From the IMG/VR virus record IMGVR_UViG_2872147552_000001: a stretch of 64,000 bases of DNA. The stretch is one strand, 5' to 3'. The notes under the pieces were generated by a model, which saw nothing but the letters and a program-made list of their open reading frames with translations, searched no databases and was not told the origin of the DNA. The position numbers and the translations under genes were made by a program. The stretch comes from a virus (lineage: Duplodnaviria > Heunggongvirae > Uroviricota > Caudoviricetes). Below are positions 1 to 64,000 of the stretch, piece after piece (the first letter of the stretch is position 1; the number at the start of each line of letters is the position of its first letter).

Positions 1-314
1 CTGGTGAAATAGATGTTTTAATAGGCTCGACTATTCTGGATGTTGGTGTTGATGTGCCAAGCGTTGGTGCGGTCATTCTTGCTGGTGGTGGGAAAGCAGA
101 AGTTGAAATGAGACAGCGTGTCGGTCGTGGCTTACGAGCCAAAAAAAATCAGGCAAACGTGTGTTTTATCACTGATTTCATTGACATTAGCAACAAATAC
201 CTGTTGTCTCACTCTTATGAGCGAAAACACATCATCGACACCACACCTGGCTTTGCAGAAGGTGTATTGCCTATTGATGGAGCATTCGATTTTGGAGTTC
301 TGAAACGAGATTAG
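1..314 (+). CDS. SF2 helicase, C-terminal fragment (5' end outside window)
   Basis: Frame from nt 3 gives ...GSTILDVGVDVPSVGAVILAGG...QRVGRGLR, helicase motifs V/VI; stop at 312-314. Confidence 0.6.
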   Translation, partial: GEIDVLIGSTILDVGVDVPSVGAVILAGGGKAEVEMRQRVGRGLRAKKNQANVCFITDFIDISNKYLLSHSYERKHIIDTTPGFAEGVLPIDGAFDFGVLKRD

Positions 315-316
315 TT

Positions 317-595
317 ATGAGTGAAAAGAAAACAACTTACTGTCAGGTAGCATTGTCTGATAAGGCCAATGACAAACTTGGAAAGTTTCAAGTGAAACTA
401 AAAGAAAAAAATATCAAAATGTCTAAGGCTGAAGTCATAAATACCATTCTGGAACAATTGACAATGGCCGACTTTGACAAGGTTATATCTTCTGTCGGGG
501 CTTCCGCTAAGACTCGTGAGAAAATCATGCGTATCTATGAGAACTCTAATATGACAAAGGAAGATCTCGAAACGCTATTAAGCAGATTAAAATAA
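317..595 (+). CDS. hypothetical protein (92 aa)
   Basis: ORF starts 2 nt after helicase stop; no recognisable motif. Confidence 0.45.
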   Translation: MSEKKTTYCQVALSDKANDKLGKFQVKLKEKNIKMSKAEVINTILEQLTMADFDKVISSVGASAKTREKIMRIYENSNMTKEDLETLLSRLK

Positions 596-621
596 TCACG
601 CTATCAATTAGGGAGACAAAG

Positions 622-1086
622 ATGAAGTCTCCCATACTGTTCACTTTCTGTTCTAAAACTATCATGAAATACTCGCTTCTCCCTCTACTAACGTTACCAG
701 TGTTGATGCTTACCGCGTGCCAATCACGCCCAATATCAATCCATGACGCCAAACCAGCACCGCAGGCCAAAGTGTTCAAGTATCAAAGCGCAGCGCCAGC
801 TACGTTGGTGGTAATGAGAGACACAGGTTTTGTAGGAGCTGGATGTGATGCTTCCATTTTCATCAACGGCGAAACTGTCGCAAAACTGGCTACAGGCGAA
901 AAAGCGACTTTCCATTTAAATGCCGGAGAATTAATTGTGGGTGCATCTCTTGAAGGTGCAGGTTTATGTGCTCTAAACCCCGCTCGTCAAGAGCGAGAAA
1001 CGACTCTGAAGAATGGAGACACAAAAGCATTCAGGGTGTTCACCAGCAATTCTGGTGACATCGACATTCTGCCAACAACTCTGTGA
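622..1086 (+). CDS. putative lipoprotein
   Basis: GGGAGA RBS before ATG; N-terminal hydrophobic stretch ending in lipobox-like LTAC. Confidence 0.5.
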   Translation: MKSPILFTFCSKTIMKYSLLPLLTLPVLMLTACQSRPISIHDAKPAPQAKVFKYQSAAPATLVVMRDTGFVGAGCDASIFINGETVAKLATGEKATFHLNAGELIVGASLEGAGLCALNPARQERETTLKNGDTKAFRVFTSNSGDIDILPTTL

Positions 1087-1090
1087 TGAC

Positions 1091-1615
1091 ATGACAACCA
1101 AAGATATTACCTACGGTATCCAAGCTGAACTCTGGCCGCGAGATTACACTAACGTTGAAAAACTACTGATGTTCTGGCGCAGAGAACAAATTCCTGTAAG
1201 GGTCACTCTCGAAGATGGCCAGGCGTTTTGCATGTACGTTTATGGCCTCATGCCATCTCGTAACAAAGTTGACCTTTGCCCAGCCCCTTTTGACAAAGAA
1301 AATCGTATAAGGCTCCCACTTGAACGCATTAGTACAATTGAATCAGGTGTGGTTGACAGTATCGCTCACGATTTCAAAGGTCGACTAACAGTTCACCCTG
1401 ATTATGTCGATAATCGGCCATCACGCCGCGATTTTTTTGCAATTTGCAACCAAGCCTACAAAGCAAACAAATCTATAAGGGTGTACATGGCGGATGGCCG
1501 TGAAATTGAGGGGGTGTCAGCAGGCGCAGATGCTTGTCAGGTTACACTACGTGTCGAGAACGGTAGAAAAATAGTTGTTTTGTTCGATTGGGTTGAACGA
1601 ATTTTGCCTTTTTGA
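1091..1615 (+). CDS. hypothetical protein
   Basis: ORF track frame; first in-frame ATG after upstream stop at 1084-1086 chosen as start. Confidence 0.45.
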   Translation: MTTKDITYGIQAELWPRDYTNVEKLLMFWRREQIPVRVTLEDGQAFCMYVYGLMPSRNKVDLCPAPFDKENRIRLPLERISTIESGVVDSIAHDFKGRLTVHPDYVDNRPSRRDFFAICNQAYKANKSIRVYMADGREIEGVSAGADACQVTLRVENGRKIVVLFDWVERILPF

Positions 1616-1618
1616 GTT

Positions 1619-1927
1619 ATGAAATCGATATTGTTACCACCATTATTTTTACTTTGCTCAGTTGCGGCAAATGCAATGGACTATAAGCCTGTCATTCAAT
1701 CGCTGATGAATGATGTGTGCTCAACGTCTCAGAATGTATCAGTTTGCATGTATCAATTTTCGGCAGCCGTAAAAGCAGGAAAAGCGATAGGTGAGAATGT
1801 GGAACTGTGTAAGAAAGTGGCAAATGAAGAACGGGCAATGTTGGATTGCGAATCTAGCGAGTCATCGGCACAGTTCGTTGATGCGCTATTTGACACCAAT
1901 CGTAAGGCTGTAGAGTCTGTTCAATAA
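1619..1927 (+). CDS. secreted hypothetical protein
   Basis: N-terminal signal-peptide-like MKSILLPPLFLLCSVAANA; followed by terminator. Confidence 0.5.
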   Translation: MKSILLPPLFLLCSVAANAMDYKPVIQSLMNDVCSTSQNVSVCMYQFSAAVKAGKAIGENVELCKKVANEERAMLDCESSESSAQFVDALFDTNRKAVESVQ

Positions 1928-1942
1928 ATCTATAAGGTTAAT

Positions 1943-1969
1943 AACCGGCTAAGTCCGGTTATTATTTTT
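1943..1969 (+). terminator. rho-independent terminator
   Basis: Hairpin aaccggctaagtccggtt followed by attattttt. Confidence 0.6.
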
Positions 1970-2117
1970 CACATCACTTCTTTATATCTATAAATCAAAT
2001 AACCTAAATATATATAAGGTCTAAAGCCGGAATCGATTATTTATTTAGGGAACACCTTCGACGATCTCGCTTTTATTTCTAGGACTTTCATCCCTGCAAA
2101 AAAATTTAAAAAAACAC

Positions 2118-2145
2118 TTGCAATCTTTTTTCGCATATCGATAAT
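2118..2145 (+). promoter_or_regulatory. sigma70-like promoter
   Basis: TTGCAA - 16 nt - GATAAT about 65 nt upstream of ATG at 2211. Confidence 0.5.
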
Positions 2146-2210
2146 TGAACTCGTCGAAAGCGAAGACGCTAACGACAATAAATTTTAAATTTACATAAGG
2201 AAAAATTATC

Positions 2211-2861
2211 ATGGCTAACATTATCATTTCTAAAAAATCCATCATTGAAGCTGCTTCCATTGTATCCGATGAACTGCGCGAAAAAGCAGATCTGGCAACT
2301 CAAACATATAACGAACATTATAAAAATGGTACGCACACTAAAGCAGACAAAGCAAATATGCAAGCTGCGACCACTAAACTTGCTTACTTCATCAACAACG
2401 TTGTAAACGCTGTAGAAGACGAAAAATTATGCTCTGTTTTCTACTATGCGATCAAAGCAAGCAAACAAGCGCCAGAAGTTTTTTTCCGTGATGCAATGAC
2501 TAACAGTTATTCTCTGGAAAAACTGGTTTATCTGGTCAAATCAATTAAATCTGGTAAATGCGTTTATTCCGTCGCTGATATGTCAGGATCTCGTGTATTT
2601 GCTTTAATCGATATGATTAACGACGAGATCGACACGTTCACCAATGGCGCTGTTTTCGATTTAATGAATGAAGCTAAAAAAGCGTGCGAAATTAAATTGG
2701 ACGCTGGCTATACTCAAGCCAACCAGTTGATCAATCTTTGCGAACGTCTCGGACTTGTTGAAAAAGTCAAAGGAGCTGGGAGCGCGAAAGCTGGTACTCA
2801 GCAATATCGCTTCGTTAAAAATGATTTTTATAACTATCTGGCTGATGCTTTTAAAGCGTAA
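2211..2861 (+). CDS. hypothetical protein (216 aa), AT-rich module
   Basis: ORF with AAGGA RBS; no family recognised. Confidence 0.5.
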   Translation: MANIIISKKSIIEAASIVSDELREKADLATQTYNEHYKNGTHTKADKANMQAATTKLAYFINNVVNAVEDEKLCSVFYYAIKASKQAPEVFFRDAMTNSYSLEKLVYLVKSIKSGKCVYSVADMSGSRVFALIDMINDEIDTFTNGAVFDLMNEAKKACEIKLDAGYTQANQLINLCERLGLVEKVKGAGSAKAGTQQYRFVKNDFYNYLADAFKA

Positions 2862-2872
2862 TTAATGGAATC

Positions 2873-2893
2873 AAGCGCCCACTATGGGCGCTT
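2873..2893 (+). terminator. intergenic hairpin (attenuator or terminator)
   Basis: Perfect stem aagcgccc-actat-gggcgctt between two genes. Confidence 0.4.
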
Positions 2894-2909
2894 TAAAGGA
2901 GCTTTAAAA

Positions 2910-3113
2910 ATGGTCAGCTATGACAAGATCCGCGCGGAATATCGCGCAAAGTATCGCGCTTATAAACTGGAATTAATCGATGATTTGATCGCGCAACGCG
3001 ACCAATTAAATTTTACGTTTTCTGATTTGCTCAACAGCAAGCGAGATTGCAAGCGCAAACGTGAATACTTACGTTTAAGCGCATTAATCGGAAAACTTCA
3101 AAATTCTATTTAA
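2910..3113 (+). CDS. hypothetical protein (67 aa)
   Basis: ATG preceded by aaaggagcttta RBS; ORF track start at 2865 would overlap the hairpin. Confidence 0.4.
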   Translation: MVSYDKIRAEYRAKYRAYKLELIDDLIAQRDQLNFTFSDLLNSKRDCKRKREYLRLSALIGKLQNSI

Positions 3114-3134
3114 TTTTTTTTAAGGAGCTTTATC

Positions 3135-3365
3135 ATGTTTGTTCTTATCGCTGGCGTTAACGTGCGCAATGAATATTTTGTTAATCGCATCGCTGGGATC
3201 GCTGGTTACGCTGGGCGCTCAGTCGAGTTTATCGATGAAACAACGCGTAAAATTGATTTATTGAGCGACCAGGAGCGAAAAAAAGCAGACGTGAACGACG
3301 CTGATATATTTTTAATGTTAAAAGCGTTTGTAGAAATGGGATTTAAAATCAGTTTACACAAATAA
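3135..3365 (+). CDS. hypothetical protein (76 aa)
   Basis: Same aaggagcttta RBS context as the previous gene. Confidence 0.45.
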   Translation: MFVLIAGVNVRNEYFVNRIAGIAGYAGRSVEFIDETTRKIDLLSDQERKKADVNDADIFLMLKAFVEMGFKISLHK

Positions 3366-3370
3366 AATCG

Positions 3371-3395
3371 AGCGCCCATAGTGGGCGCTTTTTTC
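3371..3395 (+). terminator. rho-independent terminator
   Basis: agcgcccatagtgggcgct hairpin followed by TTTTTT. Confidence 0.6.
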
Positions 3396-3415
3396 GTTTC
3401 CAATACTCCCACCAT

Positions 3416-3446
3416 AGCGCGCCATCATTGGCGCGTTTTTTATTGT
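3416..3446 (+). terminator. second tandem terminator
   Basis: agcgcgccatcattggcgcg hairpin followed by TTTTTT. Confidence 0.55.
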
Positions 3447-3854
3447 CTTTAACTCACTCCAACAACATAAAAATAAGCGCCAAAATAACGCCATAGACGC
3501 GCTTTTATATCCTTACCAGTACATACCCATTACTTAGCACATTAACGCGCTTAAAATGCGTTATATTGCGCTATAACGTATGGCTAATCATTGGCTTTTA
3601 TTCTTGCTATGTGATCCGCGTTTATTTGTCGGCGCGGATCGGCATTTTGTGTTGTTCTGTATCCGCTCGCGTATTATGTGCGCGTGATTTTTCACATAAT
3701 CACACCACTTAATCACGTATGTGATTACGCTACGAAAGAAATCTGGATGTCTCAGGCGACGAAAGTCATCATAATTTTCCCCGCTCGCCTGTCCGACAAC
3801 CGCTGGTTGGATTCCACCAGCTTCCCGATGTTTTTTTCTACATAAAGGCGAATG

Positions 3855-3970
3855 CAGCCGTTTCCCGAAAAAATCCTGGCCGTTTCCCGTCGGCTCATGA
3901 ATACGTTCCTCGCCGTTTCTGAAAATTTCCCTGCGGCAGCTGGTGGCTATAGAGAAAGGGCCGTTTCTGG
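3855..3970. repeat. cluster of four GCCGTTTC(C/T) direct repeats
   Basis: cagccgtttcccgaa, ggccgtttcccgt, cgccgtttctgaaaa, ggccgtttctgg within 115 bp. Confidence 0.6.
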
Positions 3971-3982
3971 CCCTCTTCTCAG

Positions 3983-4465
3983 TTACACGCCATCAAGGAT
4001 GTGGATGCGGTTGCTTGCGTATACATTCAGCATAAAGTTAGCGCAAAACAGTTTCCATGTATCAACGCCAGCGGTATACGTAATGTTTTTGCATTTAATC
4101 GCATTGTTGGCGATCCGCATCCCCTGCGATACTGCTTCATCGTCGGAAAATTTGAACGACGATTGAGTTTTAATCCAGACAGAAATCTGCGTAGCGAACT
4201 CAATCAGCTTGGACTGGCAGAATCGCCCGGAGCGCACCGGAAAGACGAACGTTCCGAATCCAGAATTTACCACATACGCTTTCTCAAATACCCGCGAGTA
4301 ACGACGATTGCCAATGATGTCGCGTGCAATAATGCATTTTTCTTGTGCTGACAGTTCTACCGTCTCATTGTCGCGCCATGCACCAAGTACTCGTTTTTCA
4401 ATGTCAGAGAACGTTACAGCGATATTGCCATGTGCGGGTGCGTTTACAGTAGCGATAAAATTCAT
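3983..4465 (-). CDS. hypothetical protein (160 aa)
   Basis: ORF with AAGGA RBS; upstream GATAAT -10 and palindromic leader motif. Confidence 0.5.
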   Translation of the reverse strand: MNFIATVNAPAHGNIAVTFSDIEKRVLGAWRDNETVELSAQEKCIIARDIIGNRRYSRVFEKAYVVNSGFGTFVFPVRSGRFCQSKLIEFATQISVWIKTQSSFKFSDDEAVSQGMRIANNAIKCKNITYTAGVDTWKLFCANFMLNVYASNRIHILDGV

Positions 4466-4486
4466 GATTAATTCCTTATCGTAAAT

Positions 4487-4497
4487 AACAAATTGTT
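4487..4497 (-). promoter_or_regulatory. class A palindromic leader motif (AACAAnTTGTT)
   Basis: aacaaattgtt about 22 nt upstream of the start at 4465. Confidence 0.5.
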
Positions 4498-4640
4498 TTC
4501 TTGTTGGTGTTAATTATCGTTGTACGAATAAGGCGTCAAAGTGGAAAGTTGCGGTAGCCGGACGGGAACAGGTGGGTTTGTCGGTTGCCTGGAGGTAAGA
4601 GGTTGGTGTTTTTAGCCTGCGGGAAACAGGATGGTCATTT

Positions 4641-4664
4641 AAGGCCACCAGCATTGGTGGCCTT
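4641..4664 (-). terminator. conserved GGCCACC hairpin at gene 3' end
   Basis: aaggccaccagcattggtggcctt directly after the stop at 4670; one of five related copies. Confidence 0.45.
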
Positions 4665-4669
4665 AATCT

Positions 4670-4951
4670 TTAGTGGAGCAGACCGATGTCGATGGTATCC
4701 CCTGAATCATCCACACGGATCATCAGCATGGCGAAGGCGTTTAGTGGATAACTGGCGTGCCATTCAGGGAAGCGGTCATCTCGCATGAAGTCGGCAATGT
4801 CGTAAACGCATCCCTCAAAGTGGAAGAATCGCGTGCTTACCTGCTCGTCATATTCCACATGATCCATTTCTTGCTGTTCTGTTTCCGGCAAGTCCAGCCA
4901 TGATTCAAGGAATACATTTTGTGCTTTAGGGGTAATGGTGAAATCAGTCAT
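4670..4951 (-). CDS. hypothetical protein (93 aa, acidic)
   Basis: Start moved to the ATG with GAGGA RBS (MTDFTITPK...); ORF track start lies upstream of the promoter motif. Confidence 0.45.
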   Translation of the reverse strand: MTDFTITPKAQNVFLESWLDLPETEQQEMDHVEYDEQVSTRFFHFEGCVYDIADFMRDDRFPEWHASYPLNAFAMLMIRVDDSGDTIDIGLLH

Positions 4952-4970
4952 GAGCATATCCTCACTGCGT

Positions 4971-4984
4971 AAACATGTTGTTTT
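4971..4984 (-). promoter_or_regulatory. class A palindromic leader motif
   Basis: aaacatgttgtttt about 20 nt upstream of the start. Confidence 0.45.
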
Positions 4985-5111
4985 CTTGTTGGTGTAATTA
5001 TCGCAGTGTAGATAAGGCATAAAAGAAGTTAATACAGGCTGAATACACAAGAAAGGTTCTGGAAGTTGATAGCCAGGTTTCAAACTAACCTTCGGTTATT
5101 AAAAGTCATTT

Positions 5112-5135
5112 AAGACCACCAATGCTGGTGGCCTT
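5112..5135 (-). terminator. conserved GGCCACC-type hairpin
   Basis: aagaccaccaatgctggtggcctt. Confidence 0.4.
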
Positions 5136-5140
5136 AATAA

Positions 5141-5284
5141 TTATCGACCGATTACGCTAAGGATCTTTTCCTCAACTGATTTGTTGTTGCGACTAAACTG
5201 CCTTGCGTATCTGATGACAGAAGAGGCGTTTTGCTTTCTGACCATCTCGGCTCTTTCCTTCAGGCGTTTCTTGAAATCGCCCAT
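5141..5284 (-). CDS. possible small basic protein (47 aa), not in ORF track
   Basis: ATG 2 nt after the stop of the upstream gene; MGDFKKRLKERAEMVRKQNASSVIRYARQFSRNNKSVEEKILSVIGR; ends just before the hairpin. Confidence 0.25.
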   Translation of the reverse strand: MGDFKKRLKERAEMVRKQNASSVIRYARQFSRNNKSVEEKILSVIGR

Positions 5285-5286
5285 AT

Positions 5287-5661
5287 TTACCACCAGGCGC
5301 AGAAGGTCAGTCTGTTATTGTGAAAGTCGTGGTTCTTAATCAGATCTTCCACAATCTCTTTCAACTCCCCCACATCATGCCAGTAACCTTCATCGTACTC
5401 CTGACTGCCGAAGAAAAAACCTTCCCGGGTAGGCAAGTACTCTTCGCAATTACTTTCGTTTATGTGCATCAAATGAGCCTTCAGAAAACAAATGTCATTC
5501 ATCGTTAATTCTAAAAGCTCACAATTTTCGACTTCACCTACGTTGCGCTCCATCCACCCAACGAGCGCATTGAACTTACGGAAGTAAGCAACCTGCTTTC
5601 TGGATGCCTCGTTATTCAGATCGTTTTTAGGCTGTGTCTCGATATAGATATCAAGTCCCAT
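5287..5661 (-). CDS. hypothetical protein
   Basis: Start set at ATG with AAGGAAA RBS (MGLDIYIETQ...). Confidence 0.45.
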   Translation of the reverse strand: MGLDIYIETQPKNDLNNEASRKQVAYFRKFNALVGWMERNVGEVENCELLELTMNDICFLKAHLMHINESNCEEYLPTREGFFFGSQEYDEGYWHDVGELKEIVEDLIKNHDFHNNRLTFCAWW

Positions 5662-5718
5662 GATGGTTTCCTTATTAAGTTGCTTCAGTGAAATCATTTT
5701 CACAAATCAGATAAGGCA

Positions 5719-5732
5719 GAAAACAAATTGTT
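5719..5732 (-). promoter_or_regulatory. class A palindromic leader motif
   Basis: gaaaacaaattgtt upstream of the start. Confidence 0.45.
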
Positions 5733-5778
5733 ATCGGGCATAAGAAAATGGCGCGGTTTACGCGCCATTTAAAGAGGA

Positions 5779-6174
5779 TTAAGCGAATACGCTTTCAGGG
5801 ATTAAGGTGTCGGCAGGAATGCCAGAGGTAATGCGCAGGCCGTACTGACCAATCCAGGCAGTGTTGGTATTCAGGTTGGAGGCGAATACGGTGTCAACCA
5901 TATTCATCATTGGTTCAAACACCTCTTCATCAACCTGGCGGAAGTAGTTCTCGATTTTCAGCAGCAGCGGGTCAGTTGCATCGAAAATAGACTGGTATTG
6001 AATCGCGTACTCGCCGCCGGAGGCATCACCTTTACGCACGATCGTACTGGCCTGGACTTCGGCACCAGTTTCGGTGTTGTACGTAACAACGGTGATTTTT
6101 GCCACATTCTTACCTTCGGCGGTTTCAGAGGCATAGTAAACATCAACTGTCAGTTTTTCGCGTTTAACGGTCAT
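5779..6174 (-). CDS. hypothetical protein
   Basis: Start set at MTVKREK ATG with GGAGAG RBS. Confidence 0.45.
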   Translation of the reverse strand: MTVKREKLTVDVYYASETAEGKNVAKITVVTYNTETGAEVQASTIVRKGDASGGEYAIQYQSIFDATDPLLLKIENYFRQVDEEVFEPMMNMVDTVFASNLNTNTAWIGQYGLRITSGIPADTLIPESVFA

Positions 6175-6216
6175 TTCACTCTCCGTAGTGTATTGGTTAT
6201 TTTTATATTCTATGAT

Positions 6217-6233
6217 CGTAAGTATGTACTTAC
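6217..6233 (-). promoter_or_regulatory. class B palindrome (TAAGTA..TACTTA type)
   Basis: cgtaagtatgtacttac about 45 nt upstream of the start. Confidence 0.4.
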
Positions 6234-6300
6234 AATACAAAAAAGCCCCGTAAGGATGGCGGGGCTGTCGTACTGTCGACTAATTACCACTTGCACATTA

Positions 6301-6612
6301 TCAGGCTATTGCCATCACTGATGCTCTCTGAATTTCTTGCTGGGCCACGCGGTTAACTTCCATCAAAGCCAGTTCGAGCTGATGTTCCGGCCACATTCTT
6401 TGAAATGCCATCCAGCCTTTTCCACGCTGGCGACGAACATTCATTACATAACGAGTAAAGGTGTTTTTATCGAAAGACACCGCTGTTTCACGGAACAGAC
6501 GAATAGAGGTTCCATTGGCAACGATGTCCAGCAAAGTTAATTGAGCAACCAGCGCAGGCTTCTCTTTTCTCTTCTGGTCTTTGTCCAGACCAAGAACCAA
6601 TGATTTTTTCAT
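6301..6612 (-). CDS. hypothetical protein (103 aa)
   Basis: Start at ATG with GGAG RBS (MKKSLVLG...). Confidence 0.45.
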   Translation of the reverse strand: MKKSLVLGLDKDQKRKEKPALVAQLTLLDIVANGTSIRLFRETAVSFDKNTFTRYVMNVRRQRGKGWMAFQRMWPEHQLELALMEVNRVAQQEIQRASVMAIA

Positions 6613-6623
6613 CACAACTCCGT

Positions 6624-6637
6624 AAACAACTTGTTTT
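6624..6637 (-). promoter_or_regulatory. class A palindromic leader motif
   Basis: aaacaacttgtttt 12 nt upstream of the start. Confidence 0.45.
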
Positions 6638-6737
6638 CTCAATGGCGTAAATAATACCAGTAAGAAAACGGCTACAAAGCATAATGATCAGGTGCATGAT
6701 CGATATGCAGGTTCTTCCCTGCGGCTACATATTAAGT

Positions 6738-6756
6738 TAAGCCAGCAATGCTGGCT
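6738..6756 (-). terminator. hairpin (variant of GGCCACC family)
   Basis: aagccagcaatgctggctt downstream of the gene ending at 6767. Confidence 0.35.
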
Positions 6757-6766
6757 TTGGTTGGGG

Positions 6767-7096
6767 TTACTCGAATACTTCAAGAAACTCCTGAACGTCC
6801 CAATGCTGGACGAGGTGAAGATAGACCTTAGAAATCACGTCATTTTCGCTATCGCATGTGAAGTAGTACTTCTGGCTGCGGTTGTATGTGTCCACACAAA
6901 ATTCGCTCATATCCATAAAGTCAGCATCTTCACCCATGTCGCAAATCATCAAAGCAGGTGCGTCATCACGAGTCATCAGCTCAAGCACCCACCGCGAATT
7001 GATCAGAGTGGAAGACCAACCTTCTAACTCATAAAACTGATCAAACTCTTTTTGAGTTAATTTCTTGATTTGGTTGATGTCGATATTTGCAAACAT
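6767..7096 (-). CDS. hypothetical protein (109 aa, acidic)
   Basis: Start at ATG with AAGGA RBS (MFANIDINQ...). Confidence 0.45.
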   Translation of the reverse strand: MFANIDINQIKKLTQKEFDQFYELEGWSSTLINSRWVLELMTRDDAPALMICDMGEDADFMDMSEFCVDTYNRSQKYYFTCDSENDVISKVYLHLVQHWDVQEFLEVFE

Positions 7097-7108
7097 AAAG
7101 CAATCCTT

Positions 7109-7122
7109 AAACAACTTGTTTT
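7109..7122 (-). promoter_or_regulatory. class A palindromic leader motif
   Basis: aaacaacttgtttt followed by GATAAT-like -10. Confidence 0.45.
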
Positions 7123-7457
7123 CTTGATGGTGTTATTATCGCAATAACGCACAGGCGAAAAAGGATTTTATTCCGGTGAATGTGGTTTTGGCAGTGAGTT
7201 TTCAGGTTCAGTACCGAGTACACTTTTTACATTATTCTGATTTAGTGGCCGAAGGTGGCTGGTGGGCAGAATAATCATCTCCCCGAAAACCTACTGAAAT
7301 CGATTGTGACCCGTTGGCTGTCTGGCACAATTACGCTGTAGCTGGGCATTCAGAGGGAGTCCAACGGTAAGTTAGTCCGCCTGCACGTGAGCGCCTCTCT
7401 TCTTCCCGCACATTACAGGTGGGTAGCCGCAACTCTCCCTCACGCTATACCGGTACG

Positions 7458-7595
7458 CCGCCGTTCCTGAACCGGCATCGAGCCTTTTCCCGAAATCCAC
7501 ACAGGCAACTCGACCGTTTCCCTGAAAACCTCCAGCCGTTCCCCGAAGGCAACCCAGCCGTTTCTGTAGCGGGATGCAGCTTTTTCCCTGTATGG
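7458..7595. repeat. second cluster of CCGTTTCC-type direct repeats
   Basis: cgccgttcctgaa, cgaccgtttccctgaaaa, cagccgtttccccgaa, cagccgtttctgta; same family as 3855-3970. Confidence 0.6.
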
Positions 7596-7599
7596 ACCG

Positions 7600-8640
7600 A
7601 AGGCTGACCGTAGGGGTGTTACGGGGGATAAAATCAGGAGTTGAATAAATACGAAAAAGGAGGCGACACCCCTCCTTCCCTCCCCACTTATACATACCTG
7701 GCTTCTTCGCTATACATGTTGTGTTTTATTCGTGTTTTATCTGTCTCAACCTCTCTATGGACGTTAACACTCACTCCTTCCAGAACGTTCTATACGGCGA
7801 CTAATTCTGTTGGTGAATTGGGTGTGTTGTTCTCTCTGTCGGTGTATGTGGTTTCGTTCGTTTTGCGGTGGTTCTTCTATGGGGTGTTCTCGTCGTTTTG
7901 GTGATTGTTCTTCTCCGTGTATGGAGTAATGGCAGGTGGGCGATTCCTTTCGTTGTTGTGTTTGAGTTGTTTGTCTGGAGTGTGAAAGGCTTTTGTAGTT
8001 ATTCGTGTATTGGGTAATGGCGTTTCCCGTGATTGTTCTGTTTCGTGTCTTTTGGGATTGAGAGAAGCCTTGCGGTTACAGGCTTCGTTGGGGGTTCAGT
8101 GATTCTGGTGTTTCTTCGCTGTTTGGGTAATGGCGTGTCGTGGGTATCGCGCGTATGAATGTTTTCGGATTGCCTGTGAAAGTTAGGTTGGTTGTCCGGT
8201 AGCCTGGGGAGAAGAGGTGGGTCTTTTCGGTAGCCTGCCATAAAGAGGTTGGTTGTTTTTGGAAATGGCATATGTGTTATTTAGTTGTTTTGTTATGCCT
8301 GAAAATAAGTTGTTTATATGGTTATGTAACGCAACGGGAACGATTTTGAGCGTGTGTTTTTGTTGGTAGTGTGTTGGGTCGTCTGTGGTGAAAATTGGAC
8401 GCTGTGGCGCTGTCTGCTGCGTAGAATTACGGGTATAAGCAGTGATGTGTGAAAACGTCAATTTTTTAGACCAAATAGGGTGAAAGCGTTGATGTTTCGT
8501 TGATCTGTTATTTAGTTGTTTTCTTGTTTGTATAAACAACTATAACCTATTGATATTTAAGGATGTGATTGCGGGTATGGAAGGGGAGTAGTGGCGATCA
8601 ACGGATTCTTATAGAAAAGAATCAAATTGTGACCGCCATT
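7600..8640. other. ORF-poor, GT-skewed noncoding region with degenerate repeats
   Basis: Plus strand strongly G+T rich; recurring gggtaatggcg and ggtagcctg units; only low-complexity ORFs. Confidence 0.5.
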
Positions 8641-8649
8641 ATCAATGTT

Positions 8650-9384
8650 TTACTTAGTTTTGTTTAGCAGAGAGAGAATTTCATCACTAATTTCACTCGC
8701 CTGTTTGATAGCCAATGCAGTTACCTCTTCTATGGTTGGTGACTGTTGATGCTCATGTTTGGTTTCAGTTATGACAATGTGTTCTTCACCTGAATTTGCG
8801 CATAGTGCCGCATTGACTATAAGGTTTGAGTAAGAATTTAGCAGAGCACTGTTGATAAACGCTTTCACGGTATTACTGTCTGCACCAAATACATCTTTTC
8901 TGACCGCTTCAGCCTCACAGCGAACCCCTGCAGCAACATCGTGAAGAACATGTATGGCCTTGGAGCTTGTTTGTTCACAGTACTCAATCATTATTGTCGA
9001 ATTGTTCTGTTCAACAAATGATCTGATGCCTGACGATTCACCCATAGCATCGAAGGCAGCGTGACCCGCACTAGTAGAGATATCTTCGTAGAGTTCTTCA
9101 TCGCTATCTTTTTCTTCAGGTGTCGAGGTGTCTTCATCGTCGTAATAGATATTGCCTTTAATCAGTGTTTTGGATACTTGATATAAACAATAAGAGACGA
9201 GATTTAAGCATTGGATTTTAGCTGTATTGTCCTTTGTCGCCTCGCTCTTCAGTTCTTTCGCTTCTTCAGTAAGGCTGTTGATAAGACTTTGTATTTTTTC
9301 CAACGCGTTAGGTGCACACTCCGCGTTGTCCATAAAGAATTTATAACCAGTTCCAGGGATTTCTAAACTTTTCAACTTTTTCAT
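8650..9384 (-). CDS. hypothetical protein (244 aa)
   Basis: Long ORF, acidic Ser/Glu-rich middle; no family recognised. Confidence 0.5.
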   Translation of the reverse strand: MKKLKSLEIPGTGYKFFMDNAECAPNALEKIQSLINSLTEEAKELKSEATKDNTAKIQCLNLVSYCLYQVSKTLIKGNIYYDDEDTSTPEEKDSDEELYEDISTSAGHAAFDAMGESSGIRSFVEQNNSTIMIEYCEQTSSKAIHVLHDVAAGVRCEAEAVRKDVFGADSNTVKAFINSALLNSYSNLIVNAALCANSGEEHIVITETKHEHQQSPTIEEVTALAIKQASEISDEILSLLNKTK

Positions 9385-9429
9385 TTCTTTGATAATCCTA
9401 AAAACAAACTACCAATGCTTTAATATCTG

Positions 9430-9729
9430 TTACCAGTTCCAGCACTCAAGCCCTTCAACGACCGGTGCACCACAATCAAAATGTACAGAGTCAAAGCCTA
9501 CATCAAGTACTTTCTGAATGTTAGCAATCGCGCCTTCGGATATACCATATCGACGCAAGTCCTCTTTCCAGACATCATCCTGTAACCCGGCGTGGACAAT
9601 ACAACCGCCGTCAATTTGCGAAACCCAATCCAGCTCATTGCTTGCGATCATGAATCGGCGAGCATCTTCCTCTGATGTATGAGATGAACTGATCAATGCC
9701 ACCTGGTAGGCTTGGGTAATGTTCAACAT
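9430..9729 (-). CDS. hypothetical protein (99 aa)
   Basis: ATG with GGAG RBS; class A motif in leader. Confidence 0.45.
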   Translation of the reverse strand: MLNITQAYQVALISSSHTSEEDARRFMIASNELDWVSQIDGGCIVHAGLQDDVWKEDLRRYGISEGAIANIQKVLDVGFDSVHFDCGAPVVEGLECWNW

Positions 9730-9741
9730 TTCAACCACTCC

Positions 9742-9756
9742 GAAACAATTTGTTTT
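9742..9756 (-). promoter_or_regulatory. class A palindromic leader motif
   Basis: gaaacaatttgtttt. Confidence 0.45.
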
Positions 9757-9790
9757 CTTATGTGGTTTATTATCTCCATCAACAAAAGGC

Positions 9791-9807
9791 AGAAAACAAA
9801 TTGTTTT
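9791..9807 (-). promoter_or_regulatory. class A palindromic motif, second copy
   Basis: agaaaacaaattgtttt 35 nt further upstream. Confidence 0.4.
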
Positions 9808-9844
9808 AGGTACTGTGTAAATCAGAAGGGATTGTGTCTATATG

Positions 9845-9871
9845 AAAATGCCCGGCGTGTTGCCGGGCATT
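9845..9871 (-). terminator. rho-independent terminator of metG
   Basis: Minus-strand hairpin gcccggcaacacgccgggc followed by UUUUCAU, 20 nt after the metG stop. Confidence 0.7.
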
Positions 9872-9890
9872 GCGAAGAGAGGTTGTTTAA

Positions 9891-11924
9891 TTACTTAACC
9901 TGGTGGCCAGGTTTAGCACCAGCATCCGGGCTTAACAGGAAGATATCTTTCCCGCCGGGGCCAGCAGCCATCACCATGCCTTCAGAGATACCGAAGCGCA
10001 TTTTACGTGGTGCCAGGTTAGCCACCATAATGGTGTGACGACCAATCAGTGCCTGTGGATCTGGATAAGCGGAACGGATGCCTGAGAAGACATTACGCTT
10101 TTCACCACCGAGATCCAGCGTCAGGCGAAGCAGTTTGTCAGAACCTTCTACAAACTCTGCGTTTTCAATCAGCGCCACGCGCAGGTCAACTTTGGCGAAG
10201 TCGTCAAAGGTGATAGTTTCCTGAATCGGGTCGTCAGCCAGTGGGCCAGTTACCGGTGCGGCTGTGGCTTTCACTTCTTCTTTGGATGCTTCCACCAGTG
10301 CTTCAACCTGCTTCATATCGATGCGGTTATACAGTGCCTTGAACGGATTTACTTTATGGCCCAGCAGCGGTTGCTGGATACCATCCCAGGTCAGTTCTGT
10401 ATTCAGGAATGCTTCTGCACGTTCAGTCAGTTTCGGCAGTACCGGCTTCAGGTACGTCATCAGCACGCGGAACAGGTTAATGCCCATAGAGCAAATCGCC
10501 TGCAGATCGGCATCGCGACCTTCCTGCTTCGCCACCACCCACGGAGCCTGTTCATCGACATAGCGGTTAGCCAGGTCAGCCAATGCCATGATTTCACGGA
10601 TAGCTTTACCAAATTCGCGGCTTTCCCATGCTTCGCCAATCACTTCAGCGGCATCAGTAAAGGTTTTGTACAGTTGCGGGTCAGCCAGTTCGCTTGCCAG
10701 CACGCCGTCAAAACGCTTGTTTATAAAGCCTGCATTACGGGAGGCCAGGTTAACCACTTTGTTCACGATATCGGCATTCACGCGCTGAACGAAATCCTCC
10801 AGGTTGAGATCGATATCATCAATGCGCGAAGAGAGTTTCGCAGTGTAGTAGTAACGCAGGCTGTCGGCGTCAAAATGATTCAGCCAGGTGCTGGCTTTAA
10901 TAAAGGTGCCGCGAGACTTGGACATCTTCGCGCCGTTCACCGTCACATAGCCGTGAACAAACAGGTTGGTCGGCTTGCGGAAGTTGCTGCCTTCCAGCAT
11001 GGCAGGCCAGAACAGGCTGTGGAAGTAAACAATATCTTTACCGATGAAGTGGTACAGCTCGGCGGTGGAGTCTTTCTTCCAGTATTCATCGAAGCTGGTG
11101 GTATCGCCGCGCTTGTCGCACAGATTCTTGAAGGAACCCATGTAGCCAATCGGCGCGTCCAGCCAGACGTAGAAATATTTGCCCGGCGCGTCCGGAATTT
11201 CAAAACCGAAGTAAGGCGCATCGCGGGAGATATCCCACTGTTGCAGGCCGGATTCAAACCATTCCTGCATTTTGTTCGCCACCTGCTCCTGCAACGCGCC
11301 GCTGCGGGTCCATGCCTGCAACATTTCGCTGAAAGAAGGCAGATCAAAGAAGAAGTGTTCGGAATCACGCATTACCGGGGTAGCGCCAGAAACCACCGAT
11401 TTCGGCTCGATCAATTCAGTCGGGCTATATGTTGCGCCGCAGACTTCACAGTTATCGCCGTATTGATCTGGCGCTTTACATTTCGGGCAGGTGCCTTTTA
11501 CAAAACGATCCGGCAGGAACATGCCTTTTTCCGGGTCGTACAACTGAGAGATAGTGCGGTTTTTAATAAAACCGTTCTCTTTCAGGCGAGTATAGATAAG
11601 CTCAGACAACTGACGGTTCTCTTCGCTGTGCGTCGAGTGATAGTTGTCATAGCTGATGTTAAAGCCTGCGAAATCAGTCTGGTGTTCCTGACTCATTTCG
11701 CCAATCATCTGCTCCGGTGTGATACCAAGCTGCTGCGCTTTCAGCATGATCGGCGTACCGTGGGCATCGTCGGCACAGATGAAATTAACCTCGTGGCCGC
11801 GCATTCGCTGGTAACGAACCCAGACATCAGCCTGGATGTGCTCCAGCATATGGCCGAGGTGGATTGAGCCGTTAGCGTACGGCAGCGCGCACGTCACCAG
11901 AATTTTCTTCGCGACTTGGGTCAT
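9891..11924 (-). CDS. metG: methionyl-tRNA synthetase
   Basis: 677 aa from [26 protein letters not shown] (HIGH motif) with KMSKS and C-terminal tRNA-binding domain; very close to enterobacterial MetG from memory. Confidence 0.9.
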
Positions 11925-12081
11925 AGTAGGCATTACTTCTTTGTAGTGAAAAGGGGCTTGATAGTAACAAAATGGCCTTATGTCTGCCATGTGATAACAG
12001 CATTTCTCATAAATGATTAAATGTCGTAGCTGGAGTACACTACAAGGCGACAATTGCGCAAATTAAAATAAAGGAGACGGG

Positions 12082-13182
12082 ATGAGCGAGTCCAAATCGC
12101 CGGATGCCCTGAGAGCAATGGTAGCCGGTACGCTGGCTAATTTTCAGCACCCAACCCTGAAACACAACCTGACTACGCTTAAAGCGTTACACCATGTTGC
12201 GTTGATGGATGACACACTGCATGTCGAACTAATCATGCCTTTCGTGTGGAATAAGCCTTTTGAAGACCTGAAAGAGCAATGTAGTGGTGATCTGCTCCGT
12301 ATCACTGGCGCAAAGGCTATTGACTGGAAGCTGTCGTACAACATTGCCACGCTTAAGCGCGTCAAAAACCAACCAGGCATTAATGGCGTTAAGAACATTA
12401 TCGCCGTCAGCTCAGGCAAGGGCGGCGTGGGTAAATCCTCCACGGCGGTAAACCTGGCACTGGCGTTGGCTGCTGAAGGTGCGAAAGTTGGTATTTTGGA
12501 TGCCGATATCTATGGTCCATCAATTCCAACCATGCTGGGTGCGGAAAACCAACGTCCAACCTCACCTGACGGTACTCACATGGCACCTATCATGTCTCAT
12601 GGCCTGGCAACCAACTCTATTGGTTATCTGGTCACCGACGACAATGCAATGGTGTGGCGTGGACCGATGGCCAGCAAGGCGCTGATGCAGATGTTGCAGG
12701 AAACTCTATGGCCTGATCTGGACTATCTCGTTCTCGATATGCCGCCGGGCACTGGTGATATTCAGTTGACGCTGGCGCAGAACATTCCTGTAACTGGTGC
12801 GGTTGTGGTAACTACGCCGCAAGACATCGCGCTGATCGATGCGAAGAAAGGCATTGTGATGTTCGAAAAAGTCGAAGTGCCGGTACTGGGTATCGTCGAA
12901 AACATGAGTGTGCATATTTGCAGTAACTGCGGTCATCACGAGCCAATTTTTGGCACCGGTGGCGCACAGAAACTGGCCGAGAAATACAACACGCAGTTGT
13001 TAGGCCAAATGCCACTTCATATCTCTCTTCGTGAAGATCTGGATAACGGAACACCAACCGTTATTAGTCGTCCAGATAGCGAATTTACGGCTATTTATCG
13101 TGACCTCGCAGATCGCGTTGCCGCCCAAATGTATTGGCAAGGTGAAGTAATACCTGGCGAAATCGCATTCCGCGCAGTGTGA
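12082..13182 (+). CDS. apbC: Fe-S cluster carrier ATPase ApbC/Mrp
   Basis: P-loop SSGKGGVGKS, CxxC (CSNCGHH); divergent from metG as in enterobacterial chromosomes. Confidence 0.9.
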   Translation: MSESKSPDALRAMVAGTLANFQHPTLKHNLTTLKALHHVALMDDTLHVELIMPFVWNKPFEDLKEQCSGDLLRITGAKAIDWKLSYNIATLKRVKNQPGINGVKNIIAVSSGKGGVGKSSTAVNLALALAAEGAKVGILDADIYGPSIPTMLGAENQRPTSPDGTHMAPIMSHGLATNSIGYLVTDDNAMVWRGPMASKALMQMLQETLWPDLDYLVLDMPPGTGDIQLTLAQNIPVTGAVVVTTPQDIALIDAKKGIVMFEKVEVPVLGIVENMSVHICSNCGHHEPIFGTGGAQKLAEKYNTQLLGQMPLHISLREDLDNGTPTVISRPDSEFTAIYRDLADRVAAQMYWQGEVIPGEIAFRAV

Positions 13183-13183
13183 T

Positions 13184-13210
13184 AAAAAGGCGGTGCATTG
13201 CACCGCCTAA
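13184..13210. terminator. bidirectional terminator between apbC and umuD'-like gene
   Basis: aaaaaggcggtgcattgcaccgcc hairpin; T-run on minus strand. Confidence 0.6.
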
Positions 13211-13219
13211 TCAGTTCTC

Positions 13220-13609
13220 CTACATCACGGGACAATCATCAAACTCGCCACTTCTTGCGTCGTTGATAATGTGAGTGATCACACCAAACACGGCATTGCT
13301 GCCCGTGCATCCATCGTCATCCTTTGGCAATGCTTCCTTCTTACCGGTTCTTAAATCCTCCAGATGCTGACGTGGGTACTTCCGGTATCTTTTTACGCGA
13401 TATTCCCCATCCAGAGCGCATACAAGCAGAGAACCATCAACCGGGGTAAGCGAGGAATCGACCACCAGCAATGCACCCTGTAATATTCCCTCACGATGAT
13501 GACTATCAGCTGCCCTCATGAAGTAGGTCGCTGAAGGATGTCTAATTATCTGCTGATCAAGAGAAATACGGCTCTCAGCATAATCCGCCGCAGGAGAAGG
13601 GAAGCCCAT
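13220..13609 (-). CDS. umuD: UmuD'-like protein (pre-truncated, HumD-like)
   Basis: 129 aa beginning M-GFPSPAADY, the residue after the UmuD self-cleavage site; retains S24 peptidase fold motifs (HPSATYF, Ser and Lys positions). Confidence 0.7.
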   Translation of the reverse strand: MGFPSPAADYAESRISLDQQIIRHPSATYFMRAADSHHREGILQGALLVVDSSLTPVDGSLLVCALDGEYRVKRYRKYPRQHLEDLRTGKKEALPKDDDGCTGSNAVFGVITHIINDARSGEFDDCPVM

Positions 13610-13625
13610 AGCGTTTTGCCCTCAA

Positions 13626-13645
13626 TACTGTTCATTTATACAGTA
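13626..13645. promoter_or_regulatory. LexA (SOS) box
   Basis: TACTGTtcatttatACAGTA = CTGT-N8-ACAG, 17-36 nt upstream of the umuD'-like start. Confidence 0.7.
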
Positions 13646-13728
13646 TACATGAAAGAAGCTCACTCAGTGCAACTGATCGGTACATAGCACCAGACAAAGG
13701 AACGTTATTTTCTCGAACAAGAAAAGGT

Positions 13729-13743
13729 AGAAAACAAATTGTT
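13729..13743 (-). promoter_or_regulatory. class A palindromic motif
   Basis: gaaaacaaattgttt; part of the 50-bp unit repeated at 18003-18038. Confidence 0.45.
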
Positions 13744-13744
13744 T

Positions 13745-13765
13745 AAGGCCACAACTAGTGGCCTT
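13745..13765 (-). terminator. conserved GGCCAC hairpin
   Basis: aaggccacaactagtggcctt right after the gene ending at 13782. Confidence 0.45.
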
Positions 13766-13781
13766 AATGGAGAAGGGATGC

Positions 13782-14306
13782 TTATTGGCTATGGCTAAAA
13801 ATCAAATGAGACACTTCATTTGGTTGTAGCTCGTCAAGATCCGGGGCCACAAAACCTTTTCCAAAAGACTTCACAAGTGATTCACCAGCCGCATCATTGT
13901 CACCTATTACGCGAAAGTCATACGGCAGCATTGCCAGTTGACGACGTAATCCTGCTGAGAAAGTCGAACCTAACAGCGCCCACGAATTTCCGCCCGCGTT
14001 GTGCACTGCTGCACTTTTAAAAATCGACTCAGTTATCCATATCGGTCCATCTTTTAAAGGAAGATAGGTTCCCCATAGTAGCTGTCTGCCGTTCGCTCGT
14101 GTGAAATACCGGGCCATCTTCGGATTGCTATGCTGCTTAGGAGCGCCTGGTCTGTATGTCTGATACCCGGCCAACATCCCATCAAACCTGTATAGAGGGA
14201 ACGTAACAACTCCTTCGCTTTCATCGATCCACTGTCTATATGGATGCACATCATGGCGGTAGTTACGAGTTAGCAAATGAGCTTCCAGCTTTCCATATTT
14301 GGTCAT
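13782..14306 (-). CDS. hypothetical protein
   Basis: ORF track frame; start at MTKYGK ATG (alternative ATG at 14345 would overlap the upstream gene). Confidence 0.4.
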   Translation of the reverse strand: MTKYGKLEAHLLTRNYRHDVHPYRQWIDESEGVVTFPLYRFDGMLAGYQTYRPGAPKQHSNPKMARYFTRANGRQLLWGTYLPLKDGPIWITESIFKSAAVHNAGGNSWALLGSTFSAGLRRQLAMLPYDFRVIGDNDAAGESLVKSFGKGFVAPDLDELQPNEVSHLIFSHSQ

Positions 14307-14319
14307 AACTTCGCATCCC

Positions 14320-15135
14320 TCATAACACTTCCCATTTATCACCATATTTCTCCATAGCTCTTAGCCAGTAAACATGGCCACTAGGCATAGTGATGTGAGG
14401 CTCGCCAAACTCTTCTCCATGCACATCAAAGATGTCCCCAACAGAGAATTGGGGGATTTCTACGCCGTTTTCACCTATATGCGTAATTCGTATACGTTTC
14501 GGTTGAGATTCTCCCCCTTTGAGCGAGTTGTTCACTGCTCTGGCAATCTTCTCCCGCAATTGCTGCGTTCCGTGGTACTGAACCGCAATATCCCTCAACT
14601 CATTCACCAGTTCTCGAATCTGGTGATCTTTAAGCTCATTATTTGAGTGATGGGTAACAACTCTGGTTAATTCACCCTTGTCTTTTGCTCTTACGTATGC
14701 AGCTCTTGTGCATTCGACCCATGTATTACCGCCTACATTAACTTCGTAGATTAGGCTGGACTTATCTGTCAATTCGGAACAAATACGGGCCGTGGTCTGG
14801 CAACTAGAGCATTCGCAGTTATCGCGGAAACCGTGATCTACCGGTCGAGAAAGAGGTTTAACTTTTTCATCCAACTTCATCACAGCATCGTGATAAGCGT
14901 TCCAGCCGTCATCTTTACCAAGTTGATAAATCTCTGAAGGCTCCATGTAGTCTATATCGCAACCTTCTTCATCCGATCTATCTGGTCGCTTCCCTGGTAA
15001 TCGCTCATAAAAACGATTTCTGTCTCGACGTTCGGCTCTCAGTGCTAACGCAAGAAGTTGCTCAAGCGAGGTATTTGCACCAGCAATAATTTCATTGAGA
15101 ATATCTTCTGTGAGATCTTTCGCTACCGTGCTCAT
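14320..15135 (-). CDS. hypothetical protein (271 aa)
   Basis: Long ORF with Cys cluster CECSSCQ; operon context. Confidence 0.5.
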   Translation of the reverse strand: MSTVAKDLTEDILNEIIAGANTSLEQLLALALRAERRDRNRFYERLPGKRPDRSDEEGCDIDYMEPSEIYQLGKDDGWNAYHDAVMKLDEKVKPLSRPVDHGFRDNCECSSCQTTARICSELTDKSSLIYEVNVGGNTWVECTRAAYVRAKDKGELTRVVTHHSNNELKDHQIRELVNELRDIAVQYHGTQQLREKIARAVNNSLKGGESQPKRIRITHIGENGVEIPQFSVGDIFDVHGEEFGEPHITMPSGHVYWLRAMEKYGDKWEVL

Positions 15136-15515
15136 TTATCTCTCTCAGTATGTTGCGATGGCGTAAATTTGACGACATCAAATATTTTGGATGGCATCAA
15201 CTTTATCCGCGAGCTTAGTTCGGCTCTTCTCTGTAATGCGGTTAATAATGTTTTCGTTCTGACGCCTTCGTGTATCCTCATCCCTGGCACAAGAACTACA
15301 TCGCAGGGGAGATGCTCAGGTGACAAATCATTTTGGGCATCGCTAATCAGTCGTGTAATCTCTCTTTCAAGCCGACCGCCTAGCTCTGTTTTAGTGCAAT
15401 GTTCTGACCAATCACCAGCCTCAAGCAGCGCGAGAATGCTTAAAATATCGTCCAATAGATCAGTGGTATTATCGACTTCCTTCTGAAGCTCACCGGCTAC
15501 TGATTTATGCATCAT
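15132..15515 (-). CDS. hypothetical protein (127 aa)
   Basis: Start/stop overlap with neighbours. Confidence 0.45.
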   Translation of the reverse strand: MMHKSVAGELQKEVDNTTDLLDDILSILALLEAGDWSEHCTKTELGGRLEREITRLISDAQNDLSPEHLPCDVVLVPGMRIHEGVRTKTLLTALQRRAELSSRIKLMPSKIFDVVKFTPSQHTERDK

Positions 15516-16165
15516 TCGTCATCCTCATCCGAGTCATCCTCATCACAGGATGAGAGTAGTGGGTTAGTCATTCGCCCTACTTGAGTGGCGTAGCCACGCC
15601 GACAGAGATTGCGCAGCACACTGTATATTTCGAACATCTCGGTTCGTTCATCGCCAACATCAAGCTCAGATGCTATAGCGTGGCATTCAGTCGCGAGAGC
15701 CGATATTTTCTGAAATAACTCTGCATTATTCACTGTTCGACTCCTGCGGCGTTCTGGTAGTGACATCCAGTGTGTGACATTGCTAATCAGACCATATTCA
15801 TTAGTTTGAGGATGGTTGCCGTTAGCGTCTCCGTATTTAAGACTCTCCATAAAGCCATAATGCCTATCACCATTAACGCTCACAAAGCCGTAATAAGCAG
15901 GTATAACGCCGATCTCACACGTAACCAGTAAAGGAAAACTAGTTCTCCAATTTAGCTCGCCAATTACAGGCATTCGCTCACTACAGCTTATCCAACCATC
16001 CTTAGATGCGGCTGTATTGGCATAGGCCTTACGGTGCTTCTGTAACTCTGCTGCAATCGCTCTCACGACTTCAACTGGTGCCCTTGCAGCAAACTCAATG
16101 TTGGTGATCAGCTCATTAAGATATTTCTCGCTTGGGTAGCATTTCTTATTGTTAACGGTGGTCAT
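15512..16165 (-). CDS. hypothetical protein, DUF551-like phage protein
   Basis: WISCSERMP...THWMSLP pattern; acidic C-terminal tail. Confidence 0.45.
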   Translation of the reverse strand: MTTVNNKKCYPSEKYLNELITNIEFAARAPVEVVRAIAAELQKHRKAYANTAASKDGWISCSERMPVIGELNWRTSFPLLVTCEIGVIPAYYGFVSVNGDRHYGFMESLKYGDANGNHPQTNEYGLISNVTHWMSLPERRRSRTVNNAELFQKISALATECHAIASELDVGDERTEMFEIYSVLRNLCRRGYATQVGRMTNPLLSSCDEDDSDEDDE

Positions 16166-16350
16166 TAGGCAGCTCTCTCAACAACAAGCAATTCGTCGTA
16201 GTCATAATCAGTTTCGGAACCATCCGTACCGAACAGAGTCACTTTGTCATTTTCCATCCAAAAAGATTTAACCGCACATTGTTGACCTTTAGATGTTATG
16301 AGCACATCACCAGGGATTACGTCTTCAGCGCGAACCTCTAGTGTTCTCAT
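16165..16350 (-). CDS. hypothetical protein (61 aa)
   Basis: Tightly packed between neighbours. Confidence 0.35.
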   Translation of the reverse strand: MRTLEVRAEDVIPGDVLITSKGQQCAVKSFWMENDKVTLFGTDGSETDYDYDELLVVERAA

Positions 16351-16769
16351 CGTGCTGCCCCCTCTTTGGTGAAAATGCCTGCTGCAATGCTGTTTATGAT
16401 GCTGTCAGTGCATGGAGTAGAAAGCTGGGCATCTCCAGCAATTTTCATGACCTCAACATCCGCATATCGAATACCGAGGTGTATCAGACCGGCTATACCT
16501 GACTTAAGTCGAACATTTTCCATAAACAGATCCTTTTCCCGCTGTTTAACGGTCTCCAGCTCAACACGCAACTTCTCAATTTCGGCAGCCATGTAGTAAC
16601 CAACCATAGCGAAAGTGGCGAAAGGGTAGTCCGAATCATCAGGAGATACGGAGGCCATTAGCAGACCATCGTGCATGTTCTGGCTTCCATCAGTGATAGA
16701 TACCGCATAAGAATCGCTGGTTTCCCGCTTATACAATACGACGACCGGGTTCTTGATTTTCTCTCTCAT
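16347..16769 (-). CDS. hypothetical protein (140 aa)
   Basis: 4-nt overlap with flanking genes. Confidence 0.45.
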   Translation of the reverse strand: MREKIKNPVVVLYKRETSDSYAVSITDGSQNMHDGLLMASVSPDDSDYPFATFAMVGYYMAAEIEKLRVELETVKQREKDLFMENVRLKSGIAGLIHLGIRYADVEVMKIAGDAQLSTPCTDSIINSIAAGIFTKEGAAR

Positions 16770-17311
16770 TACGATGCCTCTAACTTGTCTAACTCTTTCA
16801 GCCCTTCACGTACCGCGTTCACAATGCGTTCCAGATACTGGTATTTCGGGTTTGGTACCGTTGGCCAGTCGGCATACCACGGATCATCACCAAAGAGATT
16901 CAGTAGTTTGTTACCGACGCCGAAACAGCAGCAGCTTTCTTTTACGTCATCGGCGTTTTCCGCCTCGTCCCACATTTCGCGAGCCAGTACGGCGTCTATT
17001 TCTCTCTCTCTTCGTAACTTTATGATTTCTGACTTCACGAAAAGCAGATTTGCATCGTTGTCATCGTCGACCGTGCTTCGCAGTTGAGGGTCGAAATAGC
17101 CGATTAGATACTCGTTGCTGACCCGCTTAATGAACGTCTGCACATCATCACCGCCCATAGCAAACCAAGCCGCAGTCCACGCTTTTCCGTAGCAGGTGAT
17201 GGTGATTCTTCCCTTACCAGGTTCGTAGTTTTCAATCATCACTCGAACCGGATCGAGGCGTTCCAGATCCGTCAGCACAAAGGAAAGAACATCTATTTTT
17301 TCGATCTTCAT
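16769..17311 (-). CDS. hypothetical protein
   Basis: ATG overlaps the stop of the HD-domain gene (ATGA coupling). Confidence 0.45.
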   Translation of the reverse strand: MKIEKIDVLSFVLTDLERLDPVRVMIENYEPGKGRITITCYGKAWTAAWFAMGGDDVQTFIKRVSNEYLIGYFDPQLRSTVDDDNDANLLFVKSEIIKLRREREIDAVLAREMWDEAENADDVKESCCCFGVGNKLLNLFGDDPWYADWPTVPNPKYQYLERIVNAVREGLKELDKLEAS

Positions 17312-17949
17312 GCAGCCTCCCACGCGCTCCAGATCAGCGATTTGTGTTTTTCATAACGTTTGATGTGTACCGGTTTCAGAAGCGCAATACCTTCAGTGAC
17401 TTTCGCCATTGCGCTTAATAACAACGGGTGTTCTATACCTATCCTCTCCATGTACTCGACAACATCAGCGTTGGCACCAATCTCCTTCCCGTTAAAAAGT
17501 ACGTCCAGCATCAGCTCTTTCTCTGCAAGGTAGATAGCTGAAAACTCAGGATCGCGACTCACGATAGAAGAGGTATTGTCGAGCAGGTCAGCCAGCTTGA
17601 TCATGCGCGTCTGCATGTCGAGATTTTGCTCCAGCTCCCGGACATTGATGATGAAACGCTGTATTCGATTGCCGTCTTCTGGCCTTGCAATGTTGGTCAG
17701 AGCCTGAACCATTTCAGCTACGCGCTCACCGAAGTGATCACGAACCATCTCTATGGTTACATGGGTGTCTTCGACCACATCATGCAGAAGCGCCGCGATT
17801 TGCATCTCCACGGTTCCGTCATGCAATGCAACAATCTCTCGGACAGCAACCGGGTGGTTGATGTAGTCTTCGCCGGTATATTTTCTTTTCTGACCAACGC
17901 CACCATGAGCGCCAGCGGCGAACATATGAGCTTCGGAAATACTAGACAT
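17308..17949 (-). CDS. HD-domain phosphohydrolase, RelA/SpoT-type (p)ppGpp hydrolase-like
   Basis: HPVAVREIVALH ... AALLHDVVEDT (His...HD motif) as in the SpoT/Mesh1 hydrolase domain; no synthetase domain. Confidence 0.55.
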   Translation of the reverse strand: MSSISEAHMFAAGAHGGVGQKRKYTGEDYINHPVAVREIVALHDGTVEMQIAALLHDVVEDTHVTIEMVRDHFGERVAEMVQALTNIARPEDGNRIQRFIINVRELEQNLDMQTRMIKLADLLDNTSSIVSRDPEFSAIYLAEKELMLDVLFNGKEIGANADVVEYMERIGIEHPLLLSAMAKVTEGIALLKPVHIKRYEKHKSLIWSAWEAA

Positions 17950-18002
17950 TCTTAACTCCGTTGTTTTCTAGTTGTGGTTATTTTCACAAATAAGAAAAGG
18001 TA

Positions 18003-18017
18003 GAAAACAATTTATTT
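18003..18017 (-). promoter_or_regulatory. class A palindromic motif
   Basis: gaaaacaatttattt in the leader of the HD-domain gene. Confidence 0.45.
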
Positions 18018-18038
18018 AAGGCCACAACTTATGGCCTT
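18018..18038 (-). terminator. conserved GGCCAC hairpin
   Basis: aaggccacaacttatggcctt after the gene ending at 18069. Confidence 0.45.
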
Positions 18039-18068
18039 TATTTATTCATGCCGAAGGATTTGTAGCGT

Positions 18069-18449
18069 CTAATTGCCGGATAAAATGGGGTGAGGTGCTT
18101 GCCAGTAGGCTCCACCGGTCCATGTGAACCCCATGCGAATAAGAGTGTTTATTGCGGCTTTGGTAGACTCCGATTCGACACTGGCTTTTCGAAACTCTTG
18201 AACCTCTTTCGCCAACTTGTATGTAATTGTGCAGGGGACGATTGCAGCCCAGCCTTTCTCATGACTGTTAATGACCATCTGGATGTGACCATCCAGAATA
18301 GGTTGATTAGGCATGTTATTGAAAATGTCTGCCTGTTTTTGAATGTGAAGAAAAAGCCTTGCCAGCTCCATTTGCTCACTACGAGACAAGGGATTATCAA
18401 GAGGGCTTTTTGCAAAAGCGGCTATACGCTGTGCGTCAATGCCAAACAT
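18069..18449 (-). CDS. hypothetical protein (126 aa)
   Basis: ORF; start overlaps the upstream gene stop. Confidence 0.45.
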   Translation of the reverse strand: MFGIDAQRIAAFAKSPLDNPLSRSEQMELARLFLHIQKQADIFNNMPNQPILDGHIQMVINSHEKGWAAIVPCTITYKLAKEVQEFRKASVESESTKAAINTLIRMGFTWTGGAYWQAPHPILSGN

Positions 18450-19153
18450 CAGCGCACCTCACCATCTTTATGGCTGGAGTTAACTTCCGCCATTAAATGT
18501 CTGACGTAATCGACAAGAGAGCCGCCTGGTGGAATCTGGCATTCCTCAACTAACTGGAAGTAGATATCCGCTGCATTACGTGTATTGCTACCCGCGCATA
18601 TTCTTTCTTCCCGAAGTGCATGAAGCTCGTTGATCAAACGGTCACACTCTCCGTTACGCTGATCCACAACGGCCTCAAGCTCTGCGACGCGTTCACCTGG
18701 CGTCTTACCTTCTTTGCGTTGGATGGTAACGACGAAATCGCCAATTGCAGGGACGTTGTAATCCAGCTCAAGGTAGTTTTTGGCACCGCTGCGGACGAAC
18801 TCACCCGCGAACATGGTGGCGAACATCGCAGAGGCCACTTCGCCGTTGAAAAGTGACTCCAGATCTAACGGAGTCCCGGCATCAAGAGCCTCTTTTGCTG
18901 TATCCATTGCATCCATGAACCGATCAAACTCATTGGCGCGCTTTTCCAGGTTTTTCCATTGCTCGCTCCAACGTTTGGCAACGAAGTCTATGAATGTTTT
19001 CGCGGATTCATCAAAATTCCCCTCAAACTTAACGATGCCTTTATCAATAATGATCTGGCCTACCGCATCCTCTGCATAACCTTTCAATGTAAACTTGAAA
19101 GGAAAATCGGAATGGCCTGTGACGTTAAAATGCTCTAACTGGAGGTTGCTCAT
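18449..19153 (-). CDS. hypothetical protein (234 aa)
   Basis: ORF; class B palindrome upstream. Confidence 0.5.
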   Translation of the reverse strand: MSNLQLEHFNVTGHSDFPFKFTLKGYAEDAVGQIIIDKGIVKFEGNFDESAKTFIDFVAKRWSEQWKNLEKRANEFDRFMDAMDTAKEALDAGTPLDLESLFNGEVASAMFATMFAGEFVRSGAKNYLELDYNVPAIGDFVVTIQRKEGKTPGERVAELEAVVDQRNGECDRLINELHALREERICAGSNTRNAADIYFQLVEECQIPPGGSLVDYVRHLMAEVNSSHKDGEVR

Positions 19154-19192
19154 GTGTTTTCTCTTATCGTTTAGTTACTACATTCTTACATA

Positions 19193-19215
19193 AACTAAGT
19201 AAGTATTTACCTATC
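19193..19215 (-). promoter_or_regulatory. class B palindrome
   Basis: ctaagtaagtatttacctatc. Confidence 0.4.
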
Positions 19216-20899
19216 ATTTAACGCGTTTGAAAACGTATACGCTGACTGTGATCCCTGTGTCTTCAAACTCGTTGGTAAACGACTTCCCTCTGGCATAAAC
19301 GTAATTATCCATCGTCATCCAGTCCAGTATTGGCGCAGTGCCCGGCAATACTGCTACAAGACGCCCGCCGACTTTCAGATGCCCCAGCGCAGCCAGCGTG
19401 TGCTCTCTATGACGACCAAGCGAGTACGGCGGGTTCATAACGATTTTGTCGAACTGATAACCTACGTTGTCCTCAGACCACTTTATGAAGTCGCAGCAAA
19501 TCGTGTTCGTATACCCTTTTCCGCGCAGGATATCAGCGAAGAGAGGTGCGATTTCTATGCAGGTAACATCTTCCAGATCGGCGTTAATATAGGCCAGAAG
19601 ATCCCCACGTCCGGCTTGAGGCTCCAGCAGCTTCTCACCAGGCTTCAATTCAGTGGCTCTGGCAACGTACTCAGCAATCAAGCGTGGGGTAGGGTAGAAC
19701 TGGTGTGATTTTGTATCCGGTATTAAACCGGTAGCCACAATCGTATTTAGCGTATGGACGATGTCATACGGGAACTGCCAGTGCTTTTTCTCCTGCACGC
19801 CGCCAATGAAGCTCAGTGTGCGCTCAAGCTCTTCCACCTGCGACTTCTGGAGAGCTGAATCAGAGAAGTACCATACGCCTTTGTCTTTGCTCAATCGCCC
19901 GTCACGAAGCGCAGTGCGAACCGGCACGGAGATCGTCTTCTGGATTAACCCGAACTGCTTTGGTGCCCGTGTTTTTGGCGCGGTGCGACATGGCGCGGGG
20001 ATTGCAGCAGGCATACTGTAAGCCAGCACCTCATTCAACTTCCAGGCCACGTCAGGATGTATTTCAAAGTGAACGTTGCCGTTCTTGAACATCTTCACGC
20101 GCATCAGATTTCCATCGACGTTCATCCAGTCACCGGTCTGGCAGTCGTTTGCCCGATACGCAGCTGATAGCACCTCAGCAGTGCGGTTGATGGTAATAAA
20201 TTCTTTGTGCGCGAAGAAATGAAGCAAGACACGCAGATCGTCGATGTAGTCCTCTTTGCGATAGTTCACGCTAACGCTGTCCCGCCAGAAATCAGAAATG
20301 CAGTCAGCGATTATCAGCCGCTCGCTGAAACCGTTTGTCTTATTTGTCTTGTGCGCAGGACTCAGCGCCTTAAACAAGCCATACACGCGCTCAGAGAGAT
20401 ATTTGTGCCTGTCATTCAGCAAATTAAGCATCGTGGGTATGACCGTTTCTGCTTTGAACTCCGGTACACCAACGAACTCTTTAACCTTCATCTGGTAGCC
20501 GGTTCTGTCAGTTTTGATGACTTCCTGTTTGCCCTCTATAAACTGCTCGCGCCACTCATCTCGACGGGAAGCTGGCATGATCAGCAAAACGTTAGTCATG
20601 TCCGTGACCTTCCTCCAGTACTCGGCCCAAATATTCTGTTTCACCCATTCCAGATCGACTTTATCCAACCAACCTCGATTTAAACGCGAGCGATCTTCAT
20701 CTGGTCGATGGTTTAGTCTCAGCAGGCGATTAATCATGTTGTGGCGTTCGTCGCCATAAACGAAGTCGTGTACCTGATACATGAAGGCGATCTCTTTCTC
20801 GCACTCGGCCACAATTTCGTGGATGACGTTCATTTCCTGCCGATAGTCGATAGCAGTGTTTGAGTTGGCATCGTCGATGATGGAAAGGGCTGTATTCAT
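19214..20899 (-). CDS. DNA N6-adenine methyltransferase with large N-terminal domain of unknown function
   Basis: C-terminal third has FYPTP, EPQAGRGDLL (SAM-binding) and NPPY catalytic motif; about 380 aa N-terminal with no recognised motif. Confidence 0.65.
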   Translation of the reverse strand: MNTALSIIDDANSNTAIDYRQEMNVIHEIVAECEKEIAFMYQVHDFVYGDERHNMINRLLRLNHRPDEDRSRLNRGWLDKVDLEWVKQNIWAEYWRKVTDMTNVLLIMPASRRDEWREQFIEGKQEVIKTDRTGYQMKVKEFVGVPEFKAETVIPTMLNLLNDRHKYLSERVYGLFKALSPAHKTNKTNGFSERLIIADCISDFWRDSVSVNYRKEDYIDDLRVLLHFFAHKEFITINRTAEVLSAAYRANDCQTGDWMNVDGNLMRVKMFKNGNVHFEIHPDVAWKLNEVLAYSMPAAIPAPCRTAPKTRAPKQFGLIQKTISVPVRTALRDGRLSKDKGVWYFSDSALQKSQVEELERTLSFIGGVQEKKHWQFPYDIVHTLNTIVATGLIPDTKSHQFYPTPRLIAEYVARATELKPGEKLLEPQAGRGDLLAYINADLEDVTCIEIAPLFADILRGKGYTNTICCDFIKWSEDNVGYQFDKIVMNPPYSLGRHREHTLAALGHLKVGGRLVAVLPGTAPILDWMTMDNYVYARGKSFTNEFEDTGITVSVYVFKRVK

Positions 20900-21002
20900 A
20901 ATTGCACCATTAAGAAGTGATTTGTTTAATGGTGCAATTATTTCAAAAATGAAAAGGTACTAAATAGAAATAAACAGGCAATCCTTCAAATAAAGGCATT
21001 GG

Positions 21003-21614
21003 CTAATCATACTTGGAGGTATTTATCACCAGAATTTTGTTTGTATAAATCTTCTTAATATCCCATGTGACATTACCGGAATACCATTGACCGTTATATA
21101 CTTGGTTTCCAGTTGCACCTGTCATTGTTACATAGACAGGTCTGTCGTAATCGGTTCGTCTATAGTTATATACTCCAACCATAGCAGGCATTACCGCACA
21201 TGGATACCCCATATCTATTGTAAATTGAGGGTCAGAAATAGTGATAAGTTTCGCATCAAGGGGCATCATCTCACCGTGATACACCATTGCGCCTGCGCTG
21301 TTATACATGGCAATGCCATAGCCAGAATGTGGTAACACCATATCAGAAAAAGCATAAACTGTTATTGTTCCGGGGCTACCATTTACCTGATGCAATCTGA
21401 GAGCATTGTATCCGTTACTATGCTCATGAATAAACATCATGTTCGCCTTATTACTGCTTTTTATGAAGAAAAAGCATGATTTGTTTGATGGGATTGATGT
21501 TTGAAAAACAGAACCTTTAGATGTAGACATTGTCCCTTTATTAATCAGATTTTGCGGAGTAAATTCTGGACTCATCCACAAACTTCCATCTGATTGAGTA
21601 ATTGACATCCCGAA
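21003..21614 (-). CDS. hypothetical protein, AT-rich island
   Basis: Tyr/Gly/Asn-rich; hydrophobic N-terminus; low GC. Confidence 0.35.
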   Translation of the reverse strand, partial: FGMSITQSDGSLWMSPEFTPQNLINKGTMSTSKGSVFQTSIPSNKSCFFFIKSSNKANMMFIHEHSNGYNALRLHQVNGSPGTITVYAFSDMVLPHSGYGIAMYNSAGAMVYHGEMMPLDAKLITISDPQFTIDMGYPCAVMPAMVGVYNYRRTDYDRPVYVTMTGATGNQVYNGQWYSGNVTWDIKKIYTNKILVINTSKYD

Positions 21615-21619
21615 CATAA

Positions 21620-21901
21620 TTATCCCCAGTATGTGTATATGTAAGAACCAAGCCCCGTATATAAATTTGACCAACTAACCGTATTTCCATTAATAGTAAC
21701 TGTTGGAACAGGTAAATTAATGTAGTTGTCGTTGTTAAGAGGCATCAATGACCACACGGCATGTAGCGATTTACCCGGTGGCGGATTGGAGTACGTCTTA
21801 GAGCCTGATGACGCAGTAAATCGATCAAGAAAAAAAATAGGAGTAAGGAAGCCAGTAACGTTAATTCCTTTATTGTTGTAAATCCCTGTACCGTATGCCA
21901 T
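21620..21901 (-). CDS. hypothetical protein, AT-rich island (possibly upstream part of a frameshifted gene)
   Basis: Good RBS; overlaps the next ORF in a different frame. Confidence 0.35.
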   Translation of the reverse strand: MAYGTGIYNNKGINVTGFLTPIFFLDRFTASSGSKTYSNPPPGKSLHAVWSLMPLNNDNYINLPVPTVTINGNTVSWSNLYTGLGSYIYTYWG

Positions 21902-21956
21902 TTTTCATCCTTGTTTTTTATCAACACAATATGGCCGATCATGCGGCCATATCAGA

Positions 21957-22526
21957 TCAATTAGAGCTTTGAAAGGCTTTGTGTGGCTGTGTTGCGAGGT
22001 TATGTCGATGGCTTAACTCACGCATCATGTCTTCAAGCCGACTCTTTGTGTCGTCGAGTTGGTCGGCCATTGCTCCCAAAAGCTGACGAACGGCCATCGG
22101 ATCATCGCTGTTTAGTGATGGCATTTTATAACCCGCCTGAGAAGACATAAGATTGAACGCAGACATCAACATCGTTAGAGAGGATTTAAGCCCAGCAATT
22201 TCACGATCTTTGCTGGCAATAATCGCCTCACTCTTGTTAGTGTCATCAGTTCGTTGAGTCTCGCTCACCATATCCAAAGTCGCCTGCAACTTATCAGCGC
22301 GCTCTTTTTCAGCAAGATAATGAACACCGAAATGATGTGCTAAAGCTACAACCTGAGTTGGCTCTTCAAAGGTGGACTCAAAATTAAGTGCTGTAACCAC
22401 TCTCTCAAATATGGAAACGTCTTCTATTCCTCGAAGAATGGCTAACATTTTGACCAGTTCATTAGCATCCATTTCTTCGAATAAGGCGTTTTGTTCATCA
22501 GCTATCGCTTTGCATTTCTTGCACAT
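21957..22526 (-). CDS. hypothetical protein (189 aa)
   Basis: ORF; class A motif in leader. Confidence 0.5.
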   Translation of the reverse strand: MCKKCKAIADEQNALFEEMDANELVKMLAILRGIEDVSIFERVVTALNFESTFEEPTQVVALAHHFGVHYLAEKERADKLQATLDMVSETQRTDDTNKSEAIIASKDREIAGLKSSLTMLMSAFNLMSSQAGYKMPSLNSDDPMAVRQLLGAMADQLDDTKSRLEDMMRELSHRHNLATQPHKAFQSSN

Positions 22527-22544
22527 GTGTTTTTCCTAATGCTT

Positions 22545-22558
22545 AAACAAGTTGTTTT
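22545..22558 (-). promoter_or_regulatory. class A palindromic leader motif
   Basis: aaacaagttgtttt about 20 nt upstream of the ATG. Confidence 0.45.
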
Positions 22559-22640
22559 CTTATTGGCTTTATTGTGATGTGGCATAAAAGGGGAGCAAGC
22601 TAAACGTAAAGGTGCAAACTCTCTATTTCGGTCAACGAAA

Positions 22641-22664
22641 CACAAGGGCCATTTGGCCCTTGTC
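22641..22664 (-). terminator. terminator hairpin
   Basis: cacaagggccatttggcccttgtg right after the small ORF stop. Confidence 0.5.
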
Positions 22665-22665
22665 A

Positions 22666-22824
22666 TTAACACGTTGCTTTACGGACTAGCGGATAAGCGA
22701 AGTAGATCGCCAGACCAATGAGGACGCCATCAGAAATGACAGACATCATCTTTCCCGTAAAATCCACCAACACCGCCATCACCAGAAGAGCAATGACGGT
22801 CACAAGCCGGAATCTCTCAAGCAT
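22666..22824 (-). CDS. small two-TM membrane protein (52 aa), not in ORF track
   Basis: ATG overlaps the TAA of the TerB-like gene (TAATG); MLERFRLVTVIALLVMAVLVDFTGKMMSVISDGVLIGLAIYFAYPLVRKATC. Confidence 0.4.
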   Translation of the reverse strand: MLERFRLVTVIALLVMAVLVDFTGKMMSVISDGVLIGLAIYFAYPLVRKATC

Positions 22825-23249
22825 TAGAGATAAGCATCCAGTGACAACTGAAGCGCCTGTGCGATCTTTTTCAGTGCCAGCTCTTCTTGTTCGCCAATAC
22901 CGTCTTGGTCGGCAATATCAAGGCACAGACACAGTACATCTACTGCATCATTAGTCCCGGCCACATCAGCCAGCTCACGTAAAGCCTGGGCATTAGCGCG
23001 GCGCGGTGAGGCTTCGTATTGAGCACGGATATTGGCGCTCATTTGGGCAATCTCACCAGCAAACGGAGAAAACGCAGGCAGAGCTGCAATTGTTTTCTCA
23101 AGAATGGAAATTTCCTTTGCGTCGCATGTGCCATCGGCATAGGAGATCATGTACGCGCCCCACACGGTGGCTTCAACCGCATCACGGTTCTCCATTTTTT
23201 TGACTTCAATAACAGCTTTACGAGTTTTCTTTTTGAATAAACCTAACAT
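22824..23249 (-). CDS. TerB-like (tellurite-resistance TerB domain) protein
   Basis: Two helical repeats with D-G/D-x-D-x-x-E pattern (DGTCDAKEISILEK, DQDGIGEQEELALKK); AAGGAAA RBS. Confidence 0.5.
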   Translation of the reverse strand: MLGLFKKKTRKAVIEVKKMENRDAVEATVWGAYMISYADGTCDAKEISILEKTIAALPAFSPFAGEIAQMSANIRAQYEASPRRANAQALRELADVAGTNDAVDVLCLCLDIADQDGIGEQEELALKKIAQALQLSLDAYL

Positions 23250-23272
23250 GTGTTTTCCTTTTATTATTTGTC

Positions 23273-23287
23273 AAAACAAGTTGTTTT
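23273..23287 (-). promoter_or_regulatory. class A palindromic leader motif
   Basis: aaaacaagttgtttt. Confidence 0.45.
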
Positions 23288-23341
23288 CTAGTTTCATAAA
23301 TGCTTGCGCAAAGATGGTCAATGCATATGCACTAACAACCG

Positions 23342-23530
23342 TCAGAAATAACCAAGTACCGAACCAACTGGAAAAACAAAAATCCCAACTACACGAGCCA
23401 AGGTCATGCCAGCCTGAAACTGGAGATCACCAGAGCAAACAAGTTTTATAATGTTCGATACCCAACCGGCGGCCATGAGGGCCAGAATTGCCAGCCAAAT
23501 TTTTCCAAAGTGATTTGAAAACCAGTTCAT
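23342..23530 (-). CDS. small membrane protein (62 aa)
   Basis: Two hydrophobic helices; ATGA start/stop overlap with the upstream ORF. Confidence 0.4.
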   Translation of the reverse strand: MNWFSNHFGKIWLAILALMAAGWVSNIIKLVCSGDLQFQAGMTLARVVGIFVFPVGSVLGYF

Positions 23531-23778
23531 ACAACCGCCTTAGTCACAACATGATCCTGAGTAACTGGATGAACTTGAGGTATCGCATCCACCGTCATCC
23601 CATCCAGAGTGACAGGACGCTCTACTGGAGTGGTGGTAATTGTCGTCGACGGAGGTGTGGTGATGGATGAACCCGGCATCAAAAGGCTCTGGCCGGCTGG
23701 AACGGCTATCGTCGCCAGTGAAACTATAATGAGAACGTAGGCCATTGGTTTCAGCCTCTTTCTTTGAAAATTTTCCAT
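23527..23778 (-). CDS. small secreted or membrane-anchored Thr/Pro-rich protein
   Basis: Hydrophobic MAYVLIIVSLATIAVPA then TTPPSTTITTTP; coupled to downstream gene. Confidence 0.35.
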   Translation of the reverse strand: MENFQRKRLKPMAYVLIIVSLATIAVPAGQSLLMPGSSITTPPSTTITTTPVERPVTLDGMTVDAIPQVHPVTQDHVVTKAVV

Positions 23779-24034
23779 TCGAACTGTCCTTGTTGTTTTT
23801 CTCCTTCACTAAAGGCCGTGCATTTTTCGCTTGGTGTGAAGAACCAGAGGTAACAATCGCCCCCACGTTCGCAACAACTGACGCTTGCTTATCTAAACGT
23901 TCATTCAGCAACCGAACGGTAGTCTCCAGTTCATCAAGACGTGACAGAACACGACCGCTAAATAATTCGGCCAAAATTTGACGTAGTGAACGAGGACGTT
24001 TAGTTGCAGAAGTGAAATAGGTTTGACGTGCCAT
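23540..24034 (-). CDS. hypothetical protein (N-terminal part plausible, C-terminal part overlaps 23527-23778 in another frame)
   Basis: N-terminal about 85 aa look protein-like; C-terminal part low-complexity Ser-rich. Confidence 0.3.
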   Translation of the reverse strand: MARQTYFTSATKRPRSLRQILAELFSGRVLSRLDELETTVRLLNERLDKQASVVANVGAIVTSGSSHQAKNARPLVKEKNNKDSSNGKFSKKEAETNGLRSHYSFTGDDSRSSRPEPFDAGFIHHHTSVDDNYHHSSRASCHSGWDDGGCDTSSSSSYSGSCCD

Positions 24035-24163
24035 GTGGACTCCATCCAGTGTCAGAAAGAGTTGCGGCTGGCGATTGCCAGCCGCCTTTCTCGTTCCATC
24101 CTGGAACTGTGTCTTACCGACACATTGTCATCCTGACGCTGATAAGATACATGATTTAAAATG

Positions 24164-24183
24164 ATAGGTAAACACTTACTTAC
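24164..24183 (-). promoter_or_regulatory. class B palindrome
   Basis: ataggtaaacacttacttac. Confidence 0.35.
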
Positions 24184-24773
24184 TGCTTGTTGTAAACAAA
24201 ACCAATATCTTTCTTGTGAGGCATATCTGCTGCGGAAAAAGCTGCGATCTTCGCGAGTCGATCACATATTTCATTTTCACGATGCCCGGCGTGACCTTTA
24301 ACCCACTTCCAGCGAACATTATGTCGACTTGCAGCCTCATCCAGACGCTTCCACAGATCAACATTCTTTACCGGTTTTTTGTCAGAAGTCACCCATCCAT
24401 TGCGTTTCCACCATTTCATCCACTGTGTCATGCCGTTTTTCAGATACTGGCTATCAGAGTACAAAATAACGTTGCATGGATATTTCAAACGCTCCAGCCC
24501 GATAAGTGCGCCCATCATCTCCATGCGGTTATTGGTGGTGCTATGAAAACCATCTGAGAACTCGCGTTCCTCACCACGATACTGGAGAACGATACCGTAA
24601 CCACCCGGGCCACCCGGATTTTTAAGGCAAGAGCCATCACTAAAGATTTTCACGGTTTTGAGCTGGGGATTGAACTCTACGACAGGCGTTGTGGGATTGG
24701 TGCGGGGAGAATTTTTGTTTTTGGCTTTTTTGCGAGTTTTTGCTTGCGATCGGGCTGGTGTCTTCGTCGTCAT
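24180..24773 (-). CDS. rnhA: ribonuclease HI
   Basis: IFSDGSC...[27 protein letters not shown] motifs; basic N-terminal extension; AGGAG RBS. Confidence 0.8.
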
Positions 24774-24849
24774 ATAAACTCCTGAATCAAGCGCCGCGCC
24801 GATTTTTTCCTCGCGCGTGCGCACACGCGTGCGTGTTAATAATTATTAA

Positions 24850-25350
24850 AATAAACAAATTACTTCCCAGAACAGGTTTTTATAAACCTGAACTGAACGA
24901 ACGAAGTGAGTGAAGTTCACCTCGAACGAAGTGAGAGGTTGTCTTTTCAGGTAATACTCTCCCAGGGAGGTGAGTATAAAAATCCCTCACCAACCTGGTC
25001 GTTTCATAACCTGAAAAGTTATGGCCTAAGTCTACTGCCAGCTTAGACTTGGGAAGTTATGGATGACAGCACCCCAGAACCGAGATCTTCCCACACTTTA
25101 TGAAGGGGAGTACTGGATTCAACCTCTCGAAACACCCCAGACTCGACAATCATAAAGTGACCCTTGTCTCCGCTCACTTTGGTTCCCCCTTCCCCGACAC
25201 CTAAACGGCACCGGTTCTACGCTGGTAGTGAGCTTTTTTTAAACCTGACGCCAGTGACGCTTACCCCCACCCATCAGGTCGAGTCTCCAGTCTACGACTG
25301 GAAACTAGCAGATCTTAGCACTTACAATTCACTTTATGAATAGTTTGTAC
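24850..25350. other. about 500-bp noncoding region with dense dyad symmetry (candidate structured RNA or origin)
   Basis: No ORF on either strand; multiple stems such as aagtctactgccagcttagactt and repeated gaacgaagtgag. Confidence 0.35.
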
Positions 25351-25357
25351 TTATCTA

Positions 25358-25588
25358 TCATTTCGATTGATTATTTTCTCGACCATGTAGTTGAACATTC
25401 AAGGCAAACACCTCATTGATCAACTCACCTAAAAGCTGTTCAACAAGTTCGCGATGCTCGCCAAGATGCAAGCACTTAATTGCCCATTCGTACAAGTTGA
25501 AAGCCTGCTCGCGATCTTTCATCATTTCACGGGCCTGGGCCAGAAAATCGCTCTCTACGAGCGCAACGACATTAGTCGGGTATGACAT
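25358..25588 (-). CDS. hypothetical protein
   Basis: ATG start (MSYPTNV...). Confidence 0.4.
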   Translation of the reverse strand: MSYPTNVVALVESDFLAQAREMMKDREQAFNLYEWAIKCLHLGEHRELVEQLLGELINEVFALNVQLHGRENNQSK

Positions 25589-25693
25589 GTTGGTTTCCTT
25601 AAAGTGGTTCATAAAATCGATTTTAAAGCGTCTGGGAAGGGGTTCTAGTGGATTCTGTAGTGGTGTTCAGGTCTGGGAGTCTCTGATATAAAA

Positions 25694-25753
25694 CAGCCTG
25701 CTTCCGTATATTAATAATTAATATGTAGTTATTTATATATACAGAAGCAGGCT
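25694..25753 (-). terminator. long-stem hairpin terminator
   Basis: cagcctgcttc ... gaagcaggct with AT-rich loop downstream of the methyltransferase gene. Confidence 0.5.
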
Positions 25754-25774
25754 AATTACAGACGCCAGAACAAA

Positions 25775-26368
25775 CTAAGCAGCCTTCTTTGATGGTCTTT
25801 TTTTCCTGATCACATTCGCAGGATCATACCCTCCCAGACTTTTCATGACATCCAAAGGGATCTTGCTTATAGAGTGCCCAGCGTCCTGACAGAATCCTCG
25901 AAAAACAACGAGCATACTGCCACCGGGGTTGATGTTTACTTCTACCTGACCCAGATTGACGTCAGGCTCGACAAACGCTACGCGGCCACCAGACAGAATA
26001 ATCGTCTCATTCGCACACTCTGTTGCACGCTCATACCACTTTGTATCGAGGGATTGAGGAATTAGCATCACTGTTGTAACTCCGCGAGCCTGCTCACGTA
26101 TAGCCGCATCAATCCAGGGGGAGATTTTGGAGTAGGGTGGATTGAGGAAGGCAATTGTACCTGGCTGCCCCCATTCAGATTTCAAAGCATCACGCTCAAC
26201 GCCTATGAAATTAGGCAGCTTCGCATTATCCTTGTTGCAGGCAACGTCAACATCAAATGTCACTCCAAGATAACGTTGAATGGCAGAAAACAGCCAGTCA
26301 GGTGTTCTCCAGAGGTCACGAAGAGAGTTGTCGCGCTTTCGCTGTTTGATTTTTTCGGCTGCAATCAT
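25775..26368 (-). CDS. DNA N6-adenine methyltransferase (phage Dam-like family)
   Basis: WRTPDWLF and NPPYS motifs. Confidence 0.7.
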   Translation of the reverse strand: MIAAEKIKQRKRDNSLRDLWRTPDWLFSAIQRYLGVTFDVDVACNKDNAKLPNFIGVERDALKSEWGQPGTIAFLNPPYSKISPWIDAAIREQARGVTTVMLIPQSLDTKWYERATECANETIILSGGRVAFVEPDVNLGQVEVNINPGGSMLVVFRGFCQDAGHSISKIPLDVMKSLGGYDPANVIRKKRPSKKAA

Positions 26369-26377
26369 CTTCTTTCT

Positions 26378-26400
26378 CGATAGGTAAGTGATTACCTATT
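26378..26400 (-). promoter_or_regulatory. class B palindrome
   Basis: cgATAGGTAAGTgATTACCTATt, near-perfect dyad 10 nt upstream of the methyltransferase start. Confidence 0.5.
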
Positions 26401-26551
26401 TTTGCATTTGATTTTATGTCTGGCAATCAAATAAAACGCGACAGAAATGCAAACGAGAAGCTCTCTGGCGCGTTTTTGTGGTGCTGGATATGTGATTGGC
26501 TTACCCAGCACTATAAAGCTCTCTATGGGCTTTATTTTCAGTAGGGGGACG

Positions 26552-27361
26552 TCATCCAATAGTGTACTCCGCGACAAACTTCTTAACGATCGGTGATTCT
26601 TCGTTCAATGTTAGATTTCCACCGTCTCTAACAGCAATTCCTGTAGCTGGAAATACAGCCATCATTTGCCCAGCCTGAGTTGACGCAGTGTTAAGCGGAT
26701 ACGGTTTTTCTGGATTGCTCATTAAAGCAATCTTAATACTATTACTTGTAGCCTTCTTTTCTGTGAGAAGGTGTCTCATGGAAATTACCGTGTAAACACT
26801 AATATCTGGACCTCCGCTAAACCAATTAAGAAGGTTTAATATCTTATCCTTTGCTTTGACAGGCGCGTTTTCGTAAGCGTCTAAGAAAATATCTTTTTCT
26901 AAGCCTGCTTTATTGAAAAACAAATCATCTTTATCACTTAAAGTAAAACGAGGACCTCTTGCAGTACGAGCTTTTTTATTTGTATTGCTATCATTTGACT
27001 GTTGAACTTTTAATTCATCATTAACCTCAACACACTCTTCAACCTCAATAAACCCCAATTGTTCTGGCTCGTTTTCGGCAGATTCAACACTTTCAGCCTT
27101 AATTACGTTTATAGGCTCATGAGCTAACTCCAACTCATTTAAAGCGGAGCTGAAATCACCTGCTTTTCCTTCATTGAACAGTTCTTCGGCAACATCATCA
27201 GAACTCATGGCTACGCCAGCATCGAGGCCGAGAAGCAGATCGTCAATATCATCAGTATTTTCAACCTGTGCAGCTTTTTTTACTGGTTCATCAAGTGATT
27301 GCAACATGGCTGTCAGCTCATCCAGATCATCATTTGTCATTACATTTTCAACCGAACTCAT
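26552..27361 (-). CDS. acidic hypothetical protein (269 aa)
   Basis: Highly acidic N-terminal half. Confidence 0.5.
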   Translation of the reverse strand: MSSVENVMTNDDLDELTAMLQSLDEPVKKAAQVENTDDIDDLLLGLDAGVAMSSDDVAEELFNEGKAGDFSSALNELELAHEPINVIKAESVESAENEPEQLGFIEVEECVEVNDELKVQQSNDSNTNKKARTARGPRFTLSDKDDLFFNKAGLEKDIFLDAYENAPVKAKDKILNLLNWFSGGPDISVYTVISMRHLLTEKKATSNSIKIALMSNPEKPYPLNTASTQAGQMMAVFPATGIAVRDGGNLTLNEESPIVKKFVAEYTIG

Positions 27362-27482
27362 GTAAGTCTCCTTCTGTTTGGTTACATTTGCGTTTCGATG
27401 GCTACATTTTGACTAAACCTATCAGGCGGAAAAGTATTAAATACAGGCAGGAAATGATTGAAAGGCGACTGTTCTTTAAAAG

Positions 27483-27515
27483 AAAGCCTACTTTAAACTT
27501 TTTAAAGTAGGCTTT
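27483..27515 (-). terminator. rho-independent terminator
   Basis: aaagcctactttaaactttttaaagtaggcttt with T-runs on both sides. Confidence 0.55.
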
Positions 27516-27519
27516 TGTT

Positions 27520-28077
27520 TTACACAATTTCAGAGGGTAATTTAAAAAATCCGTACTTATTACGTGCCTTAAAGAAGCATTGCATCATTAAGTTTGTGTC
27601 ATATAAGGCACTATGTGCTTTGGCATGATCGTATATAAAGCCAAGAGAGAAGGCCAACTCTTCAAGGCGGGGACGTTTACCGTCTTCTGTGGCCCACAAT
27701 CCCGATAACATAGTATCTATAACAGGAACTTCTGGCAGTCTTACTCCATACCCTGAAAACTCGTGTCGAATAAATGGTATATCAAATGCTTCGCCGTTAT
27801 GAGCAACCCACACACTACATGCCCCCATATAAGCGCCAATTTCGCTGGCATGATTTGACAACAAAGGTTCAGCTGCGAGCTGTTCCAATGAAATGCCATG
27901 AACGGCTTGAGCTTTCGGATCTATGTTTCTGCGAGGGTTAAAACGCATCTCCAGACTATCAATATGTCTCTGTGTCTCCAGTTCATAGCGGGTAATTGCG
28001 ATTTCAATAATTTTATGACCAGCAAGGAAATCCAGTCCCGTAGACTCGATATCGATGCCTGCAACAATCGTTGTCAT
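27520..28077 (-). CDS. DnaQ-like 3'-5' exonuclease (DEDDh)
   Basis: Exo I GIDIESTG, Exo II HNGEAFD, Exo III YDHAKAHSALYD. Confidence 0.75.
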   Translation of the reverse strand: MTTIVAGIDIESTGLDFLAGHKIIEIAITRYELETQRHIDSLEMRFNPRRNIDPKAQAVHGISLEQLAAEPLLSNHASEIGAYMGACSVWVAHNGEAFDIPFIRHEFSGYGVRLPEVPVIDTMLSGLWATEDGKRPRLEELAFSLGFIYDHAKAHSALYDTNLMMQCFFKARNKYGFFKLPSEIV

Positions 28078-28086
28078 CAGAACTCC

Positions 28087-28506
28087 TTACAACTTCTTAG
28101 CGCCCTTAAGTAGTGCGCTACGTACAAATTGAGCCGCTTTTTTCAAAGTTTCTTCACTGGTTTCACAGACAATCGGATCTTTCCACTTACCTGACACAGT
28201 GTTGAGAATATTGATTTGGTTGCTATCCAGACAAACAGAGATATAAAGCACCGTGCCACCAGCCAGCATCAAATGCATAGGAAACAGAGGCTTTTTACTG
28301 CCTTCACTGAACTGAGACATGGCGATGTTAATGGCTTCACCCACTTGTGTACCAACAAGCCCCTGCGCAGTTTCGAATATGGCACGAATAGCCAGACGAG
28401 CCTCTCGATCGCTCATAAGCGACCGGGAATGTTCGTCCGCTACACGAATCAAAGCCTCTGTTGTTTTCCGATCCAGTTCATCTTCAAGCAACATTTCACT
28501 AAACAT
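28087..28506 (-). CDS. hypothetical protein (139 aa)
   Basis: ORF in operon. Confidence 0.45.
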   Translation of the reverse strand: MFSEMLLEDELDRKTTEALIRVADEHSRSLMSDREARLAIRAIFETAQGLVGTQVGEAINIAMSQFSEGSKKPLFPMHLMLAGGTVLYISVCLDSNQINILNTVSGKWKDPIVCETSEETLKKAAQFVRSALLKGAKKL

Positions 28507-28567
28507 TTTTTATCCTTAACCCATTTTGAGAGTTTTATTGTCGCAATGTCGAAGAGGCGAACAATTT

Positions 28568-29212
28568 CTAATGAACGGTCACTCGGCCACAGAACCGGTT
28601 TTCTATCTTTTCTACAGCGTTATCTAGCATTCTCATCACTGATCTGGCTCTTGCTTCAACCGTGCGATATCGGTTGGAAACGACGAAGGTTTGCAGATCC
28701 CCCCTTTGCGGATGCAGGTGAATTTTTGTCAGTTCCCCGCACATCAACGCATCAATACGAGCGACATACAGACGGTCTAATGATGCTCGTTGTGATCGCA
28801 AGTAATCTCGCTCTGAGAGAGCGACTCCCGGGCGTAGGCCAGCAATGGCGTTAAAGTTTGAAATAGCAGTTTTGTGGCAAAACTTTTCGATATCGAGGGC
28901 TAACTCAATACACCGATCTTCATTTGTATGGCCGACCAAATCCAACGTGTAGGCCATAACATCAGCAGGTGTGCGATCGATAACAAAGCCTTCAACACCA
29001 CGTGTAAGTAGCTCTATATGCTTTGCTATTTCCATTTGAATCTGAAGCCGCTCATATAGAGGCATAGACTCACCTACTCGAACACCGAGGCGGCTCATCA
29101 AACTTCCGACACCAGCATCCACGTAAGGGATTCCGTAATGTTTGTCGATATATTTAGCCAGGGTTGTTTTCCCACTGCCCTGAGCACCAGTGATCCCAAT
29201 CCGGTAATCCAT
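28568..29212 (-). CDS. P-loop NTPase, putative (deoxy)nucleotide kinase
   Basis: Walker A GITGAQGSGKTT at N-terminus; sits with folA and thyA. Confidence 0.45.
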   Translation of the reverse strand: MDYRIGITGAQGSGKTTLAKYIDKHYGIPYVDAGVGSLMSRLGVRVGESMPLYERLQIQMEIAKHIELLTRGVEGFVIDRTPADVMAYTLDLVGHTNEDRCIELALDIEKFCHKTAISNFNAIAGLRPGVALSERDYLRSQRASLDRLYVARIDALMCGELTKIHLHPQRGDLQTFVVSNRYRTVEARARSVMRMLDNAVEKIENRFCGRVTVH

Positions 29213-29688
29213 TACGACCTTCTGTATACGATCTGCGAAAAGCCAGGCTCTTCCTCGCTGGCTCGTTGGGTAAAAACTGTTTCAACAGGCACAAAGCCTA
29301 AATTACGCATCATGCTTGCCGGGAAGAATGCATCGGCGTTTGGCACATCAACGCCGATGTGGGAGAGCCAAATCTCTTCAACATGCGGCATGAATAGCGA
29401 GTAAATTTGTTCCCCGCCAATCACCCACACAGGCTCTGGTAATCGCAACACATCATCCACACCAGCAGGGTAGAATCCATTTGGTACAAAGCCATGAGAG
29501 CGCGTCAAAACGAGGTTATGACGCTCTGGAAGAGGGCGTTTGAGACTTTCCATCGTTTTACGCCCCATAACGACAGTGGCGTTTTTGGTGAGTCTCTTAA
29601 ATAGCTTCAGATCGGTAGAACAACGCCAGGGGAGTTCATTCGCTATGCCGATCTCATAGTTACGGCCAACAGCAGCGATCATCTTCAT
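29212..29688 (-). CDS. folA: dihydrofolate reductase
   Basis: MIAAVGRN..IG..LPW, VVMGRKT, VIGG motifs; 158 aa. Confidence 0.8.
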   Translation of the reverse strand: MKMIAAVGRNYEIGIANELPWRCSTDLKLFKRLTKNATVVMGRKTMESLKRPLPERHNLVLTRSHGFVPNGFYPAGVDDVLRLPEPVWVIGGEQIYSLFMPHVEEIWLSHIGVDVPNADAFFPASMMRNLGFVPVETVFTQRASEEEPGFSQIVYRRS

Positions 29689-30098
29689 TTGCTCACCTCA
29701 TAGATGACCGGTCGATGGTGAGAGTCGGCTAAAGCGGCACGGAGTCGAGGATCGTGCACCAGCGCAGCGATAAGCAGATCGCCTTTATGCTCCGCTAATG
29801 TGCGCTTAATATGCTTCTCATAACTGGTGCCATTCGGTACGAGATGAAGCCAGTCATAATCAACGCCAAAATCTTTCAGCCATCGTTTAGTTGGCGCTTC
29901 AAGAGTTTCAGAGCGGCTACTGATAAGCACCACTTCAGCCCCTGAGCGAGCAAAACCACGCAACATACGGCTGGTGGGGAAAATGAGTTCATCACCGGCA
30001 ATGAGCTGGCCTGCATCCGCGTCAGATACTGATTTACGATGGCTGGCATTTGCCAGCACACCTTCAATTTCGCATAAGACATACATACCTCTTGCCAT
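29685..30098 (-). CDS. hypothetical protein, possible HAD-like hydrolase
   Basis: ATG 1 nt after thyA stop; weak HAD-like pattern. Confidence 0.35.
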   Translation of the reverse strand: MARGMYVLCEIEGVLANASHRKSVSDADAGQLIAGDELIFPTSRMLRGFARSGAEVVLISSRSETLEAPTKRWLKDFGVDYDWLHLVPNGTSYEKHIKRTLAEHKGDLLIAALVHDPRLRAALADSHHRPVIYEVSK

Positions 30099-30099
30099 A

Positions 30100-31203
30100 T
30101 CACACCGCCACTGGAACCTTGATCCACGGAAGAGTGCTGTAGCCGCACACCTGCACACCTTCCCATTTGAAGTCGTCCAGTTCGGCCCATTCATGCGGGA
30201 AGATGACAACCGGGTCGGACTCTTTGGGCGGCTCGCGCTTCATCAGTTCCTCAACGCCTTCCATGTGGTTGTTGTACAAATGCACGTCAAAGCCAAAATG
30301 CACGAATGCGCCAGCCATGTGGCCGGTGATCTTCGCGAGGAAGTGGGTGAGAATGCCGTAACCGGCGATGTTGAACGGCATACCAACAAAGGTATCGACA
30401 CTGCGTTGAACCAGGCATGAGTTCAGAATGCGTTTCGGGATGCCCAGCTCGTCCAGCATGTTCTCAGTAATGCCGCCATCTCTTTCCAGAAGACACAGCA
30501 TCTGGGTGTAAATGGACTCGTGGCCGTGGCGGTTGTGCTGTATACCAATGTCAGTTGCCATCGTTAAACGGGTTTCAAAATCCAGCTCACGACTCCACAA
30601 AGAGAAGACAAAGTGGCAAGGTGGCAGTTTCATATCCTCAAGCTCGCCTACGTTCCATGCGTTAAGCATGATGCGACGATCGGTAGGGTTCGTGCGCAGT
30701 GTATCGACAATACGCTGTAGCTGATCGATTTCACGGGACAGCACTACGCGATCTTCACTGATACCCAGGTATCCCTCGACTCTGTACCCGCGTTCACGGA
30801 AAGTAGCGATCTTGCTCAGATATTCACTATGGCTCACGATGCGGGTATCTTCCCATCGACGCCACTGCTTACCGTAAACCGGCCCCAAATCGCCATTCTC
30901 ATCGGCCCATGCATCCCAAATCTTAACGCCGTTATCCTTGAGAAATTGGATGTTGCCCGTGCCTTTCAGATACCACTCAAGTTCGACAAGCAGTGGCTTA
31001 AGATTTACCGCCTTTCCAGAAATAAGCGGCACAGTCCCACCAGTAAGCATGTAATAAGAGGGAACGTAGCAGGTGCTTAAAGTACCAGTGCCTGTGCGAT
31101 CATCAGCCTGCACGCCGCTTTTAAGCACCGTCTCAATAACTTTTGCATACGATGCGTTTGTTACCTGACCGTTCGTATGCTCTCGATTCAAAAGGAGTGA
31201 CAC
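30100..31203 (-). CDS. thyA: thymidylate synthase with about 50-aa internal insertion
   Basis: DRTGTGT, LPPCH, PFNIAGY, HLY, IKVPVAV motifs; GTG start with GAGG RBS; extra segment between PPCH and the SCxxxxRS region. Confidence 0.85.
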   Translation of the reverse strand: MSLLLNREHTNGQVTNASYAKVIETVLKSGVQADDRTGTGTLSTCYVPSYYMLTGGTVPLISGKAVNLKPLLVELEWYLKGTGNIQFLKDNGVKIWDAWADENGDLGPVYGKQWRRWEDTRIVSHSEYLSKIATFRERGYRVEGYLGISEDRVVLSREIDQLQRIVDTLRTNPTDRRIMLNAWNVGELEDMKLPPCHFVFSLWSRELDFETRLTMATDIGIQHNRHGHESIYTQMLCLLERDGGITENMLDELGIPKRILNSCLVQRSVDTFVGMPFNIAGYGILTHFLAKITGHMAGAFVHFGFDVHLYNNHMEGVEELMKREPPKESDPVVIFPHEWAELDDFKWEGVQVCGYSTLPWIKVPVAV

Positions 31204-31217
31204 AAAAACCTCACAAA

Positions 31218-31235
31218 GATAAGTAATTACTTATT
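31218..31235 (-). promoter_or_regulatory. class B palindrome
   Basis: gATAAGTAATTACTTATt, perfect dyad about 15 nt upstream of the thyA start. Confidence 0.5.
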
Positions 31236-31373
31236 CATCATGTGAGTTTACATTCATTGAGAGAACAAGACCAGACAGATAAAAAAATGGTGGCCATAGG
31301 CCACCAAAACGAATAGTCATTCCAGAGTTTTATTACGCATGTTAAATATACATAGATAGATAACTACCTACAA

Positions 31374-32243
31374 TTATTTTTTGATCATTCCGTACATTGC
31401 TGAGGCTTTAGCTTGCTCAACAAAGGAGGATAAATCGACATCACTATAGGTTGGAGACTTCAGAATCTTTCCATCGGAAATTCGAAAACCGATCATCTTA
31501 TCGGTGCCATCAGCATGGCGGAATCCCAGATCTGAAGAGTCGTATTTGCAGTTGGCCACAGCCTGGCGACGTTCCTCAACATCAGCAGGCCATAATTTTG
31601 TCATGTTAGACCGATGAATTTCGCCAACCAGCTCGACGACATTGATACCGAGGAAATCAGCCAGTCGATAAGTCATCATGCACGCCACATAGATTTTGTT
31701 CATTACACGGCGCAGTTCCTGAATCAGCTCAGAATCCTTAACAGCCTTCTTCTCAAGTTTATCTGCCAGCTCTTCGAGCATACATGACGCCTCACGAGCT
31801 TCCTGAAATGGCATTGCCATATCATCGAAAACAGTGTTACCAGGCACAAAAATTGTCTGCATAAAGCGATCAATGCTCTGTTCCTGCGTGTAATAGGTCA
31901 TGCCGGTAGAAATACCACCTTTGATGGCGACCATCGTACCAACACCAACGTATAAAAAGTCGGCCATTGCATCCAGCAGTTGCTCAATATCCCCATTCAT
32001 TGCAGCTGGAATACCTTCCACTACAGCTTCTTCATGAATCAGGCTTGCACGGAGACGAAGCAGCTCTGGTGTCGGCATAACGCGTCTCGGATGCTGGAAG
32101 AGTTCATGAAACTGATCGACCATCTTGTAAATACTTTCAGTGGCTACACCATGGCCTTCATGCAACTCATATGGTTCTGGCTTAAATCCAATGAGTCGAT
32201 CGGTGGCAAGTTTCAGGTGGTCAGTCAGTTTGGTAAAGTTCAT
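31374..32243 (-). CDS. hypothetical protein, possible all-alpha NTP pyrophosphohydrolase (MazG/dimeric dUTPase-like)
   Basis: HEEAVVEGIPAAMNGD acidic EExxE-like patch; weak assignment. Confidence 0.3.
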   Translation of the reverse strand: MNFTKLTDHLKLATDRLIGFKPEPYELHEGHGVATESIYKMVDQFHELFQHPRRVMPTPELLRLRASLIHEEAVVEGIPAAMNGDIEQLLDAMADFLYVGVGTMVAIKGGISTGMTYYTQEQSIDRFMQTIFVPGNTVFDDMAMPFQEAREASCMLEELADKLEKKAVKDSELIQELRRVMNKIYVACMMTYRLADFLGINVVELVGEIHRSNMTKLWPADVEERRQAVANCKYDSSDLGFRHADGTDKMIGFRISDGKILKSPTYSDVDLSSFVEQAKASAMYGMIKK

Positions 32244-32320
32244 GCTAGTTTTGTTCCTTCTTAATTCTTGTGATCCATTGTGGCCCAGCGTTGCCAGGCC
32301 ACATAATGCTTTGTATCGGT

Positions 32321-33463
32321 TTACAGGTCTGCAAACTGGCTTAGAGAAGCCTTATCCACGGTAGAATCGATCTGACCTACCAGATATGTGCTTTGCTCTG
32401 CCTCTTGTGGTGCAATTTGCAGTGTGTCGGTTAACAACCACTTGTTCATCCAGACCAGCGGATCGGTGGTAACCTCTGGAAATAAAGCCTTCAGGCCAAG
32501 ACGATTCATAGCCAGATTGGTGCGGTATTTTACATAGGTTTTGAGAATATCCGCGTTTAAACCAATCATCGAACCGTCTTTGAAGAGATAGTCTGCCCAG
32601 TTCATTTCTTGTTCGGCGACTGATTTCATGGTGTCGTAAATGACGTTTTCTTCATCAGCAGCAATCTCTTTCCACAATAAACCTTCGCGACCGGTACGCA
32701 TGAAGCGGATCATGCGTTCAGTTCCTTCGCAATGCAGAGCTTCATCACGGGCAATAAAGCGCATAATTTTGGTGTTACCCTCAAGCAACTTCCGTTCGCC
32801 AAAGGCAAACGTACATGCAAAACTTACATAGAAACGGATCGCCTCAAGCGCATTAATGGACACCAACGTGCGGAAAAGCTGACGGTGCAAAGGGTATGGC
32901 TCCCAGCCATATTCATTTACGTACAGACGTTCAAACTCTTTCTCACCTAACGACTGGCGCTCGCAGGTCATCCCATAAAGCCTGTCATATTCAGCAGAGA
33001 TACTGATCGCTCGGTTGATGATTTCTTCATCCGTAACAATACCGTCAAAAACAATACTCGGATCGTCCACCATGCCACGAATAATGTGGGTGTAGCTGCG
33101 GCTATGGATAGTCTCAGAGAAAGACCACGTTTCAACCCACGTTTCCAGTTCAGGAATAGAGATAAGCGGCAGCAGAGTTGCGTTTGGGCTACGTCCCTGA
33201 ACTGAATCGAGCAACGTTTGATAACGGAGATTACTCAGGAAAATGTGGCGTTCGTGGTCCCGCAGCTTCGTATTGAAGTCGATGCGATCGCTCGAAATAT
33301 CAACTTCTTCCGGCCGCCAGAAGAAAGACAATTGACGTTCAATCAACTTTTCAAAATCACGGTATTTTTGTTGATCGTAACGTGCCACGTTGACAGATTG
33401 TCCGAGGAACATAGGCTCTTTGGTTGCATCATTAGCACCCAAACGGAACGTTGAATATGACAT
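32321..33463 (-). CDS. nrdB: ribonucleotide reductase class Ia beta subunit
   Basis: About 75% identical by eye to E. coli NrdB, including iron ligand motifs. Confidence 0.9.
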
Positions 33464-33488
33464 GTGTTTTTCCTTTTTTGATGTGTTT

Positions 33489-33500
33489 AAACAAGTTGTT
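33489..33500 (-). promoter_or_regulatory. class A palindromic leader motif
   Basis: aaacaagttgtt about 25 nt upstream of the nrdB ATG. Confidence 0.4.
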
Positions 33501-33563
33501 ATCTTATGTGTTTAAACAAGGCTTACAAATCAAAGATAAGGTGGGGATATACCCCACCATATG

Positions 33564-35879
33564 TCAGATTTTGCAGGCTCCGTCGCACTCATCTTCTGGC
33601 TCGACGGCTACAGCTTGCGTCAGTGGATTCTGCGCTTCGTCGTCATCACGCTTTCCTGCCCCATCTCTGGTGTTGTGGTAGTAAAGCGTTTTAACTCCCA
33701 TCTTGTAGGCGAGAAGCAAATCTGACAGTAGCGTCATCATTGGGACTTTATCGCCTTCAAAGCGAGAAGGGTCATAGTTGGTATTGGCTGAAATAGCCTG
33801 GTCAAAGAACTTCTGGATGATCGCCACCTTTGTCAGATAGCCGCGGTTGTCCGGCATATCCCACAGGTATTCATACTGTTCCTTCAGTTTTTCAAACTCA
33901 GGCACGACCATCTTAACGATGCCGTCCTTAGAAGATTTCACCGACACCGGTCCACGAGGCGGTTCGATGCCGTTGGTGGAATTAGTGATCTGGCTGGAAG
34001 TCTCGCATGGCATTTGTGCCGTCAGTGTGGAGTTGCGAAGGCCGTATTTTGCAATACGTTCACGCAGTTCTTCCCACGGCATCTTTAACTCAAAGTTGGT
34101 TTCGCCGCTTTCGTCTAATGAAGAACGGTAATGGTCGATCGGCAACTGACCAATTGCGTACTTGGTCTGCTCAAACCAGTCACACTCACCTTTTGCTTCA
34201 GCAAGTCGGCAGCTGGCATCAAGAAGGTAATACTGGATAGCTTCGAACGTTTCATGCACCAGTTTATTGCCAGCGGTATCAGAATAACGAACGCCATTCT
34301 TTGCCAGGTAATAAGCAAAGTTGGTTACACCAATTCCCAAGCTACGACGAGCTTTGGCAGGCACTTCGGCTGCCTCCATCGGATAGTCTTGATAATCCAG
34401 TAACGAATCCAGTGCAGCAACGGCATAGAACGCCACCTCTTTAAGAGACTCCAGTGAACGGATGGCTCCGAGGTTAAAAGCGGATAAAGTGCATAGCGCG
34501 ATCTCACCGTTCGGGTCGTCGGTAAATGCCAGTGGACGAGTGGGTAGAGTGATCTCCATGCACAGGTTTGACTGGCGGACAGGTGCAAGAGCAGGAATGA
34601 AAGCGCCATGCTCATTAATATGATCGACGTTCGCAATATAAATTCGGCCCGTGGACGCTCGTTCCTGCATCAGAGATGAGAACAGCTCAATGGCAGGTAC
34701 TGACTTCTTGCGAATTGAATCATCGGCTTCGTATTTATGGTACAGCTTTTCAAACAGATCCTGGTCTGTGAAGAAGGCTTCGTACATATCAGGCACATCA
34801 TGCGGGCTGAACAGAGTGATGTTCTCGCTTCTGACGAGTCGACGGTACATTAGACGGTTACTCATGACGCCGTAATCAAGATGGCGAACGCGGTTTTCAT
34901 CAATACCACGGTTATTTTTCACCACCAGCAGACTTTCAACTTCAAGATGCCAGATCGGGTAAAACGCTGTTGCTGCGCCACCACGAACACCACCTTGCGA
35001 ACAAGATTTAACAGCCGTCTGGAAATGCTTCAGGAATGGAATAACTCCGGTATGGGTGGCTTCACCATTGCGGATCTCGCTGCCCAGCGCACGGATACGG
35101 CCAAAACCAATACCAATTCCAGCACGACGTGAAACGTAGTCGATAATTGCGGCTGAAGCTGCACTAATCCCTTTCAGACTATCGCCAGACTCAATCAGCA
35201 CACAACTGGAGAACTGACGGGTTGGAGTACGGACGCCAGCCATGATTGGTGTGGGCAGAGACAGTTTGAACGTACTTGTAACGTCATAGAAACCTTTGAC
35301 CATCTCCATACGTGTTTTGCCCGCGCAGTCGTCTTCCCAATTCTGGAACAGACACATGCCCACCAGCATATAGATATGTTGCGGGCCTTCGTGAATCTCA
35401 CCAGTAACACGGTTTTGAACGAGGTATTTGCTTTGCAACTGCACCGTAGCTGCATAGCCAAAAAGATCGTCACGTTTAGGCTTAATGTAATTGCCGAGTT
35501 CTTCGATCTCTTCAAATGAATAATGTGTCAGCAAATCCTTGTCATAAACGCCCTTGTTAACGTTCTTGACAATGTGTTGGTAGAAGTTCGGATAGTCGTA
35601 ACGACCGAAGGCATCTTTGCGGATTTTAAAAATGTTCAGGCGGGCAGCCACCTGCGAGTAATTTGGTGCATCTGGTGAGATCAAATCAGCGGCAGATTTA
35701 ACCAAAGCCTCATGCAACTGGCTGGTGGTAATCCCATCAAAAATGCTGGCCGCAGCTCCCATTGCTACAGCGGATGCGCTTACGCCACGAATGCCTTCTA
35801 CGCCATACATTACGACGCGGTTGTATTTTTCTTCGGATAACGGCTCTGTTTGGCCGTTACGTTTTACGATGCTTATCAT
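33564..35879 (-). CDS. nrdA: ribonucleotide reductase class Ia alpha subunit
   Basis: ATP-cone N-terminus, catalytic NLC.E and C-terminal CxxC tail; closely resembles E. coli NrdA. Confidence 0.9.
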   Translation of the reverse strand: MISIVKRNGQTEPLSEEKYNRVVMYGVEGIRGVSASAVAMGAAASIFDGITTSQLHEALVKSAADLISPDAPNYSQVAARLNIFKIRKDAFGRYDYPNFYQHIVKNVNKGVYDKDLLTHYSFEEIEELGNYIKPKRDDLFGYAATVQLQSKYLVQNRVTGEIHEGPQHIYMLVGMCLFQNWEDDCAGKTRMEMVKGFYDVTSTFKLSLPTPIMAGVRTPTRQFSSCVLIESGDSLKGISAASAAIIDYVSRRAGIGIGFGRIRALGSEIRNGEATHTGVIPFLKHFQTAVKSCSQGGVRGGAATAFYPIWHLEVESLLVVKNNRGIDENRVRHLDYGVMSNRLMYRRLVRSENITLFSPHDVPDMYEAFFTDQDLFEKLYHKYEADDSIRKKSVPAIELFSSLMQERASTGRIYIANVDHINEHGAFIPALAPVRQSNLCMEITLPTRPLAFTDDPNGEIALCTLSAFNLGAIRSLESLKEVAFYAVAALDSLLDYQDYPMEAAEVPAKARRSLGIGVTNFAYYLAKNGVRYSDTAGNKLVHETFEAIQYYLLDASCRLAEAKGECDWFEQTKYAIGQLPIDHYRSSLDESGETNFELKMPWEELRERIAKYGLRNSTLTAQMPCETSSQITNSTNGIEPPRGPVSVKSSKDGIVKMVVPEFEKLKEQYEYLWDMPDNRGYLTKVAIIQKFFDQAISANTNYDPSRFEGDKVPMMTLLSDLLLAYKMGVKTLYYHNTRDGAGKRDDDEAQNPLTQAVAVEPEDECDGACKI

Positions 35880-35925
35880 GTATCACCAAATAAAGAGGGC
35901 CACTATATTTAGTGGCCCATGTTAA

Positions 35926-35946
35926 TAGATAAGCACTTACCTATCA
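35926..35946 (-). promoter_or_regulatory. class B palindrome
   Basis: atagataagcacttacctatc; hairpin gggccactatatttagtggccc at 35898-35919 lies between it and the ATG. Confidence 0.45.
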
Positions 35947-35952
35947 ATGAGA

Positions 35953-36522
35953 TCAAATGAGAGACTTGAGAACATCGCGCACCTGGCGAAACTGATCTGT
36001 TTGCATACCGGTATGGATGGCAGCCACCGCATCAGCCAAATGTTCGTTTTTGTTCACGAGAACATCCTGTCCAGATTGCTTACGACGCAGCCACGGTGCT
36101 TTAGGGTGTTTTTTCGTAGCCCACTGGATAATCTCTTCTTTCGATGTAGTAAGTTTATTGCCGACAAAATGTTTAATTTCGTTTGGAGTAACCTGGATCA
36201 ATGGCTTATCTACGCACGCAAGTACACCGATGCAAATACCGTAAGACGTCTGCGAACGAGAGTTTTGGCTCCCAACCGGTAGCTCACAAAAAACCATATT
36301 TGCCTTATCAATGATTGGCTTCGCAACACGCCATATTTCACTGGCACGGCGCAGATCGTCACTGTTCACACGAACGGTCTTTTTGTTACTCCCCGCTTTA
36401 GTCTCAACAAGAGTAAGGCCGTGAATCTCAAGTTCGTCCGTTTCAAGGTCTAAAGTGCCCACAGCAAGCCCAAAGTTGCTCATAGAGGGATCAACACCAA
36501 CTACGCTGATTTTTTTACTCAT
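35953..36522 (-). CDS. RuvC-like Holliday junction resolvase
   Basis: VVGVDPSMSNFGLAV, CELPVG and EHLADAVAAIH acidic-residue pattern. Confidence 0.55.
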   Translation of the reverse strand: MSKKISVVGVDPSMSNFGLAVGTLDLETDELEIHGLTLVETKAGSNKKTVRVNSDDLRRASEIWRVAKPIIDKANMVFCELPVGSQNSRSQTSYGICIGVLACVDKPLIQVTPNEIKHFVGNKLTTSKEEIIQWATKKHPKAPWLRRKQSGQDVLVNKNEHLADAVAAIHTGMQTDQFRQVRDVLKSLI

Positions 36523-36531
36523 ATAGTCTCC

Positions 36532-37275
36532 TTACCATGTTCCCCATATAGGGTTTTCCAATAATCTCGCCTCCAACGAATTGGCTACTATTGCCGTTTG
36601 CAACGTTGGTTGGGGATAGTTTGCAAAGTCTGAATACTCATTTTCCTGCGTGACACGTTTATCTGCGGCATGTTTAACACCACTTGCTATGAAATGACGC
36701 ATGATGCCCAATAGCCTCCGACTGTCTGCACTATCGTTTGCTAAAACATGAGGGAGCTGAAGTTCGATTTCTACCATTTCTCCATACTTACCAACAAACT
36801 GTAGTTTGTCCGCACTGTACTTTTTATCCCTCCTTTGGATAAGGAAACCAGTAAAAGCATCACCTGGCGATGCCAAACTATCCACCCGCTTATTGGCAAG
36901 TCGAATAAGGTTCGTGAAAGCCATACAGTGATGCGCACCCATTCCCCCAAAGAACCCTTCGCTATTAATGTTAAGATCTTCAGTTTCATGGGATGCAATA
37001 AACCCAGGCCCGACGTTGGGAAGATATCCCCCCTCAACAAAAGGATTAATCAGGATCGGCGCAATACATCCAGGTGGTAGTGATTTCAAACTTTGCATCA
37101 ATGGCGTCTCGGATATTAGACCAAGCAACGCGGCGAATTGTACTCCGTCAATATTGTTGCTGCCCCACAGAATACGTGGAGCCGCACCATTGGAGGTATG
37201 CCCATTGATCAGTTTTATCGACTGCATCACTGCAAATACCTGCAAAAACTGTGAGCGGCTTAATTTAAACGACAT
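36532..37275 (-). CDS. hypothetical protein (247 aa)
   Basis: ORF between resolvase and SbcC-like gene. Confidence 0.45.
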   Translation of the reverse strand: MSFKLSRSQFLQVFAVMQSIKLINGHTSNGAAPRILWGSNNIDGVQFAALLGLISETPLMQSLKSLPPGCIAPILINPFVEGGYLPNVGPGFIASHETEDLNINSEGFFGGMGAHHCMAFTNLIRLANKRVDSLASPGDAFTGFLIQRRDKKYSADKLQFVGKYGEMVEIELQLPHVLANDSADSRRLLGIMRHFIASGVKHAADKRVTQENEYSDFANYPQPTLQTAIVANSLEARLLENPIWGTW

Positions 37276-39181
37276 AGCTGCGCCCCTCTTTAACTTCCAG
37301 CGTAATAGTTTCCCGGAACCACGACTTCATCTCTTTATGGGAGATAATCAGCACAGTACCTCGCTCGCGAGCTTTGGACTCCAGAATACCCATGAGGCGT
37401 TCAAGACCGGCTGTATCGAGTGCATCGTCAATTTCGTCGCCGATAAACAAATCGATGTTTTTACTCGCCCGGTTACTAACCAGATCCTGCAATGCCAAAG
37501 AACACGCAATGCGAACCTTCCGCTTCTCACCACCAGAGAGGGTTTGGAACGACTTACTTGAACCTTTCTTCTGCACACTAATGTTGAATTTGTCGCGATA
37601 CTCACCTTTTTTAGTGACATCCATCGTCGACCACTCAGCAGTAATATTCCCGTCAGACAACGTATTGAGATACTCGGCAGTGCGTGTATTCAGGAAAGGC
37701 GTAACAGACGTCAAAATATGAGAACGCACCCCGGCAGGAGAGTAGACCTGACGAGCTTTTTCCAATAGCAACGTTTGTTCCTGAATAGCCTTCAACTCAT
37801 CTTTTAAGGACTTGAAGGTAGACTTACTGGATACCAGGTTATCTTCGTGTCTGGCGATAAGAGCAATAAACGGATTAATCTCTTTTGATATACGATCGAC
37901 CTCAGTACGAGCACGAGTCACAAGAGACTCAATAGCAACAACCTCCTTCTCACGATGACGCAAAGATGAGAGTTGTTTCGTAAGCTCTTCAATCCGGGCA
38001 ATGATAGCCGTTACATCAGGTGTCGTTTTAACAAGGGCAGACTCAATGCTTAACGCTTTCTCAAGATTCGTTTTGTGTTTAGCCATTGCCTCTGCAAGTG
38101 TCTTCGCCTGACCAATTTCCTGACGTGCTTGTTCAATGAAACTCTCCTTCACCGTTGATAGATCTTCTTCGCAGTAGGCTTTGCCACAAGTAGGGCATGG
38201 TGATCCCACTTTAGTACCAACCTCTTCTGCTTTGGTCTTAAAATTACGCGCGCGGTTCATTGCATCAGCCTGACTATTTTCTGTAGCTTTGATGCTTGCC
38301 CGAATATCAGTTATCGCACCACGAACTTTGAGCAACTTGGCGTCATGTTCTTCTTTTGAGGCTAACTTTTTGCGCTCACTTTCGATTGCCTTCTCGGTAT
38401 CACGTATCTGTTCGGGAAGAGTGCGGATCTCAAGTTCAACTTCCGTTAACTCAACTTCGGCACTGGCCAGCCCAGCCAGGGCATCGTCATAACGTTTAGA
38501 ACGCTCTTGCTCCCATGATTCAGAGGAGGCTTTCGCTGACTCAATTTCTGACTGTGTTGCCTCAATGGTCGAGATTGTCGACTCCAATTTGGTTTTAACC
38601 ACATCCATACGTGCGGCAGCTGCATTAGCTCGCTCACGAGCAATAGCGTAGGCGCGTGTCAGTCTGTCAACGCCAGCGGCTTCTTCTACGATGGTTTTGA
38701 GGTTTTTGTCGGACATTCCAGGTAAATCTGGCATAGCTTCTTGGCTCGCATAGATGGAAGCCATGAAAACCTCTTTAGATGCACCGATCAGACGCTCGAC
38801 GAACTCCTGCGTCAGCGCATCTTTGCCTTTCGTCATATCGCCATCTTCACCACGAACGATAAGACGATTTTTGAACTCTTTGTGTTTACGGTGACGAATG
38901 ATTGCGTATCTCTTGCCTTCATCCTCGATGGTTACTGCAACACGACAGTTCTTTTCATGGTCGGTAGACAACACATCGTCACCCTTCACACCATGAGCTG
39001 TTTCGCCATAAAGACACCACATCAGACTATTCATTAGAGTTGACTTTCCAGAGCCATTACTTGATGCGGAACTATCATCACTATTAACACCCTGAATAAG
39101 CACTAAACCACGCTGATCTAACTCGACCTCCGCGCTGGCGATAGCCATAAAATTCTCAACCTGGAGCTTTAAAAACTTCAT
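37265..39181 (-). CDS. sbcC: SbcC/Rad50-like ATPase
   Basis: Walker A GSGKST, central CPTCGK zinc hook, C-terminal signature LSGGEKRK and D-loop. Confidence 0.8.
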   Translation of the reverse strand: MKFLKLQVENFMAIASAEVELDQRGLVLIQGVNSDDSSASSNGSGKSTLMNSLMWCLYGETAHGVKGDDVLSTDHEKNCRVAVTIEDEGKRYAIIRHRKHKEFKNRLIVRGEDGDMTKGKDALTQEFVERLIGASKEVFMASIYASQEAMPDLPGMSDKNLKTIVEEAAGVDRLTRAYAIARERANAAAARMDVVKTKLESTISTIEATQSEIESAKASSESWEQERSKRYDDALAGLASAEVELTEVELEIRTLPEQIRDTEKAIESERKKLASKEEHDAKLLKVRGAITDIRASIKATENSQADAMNRARNFKTKAEEVGTKVGSPCPTCGKAYCEEDLSTVKESFIEQARQEIGQAKTLAEAMAKHKTNLEKALSIESALVKTTPDVTAIIARIEELTKQLSSLRHREKEVVAIESLVTRARTEVDRISKEINPFIALIARHEDNLVSSKSTFKSLKDELKAIQEQTLLLEKARQVYSPAGVRSHILTSVTPFLNTRTAEYLNTLSDGNITAEWSTMDVTKKGEYRDKFNISVQKKGSSKSFQTLSGGEKRKVRIACSLALQDLVSNRASKNIDLFIGDEIDDALDTAGLERLMGILESKARERGTVLIISHKEMKSWFRETITLEVKEGRSYVV

Positions 39182-39410
39182 ATAACACCTCTGATACCGC
39201 GTGTTAGCTTTTGGCCTTCTTTCAATCTGAACTCCGTATGCGCCGGGAAGGATCTGCGCCTCAATACGCCTTTTCTTGTTAACCTTCCAAGATAAAACGC
39301 TACGGGATTTCCTTGTGGCGGGTAGGGCTTGTGAAACATCACCGTCTGGCCTCGTTCAAGTCTTTTCATCGTGATGGCAAAGTCTCGAAAGCTCCCATAA
39401 CGACTTTGCT

Positions 39411-40496
39411 TCACACAGCCTCCGAACTCTCCGCTTCGGTGAGGATTTCCTGACACAAAATATCCAATTTGCTCAGATCAAATCCGCCGTCAGTATCGTG
39501 GACAATCTTGCAATAAGCAGATACCGACTCTCCCAGGCTATCGATTTTGCTGGTTTCAGTTGTGCTGGCTGTACCTTCCATCATTGATGACTTACGGATG
39601 AAGTTGCACACGACACCTTTTGCACCCATTGTTTTGAGGATGTTCTGGTACTTAATGCCTTCTTCATCGTTCTCAATTACGGCGCGGAAACGCACGTAGT
39701 TGCCGCGAATTTGGTCATCAGCAACATCATCTTCCAGGTTAATGAATTTAGGCGCACTGGTTTCGTAGTGACTGAAACTGCCGTCCGGGTTTACGATCAT
39801 GTAGCCAGCCAGAGATCCAACATCTCCCCAATTTTGATGAGTCAGTGCACCGACACTGATAACTCCAGGAATGACCTCTTTGTGGTTGTGGTAATGCCCA
39901 CTAAGCACGAGACGAAAGCCGATATCCTTTAACTCCTGCGCATCGATACCGACGTCAGGCATTGTTGGAATGGCTTTGTTAATGGATGTATGGATAACAA
40001 CGTCATGATTATCACCTTCTACGCTCTTACGTAATGCTTTCAGATCGCTGATAAGCTCCGCATGATTGTTACGCCAGCTAATCAGGTGGACAGTCACATC
40101 ACCAATTTTTATTGAGTGTGGGCGCTTGCCACATACGATTACCACGCCGATAGAACTCAGCGATGCTGCTGCGTTGGCGCTATATACTGAATCGTTGGTT
40201 TCAAGATCGTGATTACCGGCCAGCATTACTACTGTCAGATCAAGCTCGTTGATAATCCACTTGTACGTTTCAGTTACGTAATGCAAAACAGAAGGGGACA
40301 CAGTTCCTCGGACGTGAAATGTATCACCGGCAACCAACATGTACTTACAACCGGCCTTCTTCATGGCGATGGCTGCTTCTTTCGTTGCTTCCAACTGTAT
40401 TTCAAGTCTGGAGTTAAGCCCCTCAGCGTTCGTCGTGGAGAACGCATCCCATTTGTGGTAGTGGCAGTCAGAAATGACGCCGTATGGCAAAGTCAT
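39411..40496 (-). CDS. sbcD: SbcD/Mre11-like nuclease
   Basis: Phosphoesterase motifs DCHYH, GDTFH, GNHD, GHYH. Confidence 0.8.
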   Translation of the reverse strand: MTLPYGVISDCHYHKWDAFSTTNAEGLNSRLEIQLEATKEAAIAMKKAGCKYMLVAGDTFHVRGTVSPSVLHYVTETYKWIINELDLTVVMLAGNHDLETNDSVYSANAAASLSSIGVVIVCGKRPHSIKIGDVTVHLISWRNNHAELISDLKALRKSVEGDNHDVVIHTSINKAIPTMPDVGIDAQELKDIGFRLVLSGHYHNHKEVIPGVISVGALTHQNWGDVGSLAGYMIVNPDGSFSHYETSAPKFINLEDDVADDQIRGNYVRFRAVIENDEEGIKYQNILKTMGAKGVVCNFIRKSSMMEGTASTTETSKIDSLGESVSAYCKIVHDTDGGFDLSKLDILCQEILTEAESSEAV

Positions 40497-40607
40497 GTGT
40501 TTTTCCTTTGTGGTTATTTTGATACAAATTCTAAGAGCAATGAGGAGGTAAACAACTATGCATAACGGTATGTTAGGAATGAAACTAGCGCCTTAATATA
40601 CAAAATT

Positions 40608-40631
40608 TATAAGTAAGTATATACCTATTTA
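40608..40631 (-). promoter_or_regulatory. class B palindrome
   Basis: tataagtaagtatatacctattta. Confidence 0.4.
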
Positions 40632-40750
40632 TCGTGGCGCAACTTTGCTTGTCTGTATGACTAAAAATAAGACAGGATCACTGTAGAACGCTATGAGAGC
40701 TATTTTGAGGGGGCGTAGATTCTATCTACGCCAATATACGATCTGGAGGG

Positions 40751-41395
40751 TTACAGCGCGTCAGTTGGCTTTTTACGCGCTGCATTTATGCTTATGACGC
40801 CAGCTTTAGGACGTGGATCGACAAGGTTCAGTTCTTCTTCGCTATGGTATTCAAGGTCGAACTCACGTTTTACATGTCTGATGTAGATTGCAGTGAGCAG
40901 GCTATCTTTGGTCAGGAAGTGTCCGTAGGATTTGCGGATCACTTCTTCAACCTTCTCGATTTTCTCACCACCCATGCAGAGGTGATTAAACCGGCTGTGT
41001 TTCCGCAACATCTCGTCAACTGGGCCTGAGTAAACCTTGTCTACTTTCCCAAAACGAATGATTTTTCCTGTATCTGCGGATACAAGGCAAATCAGTTTGT
41101 CTGGTGATAAACGATCTCGCCACGTTACTCCTGAACGGAGTGTGTTGAAGTAGGGCGCATCCAATCCGATGATCGGTTTACGAAATGCGAGCAATGGAAC
41201 GTACCTGATACAACTATTCAAATGAAAGTTCACACCAGCCTTATCAAGTTTAATTCTGGTTTCGTAGATCGGGCACTTCGCCGCTATACCGCAGATATCA
41301 CAAAGTAACTTCTGCTTATTCAGGTTGGAATTTGATTCGATAGTGTAGGAGCCGTCCTCAAGACGACGAACCCAGCGCGTGCGTTTTAGATCCAT
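40751..41395 (-). CDS. hypothetical protein (214 aa)
   Basis: Basic protein with CxxC; sits beside the origin. Confidence 0.45.
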   Translation of the reverse strand: MDLKRTRWVRRLEDGSYTIESNSNLNKQKLLCDICGIAAKCPIYETRIKLDKAGVNFHLNSCIRYVPLLAFRKPIIGLDAPYFNTLRSGVTWRDRLSPDKLICLVSADTGKIIRFGKVDKVYSGPVDEMLRKHSRFNHLCMGGEKIEKVEEVIRKSYGHFLTKDSLLTAIYIRHVKREFDLEYHSEEELNLVDPRPKAGVISINAARKKPTDAL

Positions 41396-41482
41396 AATCG
41401 TTTTTTCAGTAGTTATTGGCCGATGCTACGATAACTCATTAGGCATACCTTAATCTGCATTTGCCTGTTTTACTTATCCCAG

Positions 41483-41700
41483 TTATCCACTGGATAGATC
41501 CAAATAAGAGATCCCAAGTAAGATCAAATAGAAGATCCAAAGAGATCCCAGATCGCCTCTAGCCGTTGCGGTTACTGGTCTGAAAGGGTGTTGCCATCCA
41601 CTATGGAGAGCAAAGAAACCTCTGTAGAGAGCTGAATAACCGCTATGAAGAGTAAAACAACCACTCTGGAGAGCTGTATATATCCACTGTAGAGAGTAGA
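41483..41700. promoter_or_regulatory. origin-like unit 1: DnaA box, GATC cluster, iteron array
   Basis: TTATCCAC at 41483; six GATC in 41497-41554; five approx 21-bp-spaced iterons CCACTnTrGAGAG 41596-41700. Confidence 0.6.
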
Positions 41701-41808
41701 GCACATTGTCTTTTATGGATAACTTAATGACTTAATTCTTCATTAACATACTGATATACATAGATATATTTTAAACTCTACTCTTAGTCATGATTCTTAT
41801 GTCCTTAA

Positions 41809-42098
41809 ATATCCACAGAAGAGTAGAGTTACCTGTTCTTGAAATCCTCTGATTTTTATCCACAGGCCCGATCCAGTAATTCAGATCACAAAGAGAACCA
41901 AAGAGACCCATAAAGACCCAATAAGATCCCCGCCCACCTCAAACCGTTGTGCCATCTGCCTTCAGACATGATCGATATCCACTATAGAGAGCGAATAATC
42001 CACTATAGGGAGCAAAGCAACCACTATAGAGAGGAGAAAAACCACTATAGACGGTAGGATAACCGCTGTGATGAGTGCTACTATCCACTGTAATCAGC
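41809..42098. promoter_or_regulatory. origin-like unit 2 (incC-like): DnaA boxes, GATC sites, iterons before repA
   Basis: ATATCCACA 41809, TTATCCACA 41856; GATC sites; six iterons 41976-42098. Confidence 0.65.
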
Positions 42099-42138
42099 AA
42101 AGGCCACCAAAGCCGTCGAATAACAAGAGACATTTGGA

Positions 42139-43194
42139 ATGAGCGAAAACGGCAATAAAAACATAGCGATCGTTGAAGCATTTTCAGAAACAGATAAAAA
42201 GACAGGCGAAGTTGTTACGTTGGTTCCTAACACTAATAACACTGTTCAGCCTGTTGCTTTGATGCGTCTGGGCCTCTTCGTTCCGACGCTGAAATCGACA
42301 TCCAGAGGAAGAAAGGGGCAAATGGTCTCTATGGATGCCTCTGCTGAACTCAAACAGCTGTCTCTGGCAAAAGCCGAAGGGTACGAAGACATAAGGATCT
42401 CTGGCCTTCGGCTTGATATGGATAACGACTTTAAAACGTGGGTGGGAATAATCCACGCGTTTGCCAAACACAAGGTCGTTGGCGATACTGTCACGTTGCC
42501 GTTCGTTGAGTTTGTAAGGCTGTGTGGCATTCCGACCGCCAGGTCATCAGCGAAGTTACGCAAACGCCTGGACAGTTCGCTAAGCCGTATTGCCACAAAT
42601 ACCATCTCGTTCCGTAGTAAAGGCTCTGATGAGTTTTACGTAACGCATCTTGTGCAAACGGCAAAATATAGTGTCAAGCACGATACGGTCGAACTGAAAG
42701 CAGATCCCAAGATTTTCGAACTCTACCAGTTCGACAAAAAGGTTCTTCTGCAACTCCGGGCTATAAACGAACTCTCAAGAAAAGAATCCGCTCAGGCGCT
42801 TTATACTTTTATTGAAAGTTTGCCGCCTGATCCGGCACCAATATCACTAGCCCGTTTACGCGCCAGACTTAATCTGACAAGTCGCACTATTACTCAGAAT
42901 GCGACGGTAAGAAAGGCTATGGAACAGCTGCGAGAGATAGGATATCTCGATTACACGGAAGTTAAGCGCGGAAACTCGGTCTACTTCGTCATCCACTATA
43001 GGCGGCCAAAGTTACGCCAGGCACAAATATCAACAAAAATCGATAATGATGAGACGGAATATAGCCTCCCAGATGAGAATCAAGATGACATTATCGACGT
43101 TGTGCCTGACGAAAAAGAAGGCAAAATGGTCATGTTGAGTAAAGAAGAACTGGCGCTTCTCGAAGAGTTGCGCAAGGCAAAGACTCGCAAATAG
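42139..43194 (+). CDS. repA: replication initiator RepA (P1/RepFIB iteron-binding type)
   Basis: [77 protein letters not shown] recalled as hallmark of P1/RepFIB RepA; iterons on both sides. Confidence 0.85.
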
Positions 43195-43196
43195 CC

Positions 43197-43675
43197 CAAC
43201 CACTGTAGTTAGTAGTAAGGCTCACTATCCACTGTAGTGAGCCTTACTTATATCTGTAATTCGCTATCCACTATAGTGAGTATCGTTATCTGTTGATAAC
43301 CACTGTAGGCAGTAGAATGCAAATACTGAATTAAATGTTAGTGATCACTAACACTGATGAAACAAGGGCTGCGAGGTTAGTGGTCACTGGGTATCTTGGA
43401 AAATTTACTGTCTATAGTGGTTGTTGTCGCCCTCATCTTTGAGCGTATCCACTGTGGCGAGTGGATATCCACTGAAAACAGCAAAGGCTTACTCACCATA
43501 GTGTATACCCGCTGGACATCTCACTCCAATACTCACCATAGTGGTTGTTTGATGCGAATGAAAGGCTGTCTACTCGCTACAGTGGTTAGCAGATATGTAG
43601 GAAGAGAGGACTGCAGACCACAGTGGATAATGAGCTGATACGAATGCGGTGAGCTGGCTACTCACCGCAGTGGTT
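43197..43675. repeat. incA-like iteron array downstream of repA
   Basis: At least ten CCACTGTAG / CTATAGTGG type iterons in both orientations. Confidence 0.65.
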
Positions 43676-43682
43676 GGTGCTA

Positions 43683-43895
43683 TTAGTGTATTTTCTTCAA
43701 CAGACCCCAAAGTGTTCCGGCTTTTGTAGTCAGTTTTCCTGTTTCTGGATCGTACATACGCCATTCACGCCGCTGGTGGACGATATACCCATCTTCACGT
43801 TCCAGACGCTCAAGAATGCCAGGCTGCTTGAAACCCTTAGCGCGCCAGTATCCGCTTGTTTTCTCGATTTCCAGACCTGCCAGTGTTAATGCCAT
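43683..43895 (-). CDS. hypothetical protein (70 aa)
   Basis: ORF coupled to upstream gene. Confidence 0.4.
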   Translation of the reverse strand: MALTLAGLEIEKTSGYWRAKGFKQPGILERLEREDGYIVHQRREWRMYDPETGKLTTKAGTLWGLLKKIH

Positions 43896-44230
43896 TATCC
43901 AACCTCCTTGCAGTCATCGAAAAGGTAGCTTTGCTGAGAAGCGTGAACGCCATAGAAGCCCTTGTATTTGTTGTATACGAAGTGGTCTTCTCCGACGCCG
44001 GTTAATTTGCCATTACGATTTGTGAGATATGGGGATGACAATACTCGATCGTCACGCACAACATAGAACTGGTCGCCGCTGTCTACGACCATCGCTCCAT
44101 ATGGTGCTTTTATGACGTCGGTAAGAGCACCATTCTTAACGTCGGCTACAGACATTTCACACTGATAAACAGTGGTGTCGGCCACAACGATCGAAGAAAG
44201 GAACAACAGCGCGAATGGGATGGCCTTCAT
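43895..44230 (-). CDS. secreted hypothetical protein (111 aa)
   Basis: Signal peptide MKAIPFALLFLSSIVVA; ATGA overlap with small membrane ORF. Confidence 0.45.
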   Translation of the reverse strand: MKAIPFALLFLSSIVVADTTVYQCEMSVADVKNGALTDVIKAPYGAMVVDSGDQFYVVRDDRVLSSPYLTNRNGKLTGVGEDHFVYNKYKGFYGVHASQQSYLFDDCKEVG

Positions 44231-44406
44231 GCTGCCACCTCTTTGATTACATCAAATGCTGAATTAAATACGAGCACGATAGCCAAAGCGTTTATGACTA
44301 CGTCGTGCACCGGGGAAAAGACTTTACGAATGACACCAGTGAAAATGCAGTCGATGACAAAAGCTATTGAAACGATGAGTAACAAGTATTCAATAAAAAT
44401 CTTCAT
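44227..44406 (-). CDS. small two-TM membrane protein (59 aa), not in ORF track
   Basis: MKIFIEYLLLIVSIAFVIDCIFTGVIRKVFSPVHDVVINALAIVLVFNSAFDVIKEVAA; stop overlaps next ATG. Confidence 0.35.
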   Translation of the reverse strand: MKIFIEYLLLIVSIAFVIDCIFTGVIRKVFSPVHDVVINALAIVLVFNSAFDVIKEVAA

Positions 44407-44429
44407 GATAGGTAGATACTAACTTATAT
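44407..44429 (-). promoter_or_regulatory. class B palindrome
   Basis: gataggtagatactaacttatat immediately upstream of the small membrane ORF. Confidence 0.4.
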
Positions 44430-44445
44430 AAATTTTACTGTAAAC

Positions 44446-44721
44446 TCACTCAAAAGTGCTGATGCTTAAAATACGCTCAAGATGTTCGGCATCTTCATCA
44501 CTGATTTGTTGAGTCTCTTCTACGTACCAACAGTTGCCGTTATGCCAACAAACACCATCATCATCAACCATCACTGAATCAGCGTCATGACCTGTATATT
44601 CAACGAGAATACGCTGGATCAGCGCGTCAGTTTCTTCGTCGTTAAGGCCATCGGCTTTGACCATAAAAAGCGGAAACACGTCATAGACAGTGCTGGTAAC
44701 GATTCGAACTAAAACTCTCAT
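44446..44721 (-). CDS. hypothetical protein (91 aa)
   Basis: ORF. Confidence 0.45.
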   Translation of the reverse strand: MRVLVRIVTSTVYDVFPLFMVKADGLNDEETDALIQRILVEYTGHDADSVMVDDDGVCWHNGNCWYVEETQQISDEDAEHLERILSISTFE

Positions 44722-44776
44722 GTGTTTTTCCTTTTGTGGTTAGTGTTTACTTATTTTGTTAGTTATGAATAGGCGA

Positions 44777-45202
44777 TCAATCTTCTTGTTTAGGGAAAAA
44801 CTGTTCAATAACTCTGTCAACGGCTGTGTCTATATGGAGTAGATGCCACACAACCATATCTTTGCTTCCCATGCCTTGTGTGAATATCACGTCATACTTA
44901 CGCCATGCGCAGTGGAACCAATATGCTGAGTCATCAATTGGTAAATCCTCTCCCGCCTCTTTGAAGTATTTCAGCAGCATTGCCTGCTCTGCCGTTGGCG
45001 TTGGACCTATTTCCTGAGCGTACATACGGATGAATCGCTGCCAGTCTGTCTCGTCGGGGGTTGGATCTGGTGGGGTCATTTCTGCGATAGCGTTTCGTAG
45101 CTGATGCGCCCAATCAGGTTCAGGAAAGCCTTTTGCTACTTCATCATCAATAACATCCAGAGCCACGTTTGCGGCATCGTAGAGTTTCTTAATAACTGTC
45201 AT
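44777..45202 (-). CDS. hypothetical protein (141 aa)
   Basis: ORF with class A motif in leader. Confidence 0.5.
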   Translation of the reverse strand: MTVIKKLYDAANVALDVIDDEVAKGFPEPDWAHQLRNAIAEMTPPDPTPDETDWQRFIRMYAQEIGPTPTAEQAMLLKYFKEAGEDLPIDDSAYWFHCAWRKYDVIFTQGMGSKDMVVWHLLHIDTAVDRVIEQFFPKQED

Positions 45203-45218
45203 GTTTTCTTATCCTTTT

Positions 45219-45232
45219 AAACAAATTGTTTT
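45219..45232 (-). promoter_or_regulatory. class A palindromic leader motif
   Basis: aaacaaattgtttt. Confidence 0.45.
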
Positions 45233-45293
45233 CTTAATAAGATAATTGCGATAAAAAAGGCGTCCAACTGGACGCCTGAACTTTTTAGGGGAG

Positions 45294-46124
45294 TTATTTC
45301 ACTGTAATGAAAGGAGTGTTAGCCCCTTGAGTCATGTACTGCGGTAACTGGCCATTCCATTTATTGATGGCTTCCAGTTCCATAACGTTCGGGTTTTGAC
45401 GCAGAGCTTCACCGCGCAGACGAATGGCGTCTGCTTCTGCTTGCGCACGAGCACGGATAGCATCAGCTTCACCATTAGCCTGTTCACGTAGCATATTCGC
45501 CTCAGCTTTACGTTGTTCAACTTCCTGCTGACGTTGCAGAGTACGCTGGTTAGCCGTTACTTTGGCGTTGATAGATTCTATGACGGTTTTTGGGTAATCA
45601 GGCTTTCCAACCCATGACAGGCTCAGTACCTCAATACCAACCGGAGACATCTCTTTCTGAATATCTTTCAGTGCGTTGTCCAGCAATTGCGCCTTACCAC
45701 CGTCGATAAATGAGTCAGTGGTCATACGGCTGGCCAAACGGTTTAGAGAGTCGGCAATTTTCTGACGCAGATCTGATTCGGTGATATCGTCTACGCCTTT
45801 GCGATAGGTCTGGAACACCGTCGTTACCTTGTCACGATTAACCAGATACGCAACGCCAATTTTGTGACCAATAGCAGTACCGTCACTCATCTGGAATGTG
45901 AATGGCTCGTCGTAGGTCTTCATTTGTTTGAAGGTCGGGAATACGTAAAGTTCGGTGTTAAGACCTGTCCATTGGCGACCAACGCCAACCACTTCACCAA
46001 TCCCTTTGTCTTCACCTAATTTGTTTACTTTGATGCCAACGTATCCAGGCTCCACGCGATCGCAGCCAGTAAGACCCATTGTGCAAATAGCCGCCAGAGC
46101 AACTGCAAGTAAACCTTTCTTCAT
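45294..46124 (-). CDS. SPFH/band-7 domain lipoprotein
   Basis: Lipobox LTGC after signal peptide; long coiled-coil Ala/Glu/Arg-rich segment typical of prohibitin/HflC-like proteins. Confidence 0.6.
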   Translation of the reverse strand: MKKGLLAVALAAICTMGLTGCDRVEPGYVGIKVNKLGEDKGIGEVVGVGRQWTGLNTELYVFPTFKQMKTYDEPFTFQMSDGTAIGHKIGVAYLVNRDKVTTVFQTYRKGVDDITESDLRQKIADSLNRLASRMTTDSFIDGGKAQLLDNALKDIQKEMSPVGIEVLSLSWVGKPDYPKTVIESINAKVTANQRTLQRQQEVEQRKAEANMLREQANGEADAIRARAQAEADAIRLRGEALRQNPNVMELEAINKWNGQLPQYMTQGANTPFITVK

Positions 46125-46127
46125 TAC

Positions 46128-46328
46128 TTATTTCCCCTTTGCTTTGATTAATGAGTTGATAAACTTACGACCAGCAATAAGACCGATTACAGGAGCACCA
46201 AAACCAACGATAACTCCAAACATGACGGCTAAATCACTCTTGGTAGAAATCAGCGACGGAACCAGTAAACCGTAGATGAGAGCCACTGAAAGGCCTGTGG
46301 CTACTGCCAATAGATAGATTTTGATCAT
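46128..46328 (-). CDS. small membrane protein (66 aa), possible partner of SPFH protein
   Basis: Two hydrophobic helices; ends 4 nt before the SPFH start. Confidence 0.45.
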   Translation of the reverse strand: MIKIYLLAVATGLSVALIYGLLVPSLISTKSDLAVMFGVIVGFGAPVIGLIAGRKFINSLIKAKGK

Positions 46329-46359
46329 GTGTTTTCCTATGTGGTTGTTATGCGAAAAT

Positions 46360-46378
46360 AATAAGTAAGTGCTTATAT
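46360..46378 (-). promoter_or_regulatory. class B palindrome
   Basis: aataagtaagtgcttatat. Confidence 0.4.
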
Positions 46379-46420
46379 ATTTTCAAGAGATAAAAAAGGC
46401 GTCCTGTGGACGCCTTGTGT

Positions 46421-48760
46421 TTACTCTTCTACTGACTCGGTGGGGTTGTCTTTTGCTCTTCGGTCGTCGATTGCCTGCAAAGCCGCAATGATTTCAGCCA
46501 GTGGCTTCTCCCGATACATCTCGACGATCTGCGATTTGGTGTATTTCTTGTCACCAATTTCAACTCGCCCGCTGGCGTTCTTTGGCAGGTATCCTTCTTC
46601 CAGCATGTACTCGACGAGCGATTCGATAACGTCGAGGCCACGAGTAGGATCGAAGTAGAATTTCCAGGTGCATTTGCCATACGGTGGTGCAACTTTGTTT
46701 TTGATGCATTCTGCGCCTACGTCCTGGCCGATCTTCTCTTTACCATCCTTCATCACCGATGCACCAAGACGGATACGTACAGAAGCGTAGAACTTCGGTG
46801 AATCTCCACCTGGCGACGTAGTAGGGTCGCCAAACATTACACCGATTTTTGTGCGAACCTGATTCAAGAAGATGATGCAGGCGTTGTATTTGCGTGCCCA
46901 CAAAGCCAGAGTAGGGAAGTTCGCACTCGTCGCACGAGCCAGTGCCGTATTGTCGTTCATGTTTAGCTGATCTTTGTCTTTGGCAGTGCCTTCAGCCATC
47001 TTTTCGAACTTCTCGGCTTTGGAGTTCGGAACCATAGACGCAAGAGAGTCAGCCACGATACAGATTGGTGCTGATTCGGGGATAAGCTCTTCATCACGAA
47101 CCAATTTAAGTATTGTGCCGATCAACTCTACAGAGTCTTCGAAGGTATCTGGCTGCTTGTATACCCACTGACCGTCATCCTCATCTGCGTTCAGGCCATT
47201 GGCGACAGCCAGGCCAACGTCAAAACTGTTTTCATGATCGAGGAATACCGCCAGACCATCCTGTTTTTGTGCTGACACCATCGCAGCCGTCGCGAGGAAT
47301 GTGTTGTGGCTGATAATCCCGTTAGACCAGAAAGAGTGTGTTTCCGGCATCGCTACGTCGAACGTTGGTGCTTCACCTTCCTCAATAGCCACGACTTCGT
47401 CGTAGAACAAGTTAGAGCCAATTACCGCTGCCAGTTGTGCAAACAGATGCTCGTTAAAACGATTCTTTCTGCCAATGAAGGAGACATAGATTTCTCGCAG
47501 TTTGTCTATTCCGACACGATCGCCGCGGCCAATAACGTGGTCTACCAGAGCGTAGTCTTCACGGGTGGTCTTGGTGAGCGACTCGTAGAGTGATTTCACT
47601 AAGCCGCTGATGTGCGGAACATAGCCTGAGTAAGTGCGGTCAAAACCAATGTCCCGTTTGGTTGCCACTGATAAACGTGCCGGAGATTCGAAACCAATCG
47701 TTGACAGAAAAAGGTCGTAATTAGAGCCACTGAATGACAGCCGGTAATATGTATTTTCATAACCCGCGACGTGTTTTTCAGAGATAGTTGACGTAATCCC
47801 CAGATTCAGGAGCATGAGGCGAATTTGCTGTAGCAGCAGCCCACTCGCGCTCACAACCTCAATGCAGCGACCATCATTGACGTGGCATTCCAGCTCAAAG
47901 TAGCCGCGAAGGAATGCAATTTGAGCCTCGCTATTGGCGCGACGCACACTCAACGGAACCTGCTTGCCAGCAGCTTTCTCATACTCCAGACCATATTCTT
48001 TAAAAAGCAGCGAACGCACCTCTTTGCTAAACAGCACATGGTCTTCCGAGCCGTTATGTTTTCTCGTAACTGGCATCTTGTCTGATACCAGCGAAATGAG
48101 GCGGTAGTACTCATCCTTGATGAATGGATCTGTGTTAGAAAAATGCACAGAATTTTCAGAGGCCACGTATCCGTCAGCAATTAAATAGCCCATCAGTTTT
48201 GCGATATTGGCATCCAGGTGCTGATCGCCGAATTGATGTGTGCCAACCATTGAAGGAATCGTGTCGCCTACACTGATTTTTTCAGCATACCGCCAGACGA
48301 TATTGCCTAAGTCGTCAACCACACGGATTGGGTGACGGAACGTAGCCTCGATGTAACCCCCTGATGCCAGCTTAATGCGCTTGAATTTGCGACGGTTGTT
48401 CCATGTCAGGTGTGAGGTCTTCTCTATCACGCCATTTTCATTGATGAGTCCAACGTTATGCTCTACATCGCGAGTAGTGCATGTCGCTTTGTACCCTTCA
48501 ATCTCAAACAACTCTTTCACTGTTACCATTCCACGCTCCGTCAGCAGCATGGTGTCTGCGGTAACACATTTCCCCGCACTTGGTGGCCCGAATACTTCTA
48601 CGATACGACCACATGGGAAACCGCCATCGTAACGACCGGAAATAGCTTTGTTTAACGGAGGAAAGCCTGTGTCAATCCAATGAGTTACTTTCTGAATTTC
48701 GTCGTTGCTACCGATTTTCTTTTTCAGAGCAAGTGCCAGTGCGGATTTTCCTTTTGCCAT
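46421..48760 (-). CDS. RecA-family recombinase interrupted by an intein
   Basis: Exteins GRIVEVFGPPSAGK|TF, QPDT.E, IIFLNQVRTKIGVMFGDP, KFYASVRIRL match RecA motifs; 422-aa insert after the Walker A lysine. Confidence 0.7.
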   Translation of the reverse strand: MAKGKSALALALKKKIGSNDEIQKVTHWIDTGFPPLNKAISGRYDGGFPCGRIVEVFGPPSAGKCVTADTMLLTERGMVTVKELFEIEGYKATCTTRDVEHNVGLINENGVIEKTSHLTWNNRRKFKRIKLASGGYIEATFRHPIRVVDDLGNIVWRYAEKISVGDTIPSMVGTHQFGDQHLDANIAKLMGYLIADGYVASENSVHFSNTDPFIKDEYYRLISLVSDKMPVTRKHNGSEDHVLFSKEVRSLLFKEYGLEYEKAAGKQVPLSVRRANSEAQIAFLRGYFELECHVNDGRCIEVVSASGLLLQQIRLMLLNLGITSTISEKHVAGYENTYYRLSFSGSNYDLFLSTIGFESPARLSVATKRDIGFDRTYSGYVPHISGLVKSLYESLTKTTREDYALVDHVIGRGDRVGIDKLREIYVSFIGRKNRFNEHLFAQLAAVIGSNLFYDEVVAIEEGEAPTFDVAMPETHSFWSNGIISHNTFLATAAMVSAQKQDGLAVFLDHENSFDVGLAVANGLNADEDDGQWVYKQPDTFEDSVELIGTILKLVRDEELIPESAPICIVADSLASMVPNSKAEKFEKMAEGTAKDKDQLNMNDNTALARATSANFPTLALWARKYNACIIFLNQVRTKIGVMFGDPTTSPGGDSPKFYASVRIRLGASVMKDGKEKIGQDVGAECIKNKVAPPYGKCTWKFYFDPTRGLDVIESLVEYMLEEGYLPKNASGRVEIGDKKYTKSQIVEMYREKPLAEIIAALQAIDDRRAKDNPTESVEE
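47303..48568 (-). mobile_element. intein with LAGLIDADG homing-endonuclease domain
   Basis: Insert begins Cys (CVTADTMLL) and ends HN before Thr; LMGYLIADGYV and LRGYFELECHVND motifs. Confidence 0.6.
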
Positions 48761-48762
48761 GA

Positions 48763-49035
48763 TCAGGCTCCTTTTGTTTCGTTGATTCGTTTTAAAGCGG
48801 CGGATTCATCGAATACAATCGCATCGTGGTTAAGGAGTCTGGATACACGAGCGAGGATTTTTACGACCTGCTCGCTGACTAATCCAAACTCGCGATCTGT
48901 CGCTTTCATTCCGGCAGCGCCTAGAATTGACGGCAGTGCGATGACAGCGTACTCACCGTGATAAAAGACAATCTCTTTTGCCAGTTGGGCAGGGGTGGTT
49001 GTAGCGCCATTGATAATCGATTTAAGCATTAGCAA
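48763..49035 (-). CDS. hypothetical protein (90 aa)
   Basis: Starts 3 nt after the recombinase stop. Confidence 0.45.
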   Translation of the reverse strand: MLMLKSIINGATTTPAQLAKEIVFYHGEYAVIALPSILGAAGMKATDREFGLVSEQVVKILARVSRLLNHDAIVFDESAALKRINETKGA

Positions 49036-49973
49036 TACCTTTCGAATGGAAGAACAAACACTTCAAGGTCTTCAAGGAACGAACGGAAATTCAGCTCGTA
49101 GCACAGTTGCTCGAATGCTTTCACGTCACGATTGCCTTTGATTGTTTCGATTTCGGTAGGCGGAAACTTCGTCTCAATCAGGTTCATTAGCGTGATGTTT
49201 CTCTTGAACGCTTCGAGCATTCGACAGCCTGTTTTCTCGTTGAAGGCATTCTTCGCTAGTTTGTTGAAGGCGGTCTTATGACGCCCTTTATTAACCACGA
49301 TTGAGCCGTCGTTGATGCCGCGTACCATCGTTGCGACACTTCCCCATTCATGCAGCAGCTCTTTCGCACCGCCAGCACCAATGCCACCAACACCGCTAAT
49401 GTTGTCCGAGTTATCGCCTTGTAATGCTTTTGCTTCCAAAAATGCGCGAGGCGTGGCGAATCCTGTCAGCTCCGCAAATTGCTCAAAATTAACCTGCTTG
49501 TTTTTGGCGTCTTCACGCAGGCTTACCCAGCTTACGTTTTCGCGAACTAACTGAAGCCAGTCGCTATCGCCTGTTAACAGATAGATGTGTTCAACGGTTG
49601 GCTGCGGTGCCATGCGGGATACCAGCAGCCCGGCCAGATCATCCGCTTCTGCATCTTTTGCAATGATTTGGTTAACACCAAGCGCGGTCATCATTTTGAG
49701 GATGTATGGCTTCTGGATAGCAAAGCCTTCCTTCATCTTTTTCATATCAGGATCGTCGTCGCGATTTGCTTTGTAGTCCGGGTAAAAGTCGCGACGCTTG
49801 TCACTAAATCCATCCCAAAGAATCATAGGTCGGGCATGGAGGATGGAGGCATAACGACGGACGTTCTTAACAAAGCCGAAAGCAGCCTGTACTTCCATTT
49901 CGCCGTTGTGCAATTTGTCAGATTGTTGGTGGTAATAACCCAGGCTATTGCCATCTACGAAGAGATAATTCAC
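49029..49973 (-). CDS. 5'-3' exonuclease / flap endonuclease
   Basis: YLFVDGNSLGYY N-terminus and AKDAEADDLAGLL, LLTGDSDWLQL acidic clusters; start moved to GTG with GGAAGGA RBS because a terminator sits inside the ORF-track N-terminus. Confidence 0.7.
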   Translation of the reverse strand: MNYLFVDGNSLGYYHQQSDKLHNGEMEVQAAFGFVKNVRRYASILHARPMILWDGFSDKRRDFYPDYKANRDDDPDMKKMKEGFAIQKPYILKMMTALGVNQIIAKDAEADDLAGLLVSRMAPQPTVEHIYLLTGDSDWLQLVRENVSWVSLREDAKNKQVNFEQFAELTGFATPRAFLEAKALQGDNSDNISGVGGIGAGGAKELLHEWGSVATMVRGINDGSIVVNKGRHKTAFNKLAKNAFNEKTGCRMLEAFKRNITLMNLIETKFPPTEIETIKGNRDVKAFEQLCYELNFRSFLEDLEVFVLPFERYC

Positions 49974-49993
49974 CGGTACATTCCTTCCAAAAA

Positions 49994-50017
49994 GTAAGGC
50001 GTCCGTAGACGCCTTAC
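49994..50017 (-). terminator. rho-independent terminator of SSB-like gene
   Basis: Minus-strand hairpin gtaaggcgtctacggacgccttac followed by TTTTT. Confidence 0.6.
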
Positions 50018-50033
50018 TGGTCACGTAATGGGA

Positions 50034-51062
50034 TTACAGAGAGTCCAGCTCTCTCAGTAGGTCATCCAGACCTTCATCTTCCGTCGCAGATGCGGTTGCT
50101 ACAGATGTCGCTGCGACTGCTTCAGACTCTTTGACTGATACAGCAACGGCAGCGGAACTTGCCTCTGGTTTAAATTCAGTTTCAACGGCACGGAGGATTT
50201 CTTCATCAACCAGACTGGTTGGTTCAGAAGCCGGTGTGTGCGCGGTTGCTACAGCCGTCGCTCCTTCTGTATGACCAGTGACAGAGCCAAATCCAGGTAG
50301 TGCCGCAGCCGATGTTTTCGCGGTTGAGGAAATTGCTGGTGCAGATGCTGCGGCAGTTGGTGCAGCGATGCCAATCAGACGACCCATAGTGCGAACTGTC
50401 GACAGAAGACGAGTTTCATCAGCCTGATTTGCGTATGCGATCAGATCATGCTGGGTGTTCCAGAATTTATCTTCGATATCGCCTTTGTAGACTTTACGCT
50501 TAGGCGAGACGTCATATTTGGTATCGCGACCAGAGCCAGTACGTTTAATCAGGAATGCGTAGCCTTCCTCTTTGCTCAGTGGATTGCCGATATCATCAGC
50601 GATGTCTTCGGTGATTGCTTTGCAGATATCATCGAATACAGTAGACGGCAGCTCGATTAACTGGCATTTCTCAGCATCTGCGAAATCCTCACGAGCAGAA
50701 AGAATGCCGTTGACCAGGTAGCGAGGAGTGGCACGCATTTGACCGATGCGTTCTTCCATTGCTTTGTTACCCTTGTGACGAGCGCGACCTTCCATCACCA
50801 TTTCGCATAGCTGACAAGCGCGACCGTGAGTATGTTGCTCACAAATATAAGCGTTGGTTGCTTCTTTACCTTCCTCGTTCTGATACTTAACGTAGTGCAT
50901 ACCGAAAGTCTGGAAGAACTTACCGTTTGGGTCGTCTTTATTCGGGAAGATGCGGATATAGTTGACGCCGTCTTTTAAGCGAGTCAGATCAACGTTGTTG
51001 CCACGTTTGGCGGCAATGTCTTCACGAGTTTTGTTAAGCAAATCAAGTAATGTCTTAGACAT
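50034..51062 (-). CDS. single-stranded DNA-binding protein, gp32-like
   Basis: Cys/His cluster CEQHTHGRACQLC and acidic C-terminal tail EDEGLDDLLRELDSL. Confidence 0.5.
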   Translation of the reverse strand: MSKTLLDLLNKTREDIAAKRGNNVDLTRLKDGVNYIRIFPNKDDPNGKFFQTFGMHYVKYQNEEGKEATNAYICEQHTHGRACQLCEMVMEGRARHKGNKAMEERIGQMRATPRYLVNGILSAREDFADAEKCQLIELPSTVFDDICKAITEDIADDIGNPLSKEEGYAFLIKRTGSGRDTKYDVSPKRKVYKGDIEDKFWNTQHDLIAYANQADETRLLSTVRTMGRLIGIAAPTAAASAPAISSTAKTSAAALPGFGSVTGHTEGATAVATAHTPASEPTSLVDEEILRAVETEFKPEASSAAVAVSVKESEAVAATSVATASATEDEGLDDLLRELDSL

Positions 51063-51145
51063 GTGTTTCTCCTTGTTGTGATTTGGCCGATGGCGCTATG
51101 CGCGTTGGGCTTTCGTTCATTCGTGGCTCTTTCGAGCTGTTAAAT

Positions 51146-51174
51146 GATAGATCAGTACTTACTTATTATCTATC
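51146..51174 (-). promoter_or_regulatory. class B palindrome
   Basis: gatagatcagtacttacttattatctatc. Confidence 0.4.
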
Positions 51175-51179
51175 AAAAA

Positions 51180-51611
51180 TCAACGGGGAGTAATAAAGCG
51201 TTCAGAGCCTAATCGCTCTAATTCAACGATGGCCATCTTTGACGCCTGAACGATCATGTCTCGGCGATGCGAAAAGGCGGCGACAGCATGTTTGTATATG
51301 TCTGCGATGTGCCGTGCTTCATCCAACTTCTGCCGTTTAGACAGATACTGTGGGTTTGTTTTAACCTTAGCGTCCAGTACAGACTCGTTGAACTTAATGC
51401 CGTTCATACTCAAGTTCTTACGCTCTGTGTCGTATAGCTTTGCTTCAACAGCTTCAAGGTTAAGTTTTGCCTCTGCGACATCTCGATCTGCCTGCGCTAG
51501 TTTTGACCCATACTCCATTAAAAGCCGTGGCTGTTTACGCCATACTTCCTCAAGGTTGTCGCGGTCGAACTCCAGATCGGCCATGATTTTAGAAAAAATA
51601 TCAGTGTTCAC
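51180..51611 (-). CDS. hypothetical protein, possibly UvsY-like recombination mediator
   Basis: Size and helical pattern loosely resemble T4 UvsY; sits with SSB and RecA-like genes. Confidence 0.35.
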   Translation of the reverse strand: MNTDIFSKIMADLEFDRDNLEEVWRKQPRLLMEYGSKLAQADRDVAEAKLNLEAVEAKLYDTERKNLSMNGIKFNESVLDAKVKTNPQYLSKRQKLDEARHIADIYKHAVAAFSHRRDMIVQASKMAIVELERLGSERFITPR

Positions 51612-51819
51612 TCTAATAGGTTCCTACTTATAAAATCTGTATCAATTATATCAAACAGAGAACGGGTTTATGGCGTCATGTCAACTTTGTTCAGGGGAAA
51701 ATATTGAGATCACCGAAGATAATTAGTTGTCTTATTTTGGTAAGCTGTGCTGACCATCTTTAGGTCACATACATGAGATGGATGGGGGTGTGGCATGAAC
51801 GGATGAAATTCAGTCGCCG

Positions 51820-51848
51820 TTGACAGATGTCAACACTGTGAATAGAAT
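51820..51848 (+). promoter_or_regulatory. near-consensus sigma70 promoter
   Basis: TTGACA - 17 nt - TAGAAT, about 18 nt before the ATG at 51866. Confidence 0.6.
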
Positions 51849-51865
51849 ACTATTATCGGAGGCGA

Positions 51866-52090
51866 ATGAAGCAACATCCGAATAAGCATATTCAAGCAGC
51901 CATTGACTATGCATTAAGTAAAGGCTGGATCTGGGTAGCAGCTGGTGGTGCTGCACATTGTTTTTGCAGACTGCGATGCGGTAATCCAGAAGGTGAACAC
52001 AAAACTCACCAAATGAGCGTATGGTCGACTCCGGGTAATCCCGAAAACCATGCCAAACAGATCAAACGAATGGTTGATCGTTGTAAATGA
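51866..52090 (+). CDS. hypothetical small protein (74 aa)
   Basis: GGAGG RBS; followed by hairpin ggcggctattgccgcc + TTTT at 52098-52118. Confidence 0.45.
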   Translation: MKQHPNKHIQAAIDYALSKGWIWVAAGGAAHCFCRLRCGNPEGEHKTHQMSVWSTPGNPENHAKQIKRMVDRCK

Positions 52091-52150
52091 TTTCAAGGCG
52101 GCTATTGCCGCCTTTTGCAGAAACTGTCCAACTATCTTCAAAGGAATACT

Positions 52151-52714
52151 ATGGCGCTTTATAACTTCACTCTGACGCTCTCAGGCGTATCGTATGAGAC
52201 GGAAGGACTGGAAGACGCGCTGTACCAAAACGGCTGTGACGATGCGCTAATTTGCGCATATGGAAACTCCGTCTATGTAGAATTTGACCGCGAAGCACAA
52301 TCACTTGATGCAGCTATCGCATCTGCGGTCGACAATATTGAATCAGCCGGTATCGGTGCAATTGTTGAATCCGTCGACTCGGCTCTTGTGGGCTTAAGCG
52401 ATATCGCGGAACTGACAGACCTGTCTCGCCAGGCTGTGGCGTTGCTCAAAGACGGTAAGCGCGGAAGCGGCGACTTCCCTTGCCCTGTACAACGCATAAA
52501 AGGCCAGTCGCCTCTGTGGGATTGGGCTGATGTGGCTGAATGGCTCATGGATAACGGACGACTTAAAGAGGGCGATCAGATTGTCCAAAATGCCCGAACT
52601 TTGAGTAAATGGAATCTGGCGCTTCGAAACAGCGTCTCGAAAGATTTCAACGAAATAGAGCAAATTGCTGAGAAACTGATTAAACGCCGCAAGGATATTG
52701 CGAAATGCGCATAA
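52151..52714 (+). CDS. hypothetical protein (187 aa)
   Basis: AAGGAA RBS; ends at a bidirectional terminator. Confidence 0.45.
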   Translation: MALYNFTLTLSGVSYETEGLEDALYQNGCDDALICAYGNSVYVEFDREAQSLDAAIASAVDNIESAGIGAIVESVDSALVGLSDIAELTDLSRQAVALLKDGKRGSGDFPCPVQRIKGQSPLWDWADVAEWLMDNGRLKEGDQIVQNARTLSKWNLALRNSVSKDFNEIEQIAEKLIKRRKDIAKCA

Positions 52715-52717
52715 TGA

Positions 52718-52745
52718 AACCCGCCAGTTGGCGGGTTTTCTTTAT
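52718..52745. terminator. bidirectional terminator
   Basis: aaacccgccagttggcgggttttctttatt. Confidence 0.6.
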
Positions 52746-55700
52746 TACTTATTTATCGTCTCCGCGATATCAGCCAGAATGGCCTCCAGTCGCTCTCCTT
52801 CTTCCGGTCGGAAGTACAGGATATTCGGGTTAAATCCGTAGAAGACGGTTGCATCAAGCTCCGGGAAGTACTCCTTACGACCAATCAGATCTGATGGTTT
52901 ACTCTTATTGTTAAATAGTGCGGTTGAACGACTACCACACGTCAAAATGTAGGTTGGTCGTACAAGATTAATTTCTTCCCGCATAAAGTCTGTGAACTGG
53001 CCTATCTCGTCTTTGGTATAGTCTTTCTCTTTGTCCTTAACCTTCTTACAAACACCCGTGACATAAAGATCGCCCATGCGCAGATCTCCAACTGTCAGTA
53101 GTTTTGCCTTAAAGTCGTCGTATCCGTTCTCCATGAAGTAGCCGGTACGAGCGTCATTGCCGTTCGCATTGTCCAGAATGATCATGATTTTGGGTTTAAT
53201 ACCAATAGTCGGGCGTATCAACTCCTCACCCAAGCCCATTTCAGCCGCCATACGTGTCATGAGTACGTTGATTTCGGCAGAACGCTTAGGATTCATTTCG
53301 AACGGACGTGATGCTTTAACAGCGTCAATGATGAGATTGCCCATCAGCTCAGCCTGGTCGCGCAGTCGTTCAGGATCAGTTGCTGGCAGACTGCCTGGCT
53401 CAATTGACGCAAAAGCCCCTACTTTATGAAGCGACTCGCGTACACGACTGTTACATGCACGCTTCTCGACCGCTTCATCGAATTGTGCCACTGACTCGAA
53501 TTTGCCACCAACTTTCTCACGCGCACGCATAATTGCCTGACAACCATTTTCAGAACAGCCTTTCACAGCAGAGAATGGCGCATACAGTGCCTGACTGCCG
53601 TCTTCGAGTGTGCGGATCTCAATTCGGTTAGATGACACATTAACGTCTGGTGGCAATACGCGAATGCCATAGGTCAGCGCATCCTTCACCAGCCCCTGAT
53701 GCTTATCCTCGCCCAGAATGGTGAGCGCAGCTGCGAAGAACTCAGCAGGGTAGTGCGTCTTTAGCCACATAGACTGATAACTGATTAAAGAATAAGCAAC
53801 GGAGTGTGATTTGTTGAAGGCATATCCACCGAACTTCTCAAAGGCGTCCCATATTTCTTGGGCTTTTTCCTTACTGAGACCTTCTTGTTCAGAGACGATC
53901 TCCACGTAGTCTATGCCGTCACTAATAGCCTCGCTGTAGCTTCTACGCTTACCGTCTGAGCAATCCAGTTTTGCGTGTTTGTGAACCTCTACAGTACCTC
54001 CATTTTTGAGTGACAGTGTCACCCAGCCTGCTTGTGCTCGTTCTACAAAATCGCTGCCGATCGCTTTCATCTTATCCATGTTCTTTTTACCGATAGCGGA
54101 ACGCAGAGCGTCTGCTTCGGCCATAGAGAACCCGGCAAGTACTCGGGAACTTTGCATGATTTGTTCCTGATAGAGCAAAACACCATTAGTCTCCCGGGTG
54201 ACTTCCTCAAGACGCGGATGAATTGAATGTGGAGCCATAAAGCCTTTGGCTACAGAAACATAGTCATCCAACATGCCTGACTGAATTGGCCCCGGCCGGA
54301 AGAGTGCAGTCGTAGCAACAACCGTTTTAAAGCTCATTGGCTCAATTCCACCACCTAAATCTTTAAGCAGCTTGCGCATTGGGCCTGATTCAAGCTGGAA
54401 AACACCTTGAGTGTACCCAGCAGCAAAACCATCCAGCACCTTGCGATCTTCAAGAGAAATGGCATCAAGATTGATATCTTCACCTGTGTTCTCTTTTATG
54501 TAGCGTTTTGCACTATCGAGCAAATCGAGAGTTGCCAGACCAAGTACGTCCAGCTTAATTAGGCCCATAGCCTCGCAGTAACGCTTGTCAAATGCGATAC
54601 AACGCGCGTCACCACGGCGTTCAACCGGTGTACGTTCTGTCAGAGGAACACCTGCTACGATCATCCCTGCCGCATGTCTACCAAAGCCACGCATAAGGCT
54701 TTGTAACTTGCAGGCTGCATTGAATGCATCAGGATATTTTGTTGCGTATTTGTCGAGACTTGCCAGTTGTTCGCGCAGCTCTTCCAATGGAAGGCTATCA
54801 TCCTCGACGTTCTTCAGTTCTTTTGATACCGCCATATCTGCGGACTCCACACCATAAATACGAGCGGTGTCACGTAGTGCAGATGCCGCGCCCAGATAGG
54901 TGAAGTTCGGAATGCCTGCAACGTAATCTTCGCCGTAGCGTTCATTCAGATACTCGATCACCTCATGGCGACGTGCCTGGCTGAAGTCCAAGTCCGCATC
55001 CGGCAAGTCGAGACGCTCAGGGTTGATGAAACGCTCAAACAGAAGACCGTGACGGATTGGGTCGACGTTGGTTATGCCTATGCACCACGCCACCAGAGAA
55101 CCGGCAGAGGAACCACGACCAGGCCCAACGGGAATGCCAGTTTCACGACTATGATTCATCAGATCGCGTACCATCAGGAAGTAACCACAAAATCCCAGGC
55201 GAGTCAGCGTGTCCATTTCGTACTTTAGCCGCTCAACATAAACCCTGTTCTCAGAAGCAGGTGGTGTGTAGCCAAACTCTTTTGTGGTAAGACGTTTACG
55301 CAGCCCTGCAACAGCCAGCTTCATAAGCGTTGCAGGCTCGTCGTCTGCCATCTTTGGCAGTGCTGGCGGCAATTCATGCCAGCGCCATGTGCAGGCATCG
55401 ATAATGGTATCCTGCGTTGTTGAGGCCATTGCAGCTGTTACCGGCACATCCATGCGAACGGAGAAGGCTTTAAGCGCCTCAAGGAGATGGCGGCGACCAT
55501 TGACGGCGTTATCTCGCTGGTGGGGGATACGCAGACGATGCGGCTGGTCGATTTTGATGTTGTTCGTAACCATGTGCGCAATGTCTTTAATGTCTGCATC
55601 GTCGATCGATTCGTAATAAGCGGGATAGAACGCCACTGGCTCTATTTTCAATGCGCTGGCGACTTTCATCGCCCGGACGTTAATCTGGTCGTAGAATGGG

Positions 55701-56251
55701 GTAGGATGCGGATAAACCACACTATAGAAGTTGTCTTTTCCACCCGCTGTAATCAGTGTGCTTATGATTTTTGCAAAATCGTTGCGTTGGAACACGCTAC
55801 CGATGTCGGAAGTAAGCAGGATGATGTTGCCTTTGGCATATGTAGAAACCAACTGTTCGAGCGAGAGACGCGGTACAAAGTAGAACTGTTCTCGTGTGTT
55901 GGCCGCCGTCATTAGTTCGCAGATGTCGCGATATCCTTGCTCATTTTTAATTAGAGCGGTAAACGAGTAGTTACGTCCCCGCTCTAATGATTCCATACAT
56001 CTCATAGATTCTTTAGCAAGTTTAGCCCGGTGCTCGTATGTGGGATCATCAACAATGTTTAGTTTCACACCACAAATAACCGCCATGTCGTCACCAGCGG
56101 CACGTTGTAGTGGAATAACGCTCGCAATATTCATGCTATCTGCTGAAATTACAGCGGTGTAGCCAGCTTCTCTGGCAATCTTCACCGCGTTTTCTGCTTT
56201 TAGAGCCGACTCCCCAAGTGAGAAGTCAGTTCGAACCATCAGTGCCTTCAT
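52745..56251 (-). CDS. dnaE: DNA polymerase III alpha-type (DnaE family, PHP + polymerase core)
   Basis: 1168 aa; GYAFNKSHSVAYSLISYQSMWLKTHYP and other DnaE core motifs. Confidence 0.8.
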   Translation of the reverse strand: MKALMVRTDFSLGESALKAENAVKIAREAGYTAVISADSMNIASVIPLQRAAGDDMAVICGVKLNIVDDPTYEHRAKLAKESMRCMESLERGRNYSFTALIKNEQGYRDICELMTAANTREQFYFVPRLSLEQLVSTYAKGNIILLTSDIGSVFQRNDFAKIISTLITAGGKDNFYSVVYPHPTPFYDQINVRAMKVASALKIEPVAFYPAYYESIDDADIKDIAHMVTNNIKIDQPHRLRIPHQRDNAVNGRRHLLEALKAFSVRMDVPVTAAMASTTQDTIIDACTWRWHELPPALPKMADDEPATLMKLAVAGLRKRLTTKEFGYTPPASENRVYVERLKYEMDTLTRLGFCGYFLMVRDLMNHSRETGIPVGPGRGSSAGSLVAWCIGITNVDPIRHGLLFERFINPERLDLPDADLDFSQARRHEVIEYLNERYGEDYVAGIPNFTYLGAASALRDTARIYGVESADMAVSKELKNVEDDSLPLEELREQLASLDKYATKYPDAFNAACKLQSLMRGFGRHAAGMIVAGVPLTERTPVERRGDARCIAFDKRYCEAMGLIKLDVLGLATLDLLDSAKRYIKENTGEDINLDAISLEDRKVLDGFAAGYTQGVFQLESGPMRKLLKDLGGGIEPMSFKTVVATTALFRPGPIQSGMLDDYVSVAKGFMAPHSIHPRLEEVTRETNGVLLYQEQIMQSSRVLAGFSMAEADALRSAIGKKNMDKMKAIGSDFVERAQAGWVTLSLKNGGTVEVHKHAKLDCSDGKRRSYSEAISDGIDYVEIVSEQEGLSKEKAQEIWDAFEKFGGYAFNKSHSVAYSLISYQSMWLKTHYPAEFFAAALTILGEDKHQGLVKDALTYGIRVLPPDVNVSSNRIEIRTLEDGSQALYAPFSAVKGCSENGCQAIMRAREKVGGKFESVAQFDEAVEKRACNSRVRESLHKVGAFASIEPGSLPATDPERLRDQAELMGNLIIDAVKASRPFEMNPKRSAEINVLMTRMAAEMGLGEELIRPTIGIKPKIMIILDNANGNDARTGYFMENGYDDFKAKLLTVGDLRMGDLYVTGVCKKVKDKEKDYTKDEIGQFTDFMREEINLVRPTYILTCGSRSTALFNNKSKPSDLIGRKEYFPELDATVFYGFNPNILYFRPEEGERLEAILADIAETINK

Positions 56252-64000: not shown

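Follow-up and report, generated by a model that had tools for sequence, protein, structure and literature searches.

Iterons (P1 incC/incA, F oriS, RK2 oriV) are short direct repeats that lie about two helical turns apart in one orientation, and clusters of them bracket genes in P1 and F and lie kilobases apart in P4 (ori plus crr) and SPP1 (oriL plus oriR), whose origins have distant repeat clusters. In the centromeres R1 parC, pB171 parC1/parC2, and TP228 parH, two direct-repeat clusters lie on either side of a small set of genes, and a single small protein binds both clusters cooperatively. P1 parS also has several non-palindromic heptamers (box A), which are, as VirB sites are, binding sites of the ParB family, and the centromere sites of N15 are dispersed. 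The consensus sites of ParB and Noc-type proteins are TGTTTCAC-GTGAAACA (parS) and TATTTCCC-GGGAAATA (NBS) (PMC7383237). In the left terminal repeat of T5-like phages, two conserved untranslated repeat regions 1.85-4.26 kb apart flank poorly conserved small pre-early genes, followed by 1.2-1.6 kb of noncoding DNA (Davison preprint, 10.1101/866236).

Here, we describe two arrays of direct repeats in a phage-plasmid of the SSU5/pHCM2 type. Unlike iterons, the arrays have no Rep-type initiator between or beside them. Unlike the par centromeres, they have no ParA/ParM motor between or beside them, and the genes that they enclose are variable. The window, i.e., the whole 64,000-nucleotide stretch that was analyzed, matches E. 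coli LF82 pLF82 (phage Cyrano) at 98% identity; whole-element results are for the LF82 plasmid (108,379 bp). Comparisons were made within the SSU5/pHCM2/pMT1 kin, using about 80 relatives that include SSU5, pHCM2, a deep Klebsiella lineage, and 77 IMG/VR loci, together with one alignment over 5 genera and one over 63 unique relatives.

Anatomy and uniqueness of the two arrays

The initial annotation had reported same-strand repeats in noncoding DNA at 3855-3970 and 7458-7595. Repeats are indeed present at both places, all on the + strand, with the unit aGCCGTTTCCcGAA and the constant part GCCGTTTCC (Table 1). The copy numbers differ from those first given. Cluster 2 holds six copies rather than three to four. 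For cluster 1, three of the four reported copies are in phase. The fourth (GCCGTTTCT at 3960-3968) lies within the stem and loop of a minus-strand terminator hairpin, 48-49 bp from the third copy and hence off the helical phase, and is perhaps not a genuine site. A quasi-palindromic core had also been proposed, and GTTTCCCnGAAAAC holds in only about 3-5 of the 10 copies. The copy at 7513-7529 contains a near-palindrome, GTTTCCCTGAAAAC (7516-7529; 12 of 14 positions match).

Table 1. Positions of the arrays and neighboring features in the window
Feature	Position	Strand	Description
216-aa protein gene	2211-2861	+	best-conserved neighbor left of the arrays; candidate binder, on weak grounds
Lead-in TTTCTACATAAAGGC	3835-3849	+	directly left of cluster 1; nearly invariant (5-genus alignment, 63 unique relatives)
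Cluster 1	3857-3925	+	three phased aGCCGTTTCCcGAA copies, starting at 3857, 3879, 3912; spacing 22, 33 bp
Conserved block ATTTCCCTGCGGCAGCTGGTGG	3926-3946	+	highly conserved columns in the 5-genus and 63-relative alignments
Terminator hairpin of the 160-aa gene	3952-3979	-	GGGCC-gtttct-GGCCC; seen in the minus-strand fold
160-aa gene	3983-4465	-	sole gene always present between the arrays
Variable island of small genes	4466-7200	-	content and order differ among LF82, pHCM2, Klebsiella, Enterobacter, SSU5
Cluster 2	7460-7591	+	six phased copies, starting at 7460, 7482, 7513, 7535, 7557, 7579; spacing 22, 31, 22, 22, 22 bp
Conserved noncoding block right of cluster 2	7592-7700		GTTACGGGGGATAAAATC ... 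TTGAAT..TAC ... GCGA.CCCCTCC ... CTTATAC
Skewed noncoding region, ~0.9 kb	7700-8645		G+T content of 65-78% (+ strand) over most of the region

The offsets of the phased copies (0, 22, and 55 bp in cluster 1; 0, 22, 53, 75, 97, and 119 bp in cluster 2) correspond to whole turns at about 10.8 bp per turn, which places all sites on the same helical face. The 9-mer GCCGTTTCC, allowing at most one mismatch, has 24 matches in the window versus 12.6 +/- 3.2 in shuffled sequences (none of 100 shuffles reaches 24), and 8 of these 24 fall inside the two clusters. First-order Markov simulations (n = 200, 64 kb each) gave at most 2 same-strand matches per 130 bp, compared with 4 in each cluster of the real sequence. 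When a weight matrix was derived from the ten copies, scores of at least 14 in the window fell solely within the two clusters; in the LF82 plasmid, all 11 matches of at least 13.5 lie in the clusters and the best elsewhere scores 13.3, a scan that is circular since the matrix was trained on these same sites, and that agrees with the unbiased 9-mer count. In the 108-kb element as a whole, the unit is confined to the two same-orientation clusters. As had been suggested, the repeats are distinct from the repA iterons (ATCCACTATAGAGAG, 21-bp spacing, 41596-43280), which have another sequence and lie 37 kb from the arrays.

The arrays are DNA-level elements, neither coding nor structured RNA. Alignments of relatives show indels of 1, 9, 10, and 16 nt within the arrays and next to them, and since non-triplet indels occur, the DNA is noncoding, as first annotated. 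Fold z-scores of -0.27, +0.71, and -0.45 give no structured-RNA signal on either strand. Some records annotate open reading frames that span the array DNA.

Conservation across relatives

Both arrays, with their orientation and spacing, are kept in about 80 relatives, including SSU5, pHCM2, and the deep Klebsiella lineage; all relatives have the repeats, without scattered copies elsewhere. The orientation is identical in both clusters throughout, and copies are spaced by 22, 31, 33/34, 44, 53-55, or 66 bp. Cluster 1, with its 22/33-34 spacing, is also found in pHCM2, pMT1, Enterobacter, the 77 IMG/VR loci, and SSU5 itself, and two of its three copies score in the Klebsiella locus. The spacing of cluster 2 is shared by pHCM2, Enterobacter, SSU5, and most IMG/VR loci, fewer of its copies score in Klebsiella-type loci, and the cluster is missing from pMT1. 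Since pMT1 is maintained with cluster 1 only, array 2 is dispensable for plasmid maintenance. Among the 63 unique relatives, the repeat cores rank with the best-conserved columns in noncoding DNA that changes fast elsewhere. In the deep Klebsiella lineage, the motif is unchanged (GCCGTTTCCCGAAAT) while identity is only 31-48% for the proteins neighboring the arrays; it is higher for the packaging-operon proteins (TerL 90%, ABC ATPase 86%, ParB-like proteins 66%).

The initial annotation had also considered the arrays as boundary repeats of an inserted segment. This is not supported, given that the arrays, like the 160-aa gene between them, occur in essentially every relative, and no relative without the inter-array segment was seen among those compared. 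The DNA immediately left of each array cannot be aligned between genera, and homology picks up again at about 3834 (BLAST segments begin at 3834/3835, at the lead-in) and about 7427-7436. Each array is the left edge of a conserved block, not a scar. The block right of cluster 1 includes a degenerate, off-phase repeat copy (TTTCCCTG) and a Chi octamer (GCTGGTGG, 3939-3946), of which TGGTGG is invariant and the complete octamer is not preserved in pMT1 and Enterobacter (5-genus alignment). In relatives, the stem of the adjoining terminator hairpin shows a compensatory change to GGGGC...GCCCC.

That the arrays flank a variable set of small minus-strand genes was borne out, with an inter-array distance of 1.48 to 4.49 kb among relatives. 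Four island genes each have their own copy of a conserved promoter/leader element (AACAAnTTGTTTTCT, + strand), which has 23 matches over the window and is not limited to the bracketed segment, and several have their own hairpin terminator. Right of cluster 2, the conserved block carries a minus-strand terminator-like hairpin (7654-7680) in this window that is not kept in pHCM2 or in the relative L081. Beyond it lies the plasmid's most skewed kilobase, with a GC skew reaching +0.56 and an AT skew reaching -0.64. Every relative carries this skewed region in physical linkage with cluster 2, and the many 1-bp indels in its alignment (65-68% identity) show it to be noncoding.

Candidate binders of the arrays

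The phasing and the deep conservation fit the earlier proposal of protein-binding sites. Binding by a protein, the identity of the binder, and the role of the complex are what we infer from this pattern. Our best explanation, which we put forward tentatively as plausible rather than probable, is that the clusters are cis-acting, helically phased predicted sites for one conserved, element-encoded DNA-binding protein, preferably of the ParB N-domain type. Each array sits at the left edge of a conserved module, array 1 next to the 160-aa gene and array 2 next to the 100-bp conserved block and the skewed untranslated region. The binders would be the element's own ParB N-domain (ParB/Noc/VirB-type) proteins, whose genes belong to the packaging operon, some 6.5 kb to the left and outside the window. 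The core GTTTCCC would serve as a ParB-family half-site; with three to six of these on the same DNA face, a higher-order complex could nucleate at each array, and the two complexes may bridge, or spread across, the intervening 1.5-4.5 kb.

The core GTTTCCC is one base off the parS half-site GTTTCAC and one off the NBS half-site ATTTCCC (PMC7383237), a 6/7 heptamer match that may be due to chance since the motif was set against dozens of known motifs. In the whole LF82 plasmid, GTTTCCCTGAAAAC is the sole match with at most 2 mismatches to GTTTCMCGKGAAAC, and this copy is kept in pHCM2, SSU5, Enterobacter, and L081. LF82, pHCM2, Klebsiella, and the deep lineage each encode a pair of ParB_N proteins in conserved synteny (pMT1 also has two genes, the retrieved Enterobacter stretch only one), and the fact that no other site is assigned to them counts in favor of the link. 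Against it, their genes lie in the packaging operon and not beside the arrays, their NCBIfam scores are below the curated cut-offs, and they show only the N-terminal (GxxRxxA) domain, with no recognizable ParB-type helix-turn-helix. In addition, ParB-family sites are 16-bp palindromes bound by dimers, whereas here direct half-sites lie 22-33 bp apart, and the 4-bp spacer of such sites is 2-3 bp here where a second half exists. Array 1, moreover, occupies a convergent, terminator-flanked gap, an odd location for a transcription regulator, and an extra silencing system is not required, since the island promoters already have their own palindromic operator-like element.

No ParA is adjacent to the arrays; a ParA-like gene with its own small partner (117 aa) lies about 40 kb from the arrays. 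A classical partition role is unlikely given this distance and the maintenance of pMT1, which has a separate P1-type par system, with cluster 1 only.

Alternative readings

A rather unlikely alternative is that the arrays and the C-poor untranslated region bound a terminally repeated or first-injected virion segment with small early genes, as in T5, and are read by terminase/packaging-operon proteins or by a host protein during injection. Here, as in the T5 left terminal repeat, arrays 1.5-4.5 kb apart surround non-conserved small genes. In the T5 record, annotated TGTGCAAATCCGACA direct repeats (DRD) all lie on one strand, and a G-rich, C-poor stretch whose GC skew reaches +0.71 comes after a run of six repeats, with the annotated terminal-repeat end just past this stretch; here, six same-orientation repeats are followed by a region of GC skew +0.4 to +0.56. 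Both are large siphovirus genomes with distantly related TerL proteins (25% identity, E ~1e-19), the ParB-like genes are part of the packaging operon, and array 2 has been lost from pMT1, which is not known to produce phage. However, the T5 repeats differ in sequence, no protein or DNA homology was found between the T5 repeat region and the array region, and the paired elements of T5 have inverted orientation and DnaA boxes, whereas the arrays are direct with one nearby DnaA-box match. TerL is at least as similar to that of Jersey-like phages (E ~1e-25), which use headful packaging, and the arrays are 10-13 kb from terS, while known pac sites are usually in or beside terS. The literature searched holds no terminus data for any SSU5-like phage, and the T5 repeats themselves have only a candidate role as an injection stop signal.

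It is improbable that the arrays are operators or boundaries for a non-ParB factor that loops or insulates the island, such as the 216-aa protein or a 92-aa protein (317-595). The bracketed genes have strong sigma-70-type promoters, and the 216-aa protein is the most conserved neighbor (83-88% identity across genera and 48% in the deep lineage versus 31-35% for other neighbors), with the stretch 'YTQANQLI.L...LG.VE' invariant even there. In LF82 lysogens, expression of the 92-aa gene (CYRAN_117) is 12-fold above background (PMC9928086). The C-terminus of the 216-aa protein resembles a winged helix in our own reading, but the protein has no Pfam, PDB, or NCBIfam match, no DNA-binding domain is detectable in either protein, and the model of the 92-aa protein has a pLDDT of 53. 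Neither array overlaps a promoter, array 1 lies past the island's last terminator, and unchanged binding specificity is not expected of such a factor at 35-48% identity.

Equally doubtful is a two-part lytic origin of the P4 or SPP1 kind, in which a phage initiator binds both clusters and the skewed region is the start of unwinding or priming. The anatomy is iteron-like (22-bp spacing, direct orientation, two clusters), the repeats differ from the plasmid-mode repA iterons, the element has replisome genes of its own (DnaE, DnaB-like helicase, primase, SSB, UvsW-like helicase), and pMT1 lost array 2 and the skewed region yet replicates as a plasmid. However, neither array has an AT-rich unwinding element, a DnaA-box cluster, or a GATC cluster beside it, no recognizable initiator gene is adjacent, and the GC-skew profile of the plasmid shows a local spike but no switch at the arrays. 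At its right edge, the skewed region has leader-type promoter elements that face leftward, and a leftward transcript of the region would be C/A-rich and therefore unfavorable as an R-loop primer.

An RNA-level element, i.e., GGGAAACGGC at the 3' ends of a C/A-rich RNA and the island transcript, bound on the minus-strand transcript by CsrA or a FljA-like protein, is very improbable. Both arrays do lie 3' of minus-strand transcription units, GGA occurs in many copies, and a FljA-family gene (FljA being an RNA-binding repressor of flagellin synthesis) lies at 1091-1615 (PF03614, E 1.5e-84; weak Hfq-like match). Nevertheless, the fold signal is absent on both strands, 3 of 10 copies lack GGA (GCCGTTTCT), a terminator hairpin precedes array 1 in the direction of transcription, AACGGC as the most constant part does not match a CsrA-type site, and whole-turn spacing is meaningless for RNA. 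It is just as improbable that the arrays are functionless relics of local tandem duplication carried with conserved neighboring DNA, since although simple duplication can yield a 22-bp period and array 1 of the deep lineage contains a fresh 34-bp duplication, spacers and flanks diverge around conserved cores, and two loci keep motif, orientation, and phase across lineages whose neighboring proteins are 31-48% identical.

We found no paper in the literature searched that describes the two arrays, with their place, orientation, and spacing kept across SSU5/pHCM2/pMT1 relatives. If the arrays are indeed sites for the ParB N-domain proteins, the variable early-gene island would be organized or silenced in the plasmid state, or marked for the packaging machinery.

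Clustering, phasing and conservation of the repeats

The real signal of the repeats is their clustering. Counted with at most one mismatch, the 9-mer has 24 matches against 12.6 ± 3.2 expected, and while no more than two same-strand matches per 130 bp were found in 200 Markov simulations, each of the two clusters holds four. In a weight-matrix scan of the window, all scores of at least 14 fall inside the two clusters. The initial annotation had proposed searching the rest of the replicon, and in the complete 108-kb LF82 plasmid (pLF82) scores of at least 13.5 are likewise confined to them, the best score outside being 13.3.

The copies of aGCCGTTTCCcGAA (see table) lie at offsets of 0, 22, and 55 bp in cluster 1 and of 0, 22, 53, 75, 97, and 119 bp in cluster 2, so that neighboring copies are 22, 31 or 33 bp apart, every one on the + strand. 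These offsets approximate whole turns at ~10.8 bp per turn, and the sites therefore lie on one face of the helix. Of the four copies first annotated at 3855-3970, three are firm; the fourth, at 3960, belongs to the terminator hairpin of the 160-aa gene, whose stem shows compensatory change in other genera, and is out of phase because it lies 48 bp from the neighboring copy. Cluster 1 is thus made up of three firm sites and one doubtful one. The repeats annotated at 7458-7595 are present, numbering six rather than three to four. The single orientation described for them extends to all relatives, and their noncoding setting is borne out by frame-breaking indels in relatives and by spacings that are not multiples of 3, which together rule out coding repeats. 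They are also, as first stated, distinct from the repA iterons, which are unrelated ATCCACTATAGAGAG repeats at 21-bp spacing (41.6-43.3 kb).

Coordinates of the repeat copies and of other features discussed (window positions unless marked LF82)
Feature	Position	Strand	Remark
Array 1 (cluster 1), copies of aGCCGTTTCCcGAA	starts 3857, 3879, 3912, 3960	+	3960 doubtful
Array 2 (cluster 2), copies of aGCCGTTTCCcGAA	starts 7460, 7482, 7513, 7535, 7557, 7579	+
Element AACAAnTTGTTTTCT	4487, 4972, 5718, 6625, 7110, 9744, 9791
Element AACAAnTTGTTTTCT, further sites, among others	13729, 18002, 22546, 23275, 33490, 45220
Skewed noncoding region	7700-8645
FljA-family gene	1091-1615	+	PF03614
DUF5983 gene	9430-9738
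metG and apbC/mrp	~9891-13184 (LF82 77069-80360)		divergent pair
Packaging operon	LF82 60952-64954		order: ParB-like, ParB-like, ABC-type ATPase, 296 aa, 88 aa, TerS, TerL; left of window

Some 170 E. coli plasmids of ~110 kb match the region 3400-8200 at 98-99% identity, among them pLF82 (NC_011917); pLF82 and phage Cyrano are one and the same element. Remoter matches occur in Klebsiella, Enterobacter, Salmonella (pHCM2 and phage SSU5), Citrobacter, Cronobacter, and Yersinia pestis (pMT1). Because of the matches to pLF82, pHCM2, SSU5, and pMT1, we classify the window, on its sequence, as an SSU5/pHCM2-type phage-plasmid with an IncFIB repA. Phage-plasmids of the SSU5/pHCM2/pMT1 type are often found in clinical E. 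coli, Klebsiella, Salmonella Typhi, Enterobacter, and Y. pestis.

More than 700 plasmid records carry the arrays. Both occur in pHCM2 and Enterobacter with identical spacing, in a Klebsiella locus with fewer scoring copies, and in SSU5, a proven phage. pMT1 has array 1 only, since an IS1541-associated deletion took out everything from the third island gene up to nrdB; 55 Yersinia records match array 1 versus none for the array 2 region. In pMT1 of Y. pestis Angola (L004, 7318-10111), an IS1541 copy marks this ~24 kb deletion relative to pLF82, which joins the second island gene to nrdB with loss of array 2, the skewed region, and the segment from metG to thymidylate synthase. The 160-aa protein recovered 77 IMG/VR loci, of which 64 contain both arrays, co-oriented and separated by 1.48-4.49 kb; in most of the remaining 13, the DNA obtained stops short of the second array. 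Copy spacings in the 77 loci are always 22, 31, 33/34, 44, 53-55 or 66 bp.

Conservation extends to a deep Klebsiella lineage (L087, L146), in which synteny and the motif GCCGTTTCCCGAAAT are unchanged at both array positions, at protein identities to this element of 31% (160-aa), 35% (92-aa), 35% (FljA-like), 48% (216-aa), 58% (TerS), 66% (ParB-like proteins), 72% (helicase), 86% (ABC ATPase), and 90% (TerL). Few columns in alignments of 63-68 unique sequences are better conserved than the repeat cores. Altogether, the pair of phased repeat arrays is real, deeply conserved, and specific to this lineage.

The island and the DNA around the arrays

The gene content between the arrays differs and is shuffled among relatives, the 160-aa gene being the only constant member, and the smallest islands hold two genes. 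The variable segment flanked by the arrays is where these phage-plasmids swap small early genes. The repeats were initially suggested to be boundary repeats of an inserted segment, a proposal that fails on their direct orientation in all relatives and on the lack of an empty-site relative among >700 plasmids. Transposon or insertion ends, which would need inverted clusters and empty sites, are rejected on the same observations.

For ~250 bp to the left of each array, no alignment is possible between genera; homology restarts ~22-30 bp ahead of the first copy, at 3834/3835 for array 1 and 7427-7436 for array 2. Each array opens a conserved block. Array 1 is followed by a TTTCCCTGCGGCAGCTGGTGG stretch that includes a Chi octamer, then by the terminator and the 160-aa gene, and array 2 by ~100 bp of conserved noncoding sequence and then by the ~0.9-kb skewed region. 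The latter is the plasmid's most skewed kilobase, with 65-78% G+T on the + strand over most of its length; GC skew reaches +0.56 and AT skew -0.64. pHCM2, Klebsiella, Enterobacter, one further locus (L081), and the deep lineage share this skew at a sequence identity of only 65-68%, and the many 1-bp indels in this alignment indicate that the region is noncoding. Motifs of the GGTAATGGC(A/G) type recur within it. RNA transcribed from it on the minus strand would contain much C and A but little G, and so resemble a Rho-loading site or an unstructured RNA. A + strand promoter to the right of cluster 2 was rejected, given that the candidate hexamers are unconserved owing to a 10-bp insertion in pHCM2.

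A + strand operon ends at two strong GC-rich hairpins with T-runs (3370-3390, which reads as a terminator on both strands, and 3416-3437). Between these two and the hairpin at 3952-3979, array 1 is left in an interval toward which the terminated transcription units on either side converge. Repeats of the TGTGATTA / TAATCACA type (gtgatttttcacataatcacaccacttaatcacgtatgtgattacg), both inverted and direct, form an operator-like cluster at 3684-3730, in the variable spacer that precedes array 1; the cluster is not conserved in other genera.

Several further features were observed. The element AACAAnTTGTTTTCT, with the palindromic core AACAAnTTGTT, occurs 23 times within two mismatches versus ~1 expected; at island genes it follows the -10 region and precedes the start codon. 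It is also found outside the bracketed island, and it resembles an operator or leader that serves the early promoters genome-wide. Near-identical 28-nt terminator hairpins at 4639-4666 and 5110-5137 stand in opposite orientation (96% complementary), each with a Chi octamer in its stem (GCTGGTGG or CCACCAGC); Chi is present in 16 copies per 64 kb versus ~2 expected for a random 8-mer. The only domains found in array neighbors are those of the FljA-family protein and DUF5983. The former is a full-length member of the phase-1 flagellin repressor family (E 1.5e-84) that also shows a weak Hfq-like match, is kept in LF82, pHCM2, pMT1, SSU5, and Klebsiella lineages, and may repress host flagellin synthesis post-transcriptionally. 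The divergent pair of metG (methionyl-tRNA synthetase) and apbC/mrp, which are arranged in the same divergent way on the E. coli chromosome, appears to have been captured from a host. The annotation of phage Cyrano names the apbC-like gene MinD, and lysogens express it (PMC9928086).

What the arrays may do

It is probable, judging from phasing and conservation, that the arrays are DNA-level protein-binding sites. Our preferred reading, which is tentative, is that ParB-type proteins would nucleate on the half-site arrays and that the nucleated complexes would then bridge or spread across the early-gene island. The ParB site is TGTTTCAC-GTGAAACA and the Noc site TATTTCCC-GGGAAATA (PMC7383237). 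The repeat core GTTTCCC agrees with both half-sites ((G/A)TTTC(A/C)C) at 6 of 7 positions, with one substitution. However, parS and NBS are 16-bp palindromes bound by a dimer, whereas the arrays consist of direct half-sites, most copies being without a second half. The best palindromic copy matches 12/14 positions, and the copy at 7516-7529, GTTTCCCTGAAAAC, is conserved and is the plasmid's sole match with at most two mismatches to the ParB/Noc-family 14-mer. A canonical parS-like palindrome, GTTTCAAGTGAAAC, at 385-398 in the 92-aa gene agrees with 13/14 positions of the chromosomal parS core, and is attributed to chance because neither LF82 nor any other relative checked has it.

Two ParB-N-domain proteins, WP_000382660 and WP_000161986 in LF82, head the packaging operon, an arrangement kept in the deep Klebsiella lineage at 66-90% identity (TerS 58%). 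Their Pfam E values are 1e-8 and 3e-13, and that to Spo0J (1vz0) is 3e-9, with NCBIfam scores under the cut-offs; they match Spo0J, ParB, Noc, and KorB structures across the N-terminal domain only, the ParB HTH being unrecognizable.

A T5-like genome-end signal is possible, if unlikely. The T5 terminal repeat has two conserved untranslated repeat regions, 1.85-4.26 kb apart, around non-conserved small pre-early genes, followed by a long noncoding region (Davison, 10.1101/866236). In the T5 record, six same-orientation TGTGCAAATCCGACA repeats precede a G-rich, C-poor stretch, with the annotated terminal-repeat end just past it. In both systems, small early genes that are not conserved lie between conserved noncoding repeat regions, accompanied by a long untranslated region, which makes the T5 terminal repeat, by analogy of layout, the closest architectural parallel found; the element's TerL is also distantly related to that of T5. 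The T5 region differs in its paired DnaA boxes within inverted 131-bp elements, whereas the arrays here are direct and a DnaA-box match lies at 3688 only. No homology was found between the array region and the T5 terminal-repeat region, and the literature searched holds no terminus data for SSU5-like phages. We know of no proven function for the T5 repeats.

A two-part lytic origin is improbable. The arrays share with Rep-type origin iterons, which are tandem repeats of ~17-22 bp, a direct arrangement in whole helical turns (22, 31 or 33 bp). Domain searches found no Rep domain (Rep_3/RepA-type initiator) in any neighbor, repA lies ~37 kb away with different iterons, the match at 3688 is the single DnaA box near the arrays, no AT-rich unwinding element or IHF signature lies beside either array, and the plasmid's GC-skew profile, dominated by gene orientation, shows no switch at them. 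A classical origin is excluded by the lack of a DnaA-box cluster, an AT-rich element, and an adjacent initiator.

That a non-ParB regulator binds the arrays is rather doubtful. As binders, we rejected the 160-aa protein (a good model with no known fold or structural relative, and only 31% identity in the deep lineage), the 92-aa protein as a ribbon-helix-helix protein (a poor model without profile support), and the 216-aa protein as a winged-helix protein (no detectable domain, and no profile or PDB support). The 216-aa protein, the best-conserved neighbor, is retained as a weak candidate. To our knowledge, none of the binding sites of E. coli regulators considered (PhoP, OmpR, Cra, PurR, sigma-28, sigma-E, sigma-54, and others) fits the motif. 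On sequence comparisons, the ParB family appears the better lead than these three proteins, a lead and not a result.

Quite improbable is a composite of these readings, in which the arrays and the skewed region would form a two-part cis element restricted to SSU5-family phage-plasmids and read by the packaging operon's ParB-like CTPase-type proteins. It would mark out an early-gene segment that is terminally repeated or delivered first, as a functional counterpart of the T5 terminal-repeat region. If true, a ParB-family protein would be used for phage genome-end or early-region organization instead of partition.

The remaining readings were rejected. Direct-repeat centromeres of type Ib/II par systems lie directly beside or ahead of an operon for a small adaptor and either ParA or ParM, which the arrays do not; a ParA-like gene and its 117-aa partner lie at LF82 31.4-32.4 kb, and domain searches found no ATPase domain in island genes. 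An RNA element is opposed by folds no better than shuffles on either strand, and the Rfam match is chance and located elsewhere. For an array shared with unrelated replicons, a genome-contig scan for two cores 22 bp apart returned SSU5-like elements, chance matches, and unrelated tandem repeats. A Prevotella MAG (RGIG4775; L103, L105, L112, L123, L126, L140) has intergenic 22-bp tandem repeats, GCCGTTTCCCGAATTGTAAACC and variants, on several contigs beside housekeeping genes such as dnaK, recA, and miaA, with the 12-nt core and period in common with the arrays. They are unrelated to the phage-plasmid and probably represent one repeat family dispersed in the MAG.

Implications for the SSU5 family

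The literature searched (motif; SSU5 origin, iterons, and packaging; variable regions) does not describe the array repeats, nor any further cis-acting sites of the SSU5 family. Those known to us are repA, its iterons, and the par system (pMT1). As a deeply conserved, unique, phased pair, the arrays are a strong candidate for a new cis-acting site of the family. The identity of the binder would give a handle on how these elements control, package or replicate their variable segment, and would test the recruitment of ParB-type proteins to a non-partition role in phages. It may also open a route to curing or destabilizing phage-plasmids via titration of the binder.

Follow-up and report, generated by a model that had tools for sequence, protein, structure and literature searches.

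A repeated promoter-palindrome module and cassette exchange in a small-gene island of an SSU5-type phage-plasmid

What holds together a row of short genes in a phage genome that each have their own promoter and 3' hairpin, and what might such genes do? We addressed this question for positions 3,983 to 7,096 (the island) of a 64,000-nucleotide stretch of viral DNA (the window), where an original prediction had proposed a hot spot for anti-restriction and anti-defence genes. The whole window represents a phage-plasmid of the SSU5 supergroup and shares ~98% identity with E. coli pLF82 (phage Cyrano); 700 of the 729 plasmid records matching the window are non-mobilizable. For comparison, 83 related loci were fetched with cassette F as bait, giving 84 sequences including the window.

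The six minus-strand ORFs of 93-160 aa and the coupled 47-aa ORF (D') that had been predicted were all found in place:

Cassette A ORF, 6767-7096, minus strand: 109 aa, pI 4.2, phrog_7645, dN/dS 0.05
Cassette B ORF, 6301-6612, minus strand: 103 aa, basic, phrog_5125
Cassette C ORF, 5779-6174, minus strand: 131 aa, acidic, phrog_2473
Cassette D ORF, 5287-5661, minus strand: 124 aa from MGLDIY, acidic
D' ORF, 5141-5284, minus strand: 47 aa, basic, coupled to D
Cassette E ORF, 4670-4951, minus strand: 93 aa, pI 4.1
Cassette F ORF, 3983-4465, minus strand: 160 aa, basic

These ORFs are real genes, since six of the seven gave full-length PHROG family matches and dN/dS across them was 0.05-0.29 (the D' figure comes from two informative pairs only). 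Cassette C had the highest value (0.29), while B, E, and F, at 0.08-0.14, are under purifying selection. Several products had been described as acidic, which holds for A, C, D, and E (pI 4.1-4.8; net charge -14 for A, -12 for D, and -15 for E); B, D', and F are basic. The GC content of the genes (0.42-0.49) is like that of the window. The annotated start of cassette D lies at 5697, giving 136 aa, and the ATG of D' begins 2 nt past the D stop. The structure model of cassette D (pLDDT 94) has a predicted fold that is widespread in phages and, in a comparison made for D alone, resembles YfbM (DUF1877) and the Neisseria DNA mimic DMP12 (PDB 1ryl, 3w1o; PMC3643605). Cassette E yielded a low-confidence model without a fold match.

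Every cassette had also been predicted to carry the same leader motif. The motif, AGAAAACAAnnTGTTTA, gave 16 matches against 1.04 expected, a number reached in none of 100 shuffles. Ahead of A, B, E, and F it reads in the sense direction and lies 12-21 nt 5' of the ATG; at D it is inverted and 5' of the -35 box, and from C it is absent. The same two arrangements account for all sites: the motif either follows a -10-like box at 12-21 nt before the ATG or lies inverted just 5' of a -35 box. On five of the six units it is part of a regulatory module in which a TTTGAC or TTGGAC -35 box and a GATAAT-type -10 box are 16 nt apart. The palindrome follows ~10 nt after the -10 box, between this box and the ribosome-binding site, and runs into the latter. 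A generic promoter scan did not call the module promoters, whose -35 boxes are weak. The promoters are:

A promoter-operator module, 7105-7175, minus strand: GATAAT at 7135-7140, palindrome at 7110-7124
B promoter-operator module, 6619-6690, minus strand: TATTAT at 6651-6656, palindrome at 6625-6639
C promoter, 6207-6235, minus strand: sigma-70-like (TTGTAA-17-TAGAAT), without the leader motif
D promoter, 5690-5740, minus strand: inverted palindrome at 5718-5736, then TTTTCTGCCTTATCT, then a GAAAAT -10 box at 5696-5701
E promoter-operator module, 4955-5040, minus strand: GATAAT at 4997-5002, palindrome at 4972-4986
F promoter-operator module, 4468-4545, minus strand: TTTGAC-16-GATAAT with the -10 box at 4513-4518, palindrome at 4487-4501

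The modules are 55-76 nt long and mutually 60-88% alike, with 4-5 copies in 3 kb. The block from the -35 box to the Shine-Dalgarno sequence upstream of B, E, and F is kept even where the F protein is only 67% identical and the flanks diverge. Nor is the motif a feature of the island as such: about 15 sites are spread over the 64-kb window, and more occur elsewhere in pLF82, with additional sites preceding helicase and parA and none in the pLF82 lysis-tail block (33-50 kb). A single sequence is thus shared by ~15 promoters of non-structural genes genome-wide. Furthermore, a second, inverted palindrome lies ~50 bp upstream at D, at the ancestral E promoter, and at ORF 9430-9729, so that two copies bracket the promoter; one promoter is bracketed by two perfect 16-nt copies 48 bp apart. 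We infer that the palindrome is a putative operator for an element-encoded dimeric DNA-binding regulator, for which the putative repressor CYRAN_45, an FljA-like protein, and cassette B are candidates.

All six cassettes end in some hairpin. The hairpin with GGCCACC arms (3 matches against 0.01 expected) had been assigned to several cassettes and is present after D' and E, while the hairpins that close A, B, C, and F are different ones. Together with the deviating C promoter and the inverted motif at D, its restriction to two cassettes contradicts the proposed identical architecture. The GAAACGGC arrays that had been taken to bound the island do lie on both flanks. Hairpins and repeats are positioned as follows:

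Hairpin after A, 6739-6757, minus strand: 8-bp stem
Hairpin and U tract after B, 6244-6266, minus strand: intrinsic-terminator-like
Terminator-like hairpin after C, 5746-5770, minus strand: z -5.7
Hairpin after D', 5110-5137, no strand assigned: 12-bp stem, -17 kcal/mol, Chi on the plus strand
Hairpin after E, 4639-4666, no strand assigned: -20 kcal/mol, reverse complement of the D' hairpin, Chi on the minus strand
Hairpin after F, 3952-3980, minus strand: GAAACGG copy in the loop
GGGAAACGGC / GAAACGGC array downstream of F, 3857-3970, minus strand: 4 exact copies, at 3857-3967
Second, degenerate GGRAAMGGCT array upstream of A, 7468-7590, minus strand: ~6 copies (1 exact and ~5 degenerate) at ~22-nt spacing
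Three tandem ~30-nt units (CCAACCTCTT..CAGGCTACCGA), 4549-4641, minus strand: just 5' of the F promoter

The 28-nt hairpins are simple perfect palindromes, and the hairpin stem is preserved by compensatory changes. At 13729 and 18002 a hairpin directly adjoins a promoter module. The GGGAAACGGC array downstream of F is conserved across genera at least as well as the F protein, and the ~30-nt tandem units recur at 8193-8259.

Comparison across related replicons showed that cassette content varies. Among the 83 related loci A, D-D', and E are variably present, additional cassettes are inserted in some, a RelE/ParE toxin-antitoxin pair occupies the same region of one relative, and architectures are nearly as numerous as loci. 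The order B-C-E-F is constant in E. coli, Klebsiella, Salmonella, and Kluyvera, and its E-F part extends to Yersinia pMT1; since this skeleton is stable, turnover is moderate. Thus, the predicted modular layout of single-gene units was borne out, with content that varies among relatives, but the island is less of a free hot spot than had been implied. Cassette A is confined to the Escherichia lineage (84 sequences compared) and E to SSU5-type elements, being missing from ~20 E. coli-type loci. B occurs in 76 of the 84 sequences, with the leader motif present every time, and F, itself the retrieval bait, in all related loci; the F family is very small (19 clusters). C has relatives in N15/phiKO2-like and other Klebsiella phages and falls into allele classes of 36%, 48-63%, and 89-100% identity, such that a 36% identical C can stand alongside a 100% identical F. 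B, C, and F are near-universal. Some relatives naturally lack A, D, D', or E, which suggests that these four may be dispensable.

The places where relatives part company coincide with the regulatory repeats. Only 19% of the island belongs to promoter, operator, or hairpin modules, yet 287 of 332 blastn endpoints (86%), or 47 of 61 distinct positions, lie there; the enrichment p-value is inflated, because breakpoints are partly bound to be intergenic, the modules were defined after the data were seen, and the loci are interdependent. D-D' is flanked by the direct repeat TGCCTTATCT and E by two hairpin modules, and loci without D-D' or without E are joined exactly at these repeats. As judged from these alignments, the comparison shows cassette deletion, insertion, and replacement at the repeats.

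Transcription of the island genes was seen, albeit close to background in the lysogen. Cassettes A to F had values in LB lysogens of 5.7-25.5 against a background of 9.8, i.e. 0.6-2.6x (PMC9928086 Table S1), and D', at 5.9x, was the sole island gene above the published moron cut-off of 5-fold background (PMC9928086). A to F were up 2- to 20-fold in samples labelled MB1 (PMC9928086 Table S1), read here as macrophage at 1 h; the paper itself defines only MB6 (macrophage) and BLB (LB). The capsid gene rose only ~2-fold in MB1, and not until MB6 did it come up to a comparable level (PMC9928086 Table S1). Lysogen expression is clear for some motif-bearing genes, namely parA and that of the S24 peptidase (PMC9928086), so the palindrome is no simple on/off master-repressor site.

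Several known systems resemble this organization. In the PeSL cassettes of T4-type hyperplastic regions, modules of a sigma-70-like promoter and a stem-loop flank small, non-essential ORFs, and the indels and replacements that distinguish close relatives have their ends inside these modules (Arbiol et al. 2010, PMC2839356; Comeau et al. 2014, PMC4122927). Likewise, promoter modules here are repeated among small, hairpin-terminated ORFs and hold most endpoints. In contrast to PeSL, the host is a temperate siphovirus, an SSU5-type phage-plasmid, rather than a lytic T4-type myovirus; the motif appears unrelated to the PeSL consensus; the promoter has a putative palindromic operator and the genes are low in the lysogen; and promoter and hairpin are not always contiguous. 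Integron gene cassettes are a poor match: those are promoterless ORFs with attC, an integrase, and attI, whereas the island cassettes have their own promoters and simple palindromic hairpins, and no integron integrase was found adjacent to the island. Dispersed-operator regulons are known from the C1 operators of phage P1, also a phage-plasmid, and from the KorA/KorB operators of the IncP plasmid RK2. As in these, a short operator at many promoters would tie scattered genes to one regulator; the operator sequence differs from the asymmetric P1 C1 site and is palindromic.

On these grounds we consider the island to be, probably, an accessory region of early type that is gated by a repressor and analogous to PeSL regions, and in which recombination between the common regulatory repeats shuffles the cassettes. 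The small autonomous transcription units would be organized like T4-type hyperplastic regions, with an element-encoded regulator holding ~15 non-structural promoters low in the plasmid state and releasing them upon induction or infection. Module copies every 400-500 bp would then allow homologous recombination to delete, insert, or replace whole cassettes. The weakest step concerns the small, mostly acidic, non-enzymatic-looking products, which would most likely act at an early lytic stage by binding proteins of the host or of competitors; their targets could include defence systems, by inhibition.

Other explanations account for parts of this pattern. The leader motif might act on RNA, as a translational operator adjoining the Shine-Dalgarno sequence and bound by an element-encoded repressor like T4 RegA or FljA, a reading we regard as decidedly unlikely. 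The motif does lie within the predicted 5' UTR of A, B, E, and F, and 2.4 kb away is a full-length candidate FljA-family gene (1091-1615, plus strand; PF03614, E 1.5e-84, plus a weak Hfq-like match), a conserved neighbour in pLF82, SSU5, and pJN2-26; FljA-type proteins block translation of fliC mRNA (PMC2652032). The E. coli fliC 5' UTR lacks the motif, and a weak check with a RegA query found no RegA-like ORF. In favour of a DNA operator, folding gave no structure for the leader RNA (-3 kcal/mol, z > 0), and the palindrome arms do not covary, the Klebsiella E leader reading AGAAAACAAGTTATTAAC. At four promoters (D, ORF 9430-9729, S24 peptidase gene, and 18002) a copy is 5' of the -35 box and just past the preceding terminator, and therefore outside that gene's mRNA; bracketing of promoters at ~50 bp is the geometry of a DNA operator. 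The mutual likeness of the promoter modules might instead have arisen when a single ancestral cassette was recently duplicated in tandem, and would then have no functional meaning. This is largely excluded and retains hardly any probability: the ORFs are unrelated, belonging to different PHROG families and staying separate in all-against-all blastp, and the modules are kept across genera amid diverging surroundings and recur next to unrelated genes at distances of up to tens of kb. Only slightly more credible, and still very improbable, is that the cassettes are classical morons, i.e. genes for lysogenic conversion or plasmid maintenance that the resident plasmid expresses to the benefit of the host. 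Morons of lambdoid phages are promoter-gene-terminator units inserted between core genes, and in sequence anatomy the island cassettes resemble them as autonomous single-gene units, each with a promoter and 3' hairpin of its own, that vary in presence among relatives. The expression of D' and the toxin-antitoxin pair in one relative would also fit. Expression from the repressed prophage is part of what defines a moron, whereas the other six ORFs stay well under the cut-off; moreover, GC content does not set the genes apart from the window, and their control motif is common to replication genes.

The modular layout behind the proposed anti-defence role was confirmed, but the role itself found no direct support in profile searches. 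Neither strict conservation of cassette content among relatives nor a lack of transcription, which would have spoken against the original prediction, was observed. Searches of Pfam, NCBIfam, PADLOC, and PDB sequences, libraries not dedicated to anti-defence, gave no matches for the island proteins, whether to Ocr, ArdA, ArdB/KlcA, Dar, Acr, Rad, or other anti-defence or defence families. That the island is chiefly an anti-restriction or anti-defence bank, with one or more cassettes inhibiting restriction-modification, RecBCD, or other immunity early after DNA entry, is a tentative reading that we place on the unlikely side. Small, acidic products, silence in the lysogen with a rise under stress, and presence/absence with allele replacement, typical of arms races and most marked in the dN/dS of C, all speak for it. 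Furthermore, a published DefenseFinder screen of 1227 SSU5-group contigs found Rad only, in a subset; with known anti-defence genes so scarce, an anti-defence role is left unfilled. Conjugative-plasmid leading regions, T7 0.3/ocr, and the T5 pre-early region are the natural comparators, and the likeness lies in clusters of small, often acidic, early ORFs with their own promoters; in contrast, no shared gene families were found, and the matching plasmids are largely non-mobilizable. The conserved, syntenic B, E, and F under purifying selection fit a role in the element's own cycle at least equally well, and the E model offers no fold to argue from. A more specific version, clearly unlikely, is a repressor-gated counter-defence bank peculiar to SSU5-type elements, with at least one new inhibitor of a host nucleic-acid-binding or immune protein (candidates being D, by its predicted fold, and the element-specific acidic A and E) and with the strongly conserved GGGAAACGGC arrays on both sides of the island as binding sites of a second control protein, for which the FljA-family protein encoded nearby is a possible candidate.

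Clinical E. coli, Klebsiella, Salmonella, and Yersinia commonly carry SSU5-type phage-plasmids, in which almost none of the non-structural genes has a known function. The seven real ORFs, mostly silent in lysogeny, provide a short list for host-takeover or anti-defence activity; if activity screens were negative, the region would represent ordinary phage accessory-gene mosaicism. The shared promoter-operator defines a regulon of ~15 promoters and thereby offers a route to its regulator, and a simple recombination mechanism would explain how small genes are exchanged among SSU5-type elements.

The region 3400-8700, which spans the island of small minus-strand genes at 3983-7096, matched ~170 non-mobilizable enterobacterial plasmids of ~110 kb over its full length with 98-99% identity, among them pLF82 of E. 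coli LF82 (= phage Cyrano), and partial matches were found in Klebsiella, Salmonella (phage SSU5), Enterobacter and Yersinia pMT1. These plasmid identities identify the window, by sequence, as an SSU5-supergroup phage-plasmid. The island is flanked on one side by a plus-strand block that includes an FljA-family gene and on the other by a 1.5-kb non-coding stretch, beyond which follow two further small ORFs and then host-derived metG. No Rfam match was obtained within 3300-9900. All seven predicted minus-strand ORFs of the island are present, and the features of the region are as follows:

3814 (-), 3939 (+), 4645 (-), 5124 (+) and 7258 (+): five copies of the Chi octamer in or next to the island
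3983-4465, minus strand: ORF F
4549-4641: three tandem ~30-nt units, CCAACCTCTT-N7-CAGGCTACCGA, directly 5' of the F promoter
4670-4951, minus strand: ORF E
5141-5284, minus strand: ORF D' (CYRAN_109, 144 nt)
5287-5661/5697, minus strand: ORF D
5779-6174, minus strand: ORF C
6301-6612, minus strand: ORF B
6767-7096, minus strand: ORF A
8193-8259: second triplet of ~30-nt units, within the non-coding stretch
8650-9384, minus strand: 244-aa acidic coiled-coil ORF, on the moron list for LF82
9430-9729, minus strand: 99-aa acidic ORF with a DUF5983 C-terminal domain and a predicted double operator
9891-12053, minus strand: metG, host-derived

The original prediction described cassettes (small genes each with a promoter and a 3' hairpin) of identical architecture, with a leader motif at each 5' end. 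The motif, the palindrome AAGAAAACAANNTGTT, occurs well above chance, with 16 matches at up to two mismatches against 1.04 expected from shuffling. It is not an island feature: ~15 sites are spread across the window and more lie before the helicase and parA genes in pLF82, while none was found in the part of the pLF82 lysis-tail block that could be scanned. Furthermore, only A, B, E and F carry it at the 5' end as predicted; D has an inverted copy upstream of its -35 box, and C has none and uses its own motif-less promoter (TTGTAA-17-TAGAAT), so the promoter architecture is not identical.

When the 120-nt sequences 5' of A, B, E and F were aligned with those of relatives whose F protein identity ranged down to 67%, one conserved block stood out between diverging flanks: TT(T/G)GAC, 16 nt, GATAAT (TATTAT in B), 10-11 nt, AGAAAACAAnnTGTTTA and a Shine-Dalgarno sequence. 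This block can be read as a sigma-70-type promoter with the palindrome at about +3 to +20. At several promoters (those of D, ancestral E, the ORF at 9430-9729, the S24 peptidase gene and the 18002 site) a second, inverted motif copy lies directly 5' of the -35 box and right after the previous terminator, and at 9743-9806 a promoter is bracketed by two perfect 16-nt copies 48 bp apart. We take this geometry of copies around promoters as evidence that the palindrome is a putative DNA operator for a dimeric protein. Candidates for this protein are the putative repressor CYRAN_45, the FljA-like CYRAN_114 and the product of cassette B. An RNA hairpin in the leader was considered and rejected: the transcribed leader is no more stable than its shuffles (-3 to -4 kcal/mol, z > 0), the loop would measure just 2 nt, and mutations in the arms are uncompensated. 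The motif was absent from the E. coli fliC leader and from the intergenic region at 60060-60380, the presumed immunity region by coordinate conversion from pLF82, and tblastn, here a weak check, found no homologue of T4 RegA. Among the matches listed, viral contigs with at least two motif matches were SSU5-type elements, as judged by contig name.

At the 3' ends, the predicted GGCCACC hairpin follows D' and E, whereas other hairpins stand after A, B, C and F, and those of B and C look like intrinsic terminators. Its two island copies (4639-4666 and 5110-5137) are mutual reverse complements. In relatives, hairpins of the TTAAGGCY...RGCCTTAA family retain their stem by compensatory changes (CACCA/TGGTG to CATCA/TGATG to CTATA/TATAG).

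The Chi octamer, GCTGGTGG, is present 16 times in 64 kb, compared to 1.3 expected, a count reached in 0 of 100 shuffles. Each GGCCACC hairpin holds one Chi, in opposite orientations. Since the compensatory changes in relatives keep the stem and abolish Chi, selection at these sites seems to act on the hairpin and not on Chi. The CCACCAGC copy 3' of F is conserved across genera.

To compare cassette content, loci were fetched with F as bait (77 viral and 6 genomic) and cassettes were mapped on all of them. F is present in every locus by this design; across the 83 loci plus the window, the counts were 76 for B, 74 for C, 63 for E, 38 for D, 35 for A (confined to Escherichia-type loci) and 30 for D'. 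Cassette order was constant across the compared loci. C fell into allele classes of ~36%, 48-63% and 89-100% identity, and the 36% allele was found beside a 100% identical F. Relatives also carry extra cassettes: a RelE/ParE pair, one ORF each of 310 and 232 aa, and several of 70-120 aa. In many of these insertions the promoter module recurs, together with a TTAAGGCY...RGCCTTAA-family hairpin. The modular and variable layout that had been proposed is thus supported by cassette content that differs across the 83 loci.

Breakpoints of blastn alignments against the window clustered at 7108/7124, 6619-6683, 6217, 5709/5030 and 5105/4667. Regulatory modules, which make up 19% of the island, contained 287 of 332 blastn endpoints, an enrichment for which the modules were defined after the data had been seen and in which intergenic breakpoints are expected anyway. 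In loci lacking D-D' the junction falls inside the TTTTCTGCCTTATCT promoter segment, which is present on both sides of D-D', and in loci lacking E it falls inside the hairpin module, present on both sides of E. Because breakpoints and junctions fall in repeated modules, we conclude that cassettes are gained and lost via recombination between repeated regulatory sequences, for which the junction sequences are stronger evidence than the endpoint counts.

In Klebsiella-type loci L045-L054, E directly follows D through the same ...TGGTGGTAAATATG stop-start junction that joins D and D' in the window. This shared junction indicates that D's downstream partner is exchangeable.

Six of the seven ORFs match PHROG families of unknown function over their full length; the match of D begins at residue 13, which makes MGLDIY at 5661 the likely start. 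Every ORF is under purifying selection against the 83 related loci (median dN/dS 0.05-0.29, with only two informative pairs for D'). The acidity noted earlier holds for A, C, D and E, but B, D' and F are basic. Matches to E numbered 35, nearly all of at least 68% identity, and were confined to SSU5-type elements, whereas relatives of C also occur in N15/phiKO2-like and other Klebsiella phages and D is a member of a broad phage family, its BFVD matches being uncharacterised proteins without exception. An exhaustive HMMER search with F found just 19 clusters among 1.84 billion representatives; one of these, a 5602-aa eukaryote-like repeat protein, was rejected as a score-summing artefact. The sole apparent hit of the PDB sequence searches, A to potato multicystatin (E 1e-4), was likewise rejected, as this score adds up three weak alignments, with individual E-values of 19-300, to a protein made of repeats.

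The island had also been likened to sites of anti-restriction and anti-defence genes. Scanning every ORF against Pfam, NCBIfam and PADLOC gave nothing above noise, so that no protein was recognised by the profile libraries, and the predicted model of E was unreliable, with no fold match. The charge of D and its modelled resemblance to DMP12 are a lead rather than a result. Since the protein searches gave no recognised family and E no fold match, an anti-defence function of the island proteins is possible but unsupported.

RNA-seq of strain LF82, re-analysed by Misson et al. (PMC9928086), showed that the island ORFs are transcribed. In overnight LB, where the Cyrano background was 9.8 normalised counts, A reached 12.8, B 12.2, C 17.0, D 5.7, D' 57.9, E 6.7 and F 25.5 (PMC9928086), and D' was the sole island gene past that study's 5-fold moron cut-off. 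Island genes were up 2- to 20-fold in samples labelled MB1 (PMC9928086), read here as macrophage, 1 h; the paper defines just MB6 (macrophage) and BLB (LB). The major capsid gene rose only ~2-fold in MB1 and reached a comparable level in MB6 only (PMC9928086). The island genes are thus transcribed, at a low level in the plasmid state, and behave as early- rather than late-like, for which the evidence is indirect because Misson et al. conclude that there is no productive Cyrano induction in macrophages (PMC9928086).

The D' count of 58 far exceeds those of its neighbours D (5.7) and E (6.7) in the lysogen, which suggests that D' is not co-transcribed with D but lies on a small transcript of its own, or on a stable 3' fragment that ends at the hairpin.

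The repeat clusters said to bound the island were confirmed: the five exact copies of GAAACGGC in 64 kb all lie within two flanking arrays. These GGGAAACGGC arrays (3857-3970 and 7468-7590) have a spacing of ~22 nt and like orientation, one on each side of the island, and the array 3' of F appears at least as conserved as the F protein across Escherichia, Klebsiella, Salmonella and Yersinia elements (array consensus compared with F identity). They are unlikely to be RepA iterons: repA lies ~37 kb from the island, at ~41.2 kb in the window (coordinates converted from pLF82), and the exact octamer is confined to the two arrays. Within the array 3' of F, the 12-mer TGAGCCGACGGG (3886-3897, minus strand), which occurs once in the window, is identical to a 12-mer of the E. 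coli K-12 fliC 5' UTR (GAGCCGACGGGTGGAAACCC). This match was spotted post hoc and may be due to chance; Klebsiella- and Salmonella-type arrays do not keep it exactly, having AACCGA[A/C]GGG.

The FljA-family gene (1091-1615, plus strand) matches Pfam PF03614 (repressor of phase-1 flagellin) over its full length (E 1.5e-84), with a weak Hfq-like match, and its position is kept in pLF82, SSU5 and pJN2-26. FljA-type proteins block translation of fliC mRNA (PMC2652032), and the element may therefore silence host flagellin through this protein, or employ it in its own control.

On the other side of the island, the minus strand of the non-coding sequence at 7700-8620 (~900 nt) is strongly skewed (A 39%, C 30%, G 13.5%, T 18%), has no Rfam match and is near background in lysogen RNA-seq. 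Despite this, Klebsiella phage-plasmids show 69-87% conservation in blocks at 7606-7692, 7868-7954 and 8197-8658. The hypothetical ORFs annotated here in Cyrano, CYRAN_103 and CYRAN_104, are probably spurious. Past this stretch the cassette pattern resumes on the minus strand (8650-9384, 9430-9729 and 9891-12053), and relatives are variable, with an HD-domain gene, DUF1380 and LprI-like genes in place of the window's genes.

In promoter-early stem-loop (PeSL) cassettes of T4-type phages, conserved promoter and stem-loop modules flank small ORFs of unknown function in hyperplastic regions, and inter-module recombination produces indels between close relatives (PMC2839356, PMC4122927). This is the closest described system, with which the island shares two structural features; it lies outside the PeSL family because host element, motif and regulation all differ. 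From classical morons, promoter-gene-terminator units expressed in the lysogen, the island differs in its expression. The island's dispersed operator recalls systems of this type in phage-plasmid P1 (C1 regulon) and in RK2 (KorA/KorB regulon). Altogether, the predicted island is real, and its description was overstated in that the motif is not island-specific, the cassettes are not identical and the named hairpin stands at D' and E only. We file it as a set of repressible regulatory cassettes driving modular shuffling in a temperate phage-plasmid.

Follow-up and report, generated by a model that had tools for sequence, protein, structure and literature searches.

A conserved non-coding tract of skewed composition at the cargo boundary of SSU5/pLF82-type phage-plasmids, tentatively read as a Rho-dependent termination zone

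Introduction

Why would a virus genome hold, over most of a kilobase, DNA without recognizable genes in which one strand consists largely of G and T? The question is raised by the window analyzed here, a 64,000-nt stretch of a Caudoviricetes genome (IMG/VR record IMGVR_UViG_2872147552_000001), in which a preliminary description made from the sequence alone had singled out such a region. From its sequence matches, the source element is assigned to the SSU5/pLF82 (Cyrano) type of phage-plasmid. Elements of this type are common in clinical Escherichia coli, Klebsiella, Enterobacter and Salmonella. In PLSDB, the tract with its surroundings (1.6 kb) was recovered from 371 plasmids by megablast and from 838 by sensitive blastn, and resistance and defense cargo adjoins the tract in these phage-plasmids. 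Among phages, the 1.6-kb region matched Cyrano (pLF82, 97.4%), CMS-2020a and PhiR41_1, and more distantly Salmonella phage SSU5. No prior description of the tract was found in the literature searched, which covered SSU5, pHCM2, pLF82, origins and R-loops.

Composition and genomic setting of the tract

Between positions 7800 and 8600 the plus strand is composed of A 0.172, C 0.120, G 0.316 and T 0.392, corresponding to a GC skew of +0.45 and an AT skew of −0.39. The G+T content over 800 nt peaks at 7805–8604 (0.71, relative to a window mean of 0.503 with a standard deviation of 0.030), and the runner-up stretch of the same length reaches only 0.57; the extreme GT skew of the preliminary description was therefore borne out, these being the most skewed 800 bases of the window. 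The extent proposed there, 7600–8640, began some 190 nt too far left: positions 7600–7790 are unskewed, the left edge is sharp at ~7790, and the right edge lies at ~8600, at a conserved hairpin. The tract thus delimited (7790–8600, minus strand; GC content 0.44–0.48) is defined by base composition and is non-coding and unstructured, with an A+C-rich, G-poor sense strand. Recurring plus-strand words had also been pointed out and are present, including GTAATGG at 7926, 8014 and 8127, GGTAGCCTG at 8198 and 8229, and TTAGTTGTTTT at 8281 and 8512.

Throughout, "sense" denotes the minus strand of the window, which is used by nearly all genes from 4.6 kb onward and by all genes neighboring the tract; window position x corresponds to approximately 102,922 − x in Cyrano, on the opposite strand. 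The sense RNA has a C/G ratio of at least 2.5 (78-nt windows) across 7796–8638, the largest C>G bubble in the 64 kb, and its median C/G within the tract is 2.5, versus 0.91 in the window as a whole (99th percentile 2.58). This composition is opposite to that of the remaining genome. In 1-kb bins of the Cyrano sense strand, G exceeds C nearly everywhere and the negative bins are mild (at most −40), whereas the bin of the tract reaches −135; because these bins run the opposite way, the skew is not a by-product of a genome-wide mutational or coding trend.

In pLF82, PGAP annotates nothing between window positions ~7097 and ~8650, a gap of 1.5 kb that is the largest gene-free one in the inspected 17.6-kb stretch and in which the annotation of the Cyrano authors has two hypothetical ORFs, CYRAN_103 and CYRAN_104. 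At ~8650, synteny with relatives is lost, and rightwards lies a variable cargo and defense hotspot, with DUF262 and type I restriction-modification genes, a GIY-YIG nuclease, Ivy, IS elements and MetRS. Matches to 8197–8658 in large Klebsiella plasmids proved to be an IS-truncated piece riding with DUF262/restriction-modification cargo, and are not functionally informative. The phage also has T4-like genes for UvsW, UvsY, a gp32-like SSB, a RecA-type (UvsX-like) recombinase and RNase H, and a gene for an FljA-family protein (PF03614, E 2.5e-84) lies 6.5 kb from the tract; the match of this protein to Hfq is weak and sub-threshold (E 0.001; 19.1 bits, the curated cutoff being 27). In Yersinia pMT1, which is a plasmid only, the region is deleted, next to IS1541, and it is therefore not needed for plasmid maintenance.

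A related GT-rich stretch had been reported at 4530–4630. It is real (G+T 0.64, GC skew 0.50) and carries the same three tandem 31-nt units as the tract (4545–4635, minus strand; blastn E 1e-5 to 2e-8), which occur nowhere else in the window. This short locus lies between a hairpin at 4639–4666 and the promoter of the gene at 3983–4465, and ranks third in size among the C>G bubbles of the sense RNA. The large C>G bubbles apart from that of the tract, at 4490–4648 on the minus strand and at 3388–3557 on the plus strand, the latter just past plus-strand gene ends, are likewise located at gene ends or in intergenic gaps. The GGGAAACGG repeats described below and the 31-nt units co-occur elsewhere only around gene 3983–4465, where a second CCKTTYCC/GGGAAACGG cluster lies at 3858–3967; paralogy between the tract and the region of this gene, which both repeat types flank, was considered and rejected, as the repeats alone match.

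Coding and folding potential

The tract is non-coding. Mismatches in five pairwise comparisons of relatives were spread flatly across the three codon phases (chi-square p 0.13–0.98), with no coding periodicity, and indels among relatives (1, 2, 5, 11, 12 and 23 nt) break any frame. The label ORF-poor was right in substance: the minus strand of the tract region has ORFs of 90 and 118 aa, but they carry no coding signature and are not conserved as ORFs, and neither are Cyrano ORFs 103 and 104 kept as ORFs in relatives. ATG is rarer than composition predicts (z about −1 to −2.4). The flat phases, frame-breaking indels, unconserved ORFs and absence of any PGAP call rule out a protein-coding gene, a finding named earlier as evidence that would tell against the preliminary description.

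Neither strand gave evidence of an excess or conserved fold when folding energies were compared with those of shuffled sequences. For the 826-nt sense strand the folding energy is only −136 kcal/mol (z = −2) and comes mostly from terminal hairpins, and the plus strand folds worse than its shuffles (z = +1.3). No Rfam family was matched at gathering score, nor within the tract at permissive thresholds, the best match (E 0.45) lying outside it; the lack of a family match and of excess folding energy rules out a structured ncRNA of the Rfam type. Tandem Repeats Finder reported no array apart from a weak 30-nt one, and the irregular repeat spacing (41–142 nt) rules out a tandem or CRISPR-like array. 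The earlier suggestion of a decayed repeat array is not supported either, since the repeats are few and dispersed (three to six copies of ~29 nt, and three 31-nt units) and one lineage retains the skew without those repeats.

Conservation among relatives

Relatives from E. coli, Salmonella, Citrobacter, Enterobacter, Cronobacter and Klebsiella and from IMG/VR contigs were compared. The same skew was found at the same place in every relative examined, including a distant plasmid from Enterobacter with only 34% identity in the flanking protein, which rules out a chance property of one sequence; absence from close relatives, also named earlier as evidence that would count against the preliminary description, was not observed. 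Of the two conserved anchors that bracket the tract, one is the hairpin-loop motif TTTCTATAAG and the other the block CGTAnnnAnTCAA. In 12 lineages the anchors are 947–1069 nt apart and the sense A+C content between them is 0.62–0.67; in the two most distant, L016 and L071, identity to the window over this interval is 0.50–0.51 (shuffled controls 0.44). Lineage L071–L077 keeps the skew and is missing the main repeats. What is conserved in the tract is composition and length, not sequence.

The commonest substitution class is the exchange of G and T, and the substitution pattern fits compositional equilibrium after allowing for base frequencies. Among 19 close E. coli copies, diversity was 0.024–0.040 in the tract, 0.043–0.084 at adjacent four-fold sites and 0.003–0.016 at codon positions 1 and 2; these estimates are noisy and suggest weak to moderate constraint per site. 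Rare variants comprised 27 changes from G/T to A/C and 27 in the reverse direction, a polarity that does not separate mutation bias from selection. Per site, A-to-G changes (0.108 per A site) exceeded T-to-C changes (0.016 per T site), and C-to-T (0.074 per C site) was close to G-to-A (0.067 per G site), all from small counts. The identity of lineage L006 to the window drops from 93% in the left flank to 68% at 7780–8170 and returns to 89% at 8170–8650, the central module having been exchanged by recombination.

Embedded elements

Several short elements are embedded in or next to the tract, given here in sense order. A hairpin (8593–8637, minus strand) marks the junction where the variable cargo region adjoins; the outer stem of this hairpin, GGCGGUCA/UGAUCGCC, is conserved, and the inner stem varies with compensation between lineages. 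Its loop-region motif TTTCTATAAGA (8607–8617) and the next GTTGA are invariant in 17 diverse sequences, and no U-tract follows the stem. Site-specific recombination at TTTCTATAAGA was rejected, there being no second copy in the 64-kb window, and a single variant, in L062, is a local replacement of one arm of the hairpin.

At 8509–8545 (minus strand) lies a copy of an early-promoter/operator unit (CAAGAAAACAAC...) that otherwise precedes at least nine sense genes; here, no ribosome-binding site or start codon follows, and its operator half is degenerate in the window and a perfect AAACAAcTTGTTT palindrome in L071. Two ATCAACG repeats separate this unit from a conserved sigma-70-like site, TTGACG-N18-TATACC (8432–8461, minus strand), whose −10 is without its final T; variants are a −10 of TATACT in L006, TTGACA-N18-TACACC in L071 and TTGATC...CTTATACC in L016. 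A predicted repressor operator follows at 8277–8316, consisting of the palindrome AAATAAGTTGTTT (8303–8315), perfect in relatives, and an adjacent half-site. The 13-nt palindrome AAACAAnTTGTTT is present in 15 copies where 0.5 would be expected, placed at approximately +5 to +20 of early promoters, with one or two copies inside the tract.

The three tandem 31-nt units (sense ACCnACCTCTT..CAGGCTACCG) occupy 8166–8258 (minus strand), their sole other copy being that at 4545–4635. Three dispersed units of ~29 nt (sense GCCATTACyCmATAcrCGGAGAAGAAC) lie within 7905–8134 on the minus strand, at 7905–7933, 7993–8021 and 8106–8134; of units of the form GCCATTAC...CGGAGAAGAAC the window has three, and relatives have four to six, in a single orientation. 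Beyond the left edge, a terminator-like hairpin with a U-run (7680–7654) is followed by the conserved block CGTATTTATTCAA (7653–7641; together 7641–7680, minus strand). In Salmonella-type lineages this hairpin is weaker than in the window and in Klebsiella lineages, where it is strong. Five or six direct repeats, mostly ~22 nt apart, lie in the unskewed segment at 7455–7590 (minus strand); they read CCKTTYCC on the plus strand, GGGAAACGG in sense. A Chi octamer, GCTGGTGG, at 7258–7265 on the plus strand is conserved in most relatives. Among the direct repeats of the 1.5-kb gap are three to six copies of GTAATGGC, and several inverted GTTGAY sites lie there as well.

Transcription across the tract

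Published RNA-seq data are available for LF82, whose resident element is 97% identical to ours, in the re-analysis by Misson et al. of 10 samples from LB culture and macrophage conditions (PMC9928086). Expression is given there as log2(fpkm+5), with a floor of 2.32, from gene counts that we assume to be strand-specific (PMC9928086). Upstream of the tract, CYRAN_102 (window 8650–9384) was expressed at log2 5.6–9.2, whereas CYRAN_103, in sense over 8183–8539, was near or at the floor in all 10 samples (log2 2.3–4.3), and CYRAN_104, over 7291–7695, reached log2 2.6–4.7; downstream, CYRAN_105 rose independently to log2 7.8 (PMC9928086). Sense RNA over 8183–8539 was thus 11- to 120-fold below that of the upstream gene, by gene-level counts and with decay as an equally good explanation. 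Under the sampled conditions, this element seems not to be transcribed across the tract in sense, and sense RNA of the tract does not accumulate, a collapse that the gene-level counts show indirectly. No canonical intrinsic terminator separates the stop codon of CYRAN_102 from the tract; the interval holds only the stem-loop without a U-run.

Discussion

We tentatively read the tract as an unusually long Rho-loading zone for transcription termination and insulation that separates the cargo hotspot from the early genes; this is our leading explanation, and one that we hold to be possible rather than probable. The tract would be a non-coding spacer that acts through its composition. A minus-strand transcript entering it, or starting in it, would be A+C-rich; it could not fold, because it has few G and U, and would remain untranslated, because it has few start codons (AUG, GUG, UUG) and few Shine-Dalgarno sequences. 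With C well above G for ~800 nt, such an RNA would offer the preferred loading substrate of Rho, and it is this combination of unfolded, untranslated and C>G RNA that leads us to a Rho-dependent zone; we infer both Rho as the agent and insulation as the selected function. The conserved stem-loop ahead of the tract could shield the upstream cargo mRNA at its 3′ end, and the hairpin terminator at the far end may serve as a back-up stop. Transcription from the variable cargo ('moron') genes that are expressed in the lysogen would be halted in the zone, as would that from a weak internal promoter, and the repressor-controlled early genes downstream would be spared read-through.

Of known systems, Rho terminators and their rut sites, including rutA/rutB of lambda tR1 and Rho silencing of horizontally acquired DNA, most resemble the tract, which is real and conserved. 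A rut site needs just ~80–100 nt. A C>G, G-poor stretch of at least ~80 nt and RNA that is unstructured and untranslated, the features by which such sites are recognized, were both found in the tract, which moreover lies directly after a stop codon, follows a stem-loop without a U-run and is associated with loss of the transcript downstream. In contrast to rut sites, the tract is ~10 times longer, its length is conserved, and it holds repeats, an operator and a promoter-like site. Our confidence is limited accordingly, because 800 nt of conserved length far exceeds the needs of termination, because the conserved motifs (GCCATTAC units, 31-nt units, operator palindrome, promoter-like site) would be superfluous in a simple terminator, because other expressed morons in the genome end in ordinary GC-rich hairpins, and because Rho dependence is predicted. 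The diversity of the tract, about half that of adjacent four-fold sites in a noisy comparison, also weighs against the Rho zone.

If the insulator reading is true, it would explain how arbitrary expressed cargo is accepted without the lytic genes switching on, and would offer a portable design principle, a terminator set by composition rather than sequence. If instead a lytic RNA or an origin is the true identity of the tract, no cis element or RNA of this family's lytic program would have been described before it. Either way, it provides a clean case of selection on composition and length with sequence nearly free.

A long noncoding RNA was among the first suggestions for this region, and the part that stands is that the tract is non-coding, with a promoter-like site on the minus strand and a terminator-like hairpin; it is set against the lack of a conserved fold and against sense RNA at the floor in five published conditions in the 97%-identical element. 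In its most specific form, this explanation would be an unstructured lytic-phase ncRNA of ~0.77–0.85 kb, running from the conserved internal sense promoter or from the operator unit to the 7680–7654 hairpin and acting as a platform or sponge. Its candidate partners would be Rho itself, Hfq, S1, the phage's own FljA-family regulator, part of which resembles Hfq, and host sRNAs rich in G/U, GcvB among them. We regard this explanation as doubtful. The −35/−10-like TTGACR-N18-TAYACC is kept even in the most distant lineages, the promoter/operator unit at 8509–8545 is without an ORF, a terminator-like hairpin closes the transcribed unit, length is conserved, the dispersed repeats share one orientation, the FljA-family gene with its weak Hfq-like match is 6.5 kb away, and silence in the lysogen would fit repressor control. 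Yet sense RNA remains at floor level in the very macrophage samples that show neighboring early genes rising 10- to 40-fold, the −10 is without its critical final T in most lineages, one lineage is without the repeats, and an untranslated C-rich RNA would itself be shortened by Rho. A 13-nt complement (7950–7970) to what we take to be the GcvB seed sequence is not conserved in relatives.

The comparison with sponge RNAs (Pseudomonas CrcZ/CrcY with Hfq, CsrB/RsmZ with CsrA, and the prophage-encoded AgvB with GcvB) brings out the same ambivalence. The tract resembles them in being C/A-rich and non-coding, with motif copies in the same orientation, and in being phage-borne with an Hfq-like/FljA-family regulator encoded nearby. 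Unlike them, it is silent in the lysogen and 2–10 times longer, its motifs are missing in one lineage, and it has no evident Hfq-type terminator tail. A CsrA/RsmA sponge was rejected on the floor-level RNA in the lysogen and on GGA, the CsrA-type motif, which is not enriched (z about 0.3–1.2 in most lineages, in well-delimited cores); AAC is enriched in the window alone. A broader formulation, in which composition and length alone would make the tract an unstructured nucleic-acid platform, either as a lytic A/C-rich RNA that would sequester or redirect Rho or the FljA/Hfq-like protein within the lysis-lysogeny switch, or as a zone in which a displaced strand or an untranslated transcript would prime lytic replication of the T4-like, UvsW-controlled kind, seems to us rather improbable.

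A secondary origin or a nick or packaging region was another of the early suggestions, for which the tract is a candidate. That the function may lie in the DNA is, in our judgment, unlikely. The plus strand would here be often single-stranded, for example at a transcription- or R-loop-primed lytic origin or in a zone of strand displacement or recombinase loading, and the G+T excess would be either a deamination footprint (C to T, A to G) or selected for unstructured single-stranded DNA. Exposure as a single strand is expected to leave such a one-sided G+T excess, and the mitochondrial heavy strand is an example. The sharp left edge, the crowding of three direct-repeat classes and inverted GTTGAY sites into the 1.5-kb gap in an origin-like manner, the size of this gene-free gap, the T4-type recombination and replication genes and the loss of the region from plasmid-only pMT1 would all be consistent with such a role, as would the compositional equilibrium of the rare variants and their large per-site excess of A-to-G over T-to-C changes. 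However, C-to-T and G-to-A are about equal per site (small counts), unlike the pattern of plus-strand cytosine deamination, and neither a conserved plus-strand promoter at the left edge nor an AT-rich unwinding element (GC 0.44–0.48) was found.

T4 oriF/oriG (with UvsW), ColE1 RNA II and herpesvirus oriLyt, with its GC-skewed lncRNA, are likewise non-coding and strand-skewed with repeats nearby, and the phage shares with T4 the UvsW, UvsY, gp32-like SSB, RecA-type recombinase and RNase H genes. The tract differs from R-loop origins in that no origin promoter or unwinding element was found at it, and its hybrid is not favored, because the G-rich strand is also U-rich: the hybrid-minus-duplex energy is unexceptional for a G/U-rich RNA (z +1 to +2) and just mildly favorable for an A/C-rich one (z about −1.2), both from approximate nearest-neighbor parameters. 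An R-loop-primed origin of the T4 or ColE1 kind was rejected for want of a conserved plus-strand promoter and on these energies, a weak argument given the approximate parameters. A RepA iteron or plasmid origin was rejected too, the RepA iterons being unrelated and 33 kb away; of the features of an iteron-type origin, direct repeats exist, CCKTTYCC (five or six copies, ~22 nt apart) and GTAATGGC (three to six), but no AT-rich element and no adjacent initiator gene were found.

Least credible among the explanations considered, and quite unlikely in our view, is that regulatory modules are separated here by a relic or a spacer that is largely neutral, with only its short motifs functional and its composition an accident or local mutational quirk: turnover of sequence between lineages near saturation, diversity differing from that of four-fold sites by no more than about twofold and the recombinational swap of the central module in L006 would fit it, but a useless kilobase should erode by deletion in a size-limited phage genome, yet length and A+C content are held in 12 lineages, and the skew runs opposite to the genome-wide trend. 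The remaining probability goes to something else.

Other identities were compared at the level of short motifs. An RfaH ops/JUMPStart element (GGCGGTAGnnTG) was rejected: CGGTAGCCTG needs two mismatches, at which 53 sites were found against 35 expected, all on the antisense strand, so that the resemblance does not exceed chance. The dispersed C1 operators of P1 offer a parallel to AAACAAnTTGTTT, which is scattered at early promoters with one or two copies in the tract; the operator sequence differs from that of P1, and the regulator probably belongs to another family (FljA, PF03614). By analogy, this parallel would account for the embedded operators, not for the skew. As a separate observation, P1-like pac hexamers (TGATCA/G) are represented by just two or three GTTGATC sites, which lie 13 kb from the terminase genes.

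Mosaic structure and the cargo hotspot

The element is a mosaic. Compared with the window, a relative's locus, L006, is 93% identical across 4992-7124, drops to about 68% across 7780-8170 and recovers to 89% across 8170-8650; these steps imply recombination breakpoints at ~7124, at a conserved promoter unit, and at ~8170, at the 31-nt units. A local replacement affects the hairpin at the junction of the gap with the variable cargo region (8593-8637, minus strand): in L062, the locus of one IMG/VR relative, unrelated sequence (~3880-3907) takes the place of its upstream arm right up to TTTCTATAAG, a motif that is therefore better conserved than the hairpin itself. Beyond this junction, window positions 8650-~18000 form a cargo hotspot whose contents vary among the relatives (the window and loci L006-L013), including a coiled-coil protein, MetRS, a MinD/ApbC-like ATPase, an S24 peptidase, DUF262 with type I restriction-modification, a GIY-YIG nuclease, an Ivy lysozyme inhibitor and IS elements.

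The skewed tract in other plasmids

The right half of the skewed tract, truncated by an IS, was also found in two large Klebsiella IncFIB/IncHI1B plasmids (L003 and L004, 5717-6641), accompanied by DUF262/restriction-modification cargo that belongs to a Klebsiella phage-plasmid. Non-phage plasmids of 170-214 kb have captured the tract piece together with this cargo. Yersinia pestis pMT1 (L018, 37884-38751) retains the two leftmost early genes, and a copy of IS1541 stands in place of the remaining region, skewed tract included, so maintenance as a plasmid does not require the tract.

Repeats and transcription unit ends left of the gap

Two repeat classes, the CCGTTTC repeats and sets of three 31-nt units, are shared by the gap and the flanks of gene 3983-4465 (160 aa, phrog_1641), with the CCGTTTC repeats on one side at 3858-3967 and three 31-nt units on the other at 4545-4635; their spacing around this gene (~600 nt) is about that in the gap. 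Transcription units of the plus and minus strands converge and end at 3370-3700, and the largest C>G bubble of the plus-strand RNA (3388-3557) lies inside this convergent end. The convergent end also has a dense cluster of terminator-like hairpins, with 13 found over 3300-7200 against 3.7 expected. Two copies of a hairpin with a 12-bp stem, TTAAGGCCACCAGCATTGGTGGyCTTAA, are located at gene ends (4639-4666 and 5110-5137), and the stem of each contains the Chi octamer GCTGGTGG. Across the whole window this octamer has 10 plus-strand and 6 minus-strand copies, against ~1 per strand expected by chance.

Putative dispersed operators and a candidate regulator

The palindrome AAACAAnTTGTTT occurs at 15 sites, 0.5 being expected, spread over 4486-59903 (for example at 6624, 7109, 9743, 9794, 13732, 22545, 23274 and 45219). 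The aligned promoter units (about nine sites) lie upstream of early genes on the sense strand. They have a tGCCTTTT box near -30 and a GATAAT-type -10 element, which the palindrome follows at ~+5 to +20; this promoter layout recalls the T4 MotA-type middle promoters. The 15 sites look like a dispersed-operator regulon. The FljA-family protein encoded at 1013-1615 (plus strand, 200 aa; PF03614, 'Repressor of phase-1 flagellin', E 2.5e-84) is a candidate regulator that may bind these operators; in PHROGs, a database of phage proteins, it is classed as a transcriptional repressor, and its Hfq-like match is weak and sub-threshold. FljA of Salmonella targets both fliC DNA and the fliC mRNA leader.

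Replication iterons and tRNA genes

RepA iterons of the ATCCACTATAGAGAG type, with a 21-bp period, flank repA (42139-43194) at 41480-42100 and 43190-43550, a layout on either side of the gene similar to that of P1 oriR/incA. Three consecutive tRNA genes, annotated in Cyrano as Asn, Thr and Ser, are encoded on the minus strand at 63353-63596.

Follow-up and report, generated by a model that had tools for sequence, protein, structure and literature searches.

A metG-apbC accessory module in a pLF82/Cyrano-type phage-plasmid of the SSU5 supergroup

Described relatives and the identity of the element

A close described relative of the element analysed here is Cyrano, the plasmid pLF82 of AIEC strain LF82 (OV696614 / NC_011917), which was shown by experiment to be a siphovirus-producing plasmid prophage; it is maintained at 5.5 copies per cell, is induced by ciprofloxacin and forms virions that were detected by qPCR and EM (PMC9928086). 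The related pWPMR2-like elements constitute clade K of the SSU5 group and have been found in E. coli (CC131, CC23 and CC73) too, and an SSU5-group phage-plasmid is present in 18% of UK Shigella sonnei genomes (bioRxiv 10.1101/2025.09.12.675607). In the account given in PMC12452169, phage-plasmid metG is tied to antimicrobial tolerance and persistence in S. sonnei; Tam et al. (2024), as cited there, associated multiple, highly variable phage-plasmid metG copies with MDR S. sonnei and found that expression of these copies creates a subpopulation predisposed to third-generation cephalosporin resistance.

We analysed a viral stretch of 64,000 nucleotides (IMGVR_UViG_2872147552_000001; hereafter, the window). 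We consider it very probable (roughly 85%) that its segment 9807-13219 is the metG-apbC accessory module already established in the pLF82/Cyrano (pWPMR2-like) lineage of the SSU5-supergroup phage-plasmids of Escherichia and Shigella, and that this module was captured long ago, is kept by selection and likely affects persistence through methionine--tRNA ligase (MetRS). The element itself is an SSU5-supergroup member of the pLF82/Cyrano type: positions 30000-54000 align to Cyrano with 100% coverage at 98.4% identity, and the same 24 kb align to SSU5 with 84% coverage at 79.0%. For plasmid replication and virion formation we rely on the report on Cyrano, which is 98% identical (PMC9928086). The block carrying the two genes is 98.8% identical between Cyrano and the window, and the backbone 98.4%; each gene has 21 synonymous and no nonsynonymous differences, and the MetRS and ApbC proteins are identical, the latter being labelled 'septum site-determining protein MinD' in the Cyrano record. 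A P1-like phage-plasmid (Punavirus) was first assumed from the match of humD to P1, P7, D6 and SJ46. This assignment was rejected, as these four match humD only (10% of the query, 86-88% identity), carry phd-doc or other genes downstream of it, and the backbone is of the SSU5/Cyrano type.

The gene pair and the slot it occupies

Both genes are intact. On the minus strand, metG (9891-11924) encodes a MetRS of 677 aa that scores 1020.9 bits against NCBIfam NF001100 (cut-off 587), with residues 4-677 aligned to positions 3-676 of the 676-position profile. The protein has HLGH at residue 22, KMSKS at 333, the zinc knuckles CPKC at 146 and CEVC at 159, and a C-terminal tRNA-binding domain (PF01588) at 581-674; its nine substitutions relative to K-12 are conservative, and none lies in the HIGH, KMSKS or zinc-knuckle motifs. 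The ATG at 11924 agrees with K-12 and all annotations, and a 720-aa version with a TTG start was rejected. A 503-aa open reading frame inside metG (10356-11867, plus strand) is a long antisense frame and was treated as spurious. On the plus strand, apbC (mrp; 12082-13182) encodes an iron-sulfur cluster carrier P-loop NTPase of 366 aa, which matches NF008669 over its full length with 759.3 bits (cut-off 348) and contains the deviant Walker A motif GKGGVGKS at residue 112 and the CxxC cluster ligands CSNC at 280. Seventeen fixed amino-acid differences and a three-codon N-terminal deletion separate it from Escherichia ApbC.

As the preliminary description of this DNA had proposed, the full-length genes are divergent in the manner of enterobacterial chromosomes. 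The chromosomal mrp(apbC)-metG locus of Enterobacteriaceae has the same genes, divergent layout, gene lengths (MetRS 677 aa) and conserved motifs, and homology to the K-12 chromosome spans exactly 9890 to 13178. The chromosomal locus differs from the window by 6% in metG and 17-18% in apbC at the nucleotide level, and in its terminators and all of its neighbours. The divergent arrangement and the 157-bp spacer (11925-12081) are as in the K-12 mrp/metG locus, and the spacer, with its putative promoters, came into the element together with the genes; pYLMB30c and Cyrano share it at 100% identity. Its first 47 nt upstream of metG are ~90% identical to Escherichia, whereas the rest is not Escherichia-like and has a layout nearer to Citrobacter/Salmonella-type spacers. 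Since a consensus promoter scan gave no match in the intergenic region, and promoter and terminator numbers no higher than in shuffled sequence, use of these promoters is treated as putative throughout.

The pair had also been credited with its own terminator, which appears to hold for metG rather than for apbC. Downstream of metG lies an intrinsic-terminator-like hairpin (9847-9871, minus strand; 10-bp stem, dG -19.1, z -5.9) followed by UUUUCAU. It occurs with compensatory changes in all plasmid copies compared, the Salmonella copy included, and the chromosomal loci compared lack it at the 3' end of metG; judged by these comparisons, it is a phage-plasmid-specific terminator and not the chromosomal metG terminator. 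A further hairpin, between the stop codons of apbC and humD (13188-13208), has a dG of -18.6 on the minus strand, where it is followed by UUUUUAUC, and lacks a U-run on the plus strand. Because the U-tail is found on the minus strand only, this hairpin reads as the terminator of humD rather than of apbC.

The genes fill a variable cargo slot of 3413 bp (9807-13219): backbone homology with the sister plasmid pTB212 ends at 9806 and restarts at 13220. In pTB212 the slot contains a 933-bp DUF4145 cargo instead, and a synthetic deletion-junction query recovered alternative cargo in both pTB212 and pLAO4 and no exact empty site. The left neighbour of the slot is a backbone gene for a DUF5983 protein (9430-9738, minus strand; Pfam PF19419, E 7.8e-11), which is 90-91% identical to its counterpart in pTB212 and pLAO4, both devoid of metG-apbC. 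The element-specific palindromic motif GAAAACAAATTGTTT is found without mismatch 5 nt upstream of the DUF5983 start codon (9743-9757, minus strand) and again as the final backbone bases before the cargo (9792-9806, plus strand), where homology with pTB212 and pLAO4 stops. The right neighbour is the backbone gene humD (UmuD'-like; 13220-13609, minus strand; NF051876, 220 bits). Upstream of it we read a LexA-box-like CTGT-N8-ACAG (13628-13643), and the P1 and P7 records carry a LexA feature under the corresponding humD stretch. The right flank (13730-13763, plus strand) then has a third exact palindrome (13730-13744) followed by a GGCCAC hairpin (13747-13763; dG -16.2, z -4.9). With up to two mismatches allowed, the palindrome has 21 copies in the window against 0.45 expected; GGCCAC hairpins number three against 0.06 expected. 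Both types of motif had been placed on both flanks of the pair, and this is the case for the palindromes; the GGCCAC hairpin belongs to the right flank only, since a scan of the window found none adjoining the left junction. With a backbone gene (DUF5983 to the left, humD to the right) and copies of motifs characteristic of the element on either side, the housekeeping pair does sit inside the element.

Distribution, age and origin of the module

The presence of such a pair within a phage-like element had raised the alternatives of an assembly chimera and a recent capture. In a chimera, chromosomal metG-apbC reads would have been mis-joined into a phage-plasmid contig. The GC content of the block, which is above that of its flanks (50-52% vs 42-48%), could be read in this way, and some draft IMG/VR contigs do contain odd mixes of chromosomal-type and plasmid-type copies. 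However, the block and its two junctions align in one piece to phage records and to about 200 complete circular plasmids that were assembled independently (more than 200 independent records together), and the sequence of the block is 6% (metG) and 17% (apbC) away from every E. coli chromosome and is therefore not built of host chromosomal reads; we give a chimera practically no credence. Among PLSDB plasmids, 201 have at least 80% of the 9807-13219 segment, with identities of 96-99.8%; most of them are of ~105-115 kb and non-mobilizable. Of 5426 complete E. coli genomes, 214 (~4%) contain the block with the same junctions, as do four phage records, Cyrano among them, and some 30 viral contigs of IMG/VR. 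Over 9500-13700, unbroken alignments at 97-99% were obtained with Cyrano, CMS-2020a and 185 plasmids, and the junctions were confirmed in nine individually compared copies; the IMG/VR contig IMGVR_UViG_2671181056_000013 has tandem units. Chromosomal metG is kept in essentially all genomes, and the identity classes of plasmid and chromosomal copies do not overlap. Not counted as mobile copies were a 232-kb Klebsiella 'plasmid' with a chromosomal neighbourhood (yehU, yehT, yehW-Y), and Salmonella 'plasmids' of 300-500 kb and an unverified 5-kb contig named 'Salmonella phage S.Kent 1-2-1', whose matches are limited to the two genes at chromosome-like identity. A synthetase on a mobile element had been called unusual, and it is indeed there, but the term overstates the case: hundreds of records have the module in their PGAP annotation, it is already known, and phage-plasmid metG has been studied, as summarised in PMC12452169.

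If this element had only recently taken up metG-apbC from its own host, the chromosomal gene order, orientation and exact gene boundaries would be expected, but the distances to all chromosomes searched make such a capture highly improbable. The metG of the window has 92.9-94.2% nucleotide identity to all 5424 E. coli chromosomal metG copies and 93-94% across Escherichia chromosomes, and apbC has 82-83% to E. coli chromosomal copies (highest 83.1% among the matches listed). The best chromosomal identities overall are 94.3% for metG and 83-84% for apbC, and apbC is 82-84% identical to Escherichia and to Citrobacter alike. In a donor scan with ApbC as the query and one genome per GTDB species, 80 Enterobacteriaceae loci (species representatives) were compared and none was a donor chromosome; Escherichia, Citrobacter and Salmonella tie at 94-95% amino-acid and 80-84% nucleotide identity, the best ApbC match reaching 95% of amino acids. 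The search for a near-identical chromosomal block, which the preliminary description had called for, thus returned no close match in E. coli or among these 80 representatives. Synonymous divergence from the nearest chromosomes is 0.29 for metG (dS 0.29-0.37 and dN/dS 0.01-0.02 against Escherichia) and at least 1.2 for apbC (dS 1.2-1.6, dN/dS about 0.02), with dN/dS of 0.01-0.03 for both genes overall. The plasmid alleles have also diversified among themselves. Ten of them differ by up to 134 synonymous and 14 nonsynonymous changes in metG (up to 6.6%) and by up to 44 and 3, respectively, in apbC; one identical ApbC protein (WP_000004356.1) is encoded on plasmids up to ~4% apart in apbC nucleotides. 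Finally, the phage-plasmid-specific metG terminator is common to the Salmonella phage-plasmid. Judged from these distances and ratios, the module is old and not recently captured, and plasmid metG and apbC are under purifying selection.

Two further modules bear on how this came about. The Salmonella SSU5-like phage-plasmid CP053410.1 has a syntenic backbone with metG-apbC in the same slot, and its left junction is conserved with that of the window, including both palindromes (that at 9792-9806 among them) and the same terminator hairpin, which shows compensatory base changes. The block of CP053410.1 matches the chromosome of Salmonella enterica subsp. diarizonae at 96.7% identity and the window at only 83%, and the right junction retains ~25 nt of Salmonella 3' flank and is without humD. 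The S. sonnei module of pWPMR2 / p1538007_2 has the same slot, neighbours (DUF5983, humD) and phage-plasmid-specific terminator as the window, and its block is 97.6% identical. The pWPMR2-type metG matches that of E. coli K-12 without a difference along a tract of 344 nt and contains additional nonsynonymous changes (G134C, A410T, A556V, D565E and others); the window allele shows neither the tract nor these changes.

The shared left junction and the mosaic tracts in metG suggest one old capture and then gene conversion from host chromosomes. Because the left junction is shared and the phage-plasmid-specific terminator has compensatory changes, we tentatively propose, at somewhat less than even odds, a single capture in the ancestor of the Escherichia- and Salmonella-associated SSU5-type phage-plasmids, followed by sequence exchange with resident host chromosomes. 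In the Escherichia lineage, the metG half would have been overwritten to the Escherichia type and would still be patched by tracts identical to E. coli metG, while in the Salmonella plasmid the whole block would have become Salmonella-like (96.7%). The apbC of the Escherichia lineage would have escaped conversion; it appears to evolve as a paralogue in its own right, very strongly constrained by purifying selection, and to be the better-expressed gene of the two.

Possible functions and implications

In the reading that we favour, a chromosomal segment consisting of exactly two divergent genes and their shared, putative intergenic promoter region would have been captured long ago into the variable slot between the DUF5983 gene and humD, and selection would have retained it there since. 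Each lysogen would gain a second MetRS that is essentially wild-type, together with an ApbC paralogue specific to the phage-plasmids, both of them at plasmid dosage (~5.5 copies per cell, the literature figure for Cyrano) and apparently driven from their own promoters and terminators. Most likely, and in line with the cited literature, additional or variant MetRS would perturb the balance of Met-tRNA charging and proofreading in a subpopulation, and the perturbed charging would lead to a longer lag and to antibiotic-tolerant persister cells. Our analysis itself establishes what the module is, that it is intact, where it lies, how widely it occurs, that it is old and that it is under purifying selection; we infer promoter use, the dosage mechanism and any role of ApbC, and carry over copy number, virion production, lysogen transcription and the persistence phenotype from literature on relatives.

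The persistence mechanism follows a secondary summary of Tam et al. (PMC12452169). As that summary stresses the variant S. sonnei alleles, and the window has the pLF82 allele with nine conservative differences from K-12 and no fixed one from Escherichia chromosomal MetRS, the persistence phenotype of the window allele may be weaker or absent. Likewise, MetRS dosage may not be the main selected trait, since in LF82 grown in LB the plasmid metG is weakly transcribed (~16 normalised counts) and apbC is clearly expressed (92 normalised counts, listed 9-fold above local background, in the uninduced lysogen; PMC9928086). Both metG mutants and metG knock-down lead to higher persistence (PMC11004401); published persistence data mostly concern such reduced MetRS function and not extra wild-type copies.

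The module could instead serve the lytic cycle, with extra MetRS sustaining initiation and elongation in the burst and ApbC supplying Fe-S clusters to phage-encoded or phage-demanded enzymes. Such a role would be analogous to that of auxiliary metabolic genes: there is a large module for DNA and nucleotide metabolism on the element (RNR, DNA polymerase, SbcCD, CobS/CobT-like; PHROG matches to RNR, SbcCD, helicase and DNA polymerase) along with tRNA genes of its own, the block lies among early-type small genes bearing the palindromic motif, and purifying selection is very strong on ApbC, a distinct paralogue of the phage-plasmids. We nevertheless find it unlikely. In Cyrano, apbC is expressed without induction (PMC9928086), and the experiments cited in PMC12452169 assign a lysogen phenotype. 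Moreover, the block has kept an intergenic region of its own, chromosomal in type, instead of phage signals, and many relatives (SSU5, pTB212, pLAO4) manage without the module. The pair had been described as lying next to the element's tRNA set, but the four tRNA genes (Ser, Thr, Tyr, Asn) are at 62.9-63.6 kb, ~50 kb from metG-apbC, and none of them is a tRNA-Met.

A second aaRS copy on a mobile element is, in the classical cases, a resistance determinant, and the plasmid-borne MupA/IleRS2 and the synthetases encoded by giant viruses, likewise carried by mobile or viral genomes, are highly divergent from the host enzyme. An inhibitor-resistant auxiliary MetRS, comparable to MupA/IleRS2 for mupirocin and shielding the host from a MetRS-targeting antibiotic or toxin, would follow this precedent, for which NCBIfam holds MupA and MupB models (NF000257, NF000258). 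The MetRS of the window is unlike these enzymes: it has about 99% protein identity to the host MetRS and belongs with it to type 1 rather than to the divergent type 2. No amino-acid difference is fixed between 10 plasmid and 8 Escherichia chromosomal MetRS, and the changes relative to K-12 leave the catalytic and zinc motifs untouched. A resistance function is thus very unlikely.

In summary, an essential translation gene is present in a second copy on a temperate phage that lives as a multicopy plasmid. The module is medically relevant, with metG tied in published work to tolerance, persistence and the later evolution of resistance, but this has already been recognised; what the present comparison adds on its evolution, namely two halves of apparently different age, candidate conversion tracts and a strongly conserved ApbC paralogue, extends the known system modestly and does not amount to a new kind of system. 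If a single old capture was indeed followed by exchange with host chromosomes, conversion between chromosome and plasmid, possibly through cointegration at metG, would yield the 'multiple, highly variable' persistence-linked metG alleles, the phage-plasmid could return alleles to an essential chromosomal gene, and ApbC, so far ignored, may be the primary selected cargo. The locus illustrates how a host-like block within a phage-plasmid may turn out to be an accessory module of long standing that selection maintains.

A host-type gene pair in a variable slot of a phage-plasmid

The metG gene (9891-11924, minus strand) encodes an intact methionine--tRNA ligase of 677 amino acids, which matches the full NCBIfam profile NF001100 (1021 bits) and Pfam tRNA-synt_1g, Anticodon_3 and tRNA_bind and has the HLGH and KMSKS signatures as well as both zinc knuckles. 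The neighboring apbC (12082-13182, plus strand) encodes an intact ApbC/Mrp iron-sulfur carrier of 366 amino acids (NF008669, 759 bits) with Walker A and CxxC motifs. As the preliminary description stated, both genes are full-length and divergent as on enterobacterial chromosomes; their 157-bp spacer and arrangement correspond to mrp/metG of E. coli K-12. The GC comparison it proposed gave 50-52% for the block vs. 42-48% for its surroundings. Homology to the K-12 chromosome spans 9890-13178, bounded by the stop codons of the two genes, with nothing beyond. The two genes are indeed embedded in the element, to which both the left neighbor, a DUF5983 gene (9430-9738, minus strand), and the right neighbor, humD (13220-13609, minus strand), belong. 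A LexA-box-like CTGT-N8-ACAG site (13628-13643) lies 18 nt upstream of humD, and in LF82 the humD homolog of Cyrano rises from log2 ~7 in LB to ~12 inside macrophages; together these observations fit SOS control of humD.

The window shares 98.4% identity over 24 kb with Escherichia phage Cyrano (plasmid pLF82) and 79% identity at 84% coverage with Salmonella phage SSU5, and it has a DNA-metabolism module of the SSU5 type (RNR, SbcCD, helicase, DNA polymerase and CobS/CobT-like proteins). Cyrano is an experimentally shown phage-plasmid, present at ~5.5 copies per cell; it forms siphovirus virions and is induced by ciprofloxacin (PMC9928086). A P1-like element was ruled out, as only humD matches P1, P7, D6 and SJ46 (86-88%), in which phd-doc or other genes lie downstream of humD.

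Comparison with two sister plasmids devoid of the pair, pTB212 (NZ_CP033252) and pLAO4 (NZ_OP242218), set the edges of the insertion. Backbone homology with both stops at 9806, the final base of the second of two palindromes, and that with pTB212 restarts at 13220, the humD stop codon. In pTB212 the same position is filled by a DUF4145 gene (4378-5310 of the locus compared from NZ_CP033252.1), and in pLAO4 by other small genes and IS elements (from 5378 onward in the locus compared from NZ_OP242218.1). These breaks and the alternative cargo of pTB212 indicate that metG-apbC fills a variable cargo slot at 9807-13219, and the differing contents mark the site beside the DUF5983 gene as a hotspot for cargo in this lineage of phage-plasmids. 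On the Escherichia marmotae plasmid NZ_CP072690.1, der (ribosome-biogenesis GTPase Der; 4516-4856 of the locus compared) is annotated right of apbC in place of humD, one more host-type gene linked to translation in this phage-plasmid lineage.

Sequence signals around the pair

The palindrome GAAAACAAATTGTTT occurs 21 times in the window (at most two mismatches) vs. 0.45 expected, a ~45-fold enrichment, at sites within 4484-59903 that include 4484, 5719, 6622, 7109, 8301, 18003, 22545, 23272, 33489, 45217 and 59889, as well as exact copies near the block at 9743, 9792 and 13730. Comparison of the sites with the ORF list placed it usually ~5-55 nt upstream of minus-strand ORF starts in small-gene regions, and it is kept in CP053410.1, a Salmonella SSU5-like phage-plasmid. 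Such closeness to the ribosome-binding site suggests an operator or 5'-UTR element of the phage-plasmid. GGCCAC...GTGGCC hairpins (4643-4662, 13747-13763 and 35898-35917; three vs. 0.06 expected) probably serve as terminators or protein-binding sites specific to the element. The claim that both motifs flank the block thus holds for the palindrome only, since the sole GGCCAC hairpin around the block is that on the right (13747-13763; dG -16.2). The terminator hairpin of metG, on the minus strand at 9847-9871, is strong (dG -19.1, z -5.9) and leads into a stretch of U residues, while the hairpin past apbC (13188-13208) is U-tailed on the humD strand only. The tRNA set thought to adjoin the block, Ser(TGA), Thr(TGT), Tyr(GTA) and Asn(GTT) at 62943-63596 (minus strand), lies ~50 kb away and contains no tRNA-Met, although the element has a MetRS gene.

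Recurrence and history of the module

An assembly chimera, one of two origins first considered, is contradicted by recurrence of the block and by its distinctness from chromosomes. The segment 9500-13700 aligns unbroken at 96-99% identity to four phage records and 185 PLSDB plasmids; at least 80% of the slot is present in 201 PLSDB plasmids, and ~30 IMG/VR contigs carry the block with the same neighbors. In E. coli, 214 of the 5426 complete genomes have it, among the matches listed on plasmids of ~100-114 kb. Across the complete E. coli genomes, all 5424 chromosomal metG copies are 92.9-94.2% identical to the window and plasmid copies all at least 95%; for apbC the classes lie at 82-83% and at least 95%. 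Since the chromosomal copy is retained in essentially every genome, the one on the plasmid is additional. The other proposed origin, recent capture, is ruled out by these chromosomal identities and with the lack of any closer chromosomal relative among 80 Enterobacteriaceae species representatives. The metG-apbC module of phage-plasmids is already known and routinely annotated.

Several database entries labeled plasmid or phage look to be pieces of chromosome, matching only in the two genes at chromosome-like identity: Klebsiella OW969824.1 (232 kb; chromosomal neighbors yehU, yehT, yehW-Y), Salmonella "plasmids" of 300-500 kb (CP075030.1, NZ_CP148876.1, CP148755.1, CP148763.1) and "Salmonella phage S.Kent 1-2-1" (OR850913.1). 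CP170191.1, labeled Enterobacter hormaechei strain B56, has metG/apbC identities and dN/dS to the window exactly as E. coli K-12 and is probably mislabeled E. coli. In NZ_CP075739.1 (86598-91309), the match is in two pieces with a transposase gene annotated inside, a natural disruption usable for asking whether the module is dispensable.

The two halves of the block differ in age. Per 100 nt, K-12 identity is 88-100% over the bulk of metG plus the adjoining 47 nt upstream, falls abruptly within the spacer around 11972, and is 75-92% throughout apbC. By Nei-Gojobori estimates, metG dS to every Escherichia species (0.29-0.37) equals that among Escherichia species, with dN/dS of 0.01-0.02, whereas apbC dS is 1.2-1.6 to Escherichia and Citrobacter alike vs. 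0.4-0.6 within Escherichia (dN/dS ~0.02). Some plasmid metG alleles hold long tracts 99-100% identical to K-12, the longest identical runs being 344 nt in p1538007_2 (S. sonnei) and 237 nt in pECOH89 and pEc2-51408; the window has none above 126 nt, and Escherichia species among themselves show 98-134 nt.

CP053410.1 has a syntenic backbone (66-80% identity) whose corresponding slot contains metG-apbC, and the two palindromes are kept along with the terminator hairpin, which bears compensatory base changes; this hairpin is absent 3' of metG in the chromosomal loci compared. Over the gene bodies it shares 96.7% identity with the chromosome of S. enterica subsp. diarizonae vs. only 83% with the window, and its right junction differs, with ~25 nt of Salmonella 3' flank kept and no humD. 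Escherichia- and Salmonella-type elements may have captured the genes independently into one slot; the simplest reading, which draws on this single Salmonella record, is that the module was captured once, long ago, and has since undergone gene conversion by host chromosomes many times over. Two IMG/VR contigs (IMGVR_UViG_2671181056_000013 and IMGVR_UViG_2740892421_000017) hold two or three tandem units each, mixing apbC of the chromosomal type (82.8% to the window) and of the plasmid type (98.5%) with truncated copies of metG. These could be real amplification, chromosome/phage-plasmid cointegration or a draft-assembly artefact, and they recall the literature phrase "multiple, highly variable copies of metG".

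Possible roles of the two genes

Both genes are under strong constraint at the protein level: between the window and Cyrano each gene has 21 synonymous changes and no nonsynonymous one, the extremes among 10 plasmid alleles are 134 synonymous/14 nonsynonymous for metG and 44/3 for apbC, and one ApbC protein accession is annotated on plasmids differing by up to ~4% in apbC nucleotides. At no MetRS position do plasmid and Escherichia chromosomal alleles show a fixed difference, and all nine substitutions between the window and K-12 are conservative. This speaks against an inhibitor-resistant enzyme of the MupA kind and in favor of an effect through dosage or regulation. In ApbC, 17 fixed differences and a deletion of three N-terminal codons set the plasmid alleles apart from those of Escherichia chromosomes, and a distinct, conserved role of this paralog is favored. 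In LF82 RNA-seq, plasmid apbC is a "moron" (92 normalized counts, listed 9-fold above local background) and plasmid metG is weakly transcribed (~16 normalized counts; PMC9928086).

A 2025 paper (PMC12452169) summarizes a study (Tam et al., 2024) that associates S. sonnei multidrug resistance with multiple, highly variable phage-plasmid metG copies; according to this summary, phage-plasmid metG expression creates a subpopulation predisposed to acquiring third-generation cephalosporin resistance. SSU5-group phage-plasmids were found in 18% of UK S. sonnei genomes, and pWPMR2-like elements, which form SSU5 clade K, also occur in E. coli CC131, CC23 and CC73 (bioRxiv 10.1101/2025.09.12.675607). 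Mutations or knock-down of metG raise persistence via reduced translation and altered homocysteine proofreading (PMC11004401), and homocysteine thiolactone, a product of MetRS proofreading, shortens lag via SdiA (PMC13463772). Persistence is the documented host phenotype, with the steps leading to it from gene presence taken from the literature or inferred. The module is best explained as a selected accessory cassette which, at plasmid dosage, would alter the balance of methionyl-tRNA charging and proofreading and would supply a dedicated ApbC; action in the lytic cycle is a minority alternative. The module may also show conversion-driven, two-speed evolution, alongside an ApbC paralog that has been neglected.
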